A DNA stretch of 64,000 nt from a virus, in IMG/VR virus record IMGVR_UViG_3300034355_001150, positions 1-64,000 of that record. The stretch is one strand, 5' to 3'. This document shows positions 1 through 64,000 of the stretch, piece after piece. A model generated the notes under the pieces. It was not told the DNA's origin, did no database searches, and saw only the letters and a program-made list of their open reading frames with translations. Both the position numbers and the translations under genes were made by a program. The number at the start of each line of letters is the position of its first letter. Within the stretch, counting starts at the first letter, position 1.

Positions 1-25
1 AGAAGCAGTTACCACCGTATCCCAT
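1..25 (-). CDS. 5' end of a second copy of the DNA methyltransferase gene (runs off the window edge)
   Basis: ATG at 25 gives MGYGGNCF, identical to the start of 949..1791. Confidence 0.6.
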
Positions 26-127
26 TACAAATCTCCGAATAAGTTATTCTTCTGTAGTTTCGGTGAGTTCTTCGGTTTTTTCCGGCAAGGAATGACCATT
101 TTCATGAAATAGCCTCTCCATAACATT
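1..127. repeat. Exact 127-bp direct repeat, copy 1 (copy 2 at 1767-1893)
   Basis: Identical to 1767-1893; covers the end of the 98-aa gene, the intergenic spacer and the MTase start. Confidence 0.95.
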
Positions 128-139
128 AACCATGTGAGA

Positions 140-168
140 ATTGTACATAATGTTTTCCTAAATGTCAA
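140..168 (-). promoter_or_regulatory. Sigma70-type early promoter
   Basis: TTGACA-N17-TACAAT on the minus strand, directed at the duplicated MTase start. Confidence 0.75.
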
Positions 169-175
169 TCTTTTT

Positions 176-949
176 TTAATATTTTATCATTTTTATGGTT
201 TTTATGTTGGCAAATCCACTAAAGCGACAATGAACATTTATAACATCAATACAGTCCGTTAATCTTTTCTTTACTTTTTGAGCCTCTGGTTCAGTGTTGA
301 CATGAATATATACATACAATCTATGATCGGATGATCCCATATTGGGGGCCGAGTTTCCGTTGAGAATTACGATATTCTCGTTGCTCGCAGACCTGGTCAA
401 CGGAACACATACTCTAAGATCGGACGTGTTACACTGATCTATCTTGAACTCTCTAACTAGATTATCAGTTACGCTTAGTTCTGTTGCAACTCTGAGATGG
501 CCGCTTTTTGGCAAGAATCCCAATGTTGTGTCCTCTCCACTAACAAATCGCAATCCATCAGTGCCACCTTTGTTGACGATAACTACACCAAAAGTTGATC
601 CAACTCCTGCAAAATGTTTCGCAATAGATGTAACATCAGCTAAACTACTGTATCTATTAAATATATTCCAAAGTCTTGTTTCTTCATGAAGTTTATCTGG
701 CACTTTAAAATCATCCGAAGGCGAAGTCCAAGAAGTCGGTGTAATCAAAGATATTATCCCATTATCTGTCGCAACTTCAATTGATTTAATCCAAAATTTG
801 CTCCATAGATTGCTTGCCTGATCCTTCCTCTTGCCCCCCGCTTTGGTGCTTTGGAACGGAGGATTACCTACCACTATGTCAAATTTCATATCTGTTTCCC
901 ATGTCAAAAAGTCGGCTCTGATTACGTTCTTGAACCGGCCATGCAACAT
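176..949 (-). CDS. C-terminal half of an amino-DNA methyltransferase (NPPF motif plus alternative target-recognition region; lacks SAM-binding motif I)
   Basis: MLHGRFKNVIRADFLTWETDMKFDIVVGNPPF identical to an internal segment of the upstream MTase; ATG overlaps the upstream TGA (TGATG). Confidence 0.8.
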   Translation of the reverse strand: MLHGRFKNVIRADFLTWETDMKFDIVVGNPPFQSTKAGGKRKDQASNLWSKFWIKSIEVATDNGIISLITPTSWTSPSDDFKVPDKLHEETRLWNIFNRYSSLADVTSIAKHFAGVGSTFGVVIVNKGGTDGLRFVSGEDTTLGFLPKSGHLRVATELSVTDNLVREFKIDQCNTSDLRVCVPLTRSASNENIVILNGNSAPNMGSSDHRLYVYIHVNTEPEAQKVKKRLTDCIDVINVHCRFSGFANIKTIKMIKY

Positions 950-951
950 CA
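861..951. repeat. 91-bp near-identical repeat, copy 1 (copy 2 at 1457-1547)
   Basis: 4 mismatches, all synonymous third positions; encodes the segment leading into NPPF. Confidence 0.95.
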
Positions 952-1791
952 ATTTTCAATATATATTTTTATCAGATCATGCTTTGATAGACATGGCATA
1001 CCAACAGTTTCACATGCTGCTCGCCTGAGTAAAGGATACAATCTTTTTAATTTTTCCGTTACGTCGTCATTAGCAACTCTTAAAAAGTAATGATCTGCTT
1101 TGTAGTGTAGGAAATTTTCAGTCTTAACTTTTGCACATGGTCCATTTCCAACCCGACCAACAAAAACATTCGCTTCAGATTTATCAACGAATTTAAAATC
1201 CCGATGAGTAGTGAATCGTTCATGTATCGCTCTTTTTTCCGACTCAACTCGCCAGTGTTGCCAACATGTAATAATACCGCCACCAAATGAGCTATCAGGG
1301 TTATCGTGATCCTGTATCAAGTGTAAATGCCTATCAATTCGATTAACGTATGATATTTTACGCATAGTTTTGGGCAAAATCATATAAATTTCGTCGGAAA
1401 AGTTTTTTGCATGATTTAGGAATTTCATAGCTAAATTGGCATTTTTTCCAAAAGGTGGATTGCCTACCACGATGTCAAATTTCATATCTGTTTCCCATGT
1501 CAAAAAGTCGGCTCTGATGACATTCTTGAACCGGCCATGCAACATCATGCGATTAGTTGCCCATATTGCCTTATCAAGAACATATATGCGATTATTTATG
1601 TAATCATCTTCAAAGCCTAATTTTCGCATTCGGCGAACGATCACTATCGACTCAGTTCCATATCCACAAGCAACATTCAGTATCTTAATATCTGGATTTA
1701 GAAATACCTCATCGGGTATTTTGTCAATGATTTCTGTCCACAAATCAATACTATCGGGATCGCCCAAGAAGCAGTTACCACCGTATCCCAT
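949..1791 (-). CDS. N6-adenine/N4-cytosine DNA methyltransferase (motif I then motif IV then TRD)
   Basis: Motif I ILNVACGYG, ADFL, motif IV FDIVVGNPPF, variable C-terminal region. Confidence 0.85.
   Translation of the reverse strand: MGYGGNCFLGDPDSIDLWTEIIDKIPDEVFLNPDIKILNVACGYGTESIVIVRRMRKLGFEDDYINNRIYVLDKAIWATNRMMLHGRFKNVIRADFLTWETDMKFDIVVGNPPFGKNANLAMKFLNHAKNFSDEIYMILPKTMRKISYVNRIDRHLHLIQDHDNPDSSFGGGIITCWQHWRVESEKRAIHERFTTHRDFKFVDKSEANVFVGRVGNGPCAKVKTENFLHYKADHYFLRVANDDVTEKLKRLYPLLRRAACETVGMPCLSKHDLIKIYIEN
1457..1547. repeat. 91-bp near-identical repeat, copy 2
   Basis: Matches 861-951. Confidence 0.95.
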
Positions 1792-1893
1792 TACAAATCT
1801 CCGAATAAGTTATTCTTCTGTAGTTTCGGTGAGTTCTTCGGTTTTTTCCGGCAAGGAATGACCATTTTCATGAAATAGCCTCTCCATAACATT
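1767..1893. repeat. Exact 127-bp direct repeat, copy 2
   Basis: Matches 1-127. Confidence 0.95.
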
Positions 1894-2106
1894 TTTATAA
1901 TGTTCGTAGTAATAGCCCACGATAGTATCCCAATCTTTTGATACCACACTACTATCAATAATAGCTTTAATGATTTTTTGATCTCTAAAGTCCATAATCA
2001 GATTGGCTTCTGATACATCTTTAGTCTTCAGATTTTTCAGAATCTTAACAGACTCATCAAATTGACCATTCGCTTTTTTATAATATGTAATTGAAAAATA
2101 TCTCAT
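1810..2106 (-). CDS. Hypothetical phage protein
   Basis: 98-aa ORF with AAGG SD-like site, in operon with the clamp loader. Confidence 0.8.
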   Translation of the reverse strand: MRYFSITYYKKANGQFDESVKILKNLKTKDVSEANLIMDFRDQKIIKAIIDSSVVSKDWDTIVGYYYEHYKNVMERLFHENGHSLPEKTEELTETTEE

Positions 2107-2130
2107 TTTTTACCTTTGGTTATATTGTTT

Positions 2131-3057
2131 TTAAGAACGTGTTAGTTGAGCTAATTCTACCAGCGTTGCGCTCAGATTTATTTCCTGATCGCTGATGAAC
2201 GGCACGTTTACCAATCCATTTCGTATGATGATGATAGCTTCATCTTGTTTATAAACATCCGTTGTCCATAAGTCCAAGTTATCATAACACCACCTGAATA
2301 TCTCTTCCATTTCATCTTGTCTCGCCGATGAACAGATTAGTTTTCTTGCTTCGGTTGGTTTACCTGACTTGAATAGCTCAACAGCCGATAACTTCCAATC
2401 GGAAGAAGAACGATCATTTTCACGTGGGCTAATCAGTTTTCCACCGGTTGAATTCATTTGCAGATTGTTGAGGCATTTTCTTAAATCAGGATAAGTGGAC
2501 CTAACATAATTGTCCAAAGTATCCAAATCAAAATCAACACCTTCTTCTACAAGAACAGTAGCTACTCTGGCTGTAAACTCGGTTGCATCAAGTTTATCAA
2601 TATGGAAGCCTTGGCACCTAGAATGGATAGCCGGAATAATTTTATGAGGGTAGTTGCACGTAAGGATGAATCGTGCTGTTTGATGATATGCTTCCATCAT
2701 GTGGCGCATACTTGCCTGTGCATTTGGTGTACAAAAATCAAACTCGTCAAGTAATACTACCTTGAAATCGCCGAAAGGCATTGTTTGAACGAAATTCGTG
2801 ATTTTATCGCGGATAGTGTCAATACCATTTTCCCTTGAGGCATTGATTTCCATAAAATCAAATGGGTCAACTTCTAATAGATTGACGAGAATTTTGGCAA
2901 GTGTTGTTTTTCCGCAACCTGGACCACCCGACAACAACACCTGGGGGATAGATTTTTCTTTAACCCAGCCCTCAATCGTTTCTTTTTGAGCTTGATCAGC
3001 GAAAACATAACCGTCCAATGTTGACGGACGATGACTTTCAACCCATAGTTTTGACAT
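2131..3057 (-). CDS. Sliding-clamp loader small subunit (RFC / T4 gp44-like AAA+ ATPase)
   Basis: LWVESHRP N-terminus, Walker A GGPGCGKT, INAS, Walker B VLLDEFD, SRC motif, DLRK. Confidence 0.95.
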   Translation of the reverse strand: MSKLWVESHRPSTLDGYVFADQAQKETIEGWVKEKSIPQVLLSGGPGCGKTTLAKILVNLLEVDPFDFMEINASRENGIDTIRDKITNFVQTMPFGDFKVVLLDEFDFCTPNAQASMRHMMEAYHQTARFILTCNYPHKIIPAIHSRCQGFHIDKLDATEFTARVATVLVEEGVDFDLDTLDNYVRSTYPDLRKCLNNLQMNSTGGKLISPRENDRSSSDWKLSAVELFKSGKPTEARKLICSSARQDEMEEIFRWCYDNLDLWTTDVYKQDEAIIIIRNGLVNVPFISDQEINLSATLVELAQLTRS

Positions 3058-3086
3058 AAAATAACCTCATTGTGATAGTAGCACTT

Positions 3087-3115
3087 AGTCTACACTACCA
3101 TAATGAGGTTGTCAA
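3087..3115 (-). promoter_or_regulatory. Sigma70-type promoter for the clamp loader
   Basis: TTGACA-N17-TAGACT. Confidence 0.55.
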
Positions 3116-3120
3116 GCGTT

Positions 3121-3504
3121 TTAATTAGAAGATTTTGCTACGTGAACTGCTGTGCTCATCGTATCATCCTGAGGCGATTCATCACTGACCAACATAATAT
3201 CATTTGGATCTACTTTTCTAACGGTTTTTACTCCCGACTCGTCTTCTATCTCAATTCCGCGAGTCCATCTTCCATGACCAACTAAAATCCAATCACCCAC
3301 ACTAATCTCTTTTTGCTTTGGTCCGATTGCATATACTCGGCCCCATCTTGGTCTGATTCCCAAACTTGTTCCGTTGTCATTAAGCAACACCAAGCCTGAT
3401 TGAGTGATTCGCTCATCAAACACCATGCTTTCAACGATAACATCATTGTTGATAGCTTCAAAATTTTTATAGACTATTTTATGAGGCGAGAAGGCTGCTG
3501 TCAT
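3121..3504 (-). CDS. Phage-type co-chaperonin (GroES/Cpn10-like)
   Basis: ITQSGLVL, GRVYAIGP, ISVGDWIL pattern of the Cpn10 family. Confidence 0.8.
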   Translation of the reverse strand: MTAAFSPHKIVYKNFEAINNDVIVESMVFDERITQSGLVLLNDNGTSLGIRPRWGRVYAIGPKQKEISVGDWILVGHGRWTRGIEIEDESGVKTVRKVDPNDIMLVSDESPQDDTMSTAVHVAKSSN

Positions 3505-4025
3505 TTTGATCTCCTCGTTCTTGCAATCGCCGCAGCTAACCCAGATAGATTCTCAATAGGTTCCTCAATATCATCTTCCATTTCAATAGCAAGGAGTTCT
3601 TCTTTTTCTATATCACTTAGCGATTCTATCATCTGATCGGCAATCGCCTCAATTTGTTCATCCGCATTGATCGTTGAAAAATCAACATCTTGCAACGAAA
3701 TCTCTTGTGGTTGATCATCTACATAGTCAATCTCAGGAAGCTTGGGCAATACCGGCATATTGATTAGCTCTTTTTCAGCTAGCTCAATGAGCTTCTTGAT
3801 AGTAGGCGATGGTGGCACCTCGCGCATATACAATTTCTTACTATTCTGTTCCTTGTTTTTCAATAAACGACCATGCCGAGCTTCTTCTGGCTTTTTGTCA
3901 CCGACCATTTTTTTCTTTTTGTCGCCCTTCATATTACCAACAGCGGTGACATTTTCTTGTTTTAATGTCAACGCACCAAAATCCAAGGACTTTCCATTTG
4001 CTGTTCTATATACTCTGTCTGACAT
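3501..4025 (-). CDS. Hypothetical phage protein, acidic C-terminus
   Basis: 174-aa ORF overlapping the next gene by 4 nt. Confidence 0.75.
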   Translation of the reverse strand: MSDRVYRTANGKSLDFGALTLKQENVTAVGNMKGDKKKKMVGDKKPEEARHGRLLKNKEQNSKKLYMREVPPSPTIKKLIELAEKELINMPVLPKLPEIDYVDDQPQEISLQDVDFSTINADEQIEAIADQMIESLSDIEKEELLAIEMEDDIEEPIENLSGLAAAIARTRRSK

Positions 4026-4029
4026 ATTT

Positions 4030-4518
4030 TTACCTTAAAAAATCTTTGATATCTAAATCATATTCAATTGAATTGATTTTATGTAGTCCTATCTTAAATA
4101 GAACATACGAACTAACGCTTGATCCTCTGCCTACCCCCCAAATAATATTGTTATCTCTCATTAAATCAACCAGATATACCATATATTTAAGCACGTCTAA
4201 TAGATTTTTTTCTTTATATAGGATCAATTCTGAATTGCATCGCTCAATCTCTTGATTATTGATGCATTTGTCTATTATGTATCTTTTTATATCAAGGTCT
4301 TTATATTTTTCAGGCATACGCCATTCAGCTTGATTTTTTTCATCAAACTCTTTTTGACTTATTGTGATGGGCTGATATAGTTGACAATTGAGTAAACTTG
4401 CATTTAACTCATCATCAACTATACATCTGGAGAGATCAACGAAGCTTCGTCCTCTCATTAGTAGGTCAATAAGATCAAATTCATTTAAAATGAATTGATC
4501 ATAGTCGTCTCGGTTCAC
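4030..4518 (-). CDS. DNA polymerase III alpha (DnaE) fragment; split C-family polymerase
   Basis: ERCNSEL..Y, WGVGRGSSVSSYVLFKIG, KINSIEYDL..DFLR; ends just before where PDID would be. Confidence 0.85.
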   Translation of the reverse strand: MNRDDYDQFILNEFDLIDLLMRGRSFVDLSRCIVDDELNASLLNCQLYQPITISQKEFDEKNQAEWRMPEKYKDLDIKRYIIDKCINNQEIERCNSELILYKEKNLLDVLKYMVYLVDLMRDNNIIWGVGRGSSVSSYVLFKIGLHKINSIEYDLDIKDFLR

Positions 4519-4739
4519 TGAATATCAATTACTTCGTCAAATAATTTGTTTGTTTCTTTCGTTAAACGATCATTGTATTCGCTCTGATAATTCACTAGGG
4601 CCAATCTGATCTGATTGCATAATTGTGCATTACCTGATCGCATAGCGAAAGTTAATTTTTTTCCTAACTCTGCTATTTTAGCAGAGATTTCATCACTCGT
4701 CAAGTCAGATAGGCTACCTATCAATGGATGGTCCATCAT
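4515..4739 (-). CDS. Hypothetical protein (MMDHPLIG...)
   Basis: ATG at 4739 overlaps the upstream stop (ATGA). Confidence 0.7.
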   Translation of the reverse strand: MMDHPLIGSLSDLTSDEISAKIAELGKKLTFAMRSGNAQLCNQIRLALVNYQSEYNDRLTKETNKLFDEVIDIQ

Positions 4740-5623
4740 AAAATGAGAGCACCGTTGTTGCCTACACAGAACCAACGTCCATTAGTGTATCTTAGTGTAC
4801 ATCCACTGCCCAATGTTGTCAAGCTAATTGAACCAGGCGTTGATGTTGCCCATCCGGCATTGGTTACCTGAATTGTCACTGTTCCGCCACCTGTGCTTTC
4901 AAGAACAAAGATTTTTGTCAAGCCTTCAATTCCCGCTGGCAACATAACATTTGTGTTTCCATTGATTGAGATTCTTGAAGTCGTGACTGCTAAATTGGCT
5001 GTTCCACCGGGCGCTAAACTCTCGCTTGTTGCATTAAATGGTTGAAGAACGGTATTTGTCTGAAATACTGTCATAGCAAAACCGCCATTGATGGTTAATA
5101 ACTTAAAGTTATATACACCCGTTGCGACAAACGTGATCGTATTTGTGATCGGATTTAATCCTACAATCCCACGATTGTTGACATTTGCAGCCGTTGGTAA
5201 AGTTACAGTATGAGCAACATTGCTAACAAGAATAGCTAATTCAATTTCGGCAGCAACACCGGCTGCTGGTAAATTCTGAATCTGTAGATTGATTGGACCA
5301 GCGGTAGTGATTGCTTGATAAGGTCCAGCTAAAAAGTCAACATTGACCGCACCAGAACGATTGCCCAAAATAACCACGGTGCCGGTAAACCCTTGAATTT
5401 GAGCATTACTTATAATCGTGCCCATCATGTCATTGTTGATTGTTTGACCAGATAATGGTGATTTTAACACAACGTTGTTCTGAAGTTGCGTTATTTCATC
5501 TGCACAATATTGAAAATTAACTTTTGTTGCTGTGAAGTTGTCCCGAAATCCTTGAGAAGAATTATTTTGTCCGGCAACTGGATATGCACCATCAATTTCT
5601 GATGGGTTTATTAATGAAGTCAT
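4736..5623 (-). CDS. Putative virion structural protein
   Basis: Start at 5623 after GGAG SD and late promoter; YPVAGQNNSSQGFRDNF N-terminal motif, beta-rich body. Confidence 0.7.
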   Translation of the reverse strand: MTSLINPSEIDGAYPVAGQNNSSQGFRDNFTATKVNFQYCADEITQLQNNVVLKSPLSGQTINNDMMGTIISNAQIQGFTGTVVILGNRSGAVNVDFLAGPYQAITTAGPINLQIQNLPAAGVAAEIELAILVSNVAHTVTLPTAANVNNRGIVGLNPITNTITFVATGVYNFKLLTINGGFAMTVFQTNTVLQPFNATSESLAPGGTANLAVTTSRISINGNTNVMLPAGIEGLTKIFVLESTGGGTVTIQVTNAGWATSTPGSISLTTLGSGCTLRYTNGRWFCVGNNGALIL

Positions 5624-5643
5624 TTTGTTCTCCGTATTGAGTA

Positions 5644-5651
5644 TATTTATC
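5644..5651 (-). promoter_or_regulatory. T4-like late promoter
   Basis: GATAAATA upstream of the 5623 start. Confidence 0.65.
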
Positions 5652-8600
5652 ACGCACCAATAGGCGTGGTGATGTTCCTCTTAGGGAACAACAAGTATTG
5701 ATTAAACCTATCATCTGGGCAATATTCATCTACGGGAGCAATAAACTCCATACTACCATGATCAAATATTGTCGGCGTAGTTGTAAATTTGGGAATAGGT
5801 TCCCATTGAATATATAAATTATCACCAGTTTGAGTGCTCGGAACATACAGATATTGTCCATTTTTCCGTCTGCCATTTATTATTTCAACATAATCGTAAG
5901 TTGTGGTATTCTCAACCAATTCAAGTTGAACTATATTTCCAGGCATTATGTTTATCTTCCATATACCCATTCTTTCATTAGGTATAAGTGGATTTTTTCC
6001 GTTAGCAATTTGACCGGGAATAATATATGCTTCGTCAAACAGATGATCACCATATCCAGAATAATCATAAGGATAATTGTAATCGGTCCACGCTAATGTA
6101 TCTGATAATGGTCCCGGATATTTCGCCCAATCTGGATTGACGAAATCCTGTTGTTTTTCAAAAATAAGAGTTTTTCCATGAGAGAATACACTTATTGGCC
6201 CATCAATTCCACCCAAAGCATTGATATCATCAATAGAACACATATTGATGTCAACAAATGGCAATATCGTAGCATAATCCACCGTACCGATATAATTTAA
6301 CGGTAAACTGAATCCTTCGGCATCAAATGTAGTTTGAGATGGTTTTGGCACCCATTTTTTTAATATAGGGTCCCAATGAATACTCAGAGTATGATCCAAT
6401 TCATATCTGTCTGCCTCAAAATCTATTAAGTTGAGAGGCTTTCTCATTTTTGTTTGAATATTATAGGCTATTTGTCCACTTTCGCCGGGTTTAGTGTATG
6501 CTAATACCCACGCTGGAGTAAATCCAAGTACCGTTCCGTTTTCTTGTGGACTTAGCATCCATCTGGGCAACATTGGACTGATTTGACCAACATTGTCAAT
6601 CACTTGATCGCGCATATCTTCCAATCCATTTGGATAAACCACCAATGTTTTTGCAGAATCTATTTGAGATGGATTGGTGAATGGAGCGCAGTCGGCTGTT
6701 ACAAAGTAGTTATCTACGGTAACCATGGTTGAATCGGCGCGACGATCAAATCCCTCAATCGGAATGGGATAAGGAAGCGTTACTGCACGATTTACCGTTA
6801 TGCCATCGTTATTAACCATCGTGTCGACGACTTGGCTATATACAACTTCGTATAAAACATCGCCGTTACTGTCCAATGCTCTGGCCGTTTTTATTTCTCC
6901 CAACGTAAGTTGTTTCCAATAGTGATTAAACTCCATTGCATTAAGATACGTTTCTCTAGTAGAACTAGTTAATCCAAAAGCATGCCAATAAACAACATCT
7001 TTGGCTACACCAAAGAATGGATCAGTCGGTCTATAGATTGACTTTTTAGGGAATATTTTGGAATCTGTGAGCAATTCTTCAATTTGCCAACGATCATTCA
7101 TCGGAGGCATTGCTTCTATATACAGATTTTCGTATGGTTCATTATAGCATCTCTTTAGCAATATTGAACATTCTCTATCTAAATCAACCTCTCCGTCTAA
7201 TGAATATACATTAACAACAAATTCAAATAGCATATCAAAGGTTGTTTCCGAACATTCTATTCCCGGACACGTTTTACACGCCGCGCAACCTTCGCAACAA
7301 TTATCGCATGTTGCACAGTCACAAGGGCCACACGTTCCAACAACAGGCTCAATATACGGCGAAATGTCAAACGTTGTTGTTCCTTCGTCTATCGCGAACG
7401 TATTAAAACTTGCTCTTCCAGATATATCACCATTAGGCAACAGTTTTAATCCTTGTGGTAGTAAACTATAACTACCGTCTTTTAATTTATACTGAAGTGG
7501 CAGATTGTCATAAGTTTCATCATCAAATCCAGCCACATCGTAAACCGATCCGAATCCTAAAATACCGGGTCCAAGTCGTTCCGCCTTTACATAAAATGTA
7601 CTCACTTCACCATTATCTATGCAACCCAAATAACTTGGTGTTAGCCATCTTACTTGACTGGATATTTCACCAGTGAGTGTCAACGAATAAGTGATTGGTC
7701 CTGTGTTGTATTGTGGATTATCTAATTCATAGGCATAAATTTGGAATTCATAAGTTTCAAAAGACCTTTCGGCTTTTGGTAGATATCCCATCAACCAACC
7801 AGACCATGGCTCCAACAATAATCCCGGCGGTATGGTGTTCTTAATAAGAACACCACCGTTTTCTAATTCAATTGGGTCAATAATATCTTGTAGCTCGTCT
7901 GGGTTCCATGGTTCATATCCCAATTGTTGATCATTGAAGTCAACCGCTTGAAATTGAAATGCAAAGAATGTATCTCCCGGAACTGTGCCAATTGAGCCAG
8001 CGGGTGTAACCATCACAGGTGGCGTATAATTAGATACATCTGCTGTGATAAAAGTATTATCAGCAGTTATGTAAGTATTATCAGCGGTTAATGTATCTCT
8101 GTTATATACATCAATGGTAAACGATCTTAAACTACCACCTGAATTATTCCGAACTTCTAACGTAAATTCATAAGTGGTGATTCTGTCATTATGTGGGTCA
8201 ACATACCCAGTGATTAACCCTTTTTCACTAATCGTAAGTTCAGCCGGTAGTTCTCCGCTAATTAGTGTAATTGTGGAATTTTCATAATCAGTGAATCTGA
8301 TTTGAACTCCTGGATCACGAACAATAGCGCCATCATAAAATTGGCCAACCAACCCAGATTCGGTAATAAATTGAGGAGGTTGCTGTCCAGTTACAGTGAG
8401 GGTGAATGTTCTATCGGATAGATGGTCAATGAATTTGAATCCATTTATATTGCGTTGAGTATATGCTCTAACAGCGAATCTACTTTCAATATTATACTCT
8501 GTGACATTTATGTTGGGTATACCAGCTATTATACCCTTATTATTACACGATACTCCGTTTGGAAGATTTCCTGATATAACCTCGAAAAAAACTGTTTCAT

Positions 8601-8700
8601 TTTTTTCTGGGTCATACGCATTTATAGGTACTTCATAAAAAGTACCTTGAGGTATTACGCCAATACTTCCCGCAGGAGTAATCCAAACAGGTTTTCCCAT
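5650..8700 (-). CDS. Large virion/baseplate protein with putative Ig (He_PIG-like) domains
   Basis: Repeated PxWITPAGSIG and SGxLPxGL...GxIxG Ig-like motifs, TFD/TAD repeats, Cys-rich insert. Confidence 0.7.
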   Translation of the reverse strand: MGKPVWITPAGSIGVIPQGTFYEVPINAYDPEKNETVFFEVISGNLPNGVSCNNKGIIAGIPNINVTEYNIESRFAVRAYTQRNINGFKFIDHLSDRTFTLTVTGQQPPQFITESGLVGQFYDGAIVRDPGVQIRFTDYENSTITLISGELPAELTISEKGLITGYVDPHNDRITTYEFTLEVRNNSGGSLRSFTIDVYNRDTLTADNTYITADNTFITADVSNYTPPVMVTPAGSIGTVPGDTFFAFQFQAVDFNDQQLGYEPWNPDELQDIIDPIELENGGVLIKNTIPPGLLLEPWSGWLMGYLPKAERSFETYEFQIYAYELDNPQYNTGPITYSLTLTGEISSQVRWLTPSYLGCIDNGEVSTFYVKAERLGPGILGFGSVYDVAGFDDETYDNLPLQYKLKDGSYSLLPQGLKLLPNGDISGRASFNTFAIDEGTTTFDISPYIEPVVGTCGPCDCATCDNCCEGCAACKTCPGIECSETTFDMLFEFVVNVYSLDGEVDLDRECSILLKRCYNEPYENLYIEAMPPMNDRWQIEELLTDSKIFPKKSIYRPTDPFFGVAKDVVYWHAFGLTSSTRETYLNAMEFNHYWKQLTLGEIKTARALDSNGDVLYEVVYSQVVDTMVNNDGITVNRAVTLPYPIPIEGFDRRADSTMVTVDNYFVTADCAPFTNPSQIDSAKTLVVYPNGLEDMRDQVIDNVGQISPMLPRWMLSPQENGTVLGFTPAWVLAYTKPGESGQIAYNIQTKMRKPLNLIDFEADRYELDHTLSIHWDPILKKWVPKPSQTTFDAEGFSLPLNYIGTVDYATILPFVDINMCSIDDINALGGIDGPISVFSHGKTLIFEKQQDFVNPDWAKYPGPLSDTLAWTDYNYPYDYSGYGDHLFDEAYIIPGQIANGKNPLIPNERMGIWKINIMPGNIVQLELVENTTTYDYVEIINGRRKNGQYLYVPSTQTGDNLYIQWEPIPKFTTTPTIFDHGSMEFIAPVDEYCPDDRFNQYLLFPKRNITTPIGA

Positions 8701-8701
8701 C

Positions 8702-10717
8702 TTACAAGCGTCCTACGACAACCTCAATAACACCGAGATCGCCATCAAAATTTTCAAGAGCTTTGCCGATAACCGATCCTATTTTTGGATCAATTGATGC
8801 CTTGGCTCTACCGTTGCCGGCTGATACCATCATATCGCCCTTTTTAACTGAACCTTCTACCAATGTGGGCACACGTCCTGTTAATGCAACAGAAACTATA
8901 AACTTACCTTCAGCATTTGCATTCATGAGATATGAAGGAGCAGTTGATACTACGCCAGCTACCGTTACGTCATCTTCACGATCACTGACAGTAACCTCAT
9001 ATTCGCCACCAAAACATAATACCGTTCCGGGAACATAATGCTCATCCGCTACATAATTTTCAGCTAAGTCGCTATAAACAGCCGATGTACTTACTGCGAA
9101 TACTCTGTTGTAATAATTTGAAACTGAACCAATATTACCCACTCCACTCGCATTTGGGTTAATCAGATTGCCAGTAACAACATTGCCACTAACAATCAGA
9201 TTGCCGGTAACACCAACATCAGCCGATGTTTCACTAACAACAACACTAGCATTACCACTGCTATTATACAGTCCAGTTTTTGATACTACCGTAAACTGTC
9301 TGACCTCAATGATGTCACCCAAATTAGGCGCTTGATTGAATATCAATGATGTTCCAGCTACTGTATAGGCTTGTGATGGTACTTGAACTACGCCATTGAT
9401 GGATACTATACAGCTATTTGCAGTATGAGTGTCTGGTAGAATGAACAGTGTTTGATTGCCAGTACCCGTGTAACTATTAGTTGCAATTTGTGTGCCAGGA
9501 TAACAACGAACATTGATTAAATCACCAACATAAGGCGGGAACACAAACTCAATGACATCATTTCTGATAGTGTAAGCCAAACCAGGATTCTGAATAACAC
9601 CATTAATTGTAACCAAGCTGCTTTCTGTTGTTTGAGAAGTTGATAGAACAAACGTACTATCGGAGCCATTTCCCACAAATGAATCACTTACAATTTCAGC
9701 AGTAATTACGCCTCGTACATCAATCACATCTCCGTATTCAGGTGCCTCTCCAATAAATGTCAGAATATTCATGTTAACATTGTAGGCATCCATTGGCATC
9801 TGCATGATACCGTTGATTGTTACAATGCAGCTATTGGTAGTTTGATTTGTATCTAAAAAGAACGACATTGAATATCCATCACCAACAAACTGTTGATCTG
9901 TGATGATAGTAAAATTGGAAGCATACATTTCTACCCAAAATGCACCATTGTATACCTCAAGGGTAGCCGTGGTTTCATTGAATCTGAGCATACCCATTCG
10001 CGGATATACTGGTCGCTGAAGCGTGTTGCCAACGGGCAACAACATCGAATCGGTCGCATTTACGGCAAACGTGGCACCCAATGTTTGAACATTACTACCC
10101 ACAGAAACGGTATTCGTTTGTCCATTGACAAATAACACATTAGCATTGCCGCCATTTACTGAAAAATCACTGATATAATTACCAGAATTGATATTGACTA
10201 CACGAGTATCACTGGTAATTACATCGTTATAGATGATAATATTACCAAAATCACCACGATTGCTGAAAACAGTGTCGGCTGCACTGATGTTTCCACCAGC
10301 GAAAATGTCGTTGGTTGTTGTGATATTGTTTTTTACTTCAATTCCAGACTGAGTAACGACCAAAACATCTGGGACATTGTTCACCATGAAGCGAACATTC
10401 CCATTGTAGTTTGATATCTCTACTTTGGAATTACCGTTGACTATATCCGTAACAGATACATTGCTTGTTTGAGAAATTCTTGCCCAAATTAAACTACTGC
10501 CATCAAAATCGTTGTAACAATAATAAAAATAATCTGGATCATATGCGTACATTCCAGCGGAATCACCCGATTGTCCCACCAAAGTAAGTGGGGGAAACGG
10601 TTGCGCTTGTGCATAAAGTTCAGTGAAATTATTGTTACACTTAATGAACGCGGTTCGCAGTGGATCACCATTGCCTGAGTTGGGAGTCGTCCCAACGTTA
10701 ATATATTCTTGAGTCAT
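8702..10717 (-). CDS. Baseplate/fibre protein: T4 gp9/gp10-like N-terminus and C-terminal autocleaving intramolecular-chaperone-like domain
   Basis: INVGTTPNSGNGDPLRTAFIKCNNNFTELY; three GxG..F.L...V.INGVxQxP..AY repeats; C-terminal DLAENY...VALTGRVP...GDMMVS...IGKALE. Confidence 0.8.
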   Translation of the reverse strand: MTQEYINVGTTPNSGNGDPLRTAFIKCNNNFTELYAQAQPFPPLTLVGQSGDSAGMYAYDPDYFYYCYNDFDGSSLIWARISQTSNVSVTDIVNGNSKVEISNYNGNVRFMVNNVPDVLVVTQSGIEVKNNITTTNDIFAGGNISAADTVFSNRGDFGNIIIYNDVITSDTRVVNINSGNYISDFSVNGGNANVLFVNGQTNTVSVGSNVQTLGATFAVNATDSMLLPVGNTLQRPVYPRMGMLRFNETTATLEVYNGAFWVEMYASNFTIITDQQFVGDGYSMSFFLDTNQTTNSCIVTINGIMQMPMDAYNVNMNILTFIGEAPEYGDVIDVRGVITAEIVSDSFVGNGSDSTFVLSTSQTTESSLVTINGVIQNPGLAYTIRNDVIEFVFPPYVGDLINVRCYPGTQIATNSYTGTGNQTLFILPDTHTANSCIVSINGVVQVPSQAYTVAGTSLIFNQAPNLGDIIEVRQFTVVSKTGLYNSSGNASVVVSETSADVGVTGNLIVSGNVVTGNLINPNASGVGNIGSVSNYYNRVFAVSTSAVYSDLAENYVADEHYVPGTVLCFGGEYEVTVSDREDDVTVAGVVSTAPSYLMNANAEGKFIVSVALTGRVPTLVEGSVKKGDMMVSAGNGRAKASIDPKIGSVIGKALENFDGDLGVIEVVVGRL

Positions 10718-10738
10718 AATTAAAAATCTCCGATTGTG

Positions 10739-10746
10739 TATTTATC
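10739..10746 (-). promoter_or_regulatory. T4-like late promoter
   Basis: GATAAATA upstream of GGAG SD and the 10717 start. Confidence 0.7.
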
Positions 10747-10766
10747 TGAGATTAAAAATCGCCAAA

Positions 10767-10985
10767 TCAGAGTCGTCTTGTGATTCTTCCTCTGGTTAAA
10801 TCATAAGGTGAAAATTCAATTGTGACTGTATCGCCGATAACCACTTTGATATTGGCTTGGCGCATTTTTCCAGATAATGTTCCCAAAACTAAATCAGGAA
10901 AATTTTCTATTTTAATGCGATAGGTTGTGTTTCTTAAAACTTCAACGACTGTGCCGTCAAGTTTTATAGTATCTTCTTTTGAAAT
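10767..10985 (-). CDS. infA: Translation initiation factor IF-1 with non-canonical ATT start (absent from the ORF track)
   Basis: Manual translation: (M)SKEDTIKLDGTVVEVLRNTTYRIKIENFPDLVLGTLSGKMRQANIKVVIGDTVTIEFSPYDLTRGRITRRL, 72 aa; TAGGAGGT SD 5 nt before ATT. Confidence 0.92.
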   Translation of the reverse strand: MSKEDTIKLDGTVVEVLRNTTYRIKIENFPDLVLGTLSGKMRQANIKVVIGDTVTIEFSPYDLTRGRITRRL

Positions 10986-11009
10986 GGTGAACCTCCTAAA
11001 TTCATTAGT

Positions 11010-11017
11010 TATTTATT
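11010..11017 (-). promoter_or_regulatory. Late promoter for infA
   Basis: AATAAATA; further GATAAATA copies at 11070-11077 and 11163-11170. Confidence 0.55.
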
Positions 11018-11171
11018 ACGTCAATATCAATACATCGTACTTGAATGCGCAAATACGGTCGGTGTAATTTATTTATCGTTTAAGGAGTACAAGGATGTAC
11101 GACGACCCCCAAACGCATATTCGGCGAGTTATTGTGTAGCAAGACGTTTTGGAGCATAGAGGTATTTATCC

Positions 11172-12055
11172 CCGCCGTTTCTCAGATAAAAACACTTGAC
11201 TTCTTGGTCGAGTAAATACATTATGTTGATTAATAAATCATACAAAATTAGAGCATATCCCACATACGAGCAAAAAACTGGGAGTAAAAACCTTAGCGGT
11301 TTACTCAACGGGCGAGCAAGTGAAAGCACATCAAGCACTGAAGAAGTTGCAACGTCGGCTCAAGCACTTGCAGAGATGTTTAAGTCGTAAAGTTGGCAGT
11401 AAAAAAGGTCAAGTAAAATCAAATAGATACAAAAAGCAACAAGCACGAGTAAACCGGGTTCACTGTCGGATATCCGACTCTCGTCGTGATAGCCAACACA
11501 AATTAACGCATGATTTAACTAGCAGATTTGGTGTTATTTGTCTTGAGGACTTGAACGTCAAAGGCATGATGACTCGTGCCAAGAGCAAAAATGTTGCTCA
11601 AAAGCGAGGATTAAATAGAGGCATTGCTAATGCTGGCTTTGGTGAAATACGTCGGCAAATAGAATACAAAGCCAAATGGCGTGGTCGATTGGTGTACTAT
11701 GCGGACAGATGGGCACCAACAAGTCGGACTTGCAATGAATGTGGCACTTATCAACAAGAATTTAATTTATCCATGCGTGAATGGACGTGTCCAGATTGCG
11801 GCACACATCACGATAGAGATTTGAACGCGGCAAAGAATATTGTTGTGTTCGCTACGGGGCTTGCTCCGGAAGCTATGGTCGGGCAGACCAAAAGTAATGC
11901 ACGTGGAGGTATAAAAAGACTCAATGCCAGTAGTAATAAAATTACTACTACTGGAACAATTGAGATATCTATGAAGCGTGAACCCAAGAAGTCTTATCAA
12001 ATCAACGAGGTCTTACCGAACGAGGTAGGACACCAAGTGAAGGTATGACAGGCGG
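11172..12055 (+). mobile_element. Non-autonomous IS607/IS200-IS605-type TnpB element, internally deleted, no tnpA
   Basis: tnpB remnant; ends CCGCC...GGCGG; removing it restores an in-frame stop for rlpA. Confidence 0.7.
11223..12048 (+). pseudogene. tnpB: tnpB pseudogene
   Basis: MLINKSYKIRAYPT (HTH_OrfB start) joined out of frame to LGVKTLAV (RuvC-I with the Asp lost); ICLEDL, TSRTC..C/WTCPDC zinc ribbon and DRDLNAAKNI intact. Confidence 0.85.
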
Positions 12056-12075
12056 GGATGCCAATTGGCTTAAAA
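11850..12075 (+). ncRNA. Putative TnpB omegaRNA (right-end RNA) plus flank-derived guide
   Basis: GCACGTGGAGG...CTATGAAGCGTGAA long-range pairing typical of tnpB 3' ends, with internal hairpin CCAGTAGTAA/TTACTACTACTGG. Confidence 0.5.
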
Positions 12076-12544
12076 CTACGATTTCCACCGGTGCAACTCC
12101 TGATATTCCGATGGCACTGGCAGCGCCTTTACTCAAGTCAATGATTCGCGACTTAACGTATGGTCCACGGTCATTGACTGTTACAACAACAGATGAACCG
12201 TTTTTCATATTAGTTACTTTAAGCCGAGTTCCAAAGGGCAGAGTTTTATGTGCCGCAGTTAATGCGTGTTGATTGAATCGCTCACCGGAAGCGGTCTTAT
12301 GTCCATGAAATCCCGGACCATACCACGAACTTAGTCCCCTAAACGATGAATGTTTGGTAGACCTTTTTCGTTCCTTTTTGATTTCATGACGATCTTTAGC
12401 GACATTGATATTGGATTTATACTTATTCGCTTCCTTATAATACGAAGGTGACGAATAGGTATCCCAATGTTTATACACATTAGCATCAGCGGTGGATGTA
12501 AAAATAACAGCCACGAGAGCCAATAATTGATTTAGATTTTTCAT
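12002..12544 (-). CDS. rlpA: RlpA-like (DPBB) lytic transglycosylase with signal peptide; C-terminus extended by the IS insertion
   Basis: [18 protein letters not shown]...[10 protein letters not shown]...VNDRGPY...IIDLS; start 12544 after GGAG. Confidence 0.9.
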
Positions 12545-12820
12545 AACATTTCTCCATCGGCAGACAGGCCGTTCTGCGGGCATTTAATTCATTGATATCA
12601 ATGAATCACATCGACGGATAGACAAGGAAAGATATACTGGATATGATAACTGGCTTGGACCACGGGCCTCTATTGCCTACTCTCCTTGACGAAACTTTTT
12701 TGGCTGCATTGCTTTGGAGCCTCACGATTCGTAATTCTAGTGTCAATGGAGGACACCCGAGTCCTCGGTTTAACGAACTCATCTGAGTTTCAGATGACTT
12801 TGTGACAGAGTGTCACAAAA
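12545..12820 (-). ncRNA. Structured ~275-nt late leader / sRNA candidate upstream of rlpA
   Basis: Starts after GATAAATA (12822-12829); hairpins TTTGTGACA/TGTCACAAA, TCATCTGA/TCAGATGA, GAGGAC/GTCCTC, ATTCATTGA/TCAATGAAT, GCAGA/TCTGC. Confidence 0.55.
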
Positions 12821-13129
12821 CTATTTATCTGTGGATAAAATTTCCCAGACTTTATTATAACTTTCTAACTCTTTTTCAAGTTTTCTATACTTCTCGCCCA
12901 ATTCTTGAAGTTCCTCCCATTGAGCTTCAAGTTCTTTGTTGGGTGCAAGAATATTTAATCTTTGTTCTATTTTTTGCAAGGTTTCTCTTAACGATATGCC
13001 ATTGATGTTTACATCGCTAACATTGATTGTCGATAAATTGTTACAATTTATCGACGATGGAGAAGAACTCGTTGACAGCACTCCGGCACTCAGAGTACTA
13101 CCAGTTATAGTGCAGCTTGAGTTATTCAT
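12821..13129 (-). CDS. Hypothetical coiled-coil phage protein
   Basis: INGISLRETLQKIEQRLNILAPNKELEAQWEELQELGEKY; start 13129 overlaps the upstream gene end. Confidence 0.7.
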   Translation of the reverse strand: MNNSSCTITGSTLSAGVLSTSSSPSSINCNNLSTINVSDVNINGISLRETLQKIEQRLNILAPNKELEAQWEELQELGEKYRKLEKELESYNKVWEILSTDK

Positions 13130-13319
13130 TTTGTTCTGCTTTTCGTAAAATGATTGAATCTGATTCATCATCCTGAATCCATTCAAGAATGTCGCCCTCA
13201 TTGAATCCAGATAATTGACACATTTCTTCAGTTAGTTGAATGTAACACTCGCCGGTTTCTGTGTCTTCTTGAACATCCAATTCGTATGTGATAATCTTTT
13301 TTTCTGGCAATTGATTCAT
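13122..13319 (-). CDS. AbrB/MazE-like swapped-hairpin DNA-binding protein
   Basis: GECYIQLTEEMCQLSGFNEGDILEW...IILRK pattern. Confidence 0.7.
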   Translation of the reverse strand: MNQLPEKKIITYELDVQEDTETGECYIQLTEEMCQLSGFNEGDILEWIQDDESDSIILRKAEQNE

Positions 13320-13329
13320 TTTATTCTCT

Positions 13330-13362
13330 AAAAATTGGGGCCTGAGTTTAATTCAAGCCCCG
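13330..13362 (-). terminator. Intrinsic terminator after the Hc1-like gene
   Basis: GGGGCTTGAA...TCAGGCCCC hairpin followed by a T-run on the minus strand. Confidence 0.55.
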
Positions 13363-13368
13363 ATATTA

Positions 13369-13557
13369 TCACTCAGCCGCTGAGAGGGCTTCCTTTTCCA
13401 GAGTAATTTCCTTGCGGCGTTCCTTCAGTGCCTTACTCAGTTCTTGGAGTGCCTTGCGAGCGCGTGAAGCAGAAACTTTCACGCCCTTCTCAGTGAATCT
13501 TGCATTTTCTGCAAGATAAGTTTCATATGCGGCTACGATAGATTCATGATTTGTCAT
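13369..13557 (-). CDS. Histone H1-like Hc1-family nucleoid protein
   Basis: ENARFTEKGVKVSASRARKALQELSKALKERRKEI motif; start 13557 after AGGA. Confidence 0.75.
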   Translation of the reverse strand: MTNHESIVAAYETYLAENARFTEKGVKVSASRARKALQELSKALKERRKEITLEKEALSAAE

Positions 13558-13606
13558 ATTTTTCCTATAGGTTGTAAACGTCCTGAATATGTCAGGACGA
13601 ATATAA

Positions 13607-13966
13607 TTATGCTGGCTCGTAATCACTGTCAATTTTTTCCTTGCGTGAACGAATGTCCTTCAGTGTGATATTCTTCACCTTGGGTTTTGGTCCACGTTTT
13701 TTTGGAACATAATTTAGCTTTTCATTGATTTCATCAATCCTATAATCAATGGCTTCTAAAGCATCACCGGTAAAATCTTGAGTTTTAAGATACTCTAGAC
13801 CTTCGGCTTTAGTCATGGGATATGGCAGTTCGAGCAAGTTAATATTGGTAAATCCTTGTTTTACCATCATTTTTACTCGACCTACCAAATTATCTGTCCA
13901 GCGAACCTTAGTAACACCATCAGTTCCAGTGGCAGTGCCAGCTACAGTGTATTTACGATCAGTCAT
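13607..13966 (-). CDS. Hypothetical phage protein with basic KKRGPKPK tail
   Basis: GAGGA SD; early operon. Confidence 0.8.
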   Translation of the reverse strand: MTDRKYTVAGTATGTDGVTKVRWTDNLVGRVKMMVKQGFTNINLLELPYPMTKAEGLEYLKTQDFTGDALEAIDYRIDEINEKLNYVPKKRGPKPKVKNITLKDIRSRKEKIDSDYEPA

Positions 13967-13978
13967 TGTATTGTCCTC

Positions 13979-14068
13979 TTATTTGCTTTCTCTGCGAGCG
14001 ATTTCAGCTTCAAGTGCTGCAATATAAGCAGTCAGTTCTTCGATGGTCATTACATTTACGTCTTGCAT
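13979..14068 (-). CDS. 29-aa coiled-coil peptide (DUF1192-like), not in the ORF track
   Basis: MQDVNVMTIEELTAYIAALEAEIARRESK; AAGGAG SD directly after an early promoter. Confidence 0.65.
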   Translation of the reverse strand: MQDVNVMTIEELTAYIAALEAEIARRESK

Positions 14069-14095
14069 GGTTAGCTCCTTTTGGTTAAAAACGAT

Positions 14096-14123
14096 ATTAT
14101 ACACGATTAAAATTCATTGTCAA
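14096..14123 (-). promoter_or_regulatory. Early promoter
   Basis: TTGACA-N16-TATAAT. Confidence 0.8.
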
Positions 14124-14326
14124 CAGGCTTCTGCTGAAATACCAGCCACGTGTCGTATTGCTCGCTCTGCACGTTCAACAGAGCGAGAATAATTCTCTTT
14201 AGCATACAAAGCCTTGGCATCATCAAGGCAGATTTTAGACGATTCATTAAATGGAAAATTATTCATCATCCTTTCGGCAGTGAGGATTACTTTGTCCGCG
14301 AGTTGCTTGGTCATGATCGGTCTCAT
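14120..14326 (-). CDS. Hypothetical early protein
   Basis: ORF directly after the early promoter at 14346-14373. Confidence 0.6.
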   Translation of the reverse strand: MRPIMTKQLADKVILTAERMMNNFPFNESSKICLDDAKALYAKENYSRSVERAERAIRHVAGISAEAC

Positions 14327-14345
14327 TGTTGGTTAATACGAAAGT

Positions 14346-14373
14346 ATTATACAGAAAAAATTTAGGATGTCAA
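14346..14373 (-). promoter_or_regulatory. Early promoter
   Basis: TTGACA-N16-TATAAT. Confidence 0.8.
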
Positions 14374-14376
14374 CAC

Positions 14377-14703
14377 TTAATTTAACATATCTCTAACAAT
14401 TTCTTCATCACCATCTTCAATAGAAATGATGTTGTTCGGAAATCTTTCTAAGAAATTTTCCTCAATTTCCGTTTTGTTTCTGCCAGAACACACGTACTCC
14501 ATGGTATTTTCACGGTAAAGGAAAAAAGTGTCCTCGTATTTTTCTACCTTCACTCTGATCACAGAGTTTTCAAAACTCTCAATCAATTCTCGATGCCATC
14601 GGTCAACAGTCATGTCAATTTCCTTGAACCTTCTTCTGATTCCATAAACTTTCCACATTGCGATTAGGATGGAACTCAGCAACAATGCTGTCATTAAATT
14701 CAT
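14377..14703 (-). CDS. Hypothetical protein with N-terminal membrane anchor
   Basis: GAGGA SD; hydrophobic N-terminus; promoter TTGACA-N17-TAAGAT at 14739-14767. Confidence 0.75.
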   Translation of the reverse strand: MNLMTALLLSSILIAMWKVYGIRRRFKEIDMTVDRWHRELIESFENSVIRVKVEKYEDTFFLYRENTMEYVCSGRNKTEIEENFLERFPNNIISIEDGDEEIVRDMLN

Positions 14704-14788
14704 ACACTTATCCTCGGTTGATGTTGAACAAGATGCGTATCTTACATGGTCTTGACCGAGATGTCAACATCTTTTTTTCAAAAATTTT

Positions 14789-14796
14789 TATAAATA
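14789..14796 (+). promoter_or_regulatory. T4-consensus late promoter, probably giving a leaderless transcript
   Basis: TATAAATA 6 nt before ATG 14803, no SD. Confidence 0.75.
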
Positions 14797-14802
14797 TGTT
14801 TT

Positions 14803-16458
14803 ATGGCATACCAACTTCAACTTCGCAGAGACACATCCGTAAATTGGTCAAGCATTGATCCTATCTTGGCTCAAGGTGAGCCAGGTTATGAACTTGATAC
14901 GGGAAAAATCAAATACGGCGATGGCGTCACGCTATGGTCGGCGTTGCCATATTTTACCGGAGGTGGCTCGGGTGGCAATACCACGCCGGGTGGCCCAATA
15001 AATTCTGTTCAGTTTAATGCCAATGGTTCATTTAGTGGCTCATCGCTGTTAACAATTGATATTGGCAATTCAAATGTCGTATCTACTGGAACAATAGTAT
15101 CCCAATATTTCGTAGGTGATGGTAGCCAGCTTTCAAATATACCTACGCCAAATTTAAGCAGTGTATCCAACGATATTATACCATCTGCCAATGTAACATA
15201 TTCATTGGGGAATGCAACCAACCAATGGAAAGAATTATGGGTTAGTGGCAACACGATTTATTTGGGTGGATTGCCTTTATCAAAGAATGCCAATGGCAAT
15301 ATAACCTACGATGATCAGGAATTGATTGCTCAATCAAATACTGGCAATACAAATATATCCAATTTAACCAGTGAAGATGCAAATATAACCAATTTAACGA
15401 GCGAAGATGCAAATATAACCAATATCGTTTCGGATTCTATATCAAGTCAAAACATTATTGGTGCATTTATCGCTGGTGATGGCAGTAATATCACCAACAT
15501 TAGCTATAATAACATCATTGGTGCTTATGCCAATGTCAATGTTGCCGCATATCTACCAAATAATACGTCGAATGTAGCTGCTGCGTATTTTATCGGAGAT
15601 GGTAGTCAATTAACCAATTTACCCGTATTGGATAATTACTCCAATGCGAATGTTGCCGCATATTTACCTACGTACACGGGTGATATTACTGCTCAAATTG
15701 TCACAGCATCGTACTTTTACGGCGATGGGAGTAACATCACTGGATTACCGGATGCATACTCAAATGCAAATGTTGCTGCATATCTGCCAAACAATACGTC
15801 AAATGTAGCTGCTGCTTATTTTATCGGTGATGGTAGTCAATTAACCAATTTACCCGTATTGGATAATTACTCAAATGCAAATGTTGCTGCATATCTACCA
15901 ACCTATACAGGGAATTTAGTCGGATTAACCGGCCAAGTAGTAACAACAGCGAATATAACAGGAAATTACATTTTAGGCAATGCTGCATTCATGACCGGCA
16001 TCGAGATGGCGATTGGATCATACTCAAATGCAAATGTCAATAGTTATTTGCCCATTTATAATGGTAATATTTCCGCTGATATTATCACAACAAATTCCAT
16101 AAATTCAGAAATCGTTCAATTTGGAAATGCTAACGCCAATATCTGCACTCAGTCTTGGCTAACGGCACAATCATCCAGCTTATCTAATGTAATATTATAT
16201 CAAGTTCCCGCATCCGATGTTGCAAGCATTGATTTTAATATTATCGCAACTTCTAATAACAATAGGCAGGTATGTAAACTTATAACCGTAGTGATAAATA
16301 CTTCGTTCGAATACTCCGAGTATGGTTCATTAAATATAGGCCCATTGCTTGGAAATTTCACAATTGATCTCGTAGGTGGCAACCTGCTATTAAATGTTGA
16401 ACCATTTACGAACAATGCAATTGATTATACAGTAGTTTTCACCACCTATAATAGCTAG
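14803..16458 (+). CDS. Tail fibre protein with Mtd_N-like N-terminal domain
   Basis: QLQLRRDT..NW...DPILAQGEPGYELDTGKIKYGDG..W..LPY; YSNANVAAYLP and GDGS repeats. Confidence 0.85.
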   Translation: MAYQLQLRRDTSVNWSSIDPILAQGEPGYELDTGKIKYGDGVTLWSALPYFTGGGSGGNTTPGGPINSVQFNANGSFSGSSLLTIDIGNSNVVSTGTIVSQYFVGDGSQLSNIPTPNLSSVSNDIIPSANVTYSLGNATNQWKELWVSGNTIYLGGLPLSKNANGNITYDDQELIAQSNTGNTNISNLTSEDANITNLTSEDANITNIVSDSISSQNIIGAFIAGDGSNITNISYNNIIGAYANVNVAAYLPNNTSNVAAAYFIGDGSQLTNLPVLDNYSNANVAAYLPTYTGDITAQIVTASYFYGDGSNITGLPDAYSNANVAAYLPNNTSNVAAAYFIGDGSQLTNLPVLDNYSNANVAAYLPTYTGNLVGLTGQVVTTANITGNYILGNAAFMTGIEMAIGSYSNANVNSYLPIYNGNISADIITTNSINSEIVQFGNANANICTQSWLTAQSSSLSNVILYQVPASDVASIDFNIIATSNNNRQVCKLITVVINTSFEYSEYGSLNIGPLLGNFTIDLVGGNLLLNVEPFTNNAIDYTVVFTTYNS

Positions 16459-16532
16459 GTAGTGAATCGCGTGTTGTCAAAAACCCTTATACCGATTTTT
16501 CGGTATTGTTAATTACTCATGAGGAAATACAA

Positions 16533-18227
16533 ATGTTAAAACCTTTTAATTCGATTGGCGGATTCGCAGTAGGCGAAGGCCAAGATATCGTCATTGATAG
16601 CAATCTTAACGCAACGCTTGCCAATATTGATGCGTCCGGCAACCTGGTTGTTAGTGGTTTCGCTAATATTGTCGGTGATATTTTTGCCGCTGATGCTGAG
16701 TTTGGCAATCTACTAATCAACACCGATGCCAACATTGTTGGTGATCTTGTTATTGGTAACTCCATTTCTGTTACCAGCAATATTTCTGCTGGGAATATTG
16801 CCGTAACTGGTGCATTCACCGGTTCTTCCATCACCGTTAGTGGTCAAGCACAATCTGCCACTATAAATGTTACTGATTCTGGTAATGTTGCAAATTTTCT
16901 AGGTATCGGCAATGCTCTATTTGTAACGAATGGCGTAACCTCTGGTTCCCTTGATACTGGTGAAATCGTTTCTTCCGGTAGTGCAAATATCGCAGTAGAT
17001 GTGATTGTAGGCAATGATCTAAGTGTTGCTGGTGATGCAAATATCATCGGTGGTGCTAATGTTGGTGGTATTCTTGATGTTACTGGCGATGCTTCTATTG
17101 ACGGCGTTCTTACCGTTTCTAATGTTGCCAACATCACAAGTGATCTGATTGTTGGCGGTGATGCAAACGTATCTGGTGATCTACTTGTTCTGGCCACCTC
17201 TAATGTCGTTGGCGCGGCCACTTTTGGTTCCACAATCAATGTAGCTAACGTTGCTACCGTTAATGGCTTGGTTGTTTCAACCGATGCTCTTATCTCCGGT
17301 AATCTAACCGTTGATGGCAATGTTGTTTATGTCAACGTAGAAAACCTAACGGTTGAAGATCCACTTATTGATCTTGGCACTGGTGCAAATGGCGCTCCTC
17401 TGACTGCAAATGATGGCAAAGATCGTGGTACTCTACTTGAATACTTCAGCACAGCCGGCAACGTAGCGTTAACCGCTTACTCTGGTTGGAAGAACTCCGC
17501 TGGTGAGTTCTACATGGCTTCTGAAGTTACTGTTGCTAACGATATCGTTACAGTTAATGATTGGGGTAATGTACGCCTTGACACCGTTCTTGGTAATGTG
17601 GTTGGTGGTTATATCACTCTAACCGGTGCTGCCAACATCAGTGGACCTCTGACTGTTAGTAATATTGCCAATATCACTTCTGATTTGTTCGTTGGTGGCA
17701 ATGCTAATATCTCAGGAAACCTCAATATCGGCGGCGATGTTCAATTTGATGACCTGTATTCAACCGGTAATCTAGTTGCCGCTAAAGCGGTTATTGGCAA
17801 TACCGTATCTGCTAATGCAAACATGACTTTTGGCACCACTCTAACTGGTCCAACTGTATTTGCCAATTCATTAGTATCTAATGCTGTTATTCTATCCAAC
17901 AGCACGATTGGATATAGCTCCAATACCACCGCTCGTTCTGCCTTCACTTCGTCAAACGTTGCTCAGGTAATCTTCAGTGGAACTAGCAGCCAAAATTACT
18001 CCTTCCGTTTGGTTGGTATTGATCAAGGCAACATCGCTAATCGTTACGCTGTTTCTATTGATAGCGATTCCAGCGGTGATTATGTTATCTATAACACACT
18101 AGGTAGCAGCCTTGGTTCACTGAGCTTCGCTATTGATGCTCCAAACAATCTTGCTAATCTGAGTGTTACACCTAACACCAACAACAGCATTGTTTGGTAC
18201 AACACTGTTACTACCACAAACTTTTAA
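16533..18227 (+). CDS. Beta-helical virion fibre protein
   Basis: GAGGA SD before 16533; GN/GD beta-repeats, VEDPLIDL...DRG domain. Confidence 0.8.
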   Translation: MLKPFNSIGGFAVGEGQDIVIDSNLNATLANIDASGNLVVSGFANIVGDIFAADAEFGNLLINTDANIVGDLVIGNSISVTSNISAGNIAVTGAFTGSSITVSGQAQSATINVTDSGNVANFLGIGNALFVTNGVTSGSLDTGEIVSSGSANIAVDVIVGNDLSVAGDANIIGGANVGGILDVTGDASIDGVLTVSNVANITSDLIVGGDANVSGDLLVLATSNVVGAATFGSTINVANVATVNGLVVSTDALISGNLTVDGNVVYVNVENLTVEDPLIDLGTGANGAPLTANDGKDRGTLLEYFSTAGNVALTAYSGWKNSAGEFYMASEVTVANDIVTVNDWGNVRLDTVLGNVVGGYITLTGAANISGPLTVSNIANITSDLFVGGNANISGNLNIGGDVQFDDLYSTGNLVAAKAVIGNTVSANANMTFGTTLTGPTVFANSLVSNAVILSNSTIGYSSNTTARSAFTSSNVAQVIFSGTSSQNYSFRLVGIDQGNIANRYAVSIDSDSSGDYVIYNTLGSSLGSLSFAIDAPNNLANLSVTPNTNNSIVWYNTVTTTNF

Positions 18228-18251
18228 TTTTTAGTTAATGGTTTGATTCTT

Positions 18252-18278
18252 GAAGCCCCTTTATTGGGGCTTCTTTTT
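18252..18278 (+). terminator. Intrinsic terminator
   Basis: GAAGCCCC-tttatt-GGGGCTTC-TTTTT. Confidence 0.85.
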
Positions 18279-18295
18279 ATTCGCGATTTTTAAAA

Positions 18296-18303
18296 GATAA
18301 ATA
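18296..18303 (+). promoter_or_regulatory. Late promoter
   Basis: GATAAATA. Confidence 0.7.
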
Positions 18304-18329
18304 CACCATCAATCTGGGAGTTTCATATA

Positions 18330-19472
18330 GTGGCCATTCAATCGTTCAATTCATTAGCCGGTTTTTCAGTAGGAGAAAGCAATACTCTGGTTATTGACGA
18401 TAACAATAATGTTATTGGCAATATAGGAACATTCAATACTGTAAATGTTGCTAATAGTATCACATCTAATAATATCACCGCAACTGGCACGGTAACAGCA
18501 AATTATATCTTTTCTACCGGAAATATCACTGGTTCTGGTATCGTTACTGCCGGTCAATCTAGTGTGGGGAATGTTTTTGCCTCTGGTAATGTAAATGCAG
18601 CTAATGTAAATACCACTGGCAAAGTATCAACCAATAGTCTATCAGCAAATGTCATTTTAGGAAATCTAATACCGTCGGTTGACAACACCTATTTTTTGGG
18701 TAACTCCACCAATCGTTGGTCGAATCTGTGGTTAGGTCCAGGTACGATTTATATCACTGATACTGCAAATACTGCCAACACAGCTGAACTGACAGTTTCA
18801 AATGGCATTTTACAAGTAAATGGAGCCGCCGGATTACAATCCAATCTAATCTCAGGCAATAGTAGTTTAACTATCGCTAACTCAGGAAATATCGCATTGT
18901 CTGTTGCTGGCACGAGCAACGTGGCGGTATTCAATAGTAATGGCTCTAATATATTGGGTAATACTACTGTTGGTAATCTGACTGTCACTGGCAATATCAT
19001 TTCAAATCCAATATATGGTAGTTTTTGGAGCAATGCCACACAAACGACAGCTAACGCAAATGTTGTTCAATTGTTTACATTGAACAACACCGATGGTCAT
19101 AATAGCATAACACTAGGTAATGGCGCAAGTAATAGTCGCATGATTATCAACGATCCGGGTACTTATAACTTACAGTTCTCTGTTCAAATCAACAAAACAT
19201 CTTCAAGTTTGGATTCAGTTTATATTTGGTTGCGACAAAATGGTCAAGATATTGCCAACACCACTGGTTATTTTCAAATAGATCGCCAAACAGCAATGAT
19301 TCAAAGTTGGAATTATATTGTCAATACCTCGAATATTGGTGAGTATATTGAAGTTGCGTTTGCTACAACCGATACTACCATCAGCTTCCCCGCTGCCGCT
19401 GAACAGACTACACCCTATGTTCGCCCAGCCATTCCTTCAATAATCACCACGATAGTTCCTGTTGGAGCTTAA
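18330..19472 (+). CDS. Short fibre protein with C-terminal C1q/BclA-like beta-sandwich
   Basis: Shares FNSxxGFxVGE N-terminus with 16533; PGTYNLQFSVQI...IWLRQNG C-terminal domain. Confidence 0.75.
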   Translation: MAIQSFNSLAGFSVGESNTLVIDDNNNVIGNIGTFNTVNVANSITSNNITATGTVTANYIFSTGNITGSGIVTAGQSSVGNVFASGNVNAANVNTTGKVSTNSLSANVILGNLIPSVDNTYFLGNSTNRWSNLWLGPGTIYITDTANTANTAELTVSNGILQVNGAAGLQSNLISGNSSLTIANSGNIALSVAGTSNVAVFNSNGSNILGNTTVGNLTVTGNIISNPIYGSFWSNATQTTANANVVQLFTLNNTDGHNSITLGNGASNSRMIINDPGTYNLQFSVQINKTSSSLDSVYIWLRQNGQDIANTTGYFQIDRQTAMIQSWNYIVNTSNIGEYIEVAFATTDTTISFPAAAEQTTPYVRPAIPSIITTIVPVGA

Positions 19473-19528
19473 TTCGCTCATTGATATTTATAGAAAATAA
19501 TTCACGGAATGGATTATTTTCTAATAAA

Positions 19529-19536
19529 GATAAATA
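19529..19536 (+). promoter_or_regulatory. Late promoter
   Basis: GATAAATA. Confidence 0.7.
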
Positions 19537-19565
19537 TATCATATTACCCCCGAGGATAAACTACA

Positions 19566-22500
19566 ATGGCATATCAAATTCAACTTCGTTCAGATACAGC
19601 TAATAACTGGACATACGTTAATCCAACGCTTGCTCAAGGCGAAGCAGGATACGAAACCAACACCGGCAATCTAAAAATCGGCGACGGTTCTACAGAGTGG
19701 GCTAACTTACCCTACTTTGCTGGCTCCGGTGGTGGTGGCAACGGAACACCCGGCGGAAGCAACGGAACGATTCAGTTTAATAACAATGGTTCATTTGACG
19801 GGAATCCTAATTTTATCATTGATTTAGCTAATAGTGTACTCTCAGTTACAGGAAATGTCAATGCAAATTATTTTATTGGTGATGGTAGTCTACTAACCAA
19901 TCTACCTGCTGGTAATTATTCCAACACCAATGTTCAATCGTTTTTAACCTCTGGCAATCTGGTCGGGAATATTATTCCAAGCGGCAATGCCATTTATTCT
20001 CTCGGTAATGCAACGAATCAATGGAAAGATTTATGGATCAGTAGCAATACGATTTATATTGATACTATTCCTCTGAGCACAAATAGCAATTCCGATCTTA
20101 CCTTTAATGGTAATCCGATTGTTACAGCCAATGCTGCTGCTAATGGCGCTACTAATGTCAACGAGCTATCGGTTAGCGGAAACGTATCAGCCACGAGCGC
20201 GAATATCGCGAATACTTCTATCGCCAATGGCAATGTAACTGCAAATTATTTTATTGGCGATGGATCATTGCTCACTAACATCAATTATTCCAATATTGTT
20301 GGTGCTTATGGTGATGCCAATGTTGCCAATTATCTATCTACTGTCAGTAATATCAATCTGACTGAAGTTAATGCTTCGGGTGATATCACTACTGGTGGTG
20401 TATTTTATGGTAATGGTGCTGGATTAACGAATATCCCTGCCTCTGCGATTATTGGCGCATATAGCAATGCTAATGTTGCTAATTATCTACCTACTTATAC
20501 TGGCGAATTTACTGCCGGTAACGCTAACGTAAGTGGCGAAGTAGTAGCTGGCGGCAACATCACAGCAGATTATTACTATGGTAATATTGCATTCACCACT
20601 GGTGGATACGGCGATAGTAATGTAGCTGCATTTTTACCCACTTATGGTGGTGATATTCTCGCCAATACAATTACAGCGAACAATGCCGCATTTGATAACA
20701 ATGTCAGCATTGCTGGCAATTTGGATGTAACCGGAAATACCAATTACACCAATGTTAATAATCTTCTCGTTGATGATCCTCTGATTTATGCTGGTGCTAA
20801 TAATATCAGCAATATCGTTGACCAAGGTTTAATCACACCATTTAATGATGGCACCCAACAGTATGGTGGATTTGTTCGTGATGCAAGCACTGGTGCTTGG
20901 AAGCTATTTGCGAATGTTACTGATGCACCCAATACCACGGTTAATTTTGCTAATGCAACGTATGTAGGATTACAAGCTGGTTGGTTTGCTGGAGATGGTG
21001 GCAATCTGAGCAATATCAATGCTGCTAACATCACTGGTAATATCTCATTAGCTAATGCTGATGTAACGGGTTCCGCTAATATTGGTGCCAATCTGTCAGT
21101 CGGTGGTAACATTATTTCCAATGGCAATATCACTGCTGATTATTTCATCGGCGATGGGAGCAATCTATCTAACATTCAATATTCAAGTTTGGTTGGCGCT
21201 TATGGTGATGCTAATGTTGCGGCATATCTGCCCACCAACACCAGTAACGTAGCTGCTGCATTTTTTATTGGTGATGGTAGTAAATTAAGCAATATCAATT
21301 ATGCGAATATTCCTGGTGCTTATTCTAATAGCAACGTTGCCGCCTATCTGGCTAATAGCAATGTTGTTATCAATACCTCCAACATCGTAAGTAATACAGC
21401 GAATATTGTGACTTTAACTGGCAATACCGCCAATATAACTACAATTACAAGTAATAGTATTACTGGCAATACCGCCAATTTAACTACTCTTCGTAGTAAT
21501 ACCATTAACGCAAATACTGTAACTGCGAATTATTTCAGCGGAGATGGAAGCAATTTATCTAACATTCAATATAGCAGCATCGTGGGTGCGTACAGCAATT
21601 CCAATGTTGCAAATTATTTACCGACTTATGCTGGTATTGTTACAGCCAGTGATGTAACTGCAACCGATACGATTACTGGTGATAGACTGACCACCGGCAA
21701 TTTATCAATGCAAGCTAACATAATCAGTTCAGTTGGCAGTAATATTACTATTGACCCAGGCAATGATGGTCTATCGGGCGGTAACGTCATTATCGCTGGT
21801 AATTTGCAAGTTGCTGGCAATGTAACCTATGTAAATGTTACAACTGCTGATACCGATAATTTAGTTTGGGTAGCTGCTAATAATGCTTCTACACCATCTG
21901 CTGCTACCGGTGGTGGTTTAGCGGTTGGTCCAGCAACGAATCCTTATGCTACATTCTTATATAATGCTGCTCAAAATATTTGGGTCAGCAATCTATCGCT
22001 TGGCGTAAACGGTGGTGCTAATTTCAGTGGCGCTCTTACAGGGGTCACCAACATTACAGCAAATGGCAATATCACTGGTGCTTATATTCGCGGCGATGGT
22101 AGCAACCTGTCTAACATTCAATACAGCAATCTGATTGGTGCTTACAGCAATGCCAACGTAGCGAGCTACTTGAGTAGCAATTTGGTATCAACTAATGTTA
22201 AAACTTCAGCTAATGTACAAGCTGCGTTCTTTATTGGCGATGGTGGATTCTTAACCAATGTTTCCGGTGGTGGTAGTAATTATTCAAATGCAAATGTTGC
22301 TGCATATCTGCCAACTGATTCTACAATTTCTGTTATCAATGGTAATGTCGCCAATACTAATAGCAATGTCAGTAACTTAACCGATAGTTTAGCCAACACC
22401 AATAGTAATGTTACTTTTATAACAAATGGTTTGGCGAATACCAATAGTAATGTCAGTAACTTAGCTAATAGTTTAGCTAATACTAATAGTAATGTTGCTA

Positions 22501-25500
22501 CATTAACGACCGGTTTAGCGAATACCAATAGCAATGTTAGCGATCTTTCTAACAGCATCAGCAATCTACAAGGACAAGTATATGCCAATAGCAATGTAGC
22601 GGCATATCTACCGTCATACGGCGGTGATATTTCAGGCGTTAATGCTTCATTTGATCTGATGACTGCTGTGCTATTCAGCGGCGATGGTGGTCAAATTAGC
22701 AACATCAATGCTGCGAATCTTGTTGGTGCATACTCAAATGCTAACGTAGCTGATTATCTACCCACCTACGCAGGACAATTCACTGCTGCGAATGTTACCG
22801 TAACCGGCGATGTCATCGCTGATCTATTTGTCGGTGATGGTGGTCAATTAAGCAATATCAATGTTGCCAATATCACTGGTGGATATGCTAATAGCAACGT
22901 GGCAAACTATCTGCCCACTTATACCGGAATTGTAACCGCAAGTGATGTCAACGTAAGTGATAGCATTACTGTTGCAAACACTGTTTCTGCTGCTAACATT
23001 GACACTGGTACTGGCAATATTCAAATCCGTGGTAATACTATCTCAACGACTACTGCGAATATCATTCTTGATCCGGGCAATGATGGAATTACAAGCGGTG
23101 ATGTTTACATTCAAGGTAATCTACAAGTAGTAGGTAATGTTACTTATGTTGATGTATCAATTGCTGCCAGTGACAATCTTGTATGGCAAGCTGCTAATAA
23201 TGCAATCAATTCTTCTGCTGCTGATGGTGGTGGTTTAGCAGTTGGCCCGGCTGGCAATAGCTATGCTACTTGGTTATTCAATAACTCAACCAATTCTTGG
23301 AACAGTAGCATCAACGTAGAAGTTGCGGGTGATGTTGGCGTGTATGGCGACCTTAATGCGCTCACCGTGGTAGCATCTGAATTCTTCGGTGATGGCGGTG
23401 GCCTAAGCAACATCAATGCCAGCAATATCGTCGGTGGATATAGCAATAGTAATGTTGCTTCGTATCTACTAACTAACACCAGCAACATTCAAGCTGGAAA
23501 TATTATTGCAGTTAAAAATGTATATGCTGACCAATTCATCGGCGATGGTGGATTATTGAGTAATATCCAAGCTGGTAATGTCGTTGGCGCTTATTCAAAC
23601 AGCAATGTTGCTTCGTATCTACTAACAAACACTGGCAATATCAGTGCTGATTATTATCTTGGTAATGGTTCTCAGTTAACTGGGCTATATTCTAACAGCA
23701 ATACTGCCTCTTATCTATTGACAAACACTGGTAATATCAAGGCAGGTAATGCGAATATCGTTGGCAATATCAATGCAAGTTACTTTATTGGTAATGGCGC
23801 ACTATTAACTGGGTTACCTGCTGGATACAGTAACGCTAATGCTGCAAGTTACTTACTAACAAATACTGGTGATATCAATGGTGGCAATATCACTGCTAAT
23901 TATTTTATTGGCAATGGTTCACTATTAACTGGTCTACCAGCCACTTATGCTAATAGTAATGTAGCTAATTATCTACCTACTTATGGCGGTGATATCTCTG
24001 CTGATTATATCACAGCTAATTCTATGGGATTAGGTGTTGGTAATATTCAAATGCTCGGTGATTTAATTTACTCAACCGACGAATTTATCACAATTGATCC
24101 GGGTGCCAACGGCGCTACAAACGGTACTTTAGTTGTTGCTGGTAATCTACAAGTTACCGGTAACATCACTTACGTTGATGTATCAGTTGCTACCAGTGAT
24201 AACTTAATATGGCAAGCTGCTAATTCTGCTACTAATCCCGGAATGGCCGATGGTGGTGGTTTAGCGGTTGGTCCTGCCGGCAATAGTTATGCTACATTCT
24301 TATATAATAGCGCAACTGATGTATGGCAAAGTGATGTCACCATTGAGAGTGCGAGCAATTTCGTTGCTCTTGGCAATGTATCAGGCGCATACATTATCGG
24401 TGATGGTAGCCTTCTAACCGGACTTCCAGCACAATATGCTAATTCAAATGTAGCTTCTTATTTGGCTAGCGGAAATGTAGTTACCGATATCATAACTTAT
24501 GGCAATATTGAATCCAATATTATGATTTCATCCAGAGCGATGTTCGCTCTTGATTCAATCGGATCAAATTTGATAACAGGTAATAATTGCGTATTTGCCA
24601 ATGGTATAATCAATAATATCTTGAATATAAACGGCAATGCGACTGTTACCAATGGTATGTTTGCTGGTAATCTACATGGTGAAGGCGGCAATATCAGTAA
24701 CATCAATGGCGATAATATCGTTGGTGGTTATGGTAATATCAATGTAGCAACATATCTGGCCAATAGTTCAACTAACGGCGACATCTTCGGTGGTGTTATT
24801 ACTGCCGAGGACAATGTTCTGAGTAATGCTTACTACATCGGGGCTAGCGGAGTTCTTGCTGAAAACAACGGTATTATTTTGGCAGGAGCAGATGGCGCAA
24901 ACGGCACATCGGTTGGAATAATCGCTGGCAATGCTAACGGAATAAATTCAGATGGTGGTACTGTAGCACTTATCGCTGGTACCGCTACCGGAACTGGTAA
25001 TCCAGGACTAATTTATCTTATCGGCGAGACCGCTGTTAGTGGGGCTAACCTTACCGTAACAGGCAACATCACTTCAGATGGCATTGATGCTAATGTCGCC
25101 ACAGTGAGTGATCTCGTATCAAGCAACATGATAGGCGCTGTTGATTTGGTAGCAAGCGGCAATATAACTGCTAATGGCAAAATCACAGCTGGATACTTCT
25201 GGGGAGATGGCAGCAACATTAGTAATATCAATGCTGGAAACCTCGTTGGTGGTTATGGTAATGCAAATGTTGCAGATTATCTGCCCACATATACTGGTGA
25301 TTTATCTCCAAGTAATATCACAGTTACCACAAGCGCAGACTTAGGTGCTATCGCAAATATCACAATCACAGGCGGTAATGCAGGTGAGGTGATAATCACA
25401 GACGGTGCGGGCAATCTATCGTTCGGAACGGCAATCAACGCAATCCCAGCGGTATACTTCAGTGCTCCTATCAGTGGCAATAATCAAACATTCAGCAATG

Positions 25501-25901
25501 CTGTCCTAAGTGCTTATGCAGCCAACACCGATATTACGTTGTTCTACAATGGTGTATTGCTTGAAAATAGTTTTTATACATTAAGTGGTGATACGATCAC
25601 GGTTAACACAGAACTAAATTCTGGTGATTCGATTGATATTGTACAACAGTTTACTGGCACATTCAATACTATTGTTAATAATTCGTATGGTAATGCTAAT
25701 GTAGCATCTTACTTGCCAACATACACGGGTGATGTAACTGCTGCTAATGTATCCATCACTGGTCTATTCAGTGCGCCTCAACGAACAGTAACATCCAGTT
25801 CACCTGGCAGCGTTGGTCAAATTTGTTGGGATGCAAGTTACATTTATGTATGTACCTCTGCTAATACATGGTCGCGCACACAATTAACGAGTGGGTTTTA
25901 A
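19566..25901 (+). CDS. Giant tail fibre protein (Mtd_N, YSNANVA repeats, Asn-rich coiled coil)
   Basis: 2111-aa ORF; Mtd_N start; LANTNSNV heptads; C-terminal GQICWD..YIYVC...NTW.R. Confidence 0.9.
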   Translation: MAYQIQLRSDTANNWTYVNPTLAQGEAGYETNTGNLKIGDGSTEWANLPYFAGSGGGGNGTPGGSNGTIQFNNNGSFDGNPNFIIDLANSVLSVTGNVNANYFIGDGSLLTNLPAGNYSNTNVQSFLTSGNLVGNIIPSGNAIYSLGNATNQWKDLWISSNTIYIDTIPLSTNSNSDLTFNGNPIVTANAAANGATNVNELSVSGNVSATSANIANTSIANGNVTANYFIGDGSLLTNINYSNIVGAYGDANVANYLSTVSNINLTEVNASGDITTGGVFYGNGAGLTNIPASAIIGAYSNANVANYLPTYTGEFTAGNANVSGEVVAGGNITADYYYGNIAFTTGGYGDSNVAAFLPTYGGDILANTITANNAAFDNNVSIAGNLDVTGNTNYTNVNNLLVDDPLIYAGANNISNIVDQGLITPFNDGTQQYGGFVRDASTGAWKLFANVTDAPNTTVNFANATYVGLQAGWFAGDGGNLSNINAANITGNISLANADVTGSANIGANLSVGGNIISNGNITADYFIGDGSNLSNIQYSSLVGAYGDANVAAYLPTNTSNVAAAFFIGDGSKLSNINYANIPGAYSNSNVAAYLANSNVVINTSNIVSNTANIVTLTGNTANITTITSNSITGNTANLTTLRSNTINANTVTANYFSGDGSNLSNIQYSSIVGAYSNSNVANYLPTYAGIVTASDVTATDTITGDRLTTGNLSMQANIISSVGSNITIDPGNDGLSGGNVIIAGNLQVAGNVTYVNVTTADTDNLVWVAANNASTPSAATGGGLAVGPATNPYATFLYNAAQNIWVSNLSLGVNGGANFSGALTGVTNITANGNITGAYIRGDGSNLSNIQYSNLIGAYSNANVASYLSSNLVSTNVKTSANVQAAFFIGDGGFLTNVSGGGSNYSNANVAAYLPTDSTISVINGNVANTNSNVSNLTDSLANTNSNVTFITNGLANTNSNVSNLANSLANTNSNVATLTTGLANTNSNVSDLSNSISNLQGQVYANSNVAAYLPSYGGDISGVNASFDLMTAVLFSGDGGQISNINAANLVGAYSNANVADYLPTYAGQFTAANVTVTGDVIADLFVGDGGQLSNINVANITGGYANSNVANYLPTYTGIVTASDVNVSDSITVANTVSAANIDTGTGNIQIRGNTISTTTANIILDPGNDGITSGDVYIQGNLQVVGNVTYVDVSIAASDNLVWQAANNAINSSAADGGGLAVGPAGNSYATWLFNNSTNSWNSSINVEVAGDVGVYGDLNALTVVASEFFGDGGGLSNINASNIVGGYSNSNVASYLLTNTSNIQAGNIIAVKNVYADQFIGDGGLLSNIQAGNVVGAYSNSNVASYLLTNTGNISADYYLGNGSQLTGLYSNSNTASYLLTNTGNIKAGNANIVGNINASYFIGNGALLTGLPAGYSNANAASYLLTNTGDINGGNITANYFIGNGSLLTGLPATYANSNVANYLPTYGGDISADYITANSMGLGVGNIQMLGDLIYSTDEFITIDPGANGATNGTLVVAGNLQVTGNITYVDVSVATSDNLIWQAANSATNPGMADGGGLAVGPAGNSYATFLYNSATDVWQSDVTIESASNFVALGNVSGAYIIGDGSLLTGLPAQYANSNVASYLASGNVVTDIITYGNIESNIMISSRAMFALDSIGSNLITGNNCVFANGIINNILNINGNATVTNGMFAGNLHGEGGNISNINGDNIVGGYGNINVATYLANSSTNGDIFGGVITAEDNVLSNAYYIGASGVLAENNGIILAGADGANGTSVGIIAGNANGINSDGGTVALIAGTATGTGNPGLIYLIGETAVSGANLTVTGNITSDGIDANVATVSDLVSSNMIGAVDLVASGNITANGKITAGYFWGDGSNISNINAGNLVGGYGNANVADYLPTYTGDLSPSNITVTTSADLGAIANITITGGNAGEVIITDGAGNLSFGTAINAIPAVYFSAPISGNNQTFSNAVLSAYAANTDITLFYNGVLLENSFYTLSGDTITVNTELNSGDSIDIVQQFTGTFNTIVNNSYGNANVASYLPTYTGDVTAANVSITGLFSAPQRTVTSSSPGSVGQICWDASYIYVCTSANTWSRTQLTSGF

Positions 25902-25941
25902 TGAAAACTAATACTAAAATAATGAGTAACGGAGTAACAAA

Positions 25942-28900
25942 ATGAGTATTATTAACAAGGTAGCTGGTGGATTAGCTAATATAACCACCTATGATGCGAA
26001 TACTGGTTCAATCATTGATATCACCGTATCCGGTAATGTTACTGCTGCTTACATCATTGGTGATGGTAGCAATCTAAGCAATATTAATGCTGGAAATCTT
26101 GTCGGGGCGTATGGTAATGCTAATGTGGCTGCTTATTTGCCTACTTATACTGGGGCAATTACTGCAAATAGCGCAAATGTAACAGGGAATGTTCTTGGCG
26201 CTAACTTCATTGGCAATGGACAATATCTAAGCAACATCAATATCGCTAATATCGCTGGTAGCTATTCCAATTCTAATGTAGCCAGTTATCTGCCCAATAA
26301 TACCAGCAATATTTCCGGTAACGTAATAACTGGTAATTTATTCTTTGGTGATGGATTTGGATTGAGTAACATTCCTTATGCAAATATCACTAATGCTTAT
26401 AGTAATGCCAATGTAGCCAGTTATCTGCCCAACAATACAAGCAATATTTCCGGTAACGTAATAACTGGTAATTTATTCTTTGGTGATGGATTTGGATTGA
26501 GTAACATTCCTTATGCGAATATCACCAATGCATATAGTAATGTGAATGTAGCCAGTTATCTGCCCAATAATACAAGCAATATCTCCGGTAACGTAATAAC
26601 CGGAAATCTGTTAAATGTCAATGGTCCAGCGTTTGTAGCTGGCAACTTGACCGTTAGTGGCAATGTTAACTACACCGATGTAACTGACTTAGTTGTCGGT
26701 GATCCTCTTATCTTCGTTGGAGCCAACAACGTCAGTGATATCGTTGATTTGGGCATGATCGTAACTTTTGATGACGGTGTAGCCCAACACGGTGGATTTG
26801 TTCGCGATGCAAGCGATGGTGTTTGGAAGTTGTTCAGCAATGTTATACCCGAACCCAATACTGTAGTTGACTTCAGCAATGCTATATATGATACGTTGCA
26901 AGCCGGATTCTTTTTAGGAGATGGTGGATTATTGAGCAATATCAATGCTGGCAATCTGGTTGGTGCATACAGTAATGCTAATGTTGCTAACTATCTGCCA
27001 ACATTCACTGGAACATTAACAGCGGGTAATGCTAATGTTACTGGCAATATTATTGCTTCTAATTTCATCGGCAATGGTCAATACCTAAGCAATATCAATA
27101 TCGCTAATATCGCTGGTAGCTATTCCAATTCTAATGTAGCCAGCTATCTACCCAATAATACAAGCAATATTTCCGGTAACGTAATAACTGGTAATTTATT
27201 CTTCGGCAATGGCTTTGGATTGAGTAACATTCCCTATGCGAATATCACTAATGCTTACAGTAATGTGAATGTAGCATTCTATCTACCTAATAATACCAGC
27301 AATATTTCTGGTAATGTCATAACCGGCAATCTATTTTCAGGTAATGGCTCACAACTAACTAATCTACCAATTGCATCAATTATTGGTAACGGCACAAGCA
27401 ACGTCAGGATTCCTACTGCCAATGGCAATATTACGATGACGATAAATGCCGCAAGTGCGTTCAATCTTAGCGCCACGTCTGTTAGTGTGGGAGTTGGCGC
27501 AGGTAGCTTCGCTCAAAGTCAGTTTGGCATAGCGATAGGTGAAAACGCGGGTCAAAACTTACAAGGCGATGGTGGCATCGCCATCGGTGCTGCTGCGGGA
27601 CAAGAAACACAAGGCTCCGGAGCCATTGCTATCGGCTTATCTGGAACGGCTGGTAATACACAGGGCGCATCGGCTATTGCTATCGGCCTTGGCACCGCTT
27701 ACGATAATCAAGGTGAGAGAGCAATCGCTATCGGTGAGCAAGCAGCATATGACATACAAGGTGCGGATGCTATTGCTATCGGCCCGTATTCTGGGTACAG
27801 CATACAGGGCATAGGCGCTGTGGCTGTCGGCAACTATGCGGGTCATTTTGTCCAAGGTGAATACAGTATTGCTATCGGCACACTGGCTGGCAATAGTTCG
27901 CAAGCCAACAACAGCATCATTCTGAATGCAACAGGCAATGATCTAGACGCCAACAATAGCGGATTTTATGCAGCACCAGTTCGTGACAATGTAACAACCG
28001 ATGCTGTTTTTTATGATGTTACTACTAATGAAATATCATATGCTACGGCCTATGGTAACGCAAATGTTGCCGATTATCTACCAATCAACACATCCAGTGT
28101 TAACGCTGATGTTGTTACAGCTACACTGTTTAGTGGTGACGGTGGATTACTGAGCAACATCAATGCCGGCAATCTGGTTGGCGCTTATGGTAATGCCAAT
28201 GTTGCAGATTATCTCGCAAACAATGCGACATCAGGTGACATATACGGTGGAATCATCACTGGCACATATCTTTATGGTGATGGTAGCAACCTAACCAACA
28301 TCGATGGCTCAACTATCTTTGGCGATATCAATATTTCTCCAAACAACATCACTGCTGGTAATGCTACGTTTAATGGAAATATCAGTGTAGTCGGTAATGT
28401 AACCGTATCCGGCAATCTGAATTATCAAGACGTTACTGATTTAGTTGTAGGTGATCCACTTATCTATATCGGTGCGAATAATACTGCTGATATCGTTGAT
28501 CTCGGGTTAGTTGCAAGCTACGATCCTGGTGCTGGTGAATTACATACTGGCTTCGTGCGTGATCATACAGATGGAATTTGGAAGCTATTTACCGCATTAG
28601 CCGATGAACCAACAACCGTAGTCAATTGGGCAAACGCAACGCTTGCCGCAATGGAAGTAGGAACAATTATCGGTGACGGTGGATTCCTATCTAATATTCA
28701 ATATGCCAATGTTGTTGGTGCTTATAGTAACACCAATGTTGCCGATTATCTACCTCTTAATACTGCCAGCGTTAATGCTGATGTAGTTACTGCCACGCTG
28801 TTCAGTGGCGATGGTGGTGAGTTAAGTAATATTATTGCTGCTAATTTAGTAGGTGCATATGCTAATGCTAACGTAGCAGACTACTTGCCGACTTACACTG

Positions 28901-29706
28901 GCAATCTTGCTGGCAACAACATCACTATAACTAATGAGTCCAACTTTGGTGCTATTGGCAACGTCACTATTACTGGCGGCAACGCCGGTGAAGTAATAAT
29001 CACTGATGGTGCTGGCAATCTGTCGTTCGGCAACGCAGTTACAGTTATTCCAGCAGTCTATTTTACTGCCAATACTTCTGGCAATAATCTGACATTCGCT
29101 AATGCTATTTTGTCAGCCTATGCTGCCAACACCGATATGACACTGTTCTACAATGGGTCATTGCTAGATAGCAGTTATTACTCGCTTAGTGGTGATACGA
29201 TTACCGTAAAAACACCGCTGTCAACTGGGGATAACATTGATATTATACAACAGTTTGCCGGAACTTTCAACACTGTTGTACCAAATGGTTATGGCAACGC
29301 CAACGTAGCTGCTTACCTACCAACCTACTCTGGTAATGTTGGGGCTGGATACATCAACGCCGACGATGAGATAACAATCGCTACCAATAATGAGCATGGC
29401 GGCGTTGGATATGCTGGCATTATGACGATGACTAACACTGGTTCCAATGTTACTAACCCCAACAAGTTTGTAAGGCTCAATAACGTCGGAGCATTAGAGA
29501 TAATAAATAGTTCATACAGTAATGTTATATTGGCCCTAAGTGATTCCGGCAATACTACTATTACGGGACTATTATCTTCACCTCTCAGAACTGTAACGGC
29601 TAATTCCATAGGTACTGTCGGTCAGATTTGTTGGGATACCAATTACGTTTACGTATGCATTGCAGACAATACATGGAAGAGAACAGCATTGACAGGTGGG
29701 TTCTGA
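25942..29706 (+). CDS. Tail fibre protein with YadA-head-like 15-aa repeats
   Basis: QGxxAIAIG repeats; 40-aa tandem repeats; C-terminus paralogous to 19566. Confidence 0.9.
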   Translation: MSIINKVAGGLANITTYDANTGSIIDITVSGNVTAAYIIGDGSNLSNINAGNLVGAYGNANVAAYLPTYTGAITANSANVTGNVLGANFIGNGQYLSNINIANIAGSYSNSNVASYLPNNTSNISGNVITGNLFFGDGFGLSNIPYANITNAYSNANVASYLPNNTSNISGNVITGNLFFGDGFGLSNIPYANITNAYSNVNVASYLPNNTSNISGNVITGNLLNVNGPAFVAGNLTVSGNVNYTDVTDLVVGDPLIFVGANNVSDIVDLGMIVTFDDGVAQHGGFVRDASDGVWKLFSNVIPEPNTVVDFSNAIYDTLQAGFFLGDGGLLSNINAGNLVGAYSNANVANYLPTFTGTLTAGNANVTGNIIASNFIGNGQYLSNINIANIAGSYSNSNVASYLPNNTSNISGNVITGNLFFGNGFGLSNIPYANITNAYSNVNVAFYLPNNTSNISGNVITGNLFSGNGSQLTNLPIASIIGNGTSNVRIPTANGNITMTINAASAFNLSATSVSVGVGAGSFAQSQFGIAIGENAGQNLQGDGGIAIGAAAGQETQGSGAIAIGLSGTAGNTQGASAIAIGLGTAYDNQGERAIAIGEQAAYDIQGADAIAIGPYSGYSIQGIGAVAVGNYAGHFVQGEYSIAIGTLAGNSSQANNSIILNATGNDLDANNSGFYAAPVRDNVTTDAVFYDVTTNEISYATAYGNANVADYLPINTSSVNADVVTATLFSGDGGLLSNINAGNLVGAYGNANVADYLANNATSGDIYGGIITGTYLYGDGSNLTNIDGSTIFGDINISPNNITAGNATFNGNISVVGNVTVSGNLNYQDVTDLVVGDPLIYIGANNTADIVDLGLVASYDPGAGELHTGFVRDHTDGIWKLFTALADEPTTVVNWANATLAAMEVGTIIGDGGFLSNIQYANVVGAYSNTNVADYLPLNTASVNADVVTATLFSGDGGELSNIIAANLVGAYANANVADYLPTYTGNLAGNNITITNESNFGAIGNVTITGGNAGEVIITDGAGNLSFGNAVTVIPAVYFTANTSGNNLTFANAILSAYAANTDMTLFYNGSLLDSSYYSLSGDTITVKTPLSTGDNIDIIQQFAGTFNTVVPNGYGNANVAAYLPTYSGNVGAGYINADDEITIATNNEHGGVGYAGIMTMTNTGSNVTNPNKFVRLNNVGALEIINSSYSNVILALSDSGNTTITGLLSSPLRTVTANSIGTVGQICWDTNYVYVCIADNTWKRTALTGGF
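26265..26610 (+). repeat. 120-bp (40-aa) tandem repeat, about 3 copies, recurring at about 27110-27340
   Basis: YSNxNVASYLPNNTSNISGNVITGNLFFGDGFGLSNIPYANITNA units nearly identical at DNA level. Confidence 0.85.
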
Positions 29707-29752
29707 TACTAAATCAGCTTCCAACAACAATGAATAATATAGATATGGTATA

Positions 29753-29760
29753 GATAAATA
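29753..29760 (+). promoter_or_regulatory. Late promoter
   Basis: GATAAATA. Confidence 0.7.
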
Positions 29761-29804
29761 TACACATAAAAGAGAATAGCATTAACGAACAACGGAGTTA
29801 TAAA

Positions 29805-32800
29805 ATGTCAATTAAAAATAAAGTAACCGGCGAATTATCAAACATTACTACCTATGATCCAATTACTGGGGAAATCTCAGATATTGGTGTATCTGGTAAT
29901 GTTGTTGCCGGAAATGAGATGGTTGCTGGTTACTTTATTGGTGACGGCAGCAATATATCCAATCTAAATCTATCCAATGCTACCGGTGGTTACGGTAACA
30001 GTAACGTTGCTAATTATATGCCAACATATGCTGGAAATATCTTAGCCAATGTTGTTACTGCTAATTTATTTTACGGTAATGGATTTGGATTAAGTAATAT
30101 TCCTTATGCTAACGTTACTGGTGCCTACAGCAACGCCAACGTTGCCAATTATCTGCCAACGAACACGAGCAATATTGCTGGCAACAATATAACTACAATC
30201 GGAAATGTTACAGCTGGGTATTTTATCGGCGATGGTTATAATCTATCAAACCTGAACTTAGCCAACGCTACTGGTGGTTACGGTAACAGCAACGTTGCTA
30301 ATTATCTACCTACGTATACGGGCAACATCACCGCAAATAATGTTACTGCAACCACATTTATAGGAAACATCGCTCTCGCTAATGTAGTCGGGGCTGGCAA
30401 TCTCGCAGCTATAAACCTAAATGGCAACGTGTCCACGTATTTGGCTGGCAATGGCGGATGGCTACCAAGTCCATCGTTGTACAATAACGCAAGTGCAGCA
30501 GCATATCTTGCTTCGTTCGGCAGCAATTCAATTAATACCACTGGCACTATTTCTTCTGGATACTTTATTGGTAACGGCAGCAATCTTACTAATTTACCGG
30601 GTGCTAATATCGTTGGAGCAATCAACATTTCTCCAAATAACATTACTGCTGGCAATGCTACATTCAACGGCAACATTAGCGTAGCTGGCAACGTCACTGT
30701 ATCTGGTAATCTGAATTATCAGGACGTTACTGATTTAGTGGTAGGTGATCCACTTATCTATATCGGTGCGAATAATACCGCTGACATTGTTGATCTTGGC
30801 TTAATCGCAAGTTATGATCCAGGTAACGGCGAACTACACACTGGGTTCGTTCGTGATCACACTGATGGCGTTTGGAAGCTATTTGACAATCTACCCGATG
30901 AACCAACCACCGTTGTTGATTTTGCTAATGCGACTCCAGCTGATATTCAAGCCGGTACGTTCTTCGGCGATGGCGGTGGATTATCTAACATTCAGTATGC
31001 TAATTTGGTCGGCGCTTATAGCAACTCAAATGTAGCAGCTTATCTGCCCACCTACACTGGTAACATCACCGGTAACACCGCCACATTTACTGGCAATGTA
31101 ACAGGCAATTATATTTTGGGCAATGGTAGCCAACTAACTAGTTTGCCTACTCAGACTCAAATAGTGAATGGCACAAGCAACGTCTTTATCCCAACAGCCA
31201 ACGGTAACATCGCATTTACTGTAGCCGGAAACAGTGCTGGCAGAATCAGCAACAGCGCCGTGTCTTTGGGTGCTGGTGCTGGTGCCACAGCACAAAGCAC
31301 ACAAACTGTTGCCATAGGTGTTACCGCTGGCGCAAACACACAAGGATTCCGTGCTGTTGCCATCGGCTCTGACGCTGGCGCAAACACACAAGGTTCTGGT
31401 TCCGTTGCAGTTGGTCGTGGTGCCGCAACTGATGGACAAGGTTCTAGTTCTGTTGCTGTTGGGCCAACCGCCGGTTATGAATTTCAAGGTATTACAGCCG
31501 TCGCCATAGGTTCTGGCACTGGATACTCACGTCAGGGTCTAAACTCAGTTGCTGTCGGATATAATTCTGCCGGAAACGCACAAGGCAACAATTCAGTATG
31601 TATTGGTTCAAGTGCTGCTACTGAATCTCAAGGATCCAATGCTGTTGCTATAGGAACAAACGCTGGCTACCGAACCCAGGGTGCTAACAGTATCGCTATC
31701 GGTCTCAACGCTGGTGCCGGCAACACATTCGCTCAACCAGCTAACAGTATTGCTATCGTAGCAACCGGTGTTGATATGGTTCCACGCAATGCTGGTTTCT
31801 ATGTTGATCCTGTTCGCAATGATACCGGAAACACCACAAACGTGCTGTATTACAACACGACCACAAAGGAACTTACTTATGGTCCAGGTGCAAGCAATTA
31901 TGGCAACTCAAACGTAGCCACATATCTAGCGAGTGGCAATAACACAAGCAATATTATTACAACAGGTAATTTGGCAATCGGAAATACCATTGCTGTTCTA
32001 CCTAATACTGTTGCAAGCTTTGGTGCTAATGTTGATAGTTATGCTCAGATAAATCTCCAAAACTTGAGCAACGGGTCAAATGCCGAAGCTGATTTTGTTA
32101 TTACCGCCAATAATGGCAATGATACCGTTAATTTTGTTAACATGGGTATCGTCAATAGCGGTTATGATGCAAATACTCCCACCAATAGCCTCGGTAATAT
32201 CATCAATGCTGCTGATGCTTTCGTATATGCTCAAGGTAATACAGCTAATACATCTCAAAGTGGCGGCAATCTCGCTATCGGCACCACAGTTGCAGGAAAA
32301 GTCGTCAGAGTATTTGCTGGTGGTAATACCACATCTGAAATCGTTGCAGTTTTTAGCAATAATCGTGTTACTATTGGATCAGGCGCAGCTACTGCTAATG
32401 CTGGTTCTAACTCGGTCGCTATCGGAACATCTGCTGGTGCTAATGCCCAAGGAAACAATTCCGTAGCTATCGGAACATTTACTGGTAATAGTTTGCAAGG
32501 TGCTAATTCAGTCGCTATTGGCTTTGAATCTGGCAACGCATCACAAAATGCCAACAGTGTTGCAATTGGTTATCACTCTGCAAGAAATAGTCAATCCGTT
32601 CAATCAGTGGCTATCGGTTTTAGAGCAGGTAATAATTCACAGGGATCGCAATCAGTTGCTATCGGACAAAATTGCGGTAATGCCACTCAAGGAACTAATA
32701 GTGTTGCAATTGGATCAGCTGCTGGACAAACTACCCAAGGAGATTACGCTGTTGCTATAGGATCATTCACTGGGGTAACTAGTCAAGGTGGGTTAGCTGT

Positions 32801-35342
32801 GGCTATGGGACATCTAGCAGGTCAATCTACACAAGGCGCGAGAAGCGTTGCTATCGGCTCTGACGCTGCTGTTACGACACAAGGCGCAAATGCAGTAGCG
32901 GTTGGTTACTTGGCTGGTAGAGGAACTCAAGGAAACAGTTCTGTTGCCCTCGGCCACTCAGCAGGAAGCAACGCACAAGGAATGCAAAGTGTTGCTATTG
33001 GCTATCTCGCAGGTAATATTACCCAAGGCAATACCGCCGTTGCTATCGGTTCTTCTGCTGGTGAAACATCACAAGGCATCAGATCAGTTGCGCTTGGTGA
33101 TGGTGCTGCATCAATTTCCCAAGGAACACAATCTGTTGCAATCGGGTATAATGCTGCCGGAAATACCCAAGGCACTAACTCTGTTGCGATTGGGCAAAAT
33201 GCTGGCAATAATTCACAAAGCGGATCAGCAGTAGCAATCGGTAAATCTGCCGGTCAAACGTCTCAAGGTGCATCCGGTATAGCAATCGGCTCTGATGCCG
33301 CTCTGACCTCACAGGGACAAAGTGCTGTCGCTATTGGTACAGGAGCGGCAAATAATACTCAAGGAACTCAATCAGTTGCTATTGGTTACTTGGCTGGTAG
33401 TAATGTTCAAAGTGTCAATGCTGTTGCTATGGGACCATTAGCTGGTCAATTTAGCCAATCTGCAAATGCAGTTGCCATTGGCTTACAAGCTGGCTCAAAT
33501 ACTCAAGGCTCATACGCTATCGCAATCGGTTTCACAGCGGGCTCCACAAGCCAATCTACCAACGGTGTTGCTATTGGCACGTATGCTGCTAACGTATCAC
33601 AGGGTGCTCGTTCAGTAGCCATTGGCTACGATGCTGGTCGTGTATCACAGGGCGGTAGTTCAGTAGCTATAGGCGAAGATGCAGCTAACGCCTCACAGGG
33701 ATTGGGTGGCGTGGCTATCGGTTACCAAGCAGGTGCCAACACTCAGGGTGCCGCTGGTATCGCAATAGGTACAGTGGCCGGTAGTCTCACACAAGGAGCA
33801 CAATCTATTGCTATCGGTAACACGGCTGGGGCAAACACACAAGGTGCCAACTCTATTGCCATGGGCTACCAAGCTGGACAGACAACACAAGGAGCGAGAG
33901 CAATAGCAATCGGCGGAGTAGCTGGTCAGGTTTCACAAGGCATCAATTCTGTTGCCATTGGTTATCTTGCTGGTAACGCTTCTCAACCAGCAAATAGTAT
34001 TATCCTTAATGCTTCTGGTTCAGCACAAAACGCAACCAACTCAGGTTTCTATGTCAATCCAGTTCGTAACGACACTGCTAATGTGGCAAACGTTGTTTAT
34101 TTCAACGCAACCACTAATGAACTCACCTATGCTACTGCCTATGGTAATACACAGGTCAGCAACTACTTAGCAAACGGCAACAATACCGGCGGGTATTCTA
34201 CCACAGGCAACATTTCTTCAGGTAGCATAACAGCAAATGGTAATATCATTGTATCAGGAAATGTCGGTACAGGCAACATAAGTGGCGCTAATAATATCGC
34301 TGCTGTCAATTTCCTAGCATCTGGTAACATCACGGTCAGTGGCTTATCAAACCTCGGTGCTGTGGGCAATGTCAGTATCACTGGTGGCAGTAATGGTCAA
34401 GTTCTTACAACTAACGGCAATGGAGTACTAAGTTGGACTACAGTAAGCGGCGGCAGCAGCTATGGCAATAGTAACGTTGCTCTCTATCTTGCTAGTGGTA
34501 CTAATACAAGCAACGTCATTACTACTGGAAACCTCGCGGCTGGTACTACCATCAGTTCATTGCCGAATACTGTAGCCAGTTTTGGTGGTAATGTAGATAG
34601 TTACTTGCAAATCAATCTACAGAACTTGAGTACAGGCAGTAATGCGGAATCCGACATCGTTATCACTGCTAATAACGGTAACGATACTGTCAATTATGCT
34701 GCGTTGGGATTGGTCAATAGCGCCTACGACAGAAACTCTCCGACTAATAGTCTAGGTAATATCCTCTACCCGGTTGATACATTCTTGTATGCTCAAGGCA
34801 ATACTGCTAATACTGCACAGAGCGGTGGTAACCTGGTTCTCGGTACCACAGTGCCAACGAAAAACATCAAGTTATTCGCTGGTGGTAACAATGACCAAGC
34901 ACAGGTAGCAGTATTCACTAACAGTAACGTGTTTATGAATGCTATTCGTAGCGATAACGGAAACCTCGTAAACGTGATGTATTTTAATACTTCCACGAAG
35001 GAAGTAAGTTACGGACCAGCGTCTGTTATCGGCAAGACTACTCTTACCGGCAACACTACTCTGAGCCTTGGACAAGCAGGCACGTTCTTGTATTCAACAT
35101 CAGCAAACAACATCAGCGTGACAGTTCCATCAAACTCCAACGTTGCGTTCGCTGTAGGTACTACCATTACGCTCGTACAGCAAGGTTCGGGTGCGGCAGT
35201 TCTTACTCCACAGGCAGGCGTAACTATGTATCTCGGTGGCAACAACATAAGCACCAGCAGAACAGTAAGCCCATACGGCATTGGAACGTTGTTGAAGGTG
35301 GATACTGATACCTGGTTCGTTAACGGCACAGGAGTATATTAA
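29805..35342 (+). CDS. Giant tail fibre with long YadA/Hep_Hag-like beta-roll arrays
   Basis: 1845 aa; N-terminus paralogous to 25942; C-terminal VTVP....AFAVGTTI...TLLKVDTDTW domain. Confidence 0.9.
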   Translation: MSIKNKVTGELSNITTYDPITGEISDIGVSGNVVAGNEMVAGYFIGDGSNISNLNLSNATGGYGNSNVANYMPTYAGNILANVVTANLFYGNGFGLSNIPYANVTGAYSNANVANYLPTNTSNIAGNNITTIGNVTAGYFIGDGYNLSNLNLANATGGYGNSNVANYLPTYTGNITANNVTATTFIGNIALANVVGAGNLAAINLNGNVSTYLAGNGGWLPSPSLYNNASAAAYLASFGSNSINTTGTISSGYFIGNGSNLTNLPGANIVGAINISPNNITAGNATFNGNISVAGNVTVSGNLNYQDVTDLVVGDPLIYIGANNTADIVDLGLIASYDPGNGELHTGFVRDHTDGVWKLFDNLPDEPTTVVDFANATPADIQAGTFFGDGGGLSNIQYANLVGAYSNSNVAAYLPTYTGNITGNTATFTGNVTGNYILGNGSQLTSLPTQTQIVNGTSNVFIPTANGNIAFTVAGNSAGRISNSAVSLGAGAGATAQSTQTVAIGVTAGANTQGFRAVAIGSDAGANTQGSGSVAVGRGAATDGQGSSSVAVGPTAGYEFQGITAVAIGSGTGYSRQGLNSVAVGYNSAGNAQGNNSVCIGSSAATESQGSNAVAIGTNAGYRTQGANSIAIGLNAGAGNTFAQPANSIAIVATGVDMVPRNAGFYVDPVRNDTGNTTNVLYYNTTTKELTYGPGASNYGNSNVATYLASGNNTSNIITTGNLAIGNTIAVLPNTVASFGANVDSYAQINLQNLSNGSNAEADFVITANNGNDTVNFVNMGIVNSGYDANTPTNSLGNIINAADAFVYAQGNTANTSQSGGNLAIGTTVAGKVVRVFAGGNTTSEIVAVFSNNRVTIGSGAATANAGSNSVAIGTSAGANAQGNNSVAIGTFTGNSLQGANSVAIGFESGNASQNANSVAIGYHSARNSQSVQSVAIGFRAGNNSQGSQSVAIGQNCGNATQGTNSVAIGSAAGQTTQGDYAVAIGSFTGVTSQGGLAVAMGHLAGQSTQGARSVAIGSDAAVTTQGANAVAVGYLAGRGTQGNSSVALGHSAGSNAQGMQSVAIGYLAGNITQGNTAVAIGSSAGETSQGIRSVALGDGAASISQGTQSVAIGYNAAGNTQGTNSVAIGQNAGNNSQSGSAVAIGKSAGQTSQGASGIAIGSDAALTSQGQSAVAIGTGAANNTQGTQSVAIGYLAGSNVQSVNAVAMGPLAGQFSQSANAVAIGLQAGSNTQGSYAIAIGFTAGSTSQSTNGVAIGTYAANVSQGARSVAIGYDAGRVSQGGSSVAIGEDAANASQGLGGVAIGYQAGANTQGAAGIAIGTVAGSLTQGAQSIAIGNTAGANTQGANSIAMGYQAGQTTQGARAIAIGGVAGQVSQGINSVAIGYLAGNASQPANSIILNASGSAQNATNSGFYVNPVRNDTANVANVVYFNATTNELTYATAYGNTQVSNYLANGNNTGGYSTTGNISSGSITANGNIIVSGNVGTGNISGANNIAAVNFLASGNITVSGLSNLGAVGNVSITGGSNGQVLTTNGNGVLSWTTVSGGSSYGNSNVALYLASGTNTSNVITTGNLAAGTTISSLPNTVASFGGNVDSYLQINLQNLSTGSNAESDIVITANNGNDTVNYAALGLVNSAYDRNSPTNSLGNILYPVDTFLYAQGNTANTAQSGGNLVLGTTVPTKNIKLFAGGNNDQAQVAVFTNSNVFMNAIRSDNGNLVNVMYFNTSTKEVSYGPASVIGKTTLTGNTTLSLGQAGTFLYSTSANNISVTVPSNSNVAFAVGTTITLVQQGSGAAVLTPQAGVTMYLGGNNISTSRTVSPYGIGTLLKVDTDTWFVNGTGVY
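32370..33990 (+). repeat. Array of about 36 x 45-bp (15-aa) QGxxxVAIGxxAGxx repeats
   Basis: Uninterrupted 15-aa periodicity in the translation. Confidence 0.85.
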
Positions 35343-35343
35343 T

Positions 35344-36927
35344 ATGTCAGCTTTTGAACAGCTAACAGTGGGGTCGGCGGCGCTACCGCCGTCGGGCTCT
35401 ACCGCATATGGTGTGTCTAACCAAAACAATGCAAATATGTTTCTACCGAATAGCGTTGCTAATTTCAACAACTTGCTGCCGCTCACTGGTGATTTTTGTT
35501 GGGAGATGTGGTGCTCCATAGACGGCCTTGGTGGACAGATGTTCAGTTTTGGCAATTTGCCTGGTTATCAGTTTGGTGTTAGTTTTTATCAACCTGGAGA
35601 CGGTACAGCGGCATTGTCATTCCTAGTGGGCGGCGGGCAAGGACCGGATACCTACTACTATGCTCCAGCAAGTAACTACGCAGGAGCAGGATGGATGCAT
35701 CTTGCTTTTGCTCGCAGCGGAACAACAGTGAGCACATGGGTCAATGGGGTGTTATCAGCACGACTATCTGGCTTCACTGGTACAATTGATTCTTCTGTTT
35801 CTACGACCTTATGGATATTTGGTGGTCCAGTTGGCGACCGAGACGAGACTTATGGTTATAGCACGTCCGGCAGCTGGCGTAATCTAAGATATGTCATCGG
35901 TGATTCTGTGTATGGCACTAGTAATTCGTTTGTCCCGCCCCCTGTAAGTGAAAATATACCGGTTATCACCGGGACCCAGTATATTTGGTGGTTGAATCCT
36001 ACAAGCGACATTCCGGATCATAGCACTTTTAACTATGATCCTCGTACTCCTGATTATACTGCGGATGCAGCATGGTTGTGGACTAGTGGAACTGGTGCAT
36101 CAAACGGTACCCAGCCAGCTAAGATGCCGTTCGTATTCCCAGGCGGTGACCCTGCGTTTCCGATTACTAATTACGGACAGATTTTGGGTAGAGGGAGTTT
36201 CACAAACATGGGTACGGCACCTAACCAGCCTATTATCACTAGCGTCGGTCCCGCTGTTCCTGGTTTTTGGGCCAACACTGTGGGCGATTTTACAGCGACG
36301 GGCACTAATGTTCGCATATACAACGCTGGAGCACAAACGCTTTCACCTGGTCAACAGAGTTGCATTTATATCCTATATTTCTATGTCCCTGGTAACATAA
36401 CCAACGAATGCAAAAATTTATTAGTAACAGAAGCAGCAAACGGATTTGTGCTTAACATTGGTAGAACTGGATACGGATTAGATTGGGTATCTATTGAAAC
36501 GTACGAAGGCACTGAGTTGGCATATGGTGCGCACGTATGGGCTCGTAACGCTTGGAATTATTTGGTAGTACAGCGGCTGTGTCAACCATTCTACTCCGCT
36601 TACAACTTTGCTGTTTGGGGCGGATGGGCTGGTGCCAGTATGGTTCCCAAGATACCAATGTATGACGCTGGATTCGCATCCTATTCGTTTGCAGGCAGCA
36701 CCCAACCTTTCTCTATAGGATGTAAAGCTGGGTCAAGCGTGTCGTGTCAATTGTATCTCAGTGAGATTTGGACGTGGATCGGTAATTACGCACCAGAATT
36801 CTATGACTTTGATGCTCCGTTTATATCTCAACAGACGGTCGCTCCATTTGTTAACTACGCCGATGCTGCCCTTGGTATGATCTTTGACGGAGCAAACGGC
36901 AGTACTACATTTAATCAGTTATTATAA
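35344..36927 (+). CDS. Tandem LamG/ConA-like lectin-domain protein (fibre tip candidate)
   Basis: GDFCWEMW, WMHLAFARSGTTVSTWVNG, NLRYVIG and a second WNYLVVQR LamG-like motif. Confidence 0.75.
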   Translation: MSAFEQLTVGSAALPPSGSTAYGVSNQNNANMFLPNSVANFNNLLPLTGDFCWEMWCSIDGLGGQMFSFGNLPGYQFGVSFYQPGDGTAALSFLVGGGQGPDTYYYAPASNYAGAGWMHLAFARSGTTVSTWVNGVLSARLSGFTGTIDSSVSTTLWIFGGPVGDRDETYGYSTSGSWRNLRYVIGDSVYGTSNSFVPPPVSENIPVITGTQYIWWLNPTSDIPDHSTFNYDPRTPDYTADAAWLWTSGTGASNGTQPAKMPFVFPGGDPAFPITNYGQILGRGSFTNMGTAPNQPIITSVGPAVPGFWANTVGDFTATGTNVRIYNAGAQTLSPGQQSCIYILYFYVPGNITNECKNLLVTEAANGFVLNIGRTGYGLDWVSIETYEGTELAYGAHVWARNAWNYLVVQRLCQPFYSAYNFAVWGGWAGASMVPKIPMYDAGFASYSFAGSTQPFSIGCKAGSSVSCQLYLSEIWTWIGNYAPEFYDFDAPFISQQTVAPFVNYADAALGMIFDGANGSTTFNQLL

Positions 36928-36928
36928 T

Positions 36929-37678
36929 ATGAATCCCAATTACTTTTACGACCTAAAATATATCAGTCCATATCGGTTTTACATCTTTGAGTATTCAAAG
37001 TTGGACCCTGAACAGAAGGTGGATTTTTCTGTTTATTACGACGAGGGTATGATAGAGGCAGGCTTCTTTAATGATGAGAGTCTTGCTCTGCTTGACCAAT
37101 ACCGTGCTGTCCCTGCTCCCTACTCTTCGTACCCAAGTTTGGCACTTGAGTTTGATTGTGGTTCTAAAACTCCTGCATTCTTTACCAGACTACAGTTTAG
37201 AGCATTCAGAGCAGAAGAGACAATGGCTGGGTTGGCGTCTATTCTTGGTGTTTCTACACCTGCACTACCCGTAGTCAATTCTCCAGCGGAATACGACGAA
37301 GTAGGCATTTATCCCGAAAGAAATCGCAATCAATTCAAGTTTGCCGTTCGCGGTCATGGCCAAGCGTTGAAGGATTTTGCTGACCTTCACGGCTGTAATA
37401 ACACCGATGTAATAATGAGCGTGGATCATCCACCAATGAACACAGCGGTCAACTTCAATTGGGATGGCGAAAGGATGTCACATTTCACATTCTCTGCACC
37501 AGATTTAGGAGTGAATGACGAATGGGTTCAGCATGTCACTGAACACAATGCCGCTAAATGTGCTGAGTATTTTGGCGAGCGTGAATATAATATTCAACGT
37601 GTTGTGAAAATGTCAATAGGCACAGATTTGCCCGATGGGTACTTGAAGGCTTACTTCATTGTTAGAGCATCAAAATAA
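36929..37678 (+). CDS. Hypothetical protein
   Basis: ATG 1 nt after the upstream stop; globular, non-fibre composition. Confidence 0.7.
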   Translation: MNPNYFYDLKYISPYRFYIFEYSKLDPEQKVDFSVYYDEGMIEAGFFNDESLALLDQYRAVPAPYSSYPSLALEFDCGSKTPAFFTRLQFRAFRAEETMAGLASILGVSTPALPVVNSPAEYDEVGIYPERNRNQFKFAVRGHGQALKDFADLHGCNNTDVIMSVDHPPMNTAVNFNWDGERMSHFTFSAPDLGVNDEWVQHVTEHNAAKCAEYFGEREYNIQRVVKMSIGTDLPDGYLKAYFIVRASK

Positions 37679-37684
37679 ACGATT

Positions 37685-38416
37685 ATGTCAATTACAGTAG
37701 AGTCAGGTATTACAGTTCAGAACGGAATCGTCATGGGCGATATACCGATTATCAGTGCTGGTGCCAATACTCACACTATTGTCGCCAACACTAATGCTAG
37801 GATGTCAACCGCTCAAGCTAAGTTTGGAACAGCATCATACACAAGTAACTCTACAGCAGGTTATTTGCGTATCACTCCCTTTTCAGATTTTGTTTGGGGA
37901 ACAGGTGATTTCACGATGGAAATGTGGCTTCGTCCTACATCGGTGACCTCAGCCTACACGTTGGTTGGATTTCGTCCAGCGAGTACAGAAGGTCTATTTC
38001 CTAATATATACGTAAATAACAACAATACAGTAAATTGGTATATTGCGACTGGCAACAGAATAACATCTGCTCTTGGCATTCTGACCTTGAATGATTGGAA
38101 CTCTATTGCGGTTGTTCGGTTATCGGGCAATACCAAGCTATACGTAAATGGCACCCAAACTGGTTCAACCTACGTTGATAACAATAACTACCAAGCTGGA
38201 GCGTGTATCATCGGGGCTAATGATTTTCAAAACGGTACCAGTTTGTTCGTACAAGGCAATCTGGATGAAATCAGATTCAGTAATGTAGCAAGATACTCTG
38301 GCAATTACACGCCTGCTACTGGTCAATTTTGGCCAGATACTTTTACTCGGTTGTTGCTCCATTGTGATGGTGCCAACAACAGCACATCTTTTACAGACTC
38401 AAGTAGCGCAGTATGA
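37685..38416 (+). CDS. LamG/ConA-like domain virion protein, paralog 1
   Basis: STAQAKFGT, GTGDFTMEMW, LYVNG, LDEIRFSNVARY, LLLHCDG. Confidence 0.85.
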   Translation: MSITVESGITVQNGIVMGDIPIISAGANTHTIVANTNARMSTAQAKFGTASYTSNSTAGYLRITPFSDFVWGTGDFTMEMWLRPTSVTSAYTLVGFRPASTEGLFPNIYVNNNNTVNWYIATGNRITSALGILTLNDWNSIAVVRLSGNTKLYVNGTQTGSTYVDNNNYQAGACIIGANDFQNGTSLFVQGNLDEIRFSNVARYSGNYTPATGQFWPDTFTRLLLHCDGANNSTSFTDSSSAV

Positions 38417-39144
38417 CAATAACGATTGAATCCGGAATAACAATAGCACCAGGTATTGCCATAGGAGATATACCTGTCTTTTCAAGCGGGGGTGGATTGA
38501 CTCACACTGTCACTCCTGTCGGACAGGCTCAGGTATCAACCGCCCAAGCCAAGTTTGGAACAGGCTCATATACATCCAACAACTTGAGTGGTTACTTGCG
38601 TGTAAATCCTTTTTCGGATTTTGCTTGGGGCACCGGTAATTTTACTATGGAGTTTTGGTACAGACCAGTGGCATTCTCAACAGCATCCACGCTGATTGGG
38701 TTGAGGCCAGCATCAAACGAAGGCGCATATCCGGTCATTTTTATCAATACTAACTCCTCAGTCGGCTATTATGTAAGCGCAGTAACTCGGATAACTTCTG
38801 CGACCACTGTGATTACGGCGAACACTTGGAACTCTATTGCTGTTGTTCGTTCCGCTGGCAACACTAGGATGTACATCAATGGAAACCAAAGTGGCAGTAC
38901 GTTCGTAGATTCTTTCAACTATCAAGCGGGCAACTGTATCATAGCAGGAAATGATTTTACGCTCGGATCTGCTCCTATACTCGGCAACATGGATGAAATC
39001 AGATTGAGCAACATTGCCAGATATACTGCCAACTATACACCAGCTACCTCTGCTTTCACGACAGATAATTACACTAAATTATTGATTCACTGCGATGGAA
39101 CCAATGGCAGTAATGTTTTTGTTGATATGAGCAGTGCTATATGA
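38413..39144 (+). CDS. LamG/ConA-like domain virion protein, paralog 2
   Basis: Same motifs; ATGA overlap. Confidence 0.85.
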   Translation: MTITIESGITIAPGIAIGDIPVFSSGGGLTHTVTPVGQAQVSTAQAKFGTGSYTSNNLSGYLRVNPFSDFAWGTGNFTMEFWYRPVAFSTASTLIGLRPASNEGAYPVIFINTNSSVGYYVSAVTRITSATTVITANTWNSIAVVRSAGNTRMYINGNQSGSTFVDSFNYQAGNCIIAGNDFTLGSAPILGNMDEIRLSNIARYTANYTPATSAFTTDNYTKLLIHCDGTNGSNVFVDMSSAI

Positions 39145-48600: not shown

Positions 48601-51149
48601 CATCAGTAATTCAATCTACCATGAATGCCACAGTGAGTGGCACCACGCTAACTGTTAATTCGTATTCCGGCAATGATCCTGTTGTTGGTATGTATATGAA
48701 TTTCAATGGCGCAAATCCTGGTGTTTGGATTGCAAATAATATCAGCGGCAATGGCGTCGGCTCAACGTGGCAATTAAGTTCGGCTGTTACAGCCGCAACG
48801 TACACCAATACGGTCGGTAGAATTTGGACAGTAGAACCATCACAAACCACAAGCAATGTCACACTAACCGGTGTTGCATACTCATTGAATAATTCACTTA
48901 ATGCCAATGTAGGTAACATCAGCAATGTCGTCGTAACATCTGGACAAGGTGCTCTTTCTGTTGCCATCGGTTATCAAGCCGGCGCGAATACACAAGGTAA
49001 TATTGCTGTCGCTATCGGTTACCGAACTGCTGCTACTTTACAAAGTCAAGGTGCTGTTGCTATTGGGCAAGATGCTGGTAGCAATAGACAATCGTCGTCG
49101 GCAGTTGCCATTGGCACAAATGCTGGATCAAATACACAAGGACAAAACTCTGTTGCCGTCGGCCCAAGTGCTGGTTTATCTGGTCAGGCTCAAAACGCGG
49201 TTGCAGTAGGTGTCATCGCAGGCTCTACCGGACAAGGAGCACAATGTGTTGCTGTTGGCTATTACGCCGGTGCCACCACTCAAGGAACATCGGCAGTTGC
49301 TATTGGTCAATCTGCTGGGCAAACCACTCAGGGCACAAACGCGGTTGCTATCGGTATTAACGCTGGTAGTGGTTCTCAAGGAACACAAGCGGTTGCTGTC
49401 GGTCAATCTGCTGGGCAGACTACTCAAGGTGTAAGCGCGGTTGCTGTTGGTGTTAACGCAGGCTCTACCGGACAAGGAGCGCAATGTGTTGCTGTTGGTG
49501 TTAACGCTGGTCTGTCCACTCAAGGAACACAGTCGGTTGCAATCGGCGCTGGCGCTGGTCAAACAACACAGGGAACACAATCGGTTGCTGTTGGCGGAGC
49601 TGCTGGTCAATCCTTACAAAAAAATAACACGGTAGCAGTTGGGTATTTCGCTGGCCAAATATCACAATGGGCTAATAGTACAGCATTGGGTCATTACGCT
49701 GGTCAACATTCTCAACGACCCGGTGCCGTCGCCATTGGTGCACAAGCAGGAATGGGCATTCAAGGAGCATTTACCAACTCTGGTACTATTGCTGGAAATG
49801 TATTCTCGATTGCCGGTAATGCCGCCAACGTGTCTGGTACTTTTGCAGTGGGTCAAACACTATTCGGAACTAATGTCCCAAATGATACCTACATCACTGC
49901 TTTGGGAACCGGCACCGGTAATGCTGGCACTTACTTCCTAAACACCAATACTGGCAATATTGTTGCCAATACTCAAGTATGGGCATACACAGGACAAGGT
50001 AATAGTGCCATCGCTATCGGCAATATTGCTGCCCCGTATAATCAAGGCGGAAACGCTATCGCCATTGGTAATTCGGTTGCACGATTCAATCAAGGCAACG
50101 CTGCTATTGCTATTGGTAATAATACTGCCAACAGCCAAGGAACAGGCTCTATTGCTATTGGTTCAAATGCTGTTGCTAATGCACAATTTGCAAACTCTAT
50201 CGTAATCAATGCTTCTGGTAATGCAATCGTAGCATCAAACGTGGGATTGTATATCAATCCTGTGAGAAATGATCTCGGAAATCTTGCTAATGCGGTTTAT
50301 TACAATACATCAACAAGAGAACTAACCTATGGTCCATCATCTCTTGCATCAACCGATTACATCCACGTTGTTCGCACTACCATCCAATCATGGAACTCGA
50401 CAAATGCTGCTGTATTATTTAATTCAACAGTAGCCACTAATAGTAGTATACCATATAACTCAAGCACTGGTGTGTTCACACTATCAGCCAACAAAACCTA
50501 TCGCTTAACTGCTGGTATTCCGTTAGACGCAGCGGGTGGATATAATTCCTACCAATGGCAATATAGTGGCAACACTACTCCTATCAGCACAGCCACAGGA
50601 ATGGCCGCTACTACTTCTTATGGAGCAAGCACCATCGAAGTGATATTTACATCAACCACTGATACTACTGTAGCATTGAAAAGCCTCATGTCGTCGGGTA
50701 GTACCATATACGGTGGCGCATGGGCGGTTGTTCAACAAATTGGCGCAAGTGCGGTAACAAATAATCTTACCATTACTGGTGGATTATTTGCCAATACTAT
50801 CGGAGGCACTGCTGCTAATGCCGGTATGGCTTTCAGCAACTACAAAGATGTAGTAAATAGCCCCGCCTTCGTTGCCTCGTATGCTCCCGATGTCAGCACT
50901 GGTTCAGTATTCAGAATGACATTGACCAACAACATCACTATCAATGGTTTTGGCGGTACTCCACAAGCTGGTCAAAGTGCAACATTGATCTTGACACAAG
51001 ATGCAACGGGCAATAGGACTTTAAGTTCAACCATGAAGTTTGCTGGTGGCAACAAAACTCTCAGCACAGCAGCAAATGCGATAGATATGTTATTCATCTT
51101 CTATGATGGCACAACATATTATGCAAGTCTGACAAAGGGGTATCAATAA
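42651..51149 (+). CDS. Giant (2832 aa) tail fibre: Mtd_N, Asn coiled coil, beta-helix and YadA-head-like arrays
   Basis: EIQLRRDTSNNW...LLAQGEIG; IANTNANV heptads; GNISGNNLSI repeats; AVAIG arrays; C-terminal LILTQDATGNRTL...YDGTTYYA domain. Confidence 0.9.
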   Translation: MASEIQLRRDTSNNWIAINPLLAQGEIGIDLTTNQIKIGTGVDNWVDLPYFGGGNGTGGYGNSNVEAFLASARVSNIIPDGNAIYSLGNATNQWKDLWISSNTIYMNTIPISLTNTNDLTVNGNPVVTANSAANGATNVNAISVSGNLSAQEATIANTTISNGNITANYFIGDGSLLTGLPAGYANSDAANYFASGNVTTNVITSGNIAAGYFIGDGSQLTGLPAGYANSNVADYFASGNVTTDVITSGNVTANYFLGNIAFASGGYSNTDVAAYLANNTGGEIVSNVIVSNTVTTTDIIANGEISTTGVVISNGNITIGETLTSNSVVSNIFVGGDFSGDGGNLSNIQYSSIVGAYGDSNVALYLESGNLSTEIVSTNSITAAQFFGDGYNLSNLNLANATGGYGNSDVANYLPTDSTIIAINSNIANTDANVANIIVDIANTNANVANTDSNVANIIVDIANTNSNVANIVIDIANTNANVANTDSNVANIIVDIANTNSNVANTDSNVANIVLNIANTNANVANTDSNVANIILSIANTNANVTNVSANVANTDSNVANIIVDIANTNSNVANTDSNVANNASNILTLQGQVYSNVNAAAYLANANTQGTIYSGDLTIGAGNTLAFAEGGSVDSVTAAGFEGTLTINGKANRGISVTAGGTVPGASYSQLQWVEDIANYDPYGAPNSITNWVYVQNDGIYLQNIDTLNSPGYDYLWKFAVDGNLTSPGNIINDGDIYANAYYGDGGFLSNITSSYQDANVVALLQSGNISTPIVTTNAITGNTVTSTSTITAVDANIANTVIANLFIGDFQGNISGNLSVPGANTQVLFNDNDVAGADVGFTYDSATKTATVGNTVAAVNVVTSGQVFSTGNITSNSTVIANTLSVGANSIAIVDNLIKTASQTITIDPIGDGSAAGNVVIQGNLQVTGNLTYVDVSTAVTSNLLWQAANSANSQSEASGGGLAVGPGNTAYATWTYNSGGNSWVSNLPIKATGGANIAGPLTGATTGSFANTVTAGAFSGNGAALTSITGAAVTGQVSNAIIAGTVYTAAQPNITSVGNLTSLVVSGTANAVDINASGNIAVTGNLSVNHVVAAGNLSVSGTLTGNNANFSNTVTAAYFSGDGSNLVNVPIASRLANGTSNVSIPIANGNITMAVNGTPIVNLSSTSIAIGAGINTIQQVSGAVAVGDGAGASNQQANAIAIGVGAGAASQGNNAVAIGAGSGGTNQAENSVAIGSRAHASNAAIVLNASGTIQNGQNAGFYVNPVRNDQSNIAQAVTYNVTSKEITYSNTINLAGNISGGNLNSIGIANVVGNINSGSWLNANGANIQGNVIVYDTVNSGGVSTGVLATSGNASIGNNITVASNAVVTGNISGNNLSISNNVAIAGNETIGGNATVTGNISGNNLSISNNVAITGNETITGNTVVTGNISGNNLSISNNVAITGNTVVTGNISGNNLSITGNETITGNTVVTGNISGNNLSISNSVAVTGNTVVTGNISGNNLSISNSVAVTGNTVVTGNISGNNLSISNNVAITGNETITGNTVVTGNITGNNFIGNSMAITGNISANNFIGNLANGTTNVSIMGTNGNITMTVAGTPSFTLNNNSIAIGNSAALTSQGVSAIAIGTSAGRTSQGNSTVAVGQSAGNSSQGIAAVAVGFQAGFTSQSTNAVAIGSYAGNVTQGVNAIAVGVGSGANTQGSNSVAIGAFAGNISQGTSAVAIGLNAGTNAQGAGTIAIGNQAGNSSQSTSAIAVGQLAGSNAQGIAAVAVGFQAGFTGQSTNAIAIGSYAGNSTQATSGIAIGTNSGANTQSANSIAIGTNAANNTQGINSVALGASAASNVQLANAVAIGTQAGNNMQQTNSIAMGTQAANINQGTNSVAIGTEAAGLSARYTANNIMFANSTMSVFGTQSGNITTTLLVAGNGVAANTRVSAVNTTINPNSTITGTTLTVKGTVQIAYLDNDYVVTGNGVAANTRVTSVIQSTMNATVSGTTLTVNSYSGNDPVVGMYMNFNGANPGVWIANNISGNGVGSTWQLSSAVTAATYTNTVGRIWTVEPSQTTSNVTLTGVAYSLNNSLNANVGNISNVVVTSGQGALSVAIGYQAGANTQGNIAVAIGYRTAATLQSQGAVAIGQDAGSNRQSSSAVAIGTNAGSNTQGQNSVAVGPSAGLSGQAQNAVAVGVIAGSTGQGAQCVAVGYYAGATTQGTSAVAIGQSAGQTTQGTNAVAIGINAGSGSQGTQAVAVGQSAGQTTQGVSAVAVGVNAGSTGQGAQCVAVGVNAGLSTQGTQSVAIGAGAGQTTQGTQSVAVGGAAGQSLQKNNTVAVGYFAGQISQWANSTALGHYAGQHSQRPGAVAIGAQAGMGIQGAFTNSGTIAGNVFSIAGNAANVSGTFAVGQTLFGTNVPNDTYITALGTGTGNAGTYFLNTNTGNIVANTQVWAYTGQGNSAIAIGNIAAPYNQGGNAIAIGNSVARFNQGNAAIAIGNNTANSQGTGSIAIGSNAVANAQFANSIVINASGNAIVASNVGLYINPVRNDLGNLANAVYYNTSTRELTYGPSSLASTDYIHVVRTTIQSWNSTNAAVLFNSTVATNSSIPYNSSTGVFTLSANKTYRLTAGIPLDAAGGYNSYQWQYSGNTTPISTATGMAATTSYGASTIEVIFTSTTDTTVALKSLMSSGSTIYGGAWAVVQQIGASAVTNNLTITGGLFANTIGGTAANAGMAFSNYKDVVNSPAFVASYAPDVSTGSVFRMTLTNNITINGFGGTPQAGQSATLILTQDATGNRTLSSTMKFAGGNKTLSTAANAIDMLFIFYDGTTYYASLTKGYQ
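43915..44410 (+). repeat. Heptad (21-bp) repeat coiled-coil region
   Basis: (I/V)ANTNxN, VANTDSN and VANIIVD heptads. Confidence 0.85.
46755..47340 (+). repeat. Beta-helix tandem repeats
   Basis: VVTGNISGNNLSISNNVAITGNETITGNT units repeated about 8 times. Confidence 0.85.
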
Positions 51150-51862
51150 TGTTTTTGCAAAAAATGGCCGCTAATCCTAAAAGGGTGGCGGTCACTGTAA
51201 ATCCACAAACCATATCCGTAACTACAACCACTGGATCACCTGTGGGTTCCGGATATGCAATGTTTTTTCCGGGCAACAACGGATTGAACGAATGCGTATT
51301 CTTAAATGGCACTAATGTACCATTGGCTCAAAATGGATTTACATTTGGAACAGGCAATTTTACTATGGAGTGTTGGTTTAACCCAACAAGACTTAATATC
51401 GGCAGTTTTGGTTACCTCATGGAGATACCCGGCGGCGGTCCTACGCTCTTTTTGCAAGCATCTGATTCCAAATTGTGTATGGGCCAAGCTGGCGTAGGTT
51501 GGATTTATACGGGATCAGTACCCAGTATAAACACTTGGTATAACTTTTGTGTATGCAGAGCGAGCGGCACTCTGAGAACATTCTTAAATGGCACCATTGT
51601 TCAAAGTATTTCAGCGAGTAATGTATTCAGTCAAGGAGCATCATCTCCAAACGCATTCATTGGTGGCGGATTTCCGGGAGGAAGTAGTCCCGCGTGTGGG
51701 TTTACTGGTTTCATCTGTGAGGCAAGAATCAGCAACATTGCGAGATATACTGCAAATTACACACCACAAACGACACCTTTTGTTAATGATACAAATACTC
51801 TTTTGTTGGTGCATGGCGATAATACCAACGGATCATTGGCAATATCAGATGATAATACATAA
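51149..51862 (+). CDS. LamG/ConA-like fibre-tip protein
   Basis: TAATG overlap with the fibre gene; FGTGNFTMECW, RISNIARY, LLLVHGD. Confidence 0.85.
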   Translation: MFLQKMAANPKRVAVTVNPQTISVTTTTGSPVGSGYAMFFPGNNGLNECVFLNGTNVPLAQNGFTFGTGNFTMECWFNPTRLNIGSFGYLMEIPGGGPTLFLQASDSKLCMGQAGVGWIYTGSVPSINTWYNFCVCRASGTLRTFLNGTIVQSISASNVFSQGASSPNAFIGGGFPGGSSPACGFTGFICEARISNIARYTANYTPQTTPFVNDTNTLLLVHGDNTNGSLAISDDNT

Positions 51863-51863
51863 T

Positions 51864-51895
51864 GTAGCGAGTTAATCCAGATAATTAACTCGCTA
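51864..51895. terminator. Hairpin between convergent genes
   Basis: TAGCGAGTTAAT/ATTAACTCGCTA inverted repeat. Confidence 0.6.
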
Positions 51896-51904
51896 TAGCT
51901 TCGT

Positions 51905-52393
51905 TCAGTGATTGCCGGCAGGAATATAATTGTATGGACCATCGTAGCGAGGATCATAATATGATGGTGCGGCATCATAGTAATCACCACCATAATAATC
52001 ACCATCATCGCATTCTGATTCTTCCGGAAAACAAAAGTTTTCAAACTCAGATTCAGAAAAATCACCATTCTGTACACACCGAACGAAATCCCACTCATCC
52101 AAGAATCCATCCCCGATTTGTTCCATAGTGGAGAAGTCACGAACACATAGATTATTATCAATCTCGGTCAGTTCATAGCCATCGCTATCATCAAATGGTT
52201 TTGCAATATCACAATCTGCATCAAGCGCGGCCTGAGCTTTTGCTTCACTACTGAACCAATCAATATAACCATACTTAGGTTCAATGAAGAACTCAAGAGT
52301 GTCCATGTCACCAACAGTGTACAGATAACCCCAATCCAGCCCCTTACGATTTCTTACGCCAGTGATATGCTTTACTTTGATTACGCTTTTCAT
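51905..52393 (-). CDS. Hypothetical acidic early protein
   Basis: AGGGG SD after an early promoter. Confidence 0.75.
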   Translation of the reverse strand: MKSVIKVKHITGVRNRKGLDWGYLYTVGDMDTLEFFIEPKYGYIDWFSSEAKAQAALDADCDIAKPFDDSDGYELTEIDNNLCVRDFSTMEQIGDGFLDEWDFVRCVQNGDFSESEFENFCFPEESECDDGDYYGGDYYDAAPSYYDPRYDGPYNYIPAGNH

Positions 52394-52424
52394 GATTTTT
52401 CCCCTGATTGAGTTGATGGAGAGT

Positions 52425-52452
52425 ATTATACAGAAAGATTTAAGATTGTCAA
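52425..52452 (-). promoter_or_regulatory. Early promoter
   Basis: TTGACA-N16-TATAAT. Confidence 0.8.
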
Positions 52453-52737
52453 CTACTTTGACATGTATTTTTTAAATTGCTTATCCAACTTTTCCTGATC
52501 GGTGGTCTTGCCGTTTCTGCTTTCCAACCAGCACACTCTATCTTGCAATGCCTTAACCATTGATTCCAATTGCGCCACTCTGGCCACCGTATTTCGTTGA
52601 GCATCAACGGTGGATTTAGCGAATTGCTGTTGTAAATCAGAAGATACTATCACTTGTTGAGTTAATCCATTAACTGCCGATTGACTTGCACATCCACTCA
52701 TTATCATCAATCCAACTACTGCTACTATCTTTTTCAC
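52453..52737 (-). CDS. Lpp/OprI-like coiled-coil lipoprotein
   Basis: GTG start after GAGG; lipobox MSGC; coiled coil; C-terminus KLDKQFKKYMSK. Confidence 0.7.
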   Translation of the reverse strand: MKKIVAVVGLMIMSGCASQSAVNGLTQQVIVSSDLQQQFAKSTVDAQRNTVARVAQLESMVKALQDRVCWLESRNGKTTDQEKLDKQFKKYMSK

Positions 52738-52738
52738 C

Positions 52739-52855
52739 TTACCATCCTCTTTTGTTATGTTTAACTTTTCTTTGATAATCGTTTTTACGGTCACGGTGAG
52801 TTGCCGCTTTATTTACTTCTCGGGCATATTTTGCTACTAAGTTATTTGCTTTCAT
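52739..52855 (-). CDS. 38-aa basic peptide, ArfA-like (not in the ORF track)
   Basis: MKANNLVAKYAREVNKAATHRDRKNDYQRKVKHNKRGW; first gene after an early promoter. Confidence 0.65.
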   Translation of the reverse strand: MKANNLVAKYAREVNKAATHRDRKNDYQRKVKHNKRGW

Positions 52856-52883
52856 GTTTATTTCTCTCGTTGGTATGGCGAGT

Positions 52884-52911
52884 ATTATACAGAATGATTT
52901 GAGAATGTCAA
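52884..52911 (-). promoter_or_regulatory. Early promoter
   Basis: TTGACA-N16-TATAAT. Confidence 0.8.
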
Positions 52912-52926
52912 CTGTTTTTGCAAAAA

Positions 52927-54879
52927 TTATCGTTGTTGTTTTTCTTGTTCTACTGCTCTTTTCACTTCGTCTCGTAATTCTGGTGGCACATCATACAACG
53001 CTATGTCCTTTTGATTAACAGCGATTTTGCATAGCTCTGGTGTTCTCAGTTCTTCTGGCACTGCTCCCAACGCCTCGCCATTTTGACTAACAGCGATTTT
53101 GCATAGCTCTGGTGTTCTTAATTCTTCTGGCACATAATGCAACGCTATGCCCCTTTGATTAACAGCGATTTTGCATAGTGATGGTGTTCTTAGTTGTTTC
53201 GGGTGTTCTGGCACATAGTCCAACGCCAAACCATTTTGTCTAACAGCGATGTTACATAGATCGGGTGTTCTTAGTTCAGGAGGCCATATTTGTGCCAACG
53301 CCTTGCCATTTTGACTAACAGCGATTTTGCATATATCTGCATATTCTGGCAAATTTGTTGGTACGATTTTCAGTATCTCGCTATCTTGTCTGACTGCGGC
53401 TTTGCATATTTCCGAGTATTCCGGTAAATCGCGTGGCATCTGGATCAACACCTTGGGATTTTGACTAACAGCGATTTTGCATATATCTGCATATTCTGGC
53501 AATTCTGGTGGCACGTATCTCCACATCTCTCCTTTTTGACTAACTGCCATTTCGCACAATTCCGGCGTCCTTGAATCGATTGGTATATATACCAACGCAT
53601 TGCCATCTTGACTAATAGCGATTTTACATAGTTTGGTATAACCAGTAGTAGATGGTTGAATGAACTCTAGATTTTTGTAATACGATTGCACCAATCCTTC
53701 CAAAATTTCAAAATTTCTTCGTATATCTCTATTTGCTTGAGATATAAGTAATTCGGGATCTCTTTTCAGCACATTCAATATCACGTCTTTATATCTCTCA
53801 ATCATATTACTCGGAACATTCAGCGATAATTCCGGGTCTGCTTGAATCGCTTTGTCCCATGCCGCGGGATCATTAGTGTATTCACCGGTATTTGGATCAA
53901 TCAGATATTGTAAGCCAGGTGATAGACCCGATATCTCATTGATGTACATTTTTCTTACCCAGGCCGGTGCTCGTAGTGCTTGATTGGGACTTACTTTAAT
54001 TTGATCGCTTATCAAATTAGGTTTTTTATTTTGAATTACTTGTAGGTTTTCATCTGATAGGTCAAATACCGAGAAGTTATTGTCGGCTAAGTAACCACCA
54101 CCCTCAATTCCTTTTACCTTGTCGCTTAGTAATAAACTCATGATCTGAGGATGAAGCTTTTCTGATGGCTTTTGGTTATTATATGCCTTCATCTCTCCTA
54201 AATTGCCATTAGGTTCAAGCACGAATGTAAGCAATACCTGACCGTTTTTCCTCAAGCTCAGTATTCGCTGATTTGGGTTGCTTTTTCCAGTTACATTACC
54301 ACAATGCTTGCCGTGCTTGCCTTCTCTGTCGCAATAGGCCCTGTCGACCCACCACCAAGCAGAGCCATCAGGGAATTTCATCAATTCATAGTCGCCTTCT
54401 TGTGGTTCTATTGGTGGCAAATTACGCTTAGACTGTTTCTCGCTCCAATCTTGTTCTATTGATTGCAAATCATTGATAATTTCATCATAAGACTTCTTAC
54501 CGAATTGATACTGATCAATCGCCGGTATATTAAACCCAAAGAAGTGTCCGAGATCATTCTGAATTTCTTTTATATCAGGTACTTGTTTTCCTGCTTGTTG
54601 ATCAACAAGCATATTGCCGACATTCTTCATATACCAAACGATTTTTTCGTCTTTTTTGAGCGTAGCCTTTGCCCACTTGAGTTGATCTGTGATTTCTTGT
54701 TGGAAATCGGGATACTTAGCCTTCATCGAGGCAATCATACCATCATAACTGGCTTCAGTGAGATTCACTTCTTCGTATATCTTCTTGCTGGATTCTAACA
54801 CGAACTGATGAAACAACTGATAAGCAGTTGTTTCATCATCATTCATTAGTGATTCAAGGATTTTGGAAAAGTGTGACAT
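52927..54879 (-). CDS. Late protein with putative head-targeting N-terminus and DUF4116-like helical repeats
   Basis: GATAAATA at 54902-54909; C-terminal ~25-aa ELRTPELCKIAVSQNGxAL.YVP repeats. Confidence 0.8.
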   Translation of the reverse strand: MSHFSKILESLMNDDETTAYQLFHQFVLESSKKIYEEVNLTEASYDGMIASMKAKYPDFQQEITDQLKWAKATLKKDEKIVWYMKNVGNMLVDQQAGKQVPDIKEIQNDLGHFFGFNIPAIDQYQFGKKSYDEIINDLQSIEQDWSEKQSKRNLPPIEPQEGDYELMKFPDGSAWWWVDRAYCDREGKHGKHCGNVTGKSNPNQRILSLRKNGQVLLTFVLEPNGNLGEMKAYNNQKPSEKLHPQIMSLLLSDKVKGIEGGGYLADNNFSVFDLSDENLQVIQNKKPNLISDQIKVSPNQALRAPAWVRKMYINEISGLSPGLQYLIDPNTGEYTNDPAAWDKAIQADPELSLNVPSNMIERYKDVILNVLKRDPELLISQANRDIRRNFEILEGLVQSYYKNLEFIQPSTTGYTKLCKIAISQDGNALVYIPIDSRTPELCEMAVSQKGEMWRYVPPELPEYADICKIAVSQNPKVLIQMPRDLPEYSEICKAAVRQDSEILKIVPTNLPEYADICKIAVSQNGKALAQIWPPELRTPDLCNIAVRQNGLALDYVPEHPKQLRTPSLCKIAVNQRGIALHYVPEELRTPELCKIAVSQNGEALGAVPEELRTPELCKIAVNQKDIALYDVPPELRDEVKRAVEQEKQQR

Positions 54880-54885
54880 AATAAT

Positions 54886-55779
54886 TCATATAATAATGAA
54901 GTATTTATCTGAAACCTCAAATTTCTTCAGAACAAGGCGCTCACCTTTCGCATTAGCTTCACCAATCATACCTTCATCTGCCATCAGATTCACCAAGGCA
55001 TGAACATACTTATCATTAAGGCGAAATTTCTTCTTCAGAATGTCATTAGTGATCTTCTTTTGGTGCAAAGTAAAGGTAGCTACCTTAAACCAAATCTTAT
55101 CATCAGCATAACCTAACGTATGAACGTATGCCTTTATAAGAAGATTTCTATACTGATCGTCTTTTCTTTTATTCTTGATCCAATCATTGTAAAAATCAAG
55201 TGCCATTGCAATCAGAATAGTGCTTACAACGATAGTACCGATAATACCACCCAGATGAAGGTAAACAAATTTAAGAATTATCACAATAAGAGCTACAAGA
55301 AGCACTGGAACAAAAAATGATGCAGCAGCGCCAACCAGTCCACCCACTATCATATCTGATATAAATCCACCACCGTGGTGTGCATCAGCAAAAACGCCAT
55401 AAATCATTCCGATAATTGTAAAAGGAATAATAGTAATTCCAGTGAATATACTACCCTGAGGAACCCACTCTCTGTTTGATGTAGAAGAAGAAACACTTGA
55501 GGTAATTGACGAAACAGAATTGGAAACACTTGAGGTAATTGACGAAACAGAATTGGAAACACTTGACGATGAACCTGCTAATGAAGATTTTGATCTCGAA
55601 GCGATATCGGAAAGTCCTTCAGAGGTAAGATCATAGCCTTGCATAAGAAAAATTGATCCTTTGCCATAAGTAGCTTCGGCAATAGATGTTGCCATGCTCG
55701 TATTAAGAGCATCAATTTTTACATTAAAGGGATATTGACCATGAAGACGAATGGTAGCAAGAAATGAAGACATTGACAT
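54886..55779 (-). CDS. Early membrane protein with C-terminal FtsK-gamma-like winged helix
   Basis: Several hydrophobic helices; LKKKFRL....HALVNLMADEGMIGEANAKGERLVL resembles FtsK gamma. Confidence 0.65.
   Translation of the reverse strand: MSMSSFLATIRLHGQYPFNVKIDALNTSMATSIAEATYGKGSIFLMQGYDLTSEGLSDIASRSKSSLAGSSSSVSNSVSSITSSVSNSVSSITSSVSSSTSNREWVPQGSIFTGITIIPFTIIGMIYGVFADAHHGGGFISDMIVGGLVGAAASFFVPVLLVALIVIILKFVYLHLGGIIGTIVVSTILIAMALDFYNDWIKNKRKDDQYRNLLIKAYVHTLGYADDKIWFKVATFTLHQKKITNDILKKKFRLNDKYVHALVNLMADEGMIGEANAKGERLVLKKFEVSDKYFIII
55490..55566. repeat. 33-bp tandem repeat, about 2.3 copies (SSVSNSVSSIT linker)
   Basis: gaaacacttgaggtaattgacgaaacagaattg repeated. Confidence 0.9.
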
Positions 55780-55812
55780 GATTTTTATCTCTCGTTGGTT
55801 GGTATGGAGAGT

Positions 55813-55840
55813 ATTATACAGAAAGATTCAGGAAAGTCAA
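55813..55840 (-). promoter_or_regulatory. Early promoter
   Basis: TTGACT-N16-TATAAT. Confidence 0.75.
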
Positions 55841-55859
55841 ATGTTTTTTATGAGAGAAG

Positions 55860-56015
55860 GATGAACGCAATAGTTCATTATAATGGAGAAATTGTGGTAG
55901 TAGGTTCAGAGATGAGCGTAGCTCATCTGATGATTGGTTAGCACCAATCATCTTTTTTCTTACACGATTAAAAGATAAATTCTTGTTTAATAAGAATATT
56001 ATTGTTGAATAATGA
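55860..56015. other. AT-rich palindrome/hairpin cluster
   Basis: AGATGAGC-GTA-GCTCATCT, GATGATTGGT-TAGC-ACCAATCATC, TTCTT-GTTTAAT-AAGAA, ATTATT-GTTG-AATAAT. Confidence 0.6.
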
Positions 56016-56019
56016 TGGA

Positions 56020-64000: not shown

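Follow-up and report, generated by a model that had tools for sequence, protein, structure and literature searches.

Organisation of the locus at the contig end

The left end of this phage contig raises the question of why a DNA methylase gene should be followed immediately by a second methylase gene that lacks its front half, and of what the short sequence shared by the two makes possible. The window analysed comprises bases 1–64,000 of the contig, so its left edge is the contig end; the contig is estimated to represent 27% of the phage genome. The ORF list and the sequence bear out the arrangement described in the original prediction. MTase C, a fused gene that encodes 280 aa (949–1791, minus strand), is followed by the front-less gene C' (176–949, minus strand; listed as an ORF of 257/258 aa at 176–949/952), and the TGA of MTase C (951–949) overlaps the ATG of C' (949–947) in a minus-strand TGATG. 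The two genes match the Pfam Eco57I profile (PF07669) above cut-off, and GNPPF, their form of motif IV, (N/D)PP(Y/F), is present in each.

MTase C consists of a SAM-binding front half (residues 1–114), which is shared with other genes of the contig, and a short tail of 166 aa; its SAM-binding motifs lie before motif IV (VACGYGTE; MTS profile PF05175 at residues 33–131). C' retains 31 front-half codons (MLHGRF...GNPP), followed by its own catalytic half and DNA-reading domain. It begins 27 residues before NPPF and is without motifs X, I–II and part of III. The database gene call for C' (P0017) begins further in, at an inner methionine (MKFD, 237 aa).

Upstream of MTase C lies a gene of 98 aa (1810–2106, minus strand), which matches no Pfam or PHROG family above cut-off, and beyond it a clamp-loader-like gene (2131–3057), placing the locus beside replication genes. 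A feature outside the original prediction is a 127-nt block at the contig end (1–127, minus strand) that perfectly matches 1767–1893 (minus strand), where the start of MTase C, a spacer and the 3' end of the 98-aa gene are found. In the copy at the contig end, 84 nt from the 3' end of the 98-aa gene (44–127) are followed by an 18-nt spacer and by 25 nt that start a methylase ORF (MGYGGNCF). Its right edge (127|128 versus 1893|1894) is a real point of divergence, and its left edge is imposed by the contig end. A 48-nt spacer (128–175) separates this block from the stop codon of C'. The region 3' of C' thus opens a fused gene and contains no free cofactor gene; an eighth tail (D) probably lies to the left of the window, where the 127-nt block would be expected to lead into a front half and a tail of the P0005 type, as it does in L011.

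A family of shared front halves and unrelated back halves

The contig carries three fused genes (A, B and C) and four front-less genes (C', A', B' and h289), the five members other than C and C' being located at 68.7–74.3 kb. All seven Eco57I modules score above the Pfam cut-off. Genes A, B, C and probably D, at least four in all, carry nearly the same front half; those of A, B and C are 91–95% identical in DNA and differ at 18–31 of 342 nt. The eight back halves, with the probable D included, are mutually unrelated, and tail protein identity is 14–25% in 21 of 21 pairs. The unrelated C-terminal region originally noted in C' is an instance of this (the tails of C and C' are 18% identical after NPPF). 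The variable part had been equated with the target-recognition domain. It does include the DNA-reading domain, but the remainder of the catalytic domain after motif IV also varies, and the statement that the recognition domain follows motif IV is imprecise because motifs V–VIII come first.

C', A', B' and h289 have no front half. They start at the conserved methionine of MKFDIVVGNPP or 18–41 codons (up to about 40) before it, and match the Eco57I profile at about positions 63–163 of 171. All four are intact frames (257–302 codons), and three start at a native in-frame methionine with a stop-start overlap or a 10-nt gap. The exception in its point of truncation is h289, whose first ~72 codons are replaced by ORF217. 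The sequence upstream of h289 was considered as a decayed front half and rejected; an in-frame match to the front half of a related protein, P0007 (LDRTIWATNRIRILGG...), indicates that it is truncated rather than decayed.

On balance, we favour the reading that window 1–1893 is one arm of a modular gamma-class (M.TaqI-like, Eco57I) N6-adenine methylase family in a freshwater T4-like phage from a lake. An enzyme of this family would comprise a cofactor-binding front (motifs X, I–III) and a back that contains motif IV (NPPY/F), the remaining catalytic sheet and the DNA-reading domain.

C' as a protein and its possible partner

C' keeps all 17 invariant and 33 near-invariant positions of the family, and its Eco57I match covers profile positions 63–163 of 171 (E 1.5e-14). 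Its predicted fold (pLDDT 90.7) has M.TaqI as best match (E 2e-6, TMq 0.53–0.56 over ~335 columns), and comparison of the model with M.TaqI chains places a DNA-recognition domain at the C-terminus. Translation of free C' could proceed through TGATG coupling or from the inner MKFD methionine.

The original prediction had offered pairing in trans with a SAM-binding half as its second option. This has gained support from C' itself and from free halves in cultured phages, and in a weaker form from a predicted complex, although the cofactor gene concerned is not adjacent to C'. A single free cofactor half is present on the contig, encoded by a 158-aa gene at 76586–77032, ~75 kb from C'; it is distinct from the shared front half family (E 0.002–0.007 against A, B and C). 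It is the sole candidate on the contig that could complete C' in trans; other cofactor partners may exist, as the contig is only an estimated 27% of the genome. With the 158-aa half as partner, C' gave a predicted complex scoring 0.85 (0.85, 0.87 and 0.85 in individual runs) against 0.62 for the best control, a result that may reflect likeness to solved single-chain methylases. Among solved complexes, 58 of 80 attain the mark used for such predictions, as do 2 of 110 mismatched pairs; this calibration is only rough given that our own alignments were used. At least 81% of contacts were common to the runs and the partner had a pLDDT of at least 80. In the model, residues 3–8 of C' pair with residues 59–64 of the partner (FLDPSCGDG), strand 4 with strand 1. 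If translated from 949, C' would carry 20 front-half codons that duplicate the partner's third strand, and a clash is possible.

Free halves recur in other phages. Four proteins with 30–54% identity to C' (P0048, P0064, P0065 and P0068) likewise begin at MKFD, and an alignment-based scan of metagenomes found 10 of 83 catalytic ORFs (80 loci) to be free. Two of these loci contain tandem free halves (L031 and L039), and in a third (L040) free catalytic halves alternate with free cofactor halves. Relatives of the 158-aa cofactor half number 2993 at E ≤ 1e-3; of the best 150, most are 100–250 aa long.

Relatives of the MTase C tail in cultured phages were found by tblastn against phages. In P-SSM2 (036/037) and S-CAM7 (gp076/gp077) a free catalytic half overlaps a free cofactor half, and in S-CAM7 a methylase gene (gp056) is followed by an overlapping free cofactor half (gp057). 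Residues 103–279 of MTase C align with the whole P-SSM2 gp036 free half (40% identity, E 5e-43). PSSM2_036 starts at its own MKF..GNPPY, as C' does; S-CAM7 gp076 is free as well, and its NPPY lies ~30 residues from the start. The small overlapping gene that comes after the cyanophage catalytic half is related to the 158-aa cofactor half, at 33% identity. Both halves also occur as a single fusion in reverse order, p65301 of Aeromonas phage 65, which starts at FDYVIMNPPY and ends with motifs X, I–III. Cultured-phage matches of MTase A were considered as arrays and rejected, being ordinary full-length or large fused methylases.

These observations bear on another account, in which insertion of the C tail would have displaced the tail of an older fused gene, and this leftover, C', would do nothing and simply be too recent to show decay. 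It draws on the fact that B' and h289 occur fused in relatives, so the free copies here are either derived or ancestral truncations, and on the different cut in h289, the lack of a free cofactor gene after C' and the inheritance of half of the synonymous differences in the repeat described below from paralogues. Against it, the four front-less genes have kept intact frames, three of them with native starts, C' retains every invariant family residue, and the free-half design recurs both at 30–54% identity and in cultured phages. We consider an inert remnant unlikely.

The repeat between MTase C and C' and the exchange of tails

The segment from motif III to motif IV is present twice as a direct repeat of 97 nt on the minus strand, once at the 5' end of C' (855–951) and once within MTase C (1451–1547), at a spacing of 596. 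The copies are identical at 91 of 97 positions (94%) and contain a 47-nt exact run; this is far beyond the remaining two-copy families in the repeat search, which are only 15–32 nt long at 64–88%. All six differences are synonymous and at third codon positions, which upholds the original description of a repeat leading into NPPF with synonymous differences only; the 91-nt part delimited there holds four of them. The accompanying argument that these differences signal protein selection on both copies carries little weight. Three of the six are alleles also found in the front halves of A and B, the C' copy being a mosaic of C-like, A/B-like and private alleles, and these shared alleles are no demonstration that the C' copy has been under selection. 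A fusion product of the two genes made by read-through or frameshifting was also considered and dropped, as the overlaps are ordinary stop-start overlaps between different frames.

That the same tail exists both fused and free is evident from relatives. In P0003, encoded on a contig of 1517 bp, a tail identical to free B' (290/290) is fused in frame to a front half that is identical to those of A and of B at 112 of 114 positions. P0007 has a tail identical to h289 at 242 of 259 positions, with its own full front half. In sequencing run X6, from a relative ~94% identical, the B' contig extends directly into front-half sequence, 30 nt that encode ...RADFLTWETE in frame ahead of MKFD; the lack of cover of the B tail in X6 at 90% likeness is no evidence of its absence. 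In the near-identical samples X1–X3, the unfused B–B' and A–A' orders were assembled in three of three, a single contig spanning B' and the B tail with 0 differences in X1 and X2, and two pieces covering the same region in X3. These runs are available as k=31 contigs, whose assembly is interrupted within the 47-nt exact run and from which rare variants are lost, and they show presence only. A given back half thus alternates between the fused and the free state among related phages, with the breakpoint in the shared motif III–IV segment.

The front halves themselves also exchange sequence. All 18 differences between A and B lie in nt 9–160 and none in nt 161–342, a 182-nt identical tract with a chance of ~1e-6 if differences were evenly spread; C differs from A at 10 positions in the same nt 161–342. 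A and B therefore bear a recent conversion tract.

For C' itself, the search for a fused form was negative, and no 596-bp deletion turned up: among 85 protein matches, only the free P0017 (on 4 contigs) exceeded 57% identity. A word-based search with the MTase C tail returned only P0004. In the metagenome scan P0017 gave no matches, and in viral contigs MTase A gave two weak loci, the shared-segment DNA pattern gave one contig, and neither P0048 nor a 43-nt piece of the 127-nt block gave any; these sets may lack records close to that of the window. The comparison of tails among relatives that the original prediction proposed hence yielded B' in both states and C' only in the free one.

Homologous or unequal recombination may have placed the C tail between a front half and the C' tail, which would have created C', and the 97-nt repeat could re-fuse the front half to the C' tail through a 596-bp in-frame deletion. 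The original prediction of recombinational swapping of recognition domains is supported as an evolutionary process, given free B' and its fused counterparts in P0003 and X6; the support does not extend to C and C', nor to a frequent switch. The evidence supports cassette exchange through the conserved flank in this evolutionary sense.

A programmed or high-frequency switch would require that recombination between 861–951 and 1457–1547 often deletes the 596 bp within an infected population, with C' silent until fused and specificities mixed. The repeat is in frame and 91/97 identical, an analogous fusion exists for B', the A/B tract records conversion, and T4-like phages recombine very actively. 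The repeats are direct, however, which makes the deletion one-way within a genome, and none of the four inverted repeat pairs found joins the cassettes, all copies being direct and on one strand. The unfused orders are those assembled in X1–X3, fused B' was seen only in the X6 relative and the one short contig of P0003, and fused C' appeared in neither the protein matches nor the metagenome scan. The conservation of free halves as genes in distant phages further argues against silence. Such a switch is improbable for this locus.

Neighbouring genes and assembly

The 158-aa cofactor half is followed on the contig by a 280-aa ORF and a 451-aa ORF, the three lying at 74.3–77.0 kb, and then by MTase A. 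Neither of the two ORFs matches a Pfam or PHROG family. Nuclease and helicase motifs in them were recognised by eye only.

The back halves could in principle act as specificity subunits for these motor-like genes, in a Type ISP-like restriction machine whose targets would be both cut and methylated. The consecutive order of the four genes is compatible with this, as is a metagenome locus (L074) in which a cofactor half is paired with a gene homologous to the 280-aa ORF (26% identity, E 3e-18). As the family searches of the two ORFs were negative, with the motifs seen by eye alone, and as the locus at the contig end is ~72 kb away beside replication genes, we regard a restriction-like machine as improbable.

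Finally, a perfect 127-nt repeat at a contig start is the signature of an assembly that ended at a repeat node, 127 is a commonly used largest assembler k, and depth over the front-half segment is a sum that pools many copies and does not give copy number. Even so, an origin of the tandem C–C' order or of the repeats from mis-joined strain variants is highly improbable, considering that the 97-nt repeat, with six mismatches, falls short of 127 nt and 127-mers therefore bridge it into unique sequence on either side, that the free C' gene call recurs on four contigs and the A–A' and B–B' junctions in X1–X3, and that X1–X3 each contain a contig of 591–597 nt with both ends on the front-half segment and ~480 nt between, a length that, judging from coverage tables, would correspond to about window 905–1496 (592 nt; C' start, C stop, C tail and C NPPF).

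Comparison with known systems

M.TaqI, CamA and M.BseCI have the same motif order, NPPY/F and a C-terminal DNA-reading domain, and the family profile matches all three. They are single chains with one specificity, whereas C' is without motifs X, I–II and part of III. The pairs of the T4-like cyanophages, annotated only as hypothetical proteins, consist of one catalytic half and one adjacent cofactor half. In contrast, C' has no adjacent cofactor gene, a C-type tail sits here behind a different front half, and a single genome has eight tails to one shared front half.

The Bacillus phages SPR, phi3T and rho11s possess multispecific cytosine-C5 methylases, with several recognition modules on one core, some of them dormant, as a phage answer to many host restriction systems. 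Those modules lie within one C5 polypeptide, whereas the present ones are separate adenine-methylase genes and gene halves.

In bacterial Type I restriction-modification loci (pneumococcal ivr/tvr and Bacteroides fragilis), excerpts from three reports describe truncated, promoter-less hsdS genes that share short repeats with the expressed gene, and recombination between these repeats alters the methylated motif (PMC6265443; PMC7641763; PMC7672463). The same excerpts describe inverted repeats, often a dedicated recombinase, and reversibility within a clone (PMC6265443; PMC7641763; PMC7672463). Here, by contrast, the repeats are direct and half of the catalytic domain is part of what is exchanged.

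Circular permutation together with fission/fusion and duplication/truncation has been proposed for DNA methylases (Jeltsch, 1999; Bujnicki, 2002; as cited in an excerpt of PMC3320104). The order of p65301, the gamma order and the split forms fit the duplication/truncation and fission/fusion routes outlined in that excerpt (PMC3320104). The permutation case made there rests on distant comparisons (PMC3320104), whereas the fused and free states of the same tail reported here differ by 0–6%. Searching the literature for phage arrays and for split methylases, we found nothing that describes an array of this kind in a phage.

Implications

We infer roles in methylation and in anti-restriction, the latter being plausible: the whole set would methylate many motifs and shield the phage DNA from host restriction. 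If the parts work in this way, a single phage genome would have a large and easily re-sorted methylation set, and would survive a wider range of host restriction. A further reading, in which one or a few cofactor halves, free or fused, serve at least eight back halves and recombination in the 36–97-nt motif III–IV segment keeps converting free, fused, duplicated and lost states in populations, is one to which we give little weight. Were it true, specificity would be multiplexed within a genome and variable between sibling genomes, so that the family would parallel, in a phage, the phase-variable methylases of bacteria and would show methylase splitting and permutation in progress.

Free halves that rebuild an active enzyme, if they do so, would be useful natural split-methylase parts. 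Because a back half that is free in one phage is found fused in another closely related to it, the fission, fusion and permutation routes long proposed for methylase evolution become directly testable with natural sequences.

Genes and repeat of the C/C' locus

The genes of the locus all lie on the minus strand, with a 98-aa gene (1810-2106) first, followed by the fused methylase MTase C (280 aa; 949-1791) and the front-less methylase C' (257 aa; 176-949). The TGA stop of MTase C and the ATG start of C' overlap in the sequence TGATG, which bears out the original observation of a half-gene joined to a full methylase; the start codon of C' is the second Met in NRMMLHGRF. The beginning of C' (855-951) directly repeats a segment inside C (1451-1547; 91 of 97 nt identical, spacing 596), and beyond the common GNPPF the two proteins are only 18% identical, so the repeat before NPPF and the unrelated C-terminal region that had been noticed are both present. 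The six differences between the copies are all synonymous and at third codon positions; four synonymous ones, in a shorter 91-bp segment, had been noticed. Their reading as selection on both copies as protein is weakened, because three of the six are inherited paralogue alleles.

Pfam Eco57I (PF07669) is matched by both proteins, in C' from profile position 63 onward only, and residues 33-131 of MTase C additionally match a small methyltransferase domain. MTase C carries every sequence feature tested for the gamma class of adenine methylases; C' lacks cofactor motifs of its own. C, C' and the other family members described below are gamma-class adenine methylases. The interchangeable part had been taken to be the target-recognition domain alone; it starts right after motif IV and therefore includes both the rest of the catalytic motifs and the DNA-reading domain.

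The tail of MTase C (window 949-1450) is only 166 aa long, and its Eco57I profile match ends at position 94; its DNA-reading part may be very small. Relatives of this tail include cyanophage free halves and genes annotated "putative DNA N6-adenine methyltransferase" in Escherichia and Klebsiella phages of about 150 kb. A clamp-loader-like AAA+ gene (window 2131-3057, minus; Pfam AAA, DNA_pol3_delta2) adjoins the locus, which fits a T4-like replication module.

The start of the contig

Bases 1-127 are a perfect direct copy of 1767-1893. The window opens at the very start of a viral contig of 89,766 bp, whose completeness is estimated at 27%. In minus-strand direction, the 127-nt block comprises the final 84 nt of the 98-aa gene, then a spacer of 18 nt and the initial 25 nt of a methylase ORF (MGYGGNCF), and a 48-nt spacer separates it from C'. 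The right edge of the block is a true point of divergence, whereas the left edge is merely the contig end. From this content and left edge, another methylase gene starts after C' and the 48-nt spacer, and assembly halted in its repeated front half, the cofactor-binding part. The number 127 is a common largest assembler k, and the repeat probably extends beyond this length, being cut off here by the end of the contig. The C-C' unit (1766 bp) is flanked on both sides by these 127-nt direct repeats, a pattern that tandem duplication or single-crossover insertion would leave.

The likeliest candidate for the gene left of base 1 is gene D, of the type of the related protein P0005. The front half of D is the nearest to that of C (111 of 114 residues) and differs from it at three sites over the 135 nt known. 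An IMG/VR contig of 20.9 kb ends within a D-like front half (from codon 70), followed by the D tail and then by unrelated genes, with no further half gene beyond the D tail on that contig. NPPY is also joined to the D tail on contigs from the metagenome runs X1, X2 and X6 (loose ends before 6405).

A larger methylase family on the same contig

The C/C' locus is part of a much larger system. At contig 68.7-74.3 kb, also on the minus strand, lie MTase A (368 aa), A' (274 aa; ATGA overlap with A), an ORF of 217 aa (contig 71736-72389; L007:7736-8389), h289 (289 aa), MTase B (365 aa) and, after a 10-nt gap, B' (302 aa). A and B are fused methylases; A', B' and h289 are front-less. The Eco57I cut-off is passed by all seven catalytic modules of the contig. 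Compared pairwise, A, B and C differ at 18-31 of 342 nt in their front halves; the seven tails share 14-25% identity in all 21 pairs, and in every copy the sharp boundary between shared and variable parts coincides with the NPP(Y/F) codons. Front-less genes retain 12 to about 40 front-half codons (counted through NPPY/F), and the first residue of A' and B' is exactly the Met of MKFDIVVGNPP. The 217-aa ORF, which has no match in Pfam, NCBIfam or PHROG, occupies the place expected for the first ~72 codons of the h289 front half, and the leftover front-half codons of h289 (LDRTIWATNRIRILGG...) begin directly past its stop codon.

Probable exchange of back halves

Evolutionary exchange of back halves is very probable. 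In the front halves of A and B, nt 161-342 are identical and all 18 differences fall in nt 9-160, for which the chance is ~1e-6 (0.468 to the 18th power) if differences are assumed to be evenly spread. Constraint alone is insufficient to account for the identical stretch, since C differs from A at 10 sites there; the stretch has the appearance of a tract left by recent conversion or crossover. The 93-nt segment of C' is a mosaic of two C-like, three A/B-like and three private sites. P0003 (404 aa, from a 1517-bp contig; eight member sequences) has a tail identical to B' at 290 of 290 residues and a front half identical to that of A, and likewise to that of B, at 112 of 114, so the free tail B' exists in fused form. 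X6 contains a relative with about 94% identity in this region (105 of 1637 nt differ), whose contig over B' extends 30 nt upstream, in frame, with RADFLTWETE ahead of MKFD. The reference order of B', B tail and NPPY segment was recovered on one contig with no differences in X1 and X2 and on two contigs in X3, and the A/A' junction is present in all three of these near-identical samples (X1-X3). Finally, the tail of P0007 (373 aa) is identical to h289 at 242 of 259 residues and has its own front half; on this comparison h289 is a truncated form of a gene complete in relatives. Together these six lines indicate that the same back half interchanges between fused and free states among close relatives, the breakpoint lying in the motif III-IV segment. 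The predicted tail exchange through a conserved flank is thus upheld at the sister pair B/B' on an evolutionary scale (P0003, X6).

It is not upheld for C/C' itself. Among the 85 relatives of C' in a large protein collection, the only close one is the free form P0017 (237 aa from MKFD; four contigs). Full-length methylases whose front halves are unrelated follow at 49-57% identity, and the metagenome scan yielded no close relatives of C'. The runs, which come from lake and other freshwater metagenomes, were examined as k=31 contigs, which break in the 47-nt exact run of the C/C' repeat. X1-X3 each hold a contig of 591-597 nt whose two ends, 47 nt and 65 nt long, fall on the front-half segment, with ~480 nt between. 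Judged by its length, this contig may represent the unrearranged C'-C junction (window 905-1496, 592 nt). As the C/C' repeats are direct, deletion would be irreversible within that genome. Frequent switching within the population is quite unlikely.

Possible completion of C' in trans

C' looks intact: it retains all 17 invariant and 33 near-invariant family positions, and its predicted fold has a pLDDT of 90.7. M.TaqI is the best structure match of the model and CamA the next, and the family profile of C' matches CamA, M.BseCI and M.TaqI by sequence. A possible partner is the contig's free cofactor half, a 158-aa gene (contig 76556-77032, minus) with Pfam N6_Mtase at positions 22-108. It has 2993 relatives at E<=1e-3 (846 at E<=1e-10), and the best 150 of the 2993 are mostly proteins of 100-250 aa, with a few long proteins carrying the module at their C- or N-terminal end. 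PHROGs groups it with two small-protein families and with the C-terminal part of a family of 383 positions. Two ORFs, of 280 and 451 aa, come next (region L007:10346-13032, contig 74346-77032, minus), neither with a Pfam or PHROG match; in the metagenome locus L074 (2289-3692) a cofactor half is paired with a homologue of the 280-aa ORF (26% identity, E 3e-18).

The complex of C' (237 aa; alignment A2) with the 158-aa half (alignment A1) was predicted with a score of 0.85 (runs 0.85, 0.87 and 0.85) vs 0.62 for the best control. Of 80 solved complexes, 58 attained the mark, as did 2 of 110 mismatched pairs; this calibration is only rough here because own alignments were used. The runs share at least 81% of contacts, with a partner pLDDT of at least 80. 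Residues 3-8 of C' (strand 4, FDIVVG) are predicted to contact partner residues 59-64 (strand 1 and motif I), a contact that would rebuild the methylase sheet. The model supports putative binding of C' to the cofactor half, although its passing may mirror likeness to known structures, given that single-chain methylases of the same fold have been solved. Several observations argue against completion in trans for C' in particular: the contig's only free cofactor half is 75 kb away and comes from a different sequence family than the shared front half, no cofactor gene follows C', a start at 949 would add 20 residues that duplicate the partner's third strand, and half of the synonymous differences are the inherited paralogue alleles. 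On balance, in-trans activity of C' is given slightly under an even chance.

Free halves in other phages and related systems

The recurrence of free halves suggests that they are functional genes. Proteins starting MKFD/MQFD..GNPP at 30-54% identity to C' are P0048 (contigs up to 141 kb), P0064, P0065 and P0068. In 80 metagenome loci of the C' family (L028-L107), 83 catalytic ORFs comprise 71 of full length, 10 with fewer than 70 residues of open frame before NPPY and two at contig edges; L031 and L039 each hold two tandem free halves. L040 has the order tail end, cofactor half, ORF, free catalytic half and near-identical cofactor half. On this one 3-kb contig (L040:3-2896), differing catalytic/DNA-reading halves alternate with two near-identical cofactor halves (141 and 151 aa of open frame), an arrangement that follows the logic of the phage contig, in which the cofactor part is constant and the back part variable, but in fully split form.

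Cultured cyanophages have two-gene methylases. PSSM2_036 of P-SSM2 (193 aa, start MKFTLAIGNPPY) can be aligned along its whole length to MTase C residues 103-279 (40% identity, E 5e-43), and the overlapping PSSM2_037 is 33% identical to the 158-aa cofactor half; S-CAM7 carries two catalytic/cofactor pairs of this kind. These systems resemble the C/C' locus, in which, however, the adjacent cofactor gene is absent after C'. In p65301 of Aeromonas phage 65 both halves are fused in reverse order: NPPY lies at residues 13-16, and the C-terminus carries motifs X and I-III. DNA methylases are cited in one review as a documented instance of permutation by duplication (PMC3320104).

A Met 8 residues ahead of the N of NPPY (M-x-F-D-h-h-h-G-N) is retained even in fused genes, where it is not the start codon. 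It occurs in 34 of 71 full-length ORFs (L028-L107) and, among the full-length members of A2, in 31 of 36, vs 1.8% Met in these ORFs. This residue may have a structural role, or may keep an internal start or ease the change to a free half.

Phase-variable Type I specificity loci with partial silent genes work similarly, but the repeats here are direct and no recombinase is tied to the locus; Type I loci vary within a population, whereas exchange in this methylase family is known from comparing relatives. Bacillus phages encode multispecific C5 methylases, which are alike in working, but the modules here are separate genes. Literature searches on phage arrays and split methylases turned up no account of such an array in a phage.

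A modular family is the best-supported account. Recombination in the shared segment would move back halves from gene to gene and convert them from fused to free or the reverse, and the free halves, including C', would probably be translated and then completed in trans. Putative roles of the set in DNA methylation and anti-restriction are assigned solely by family membership.
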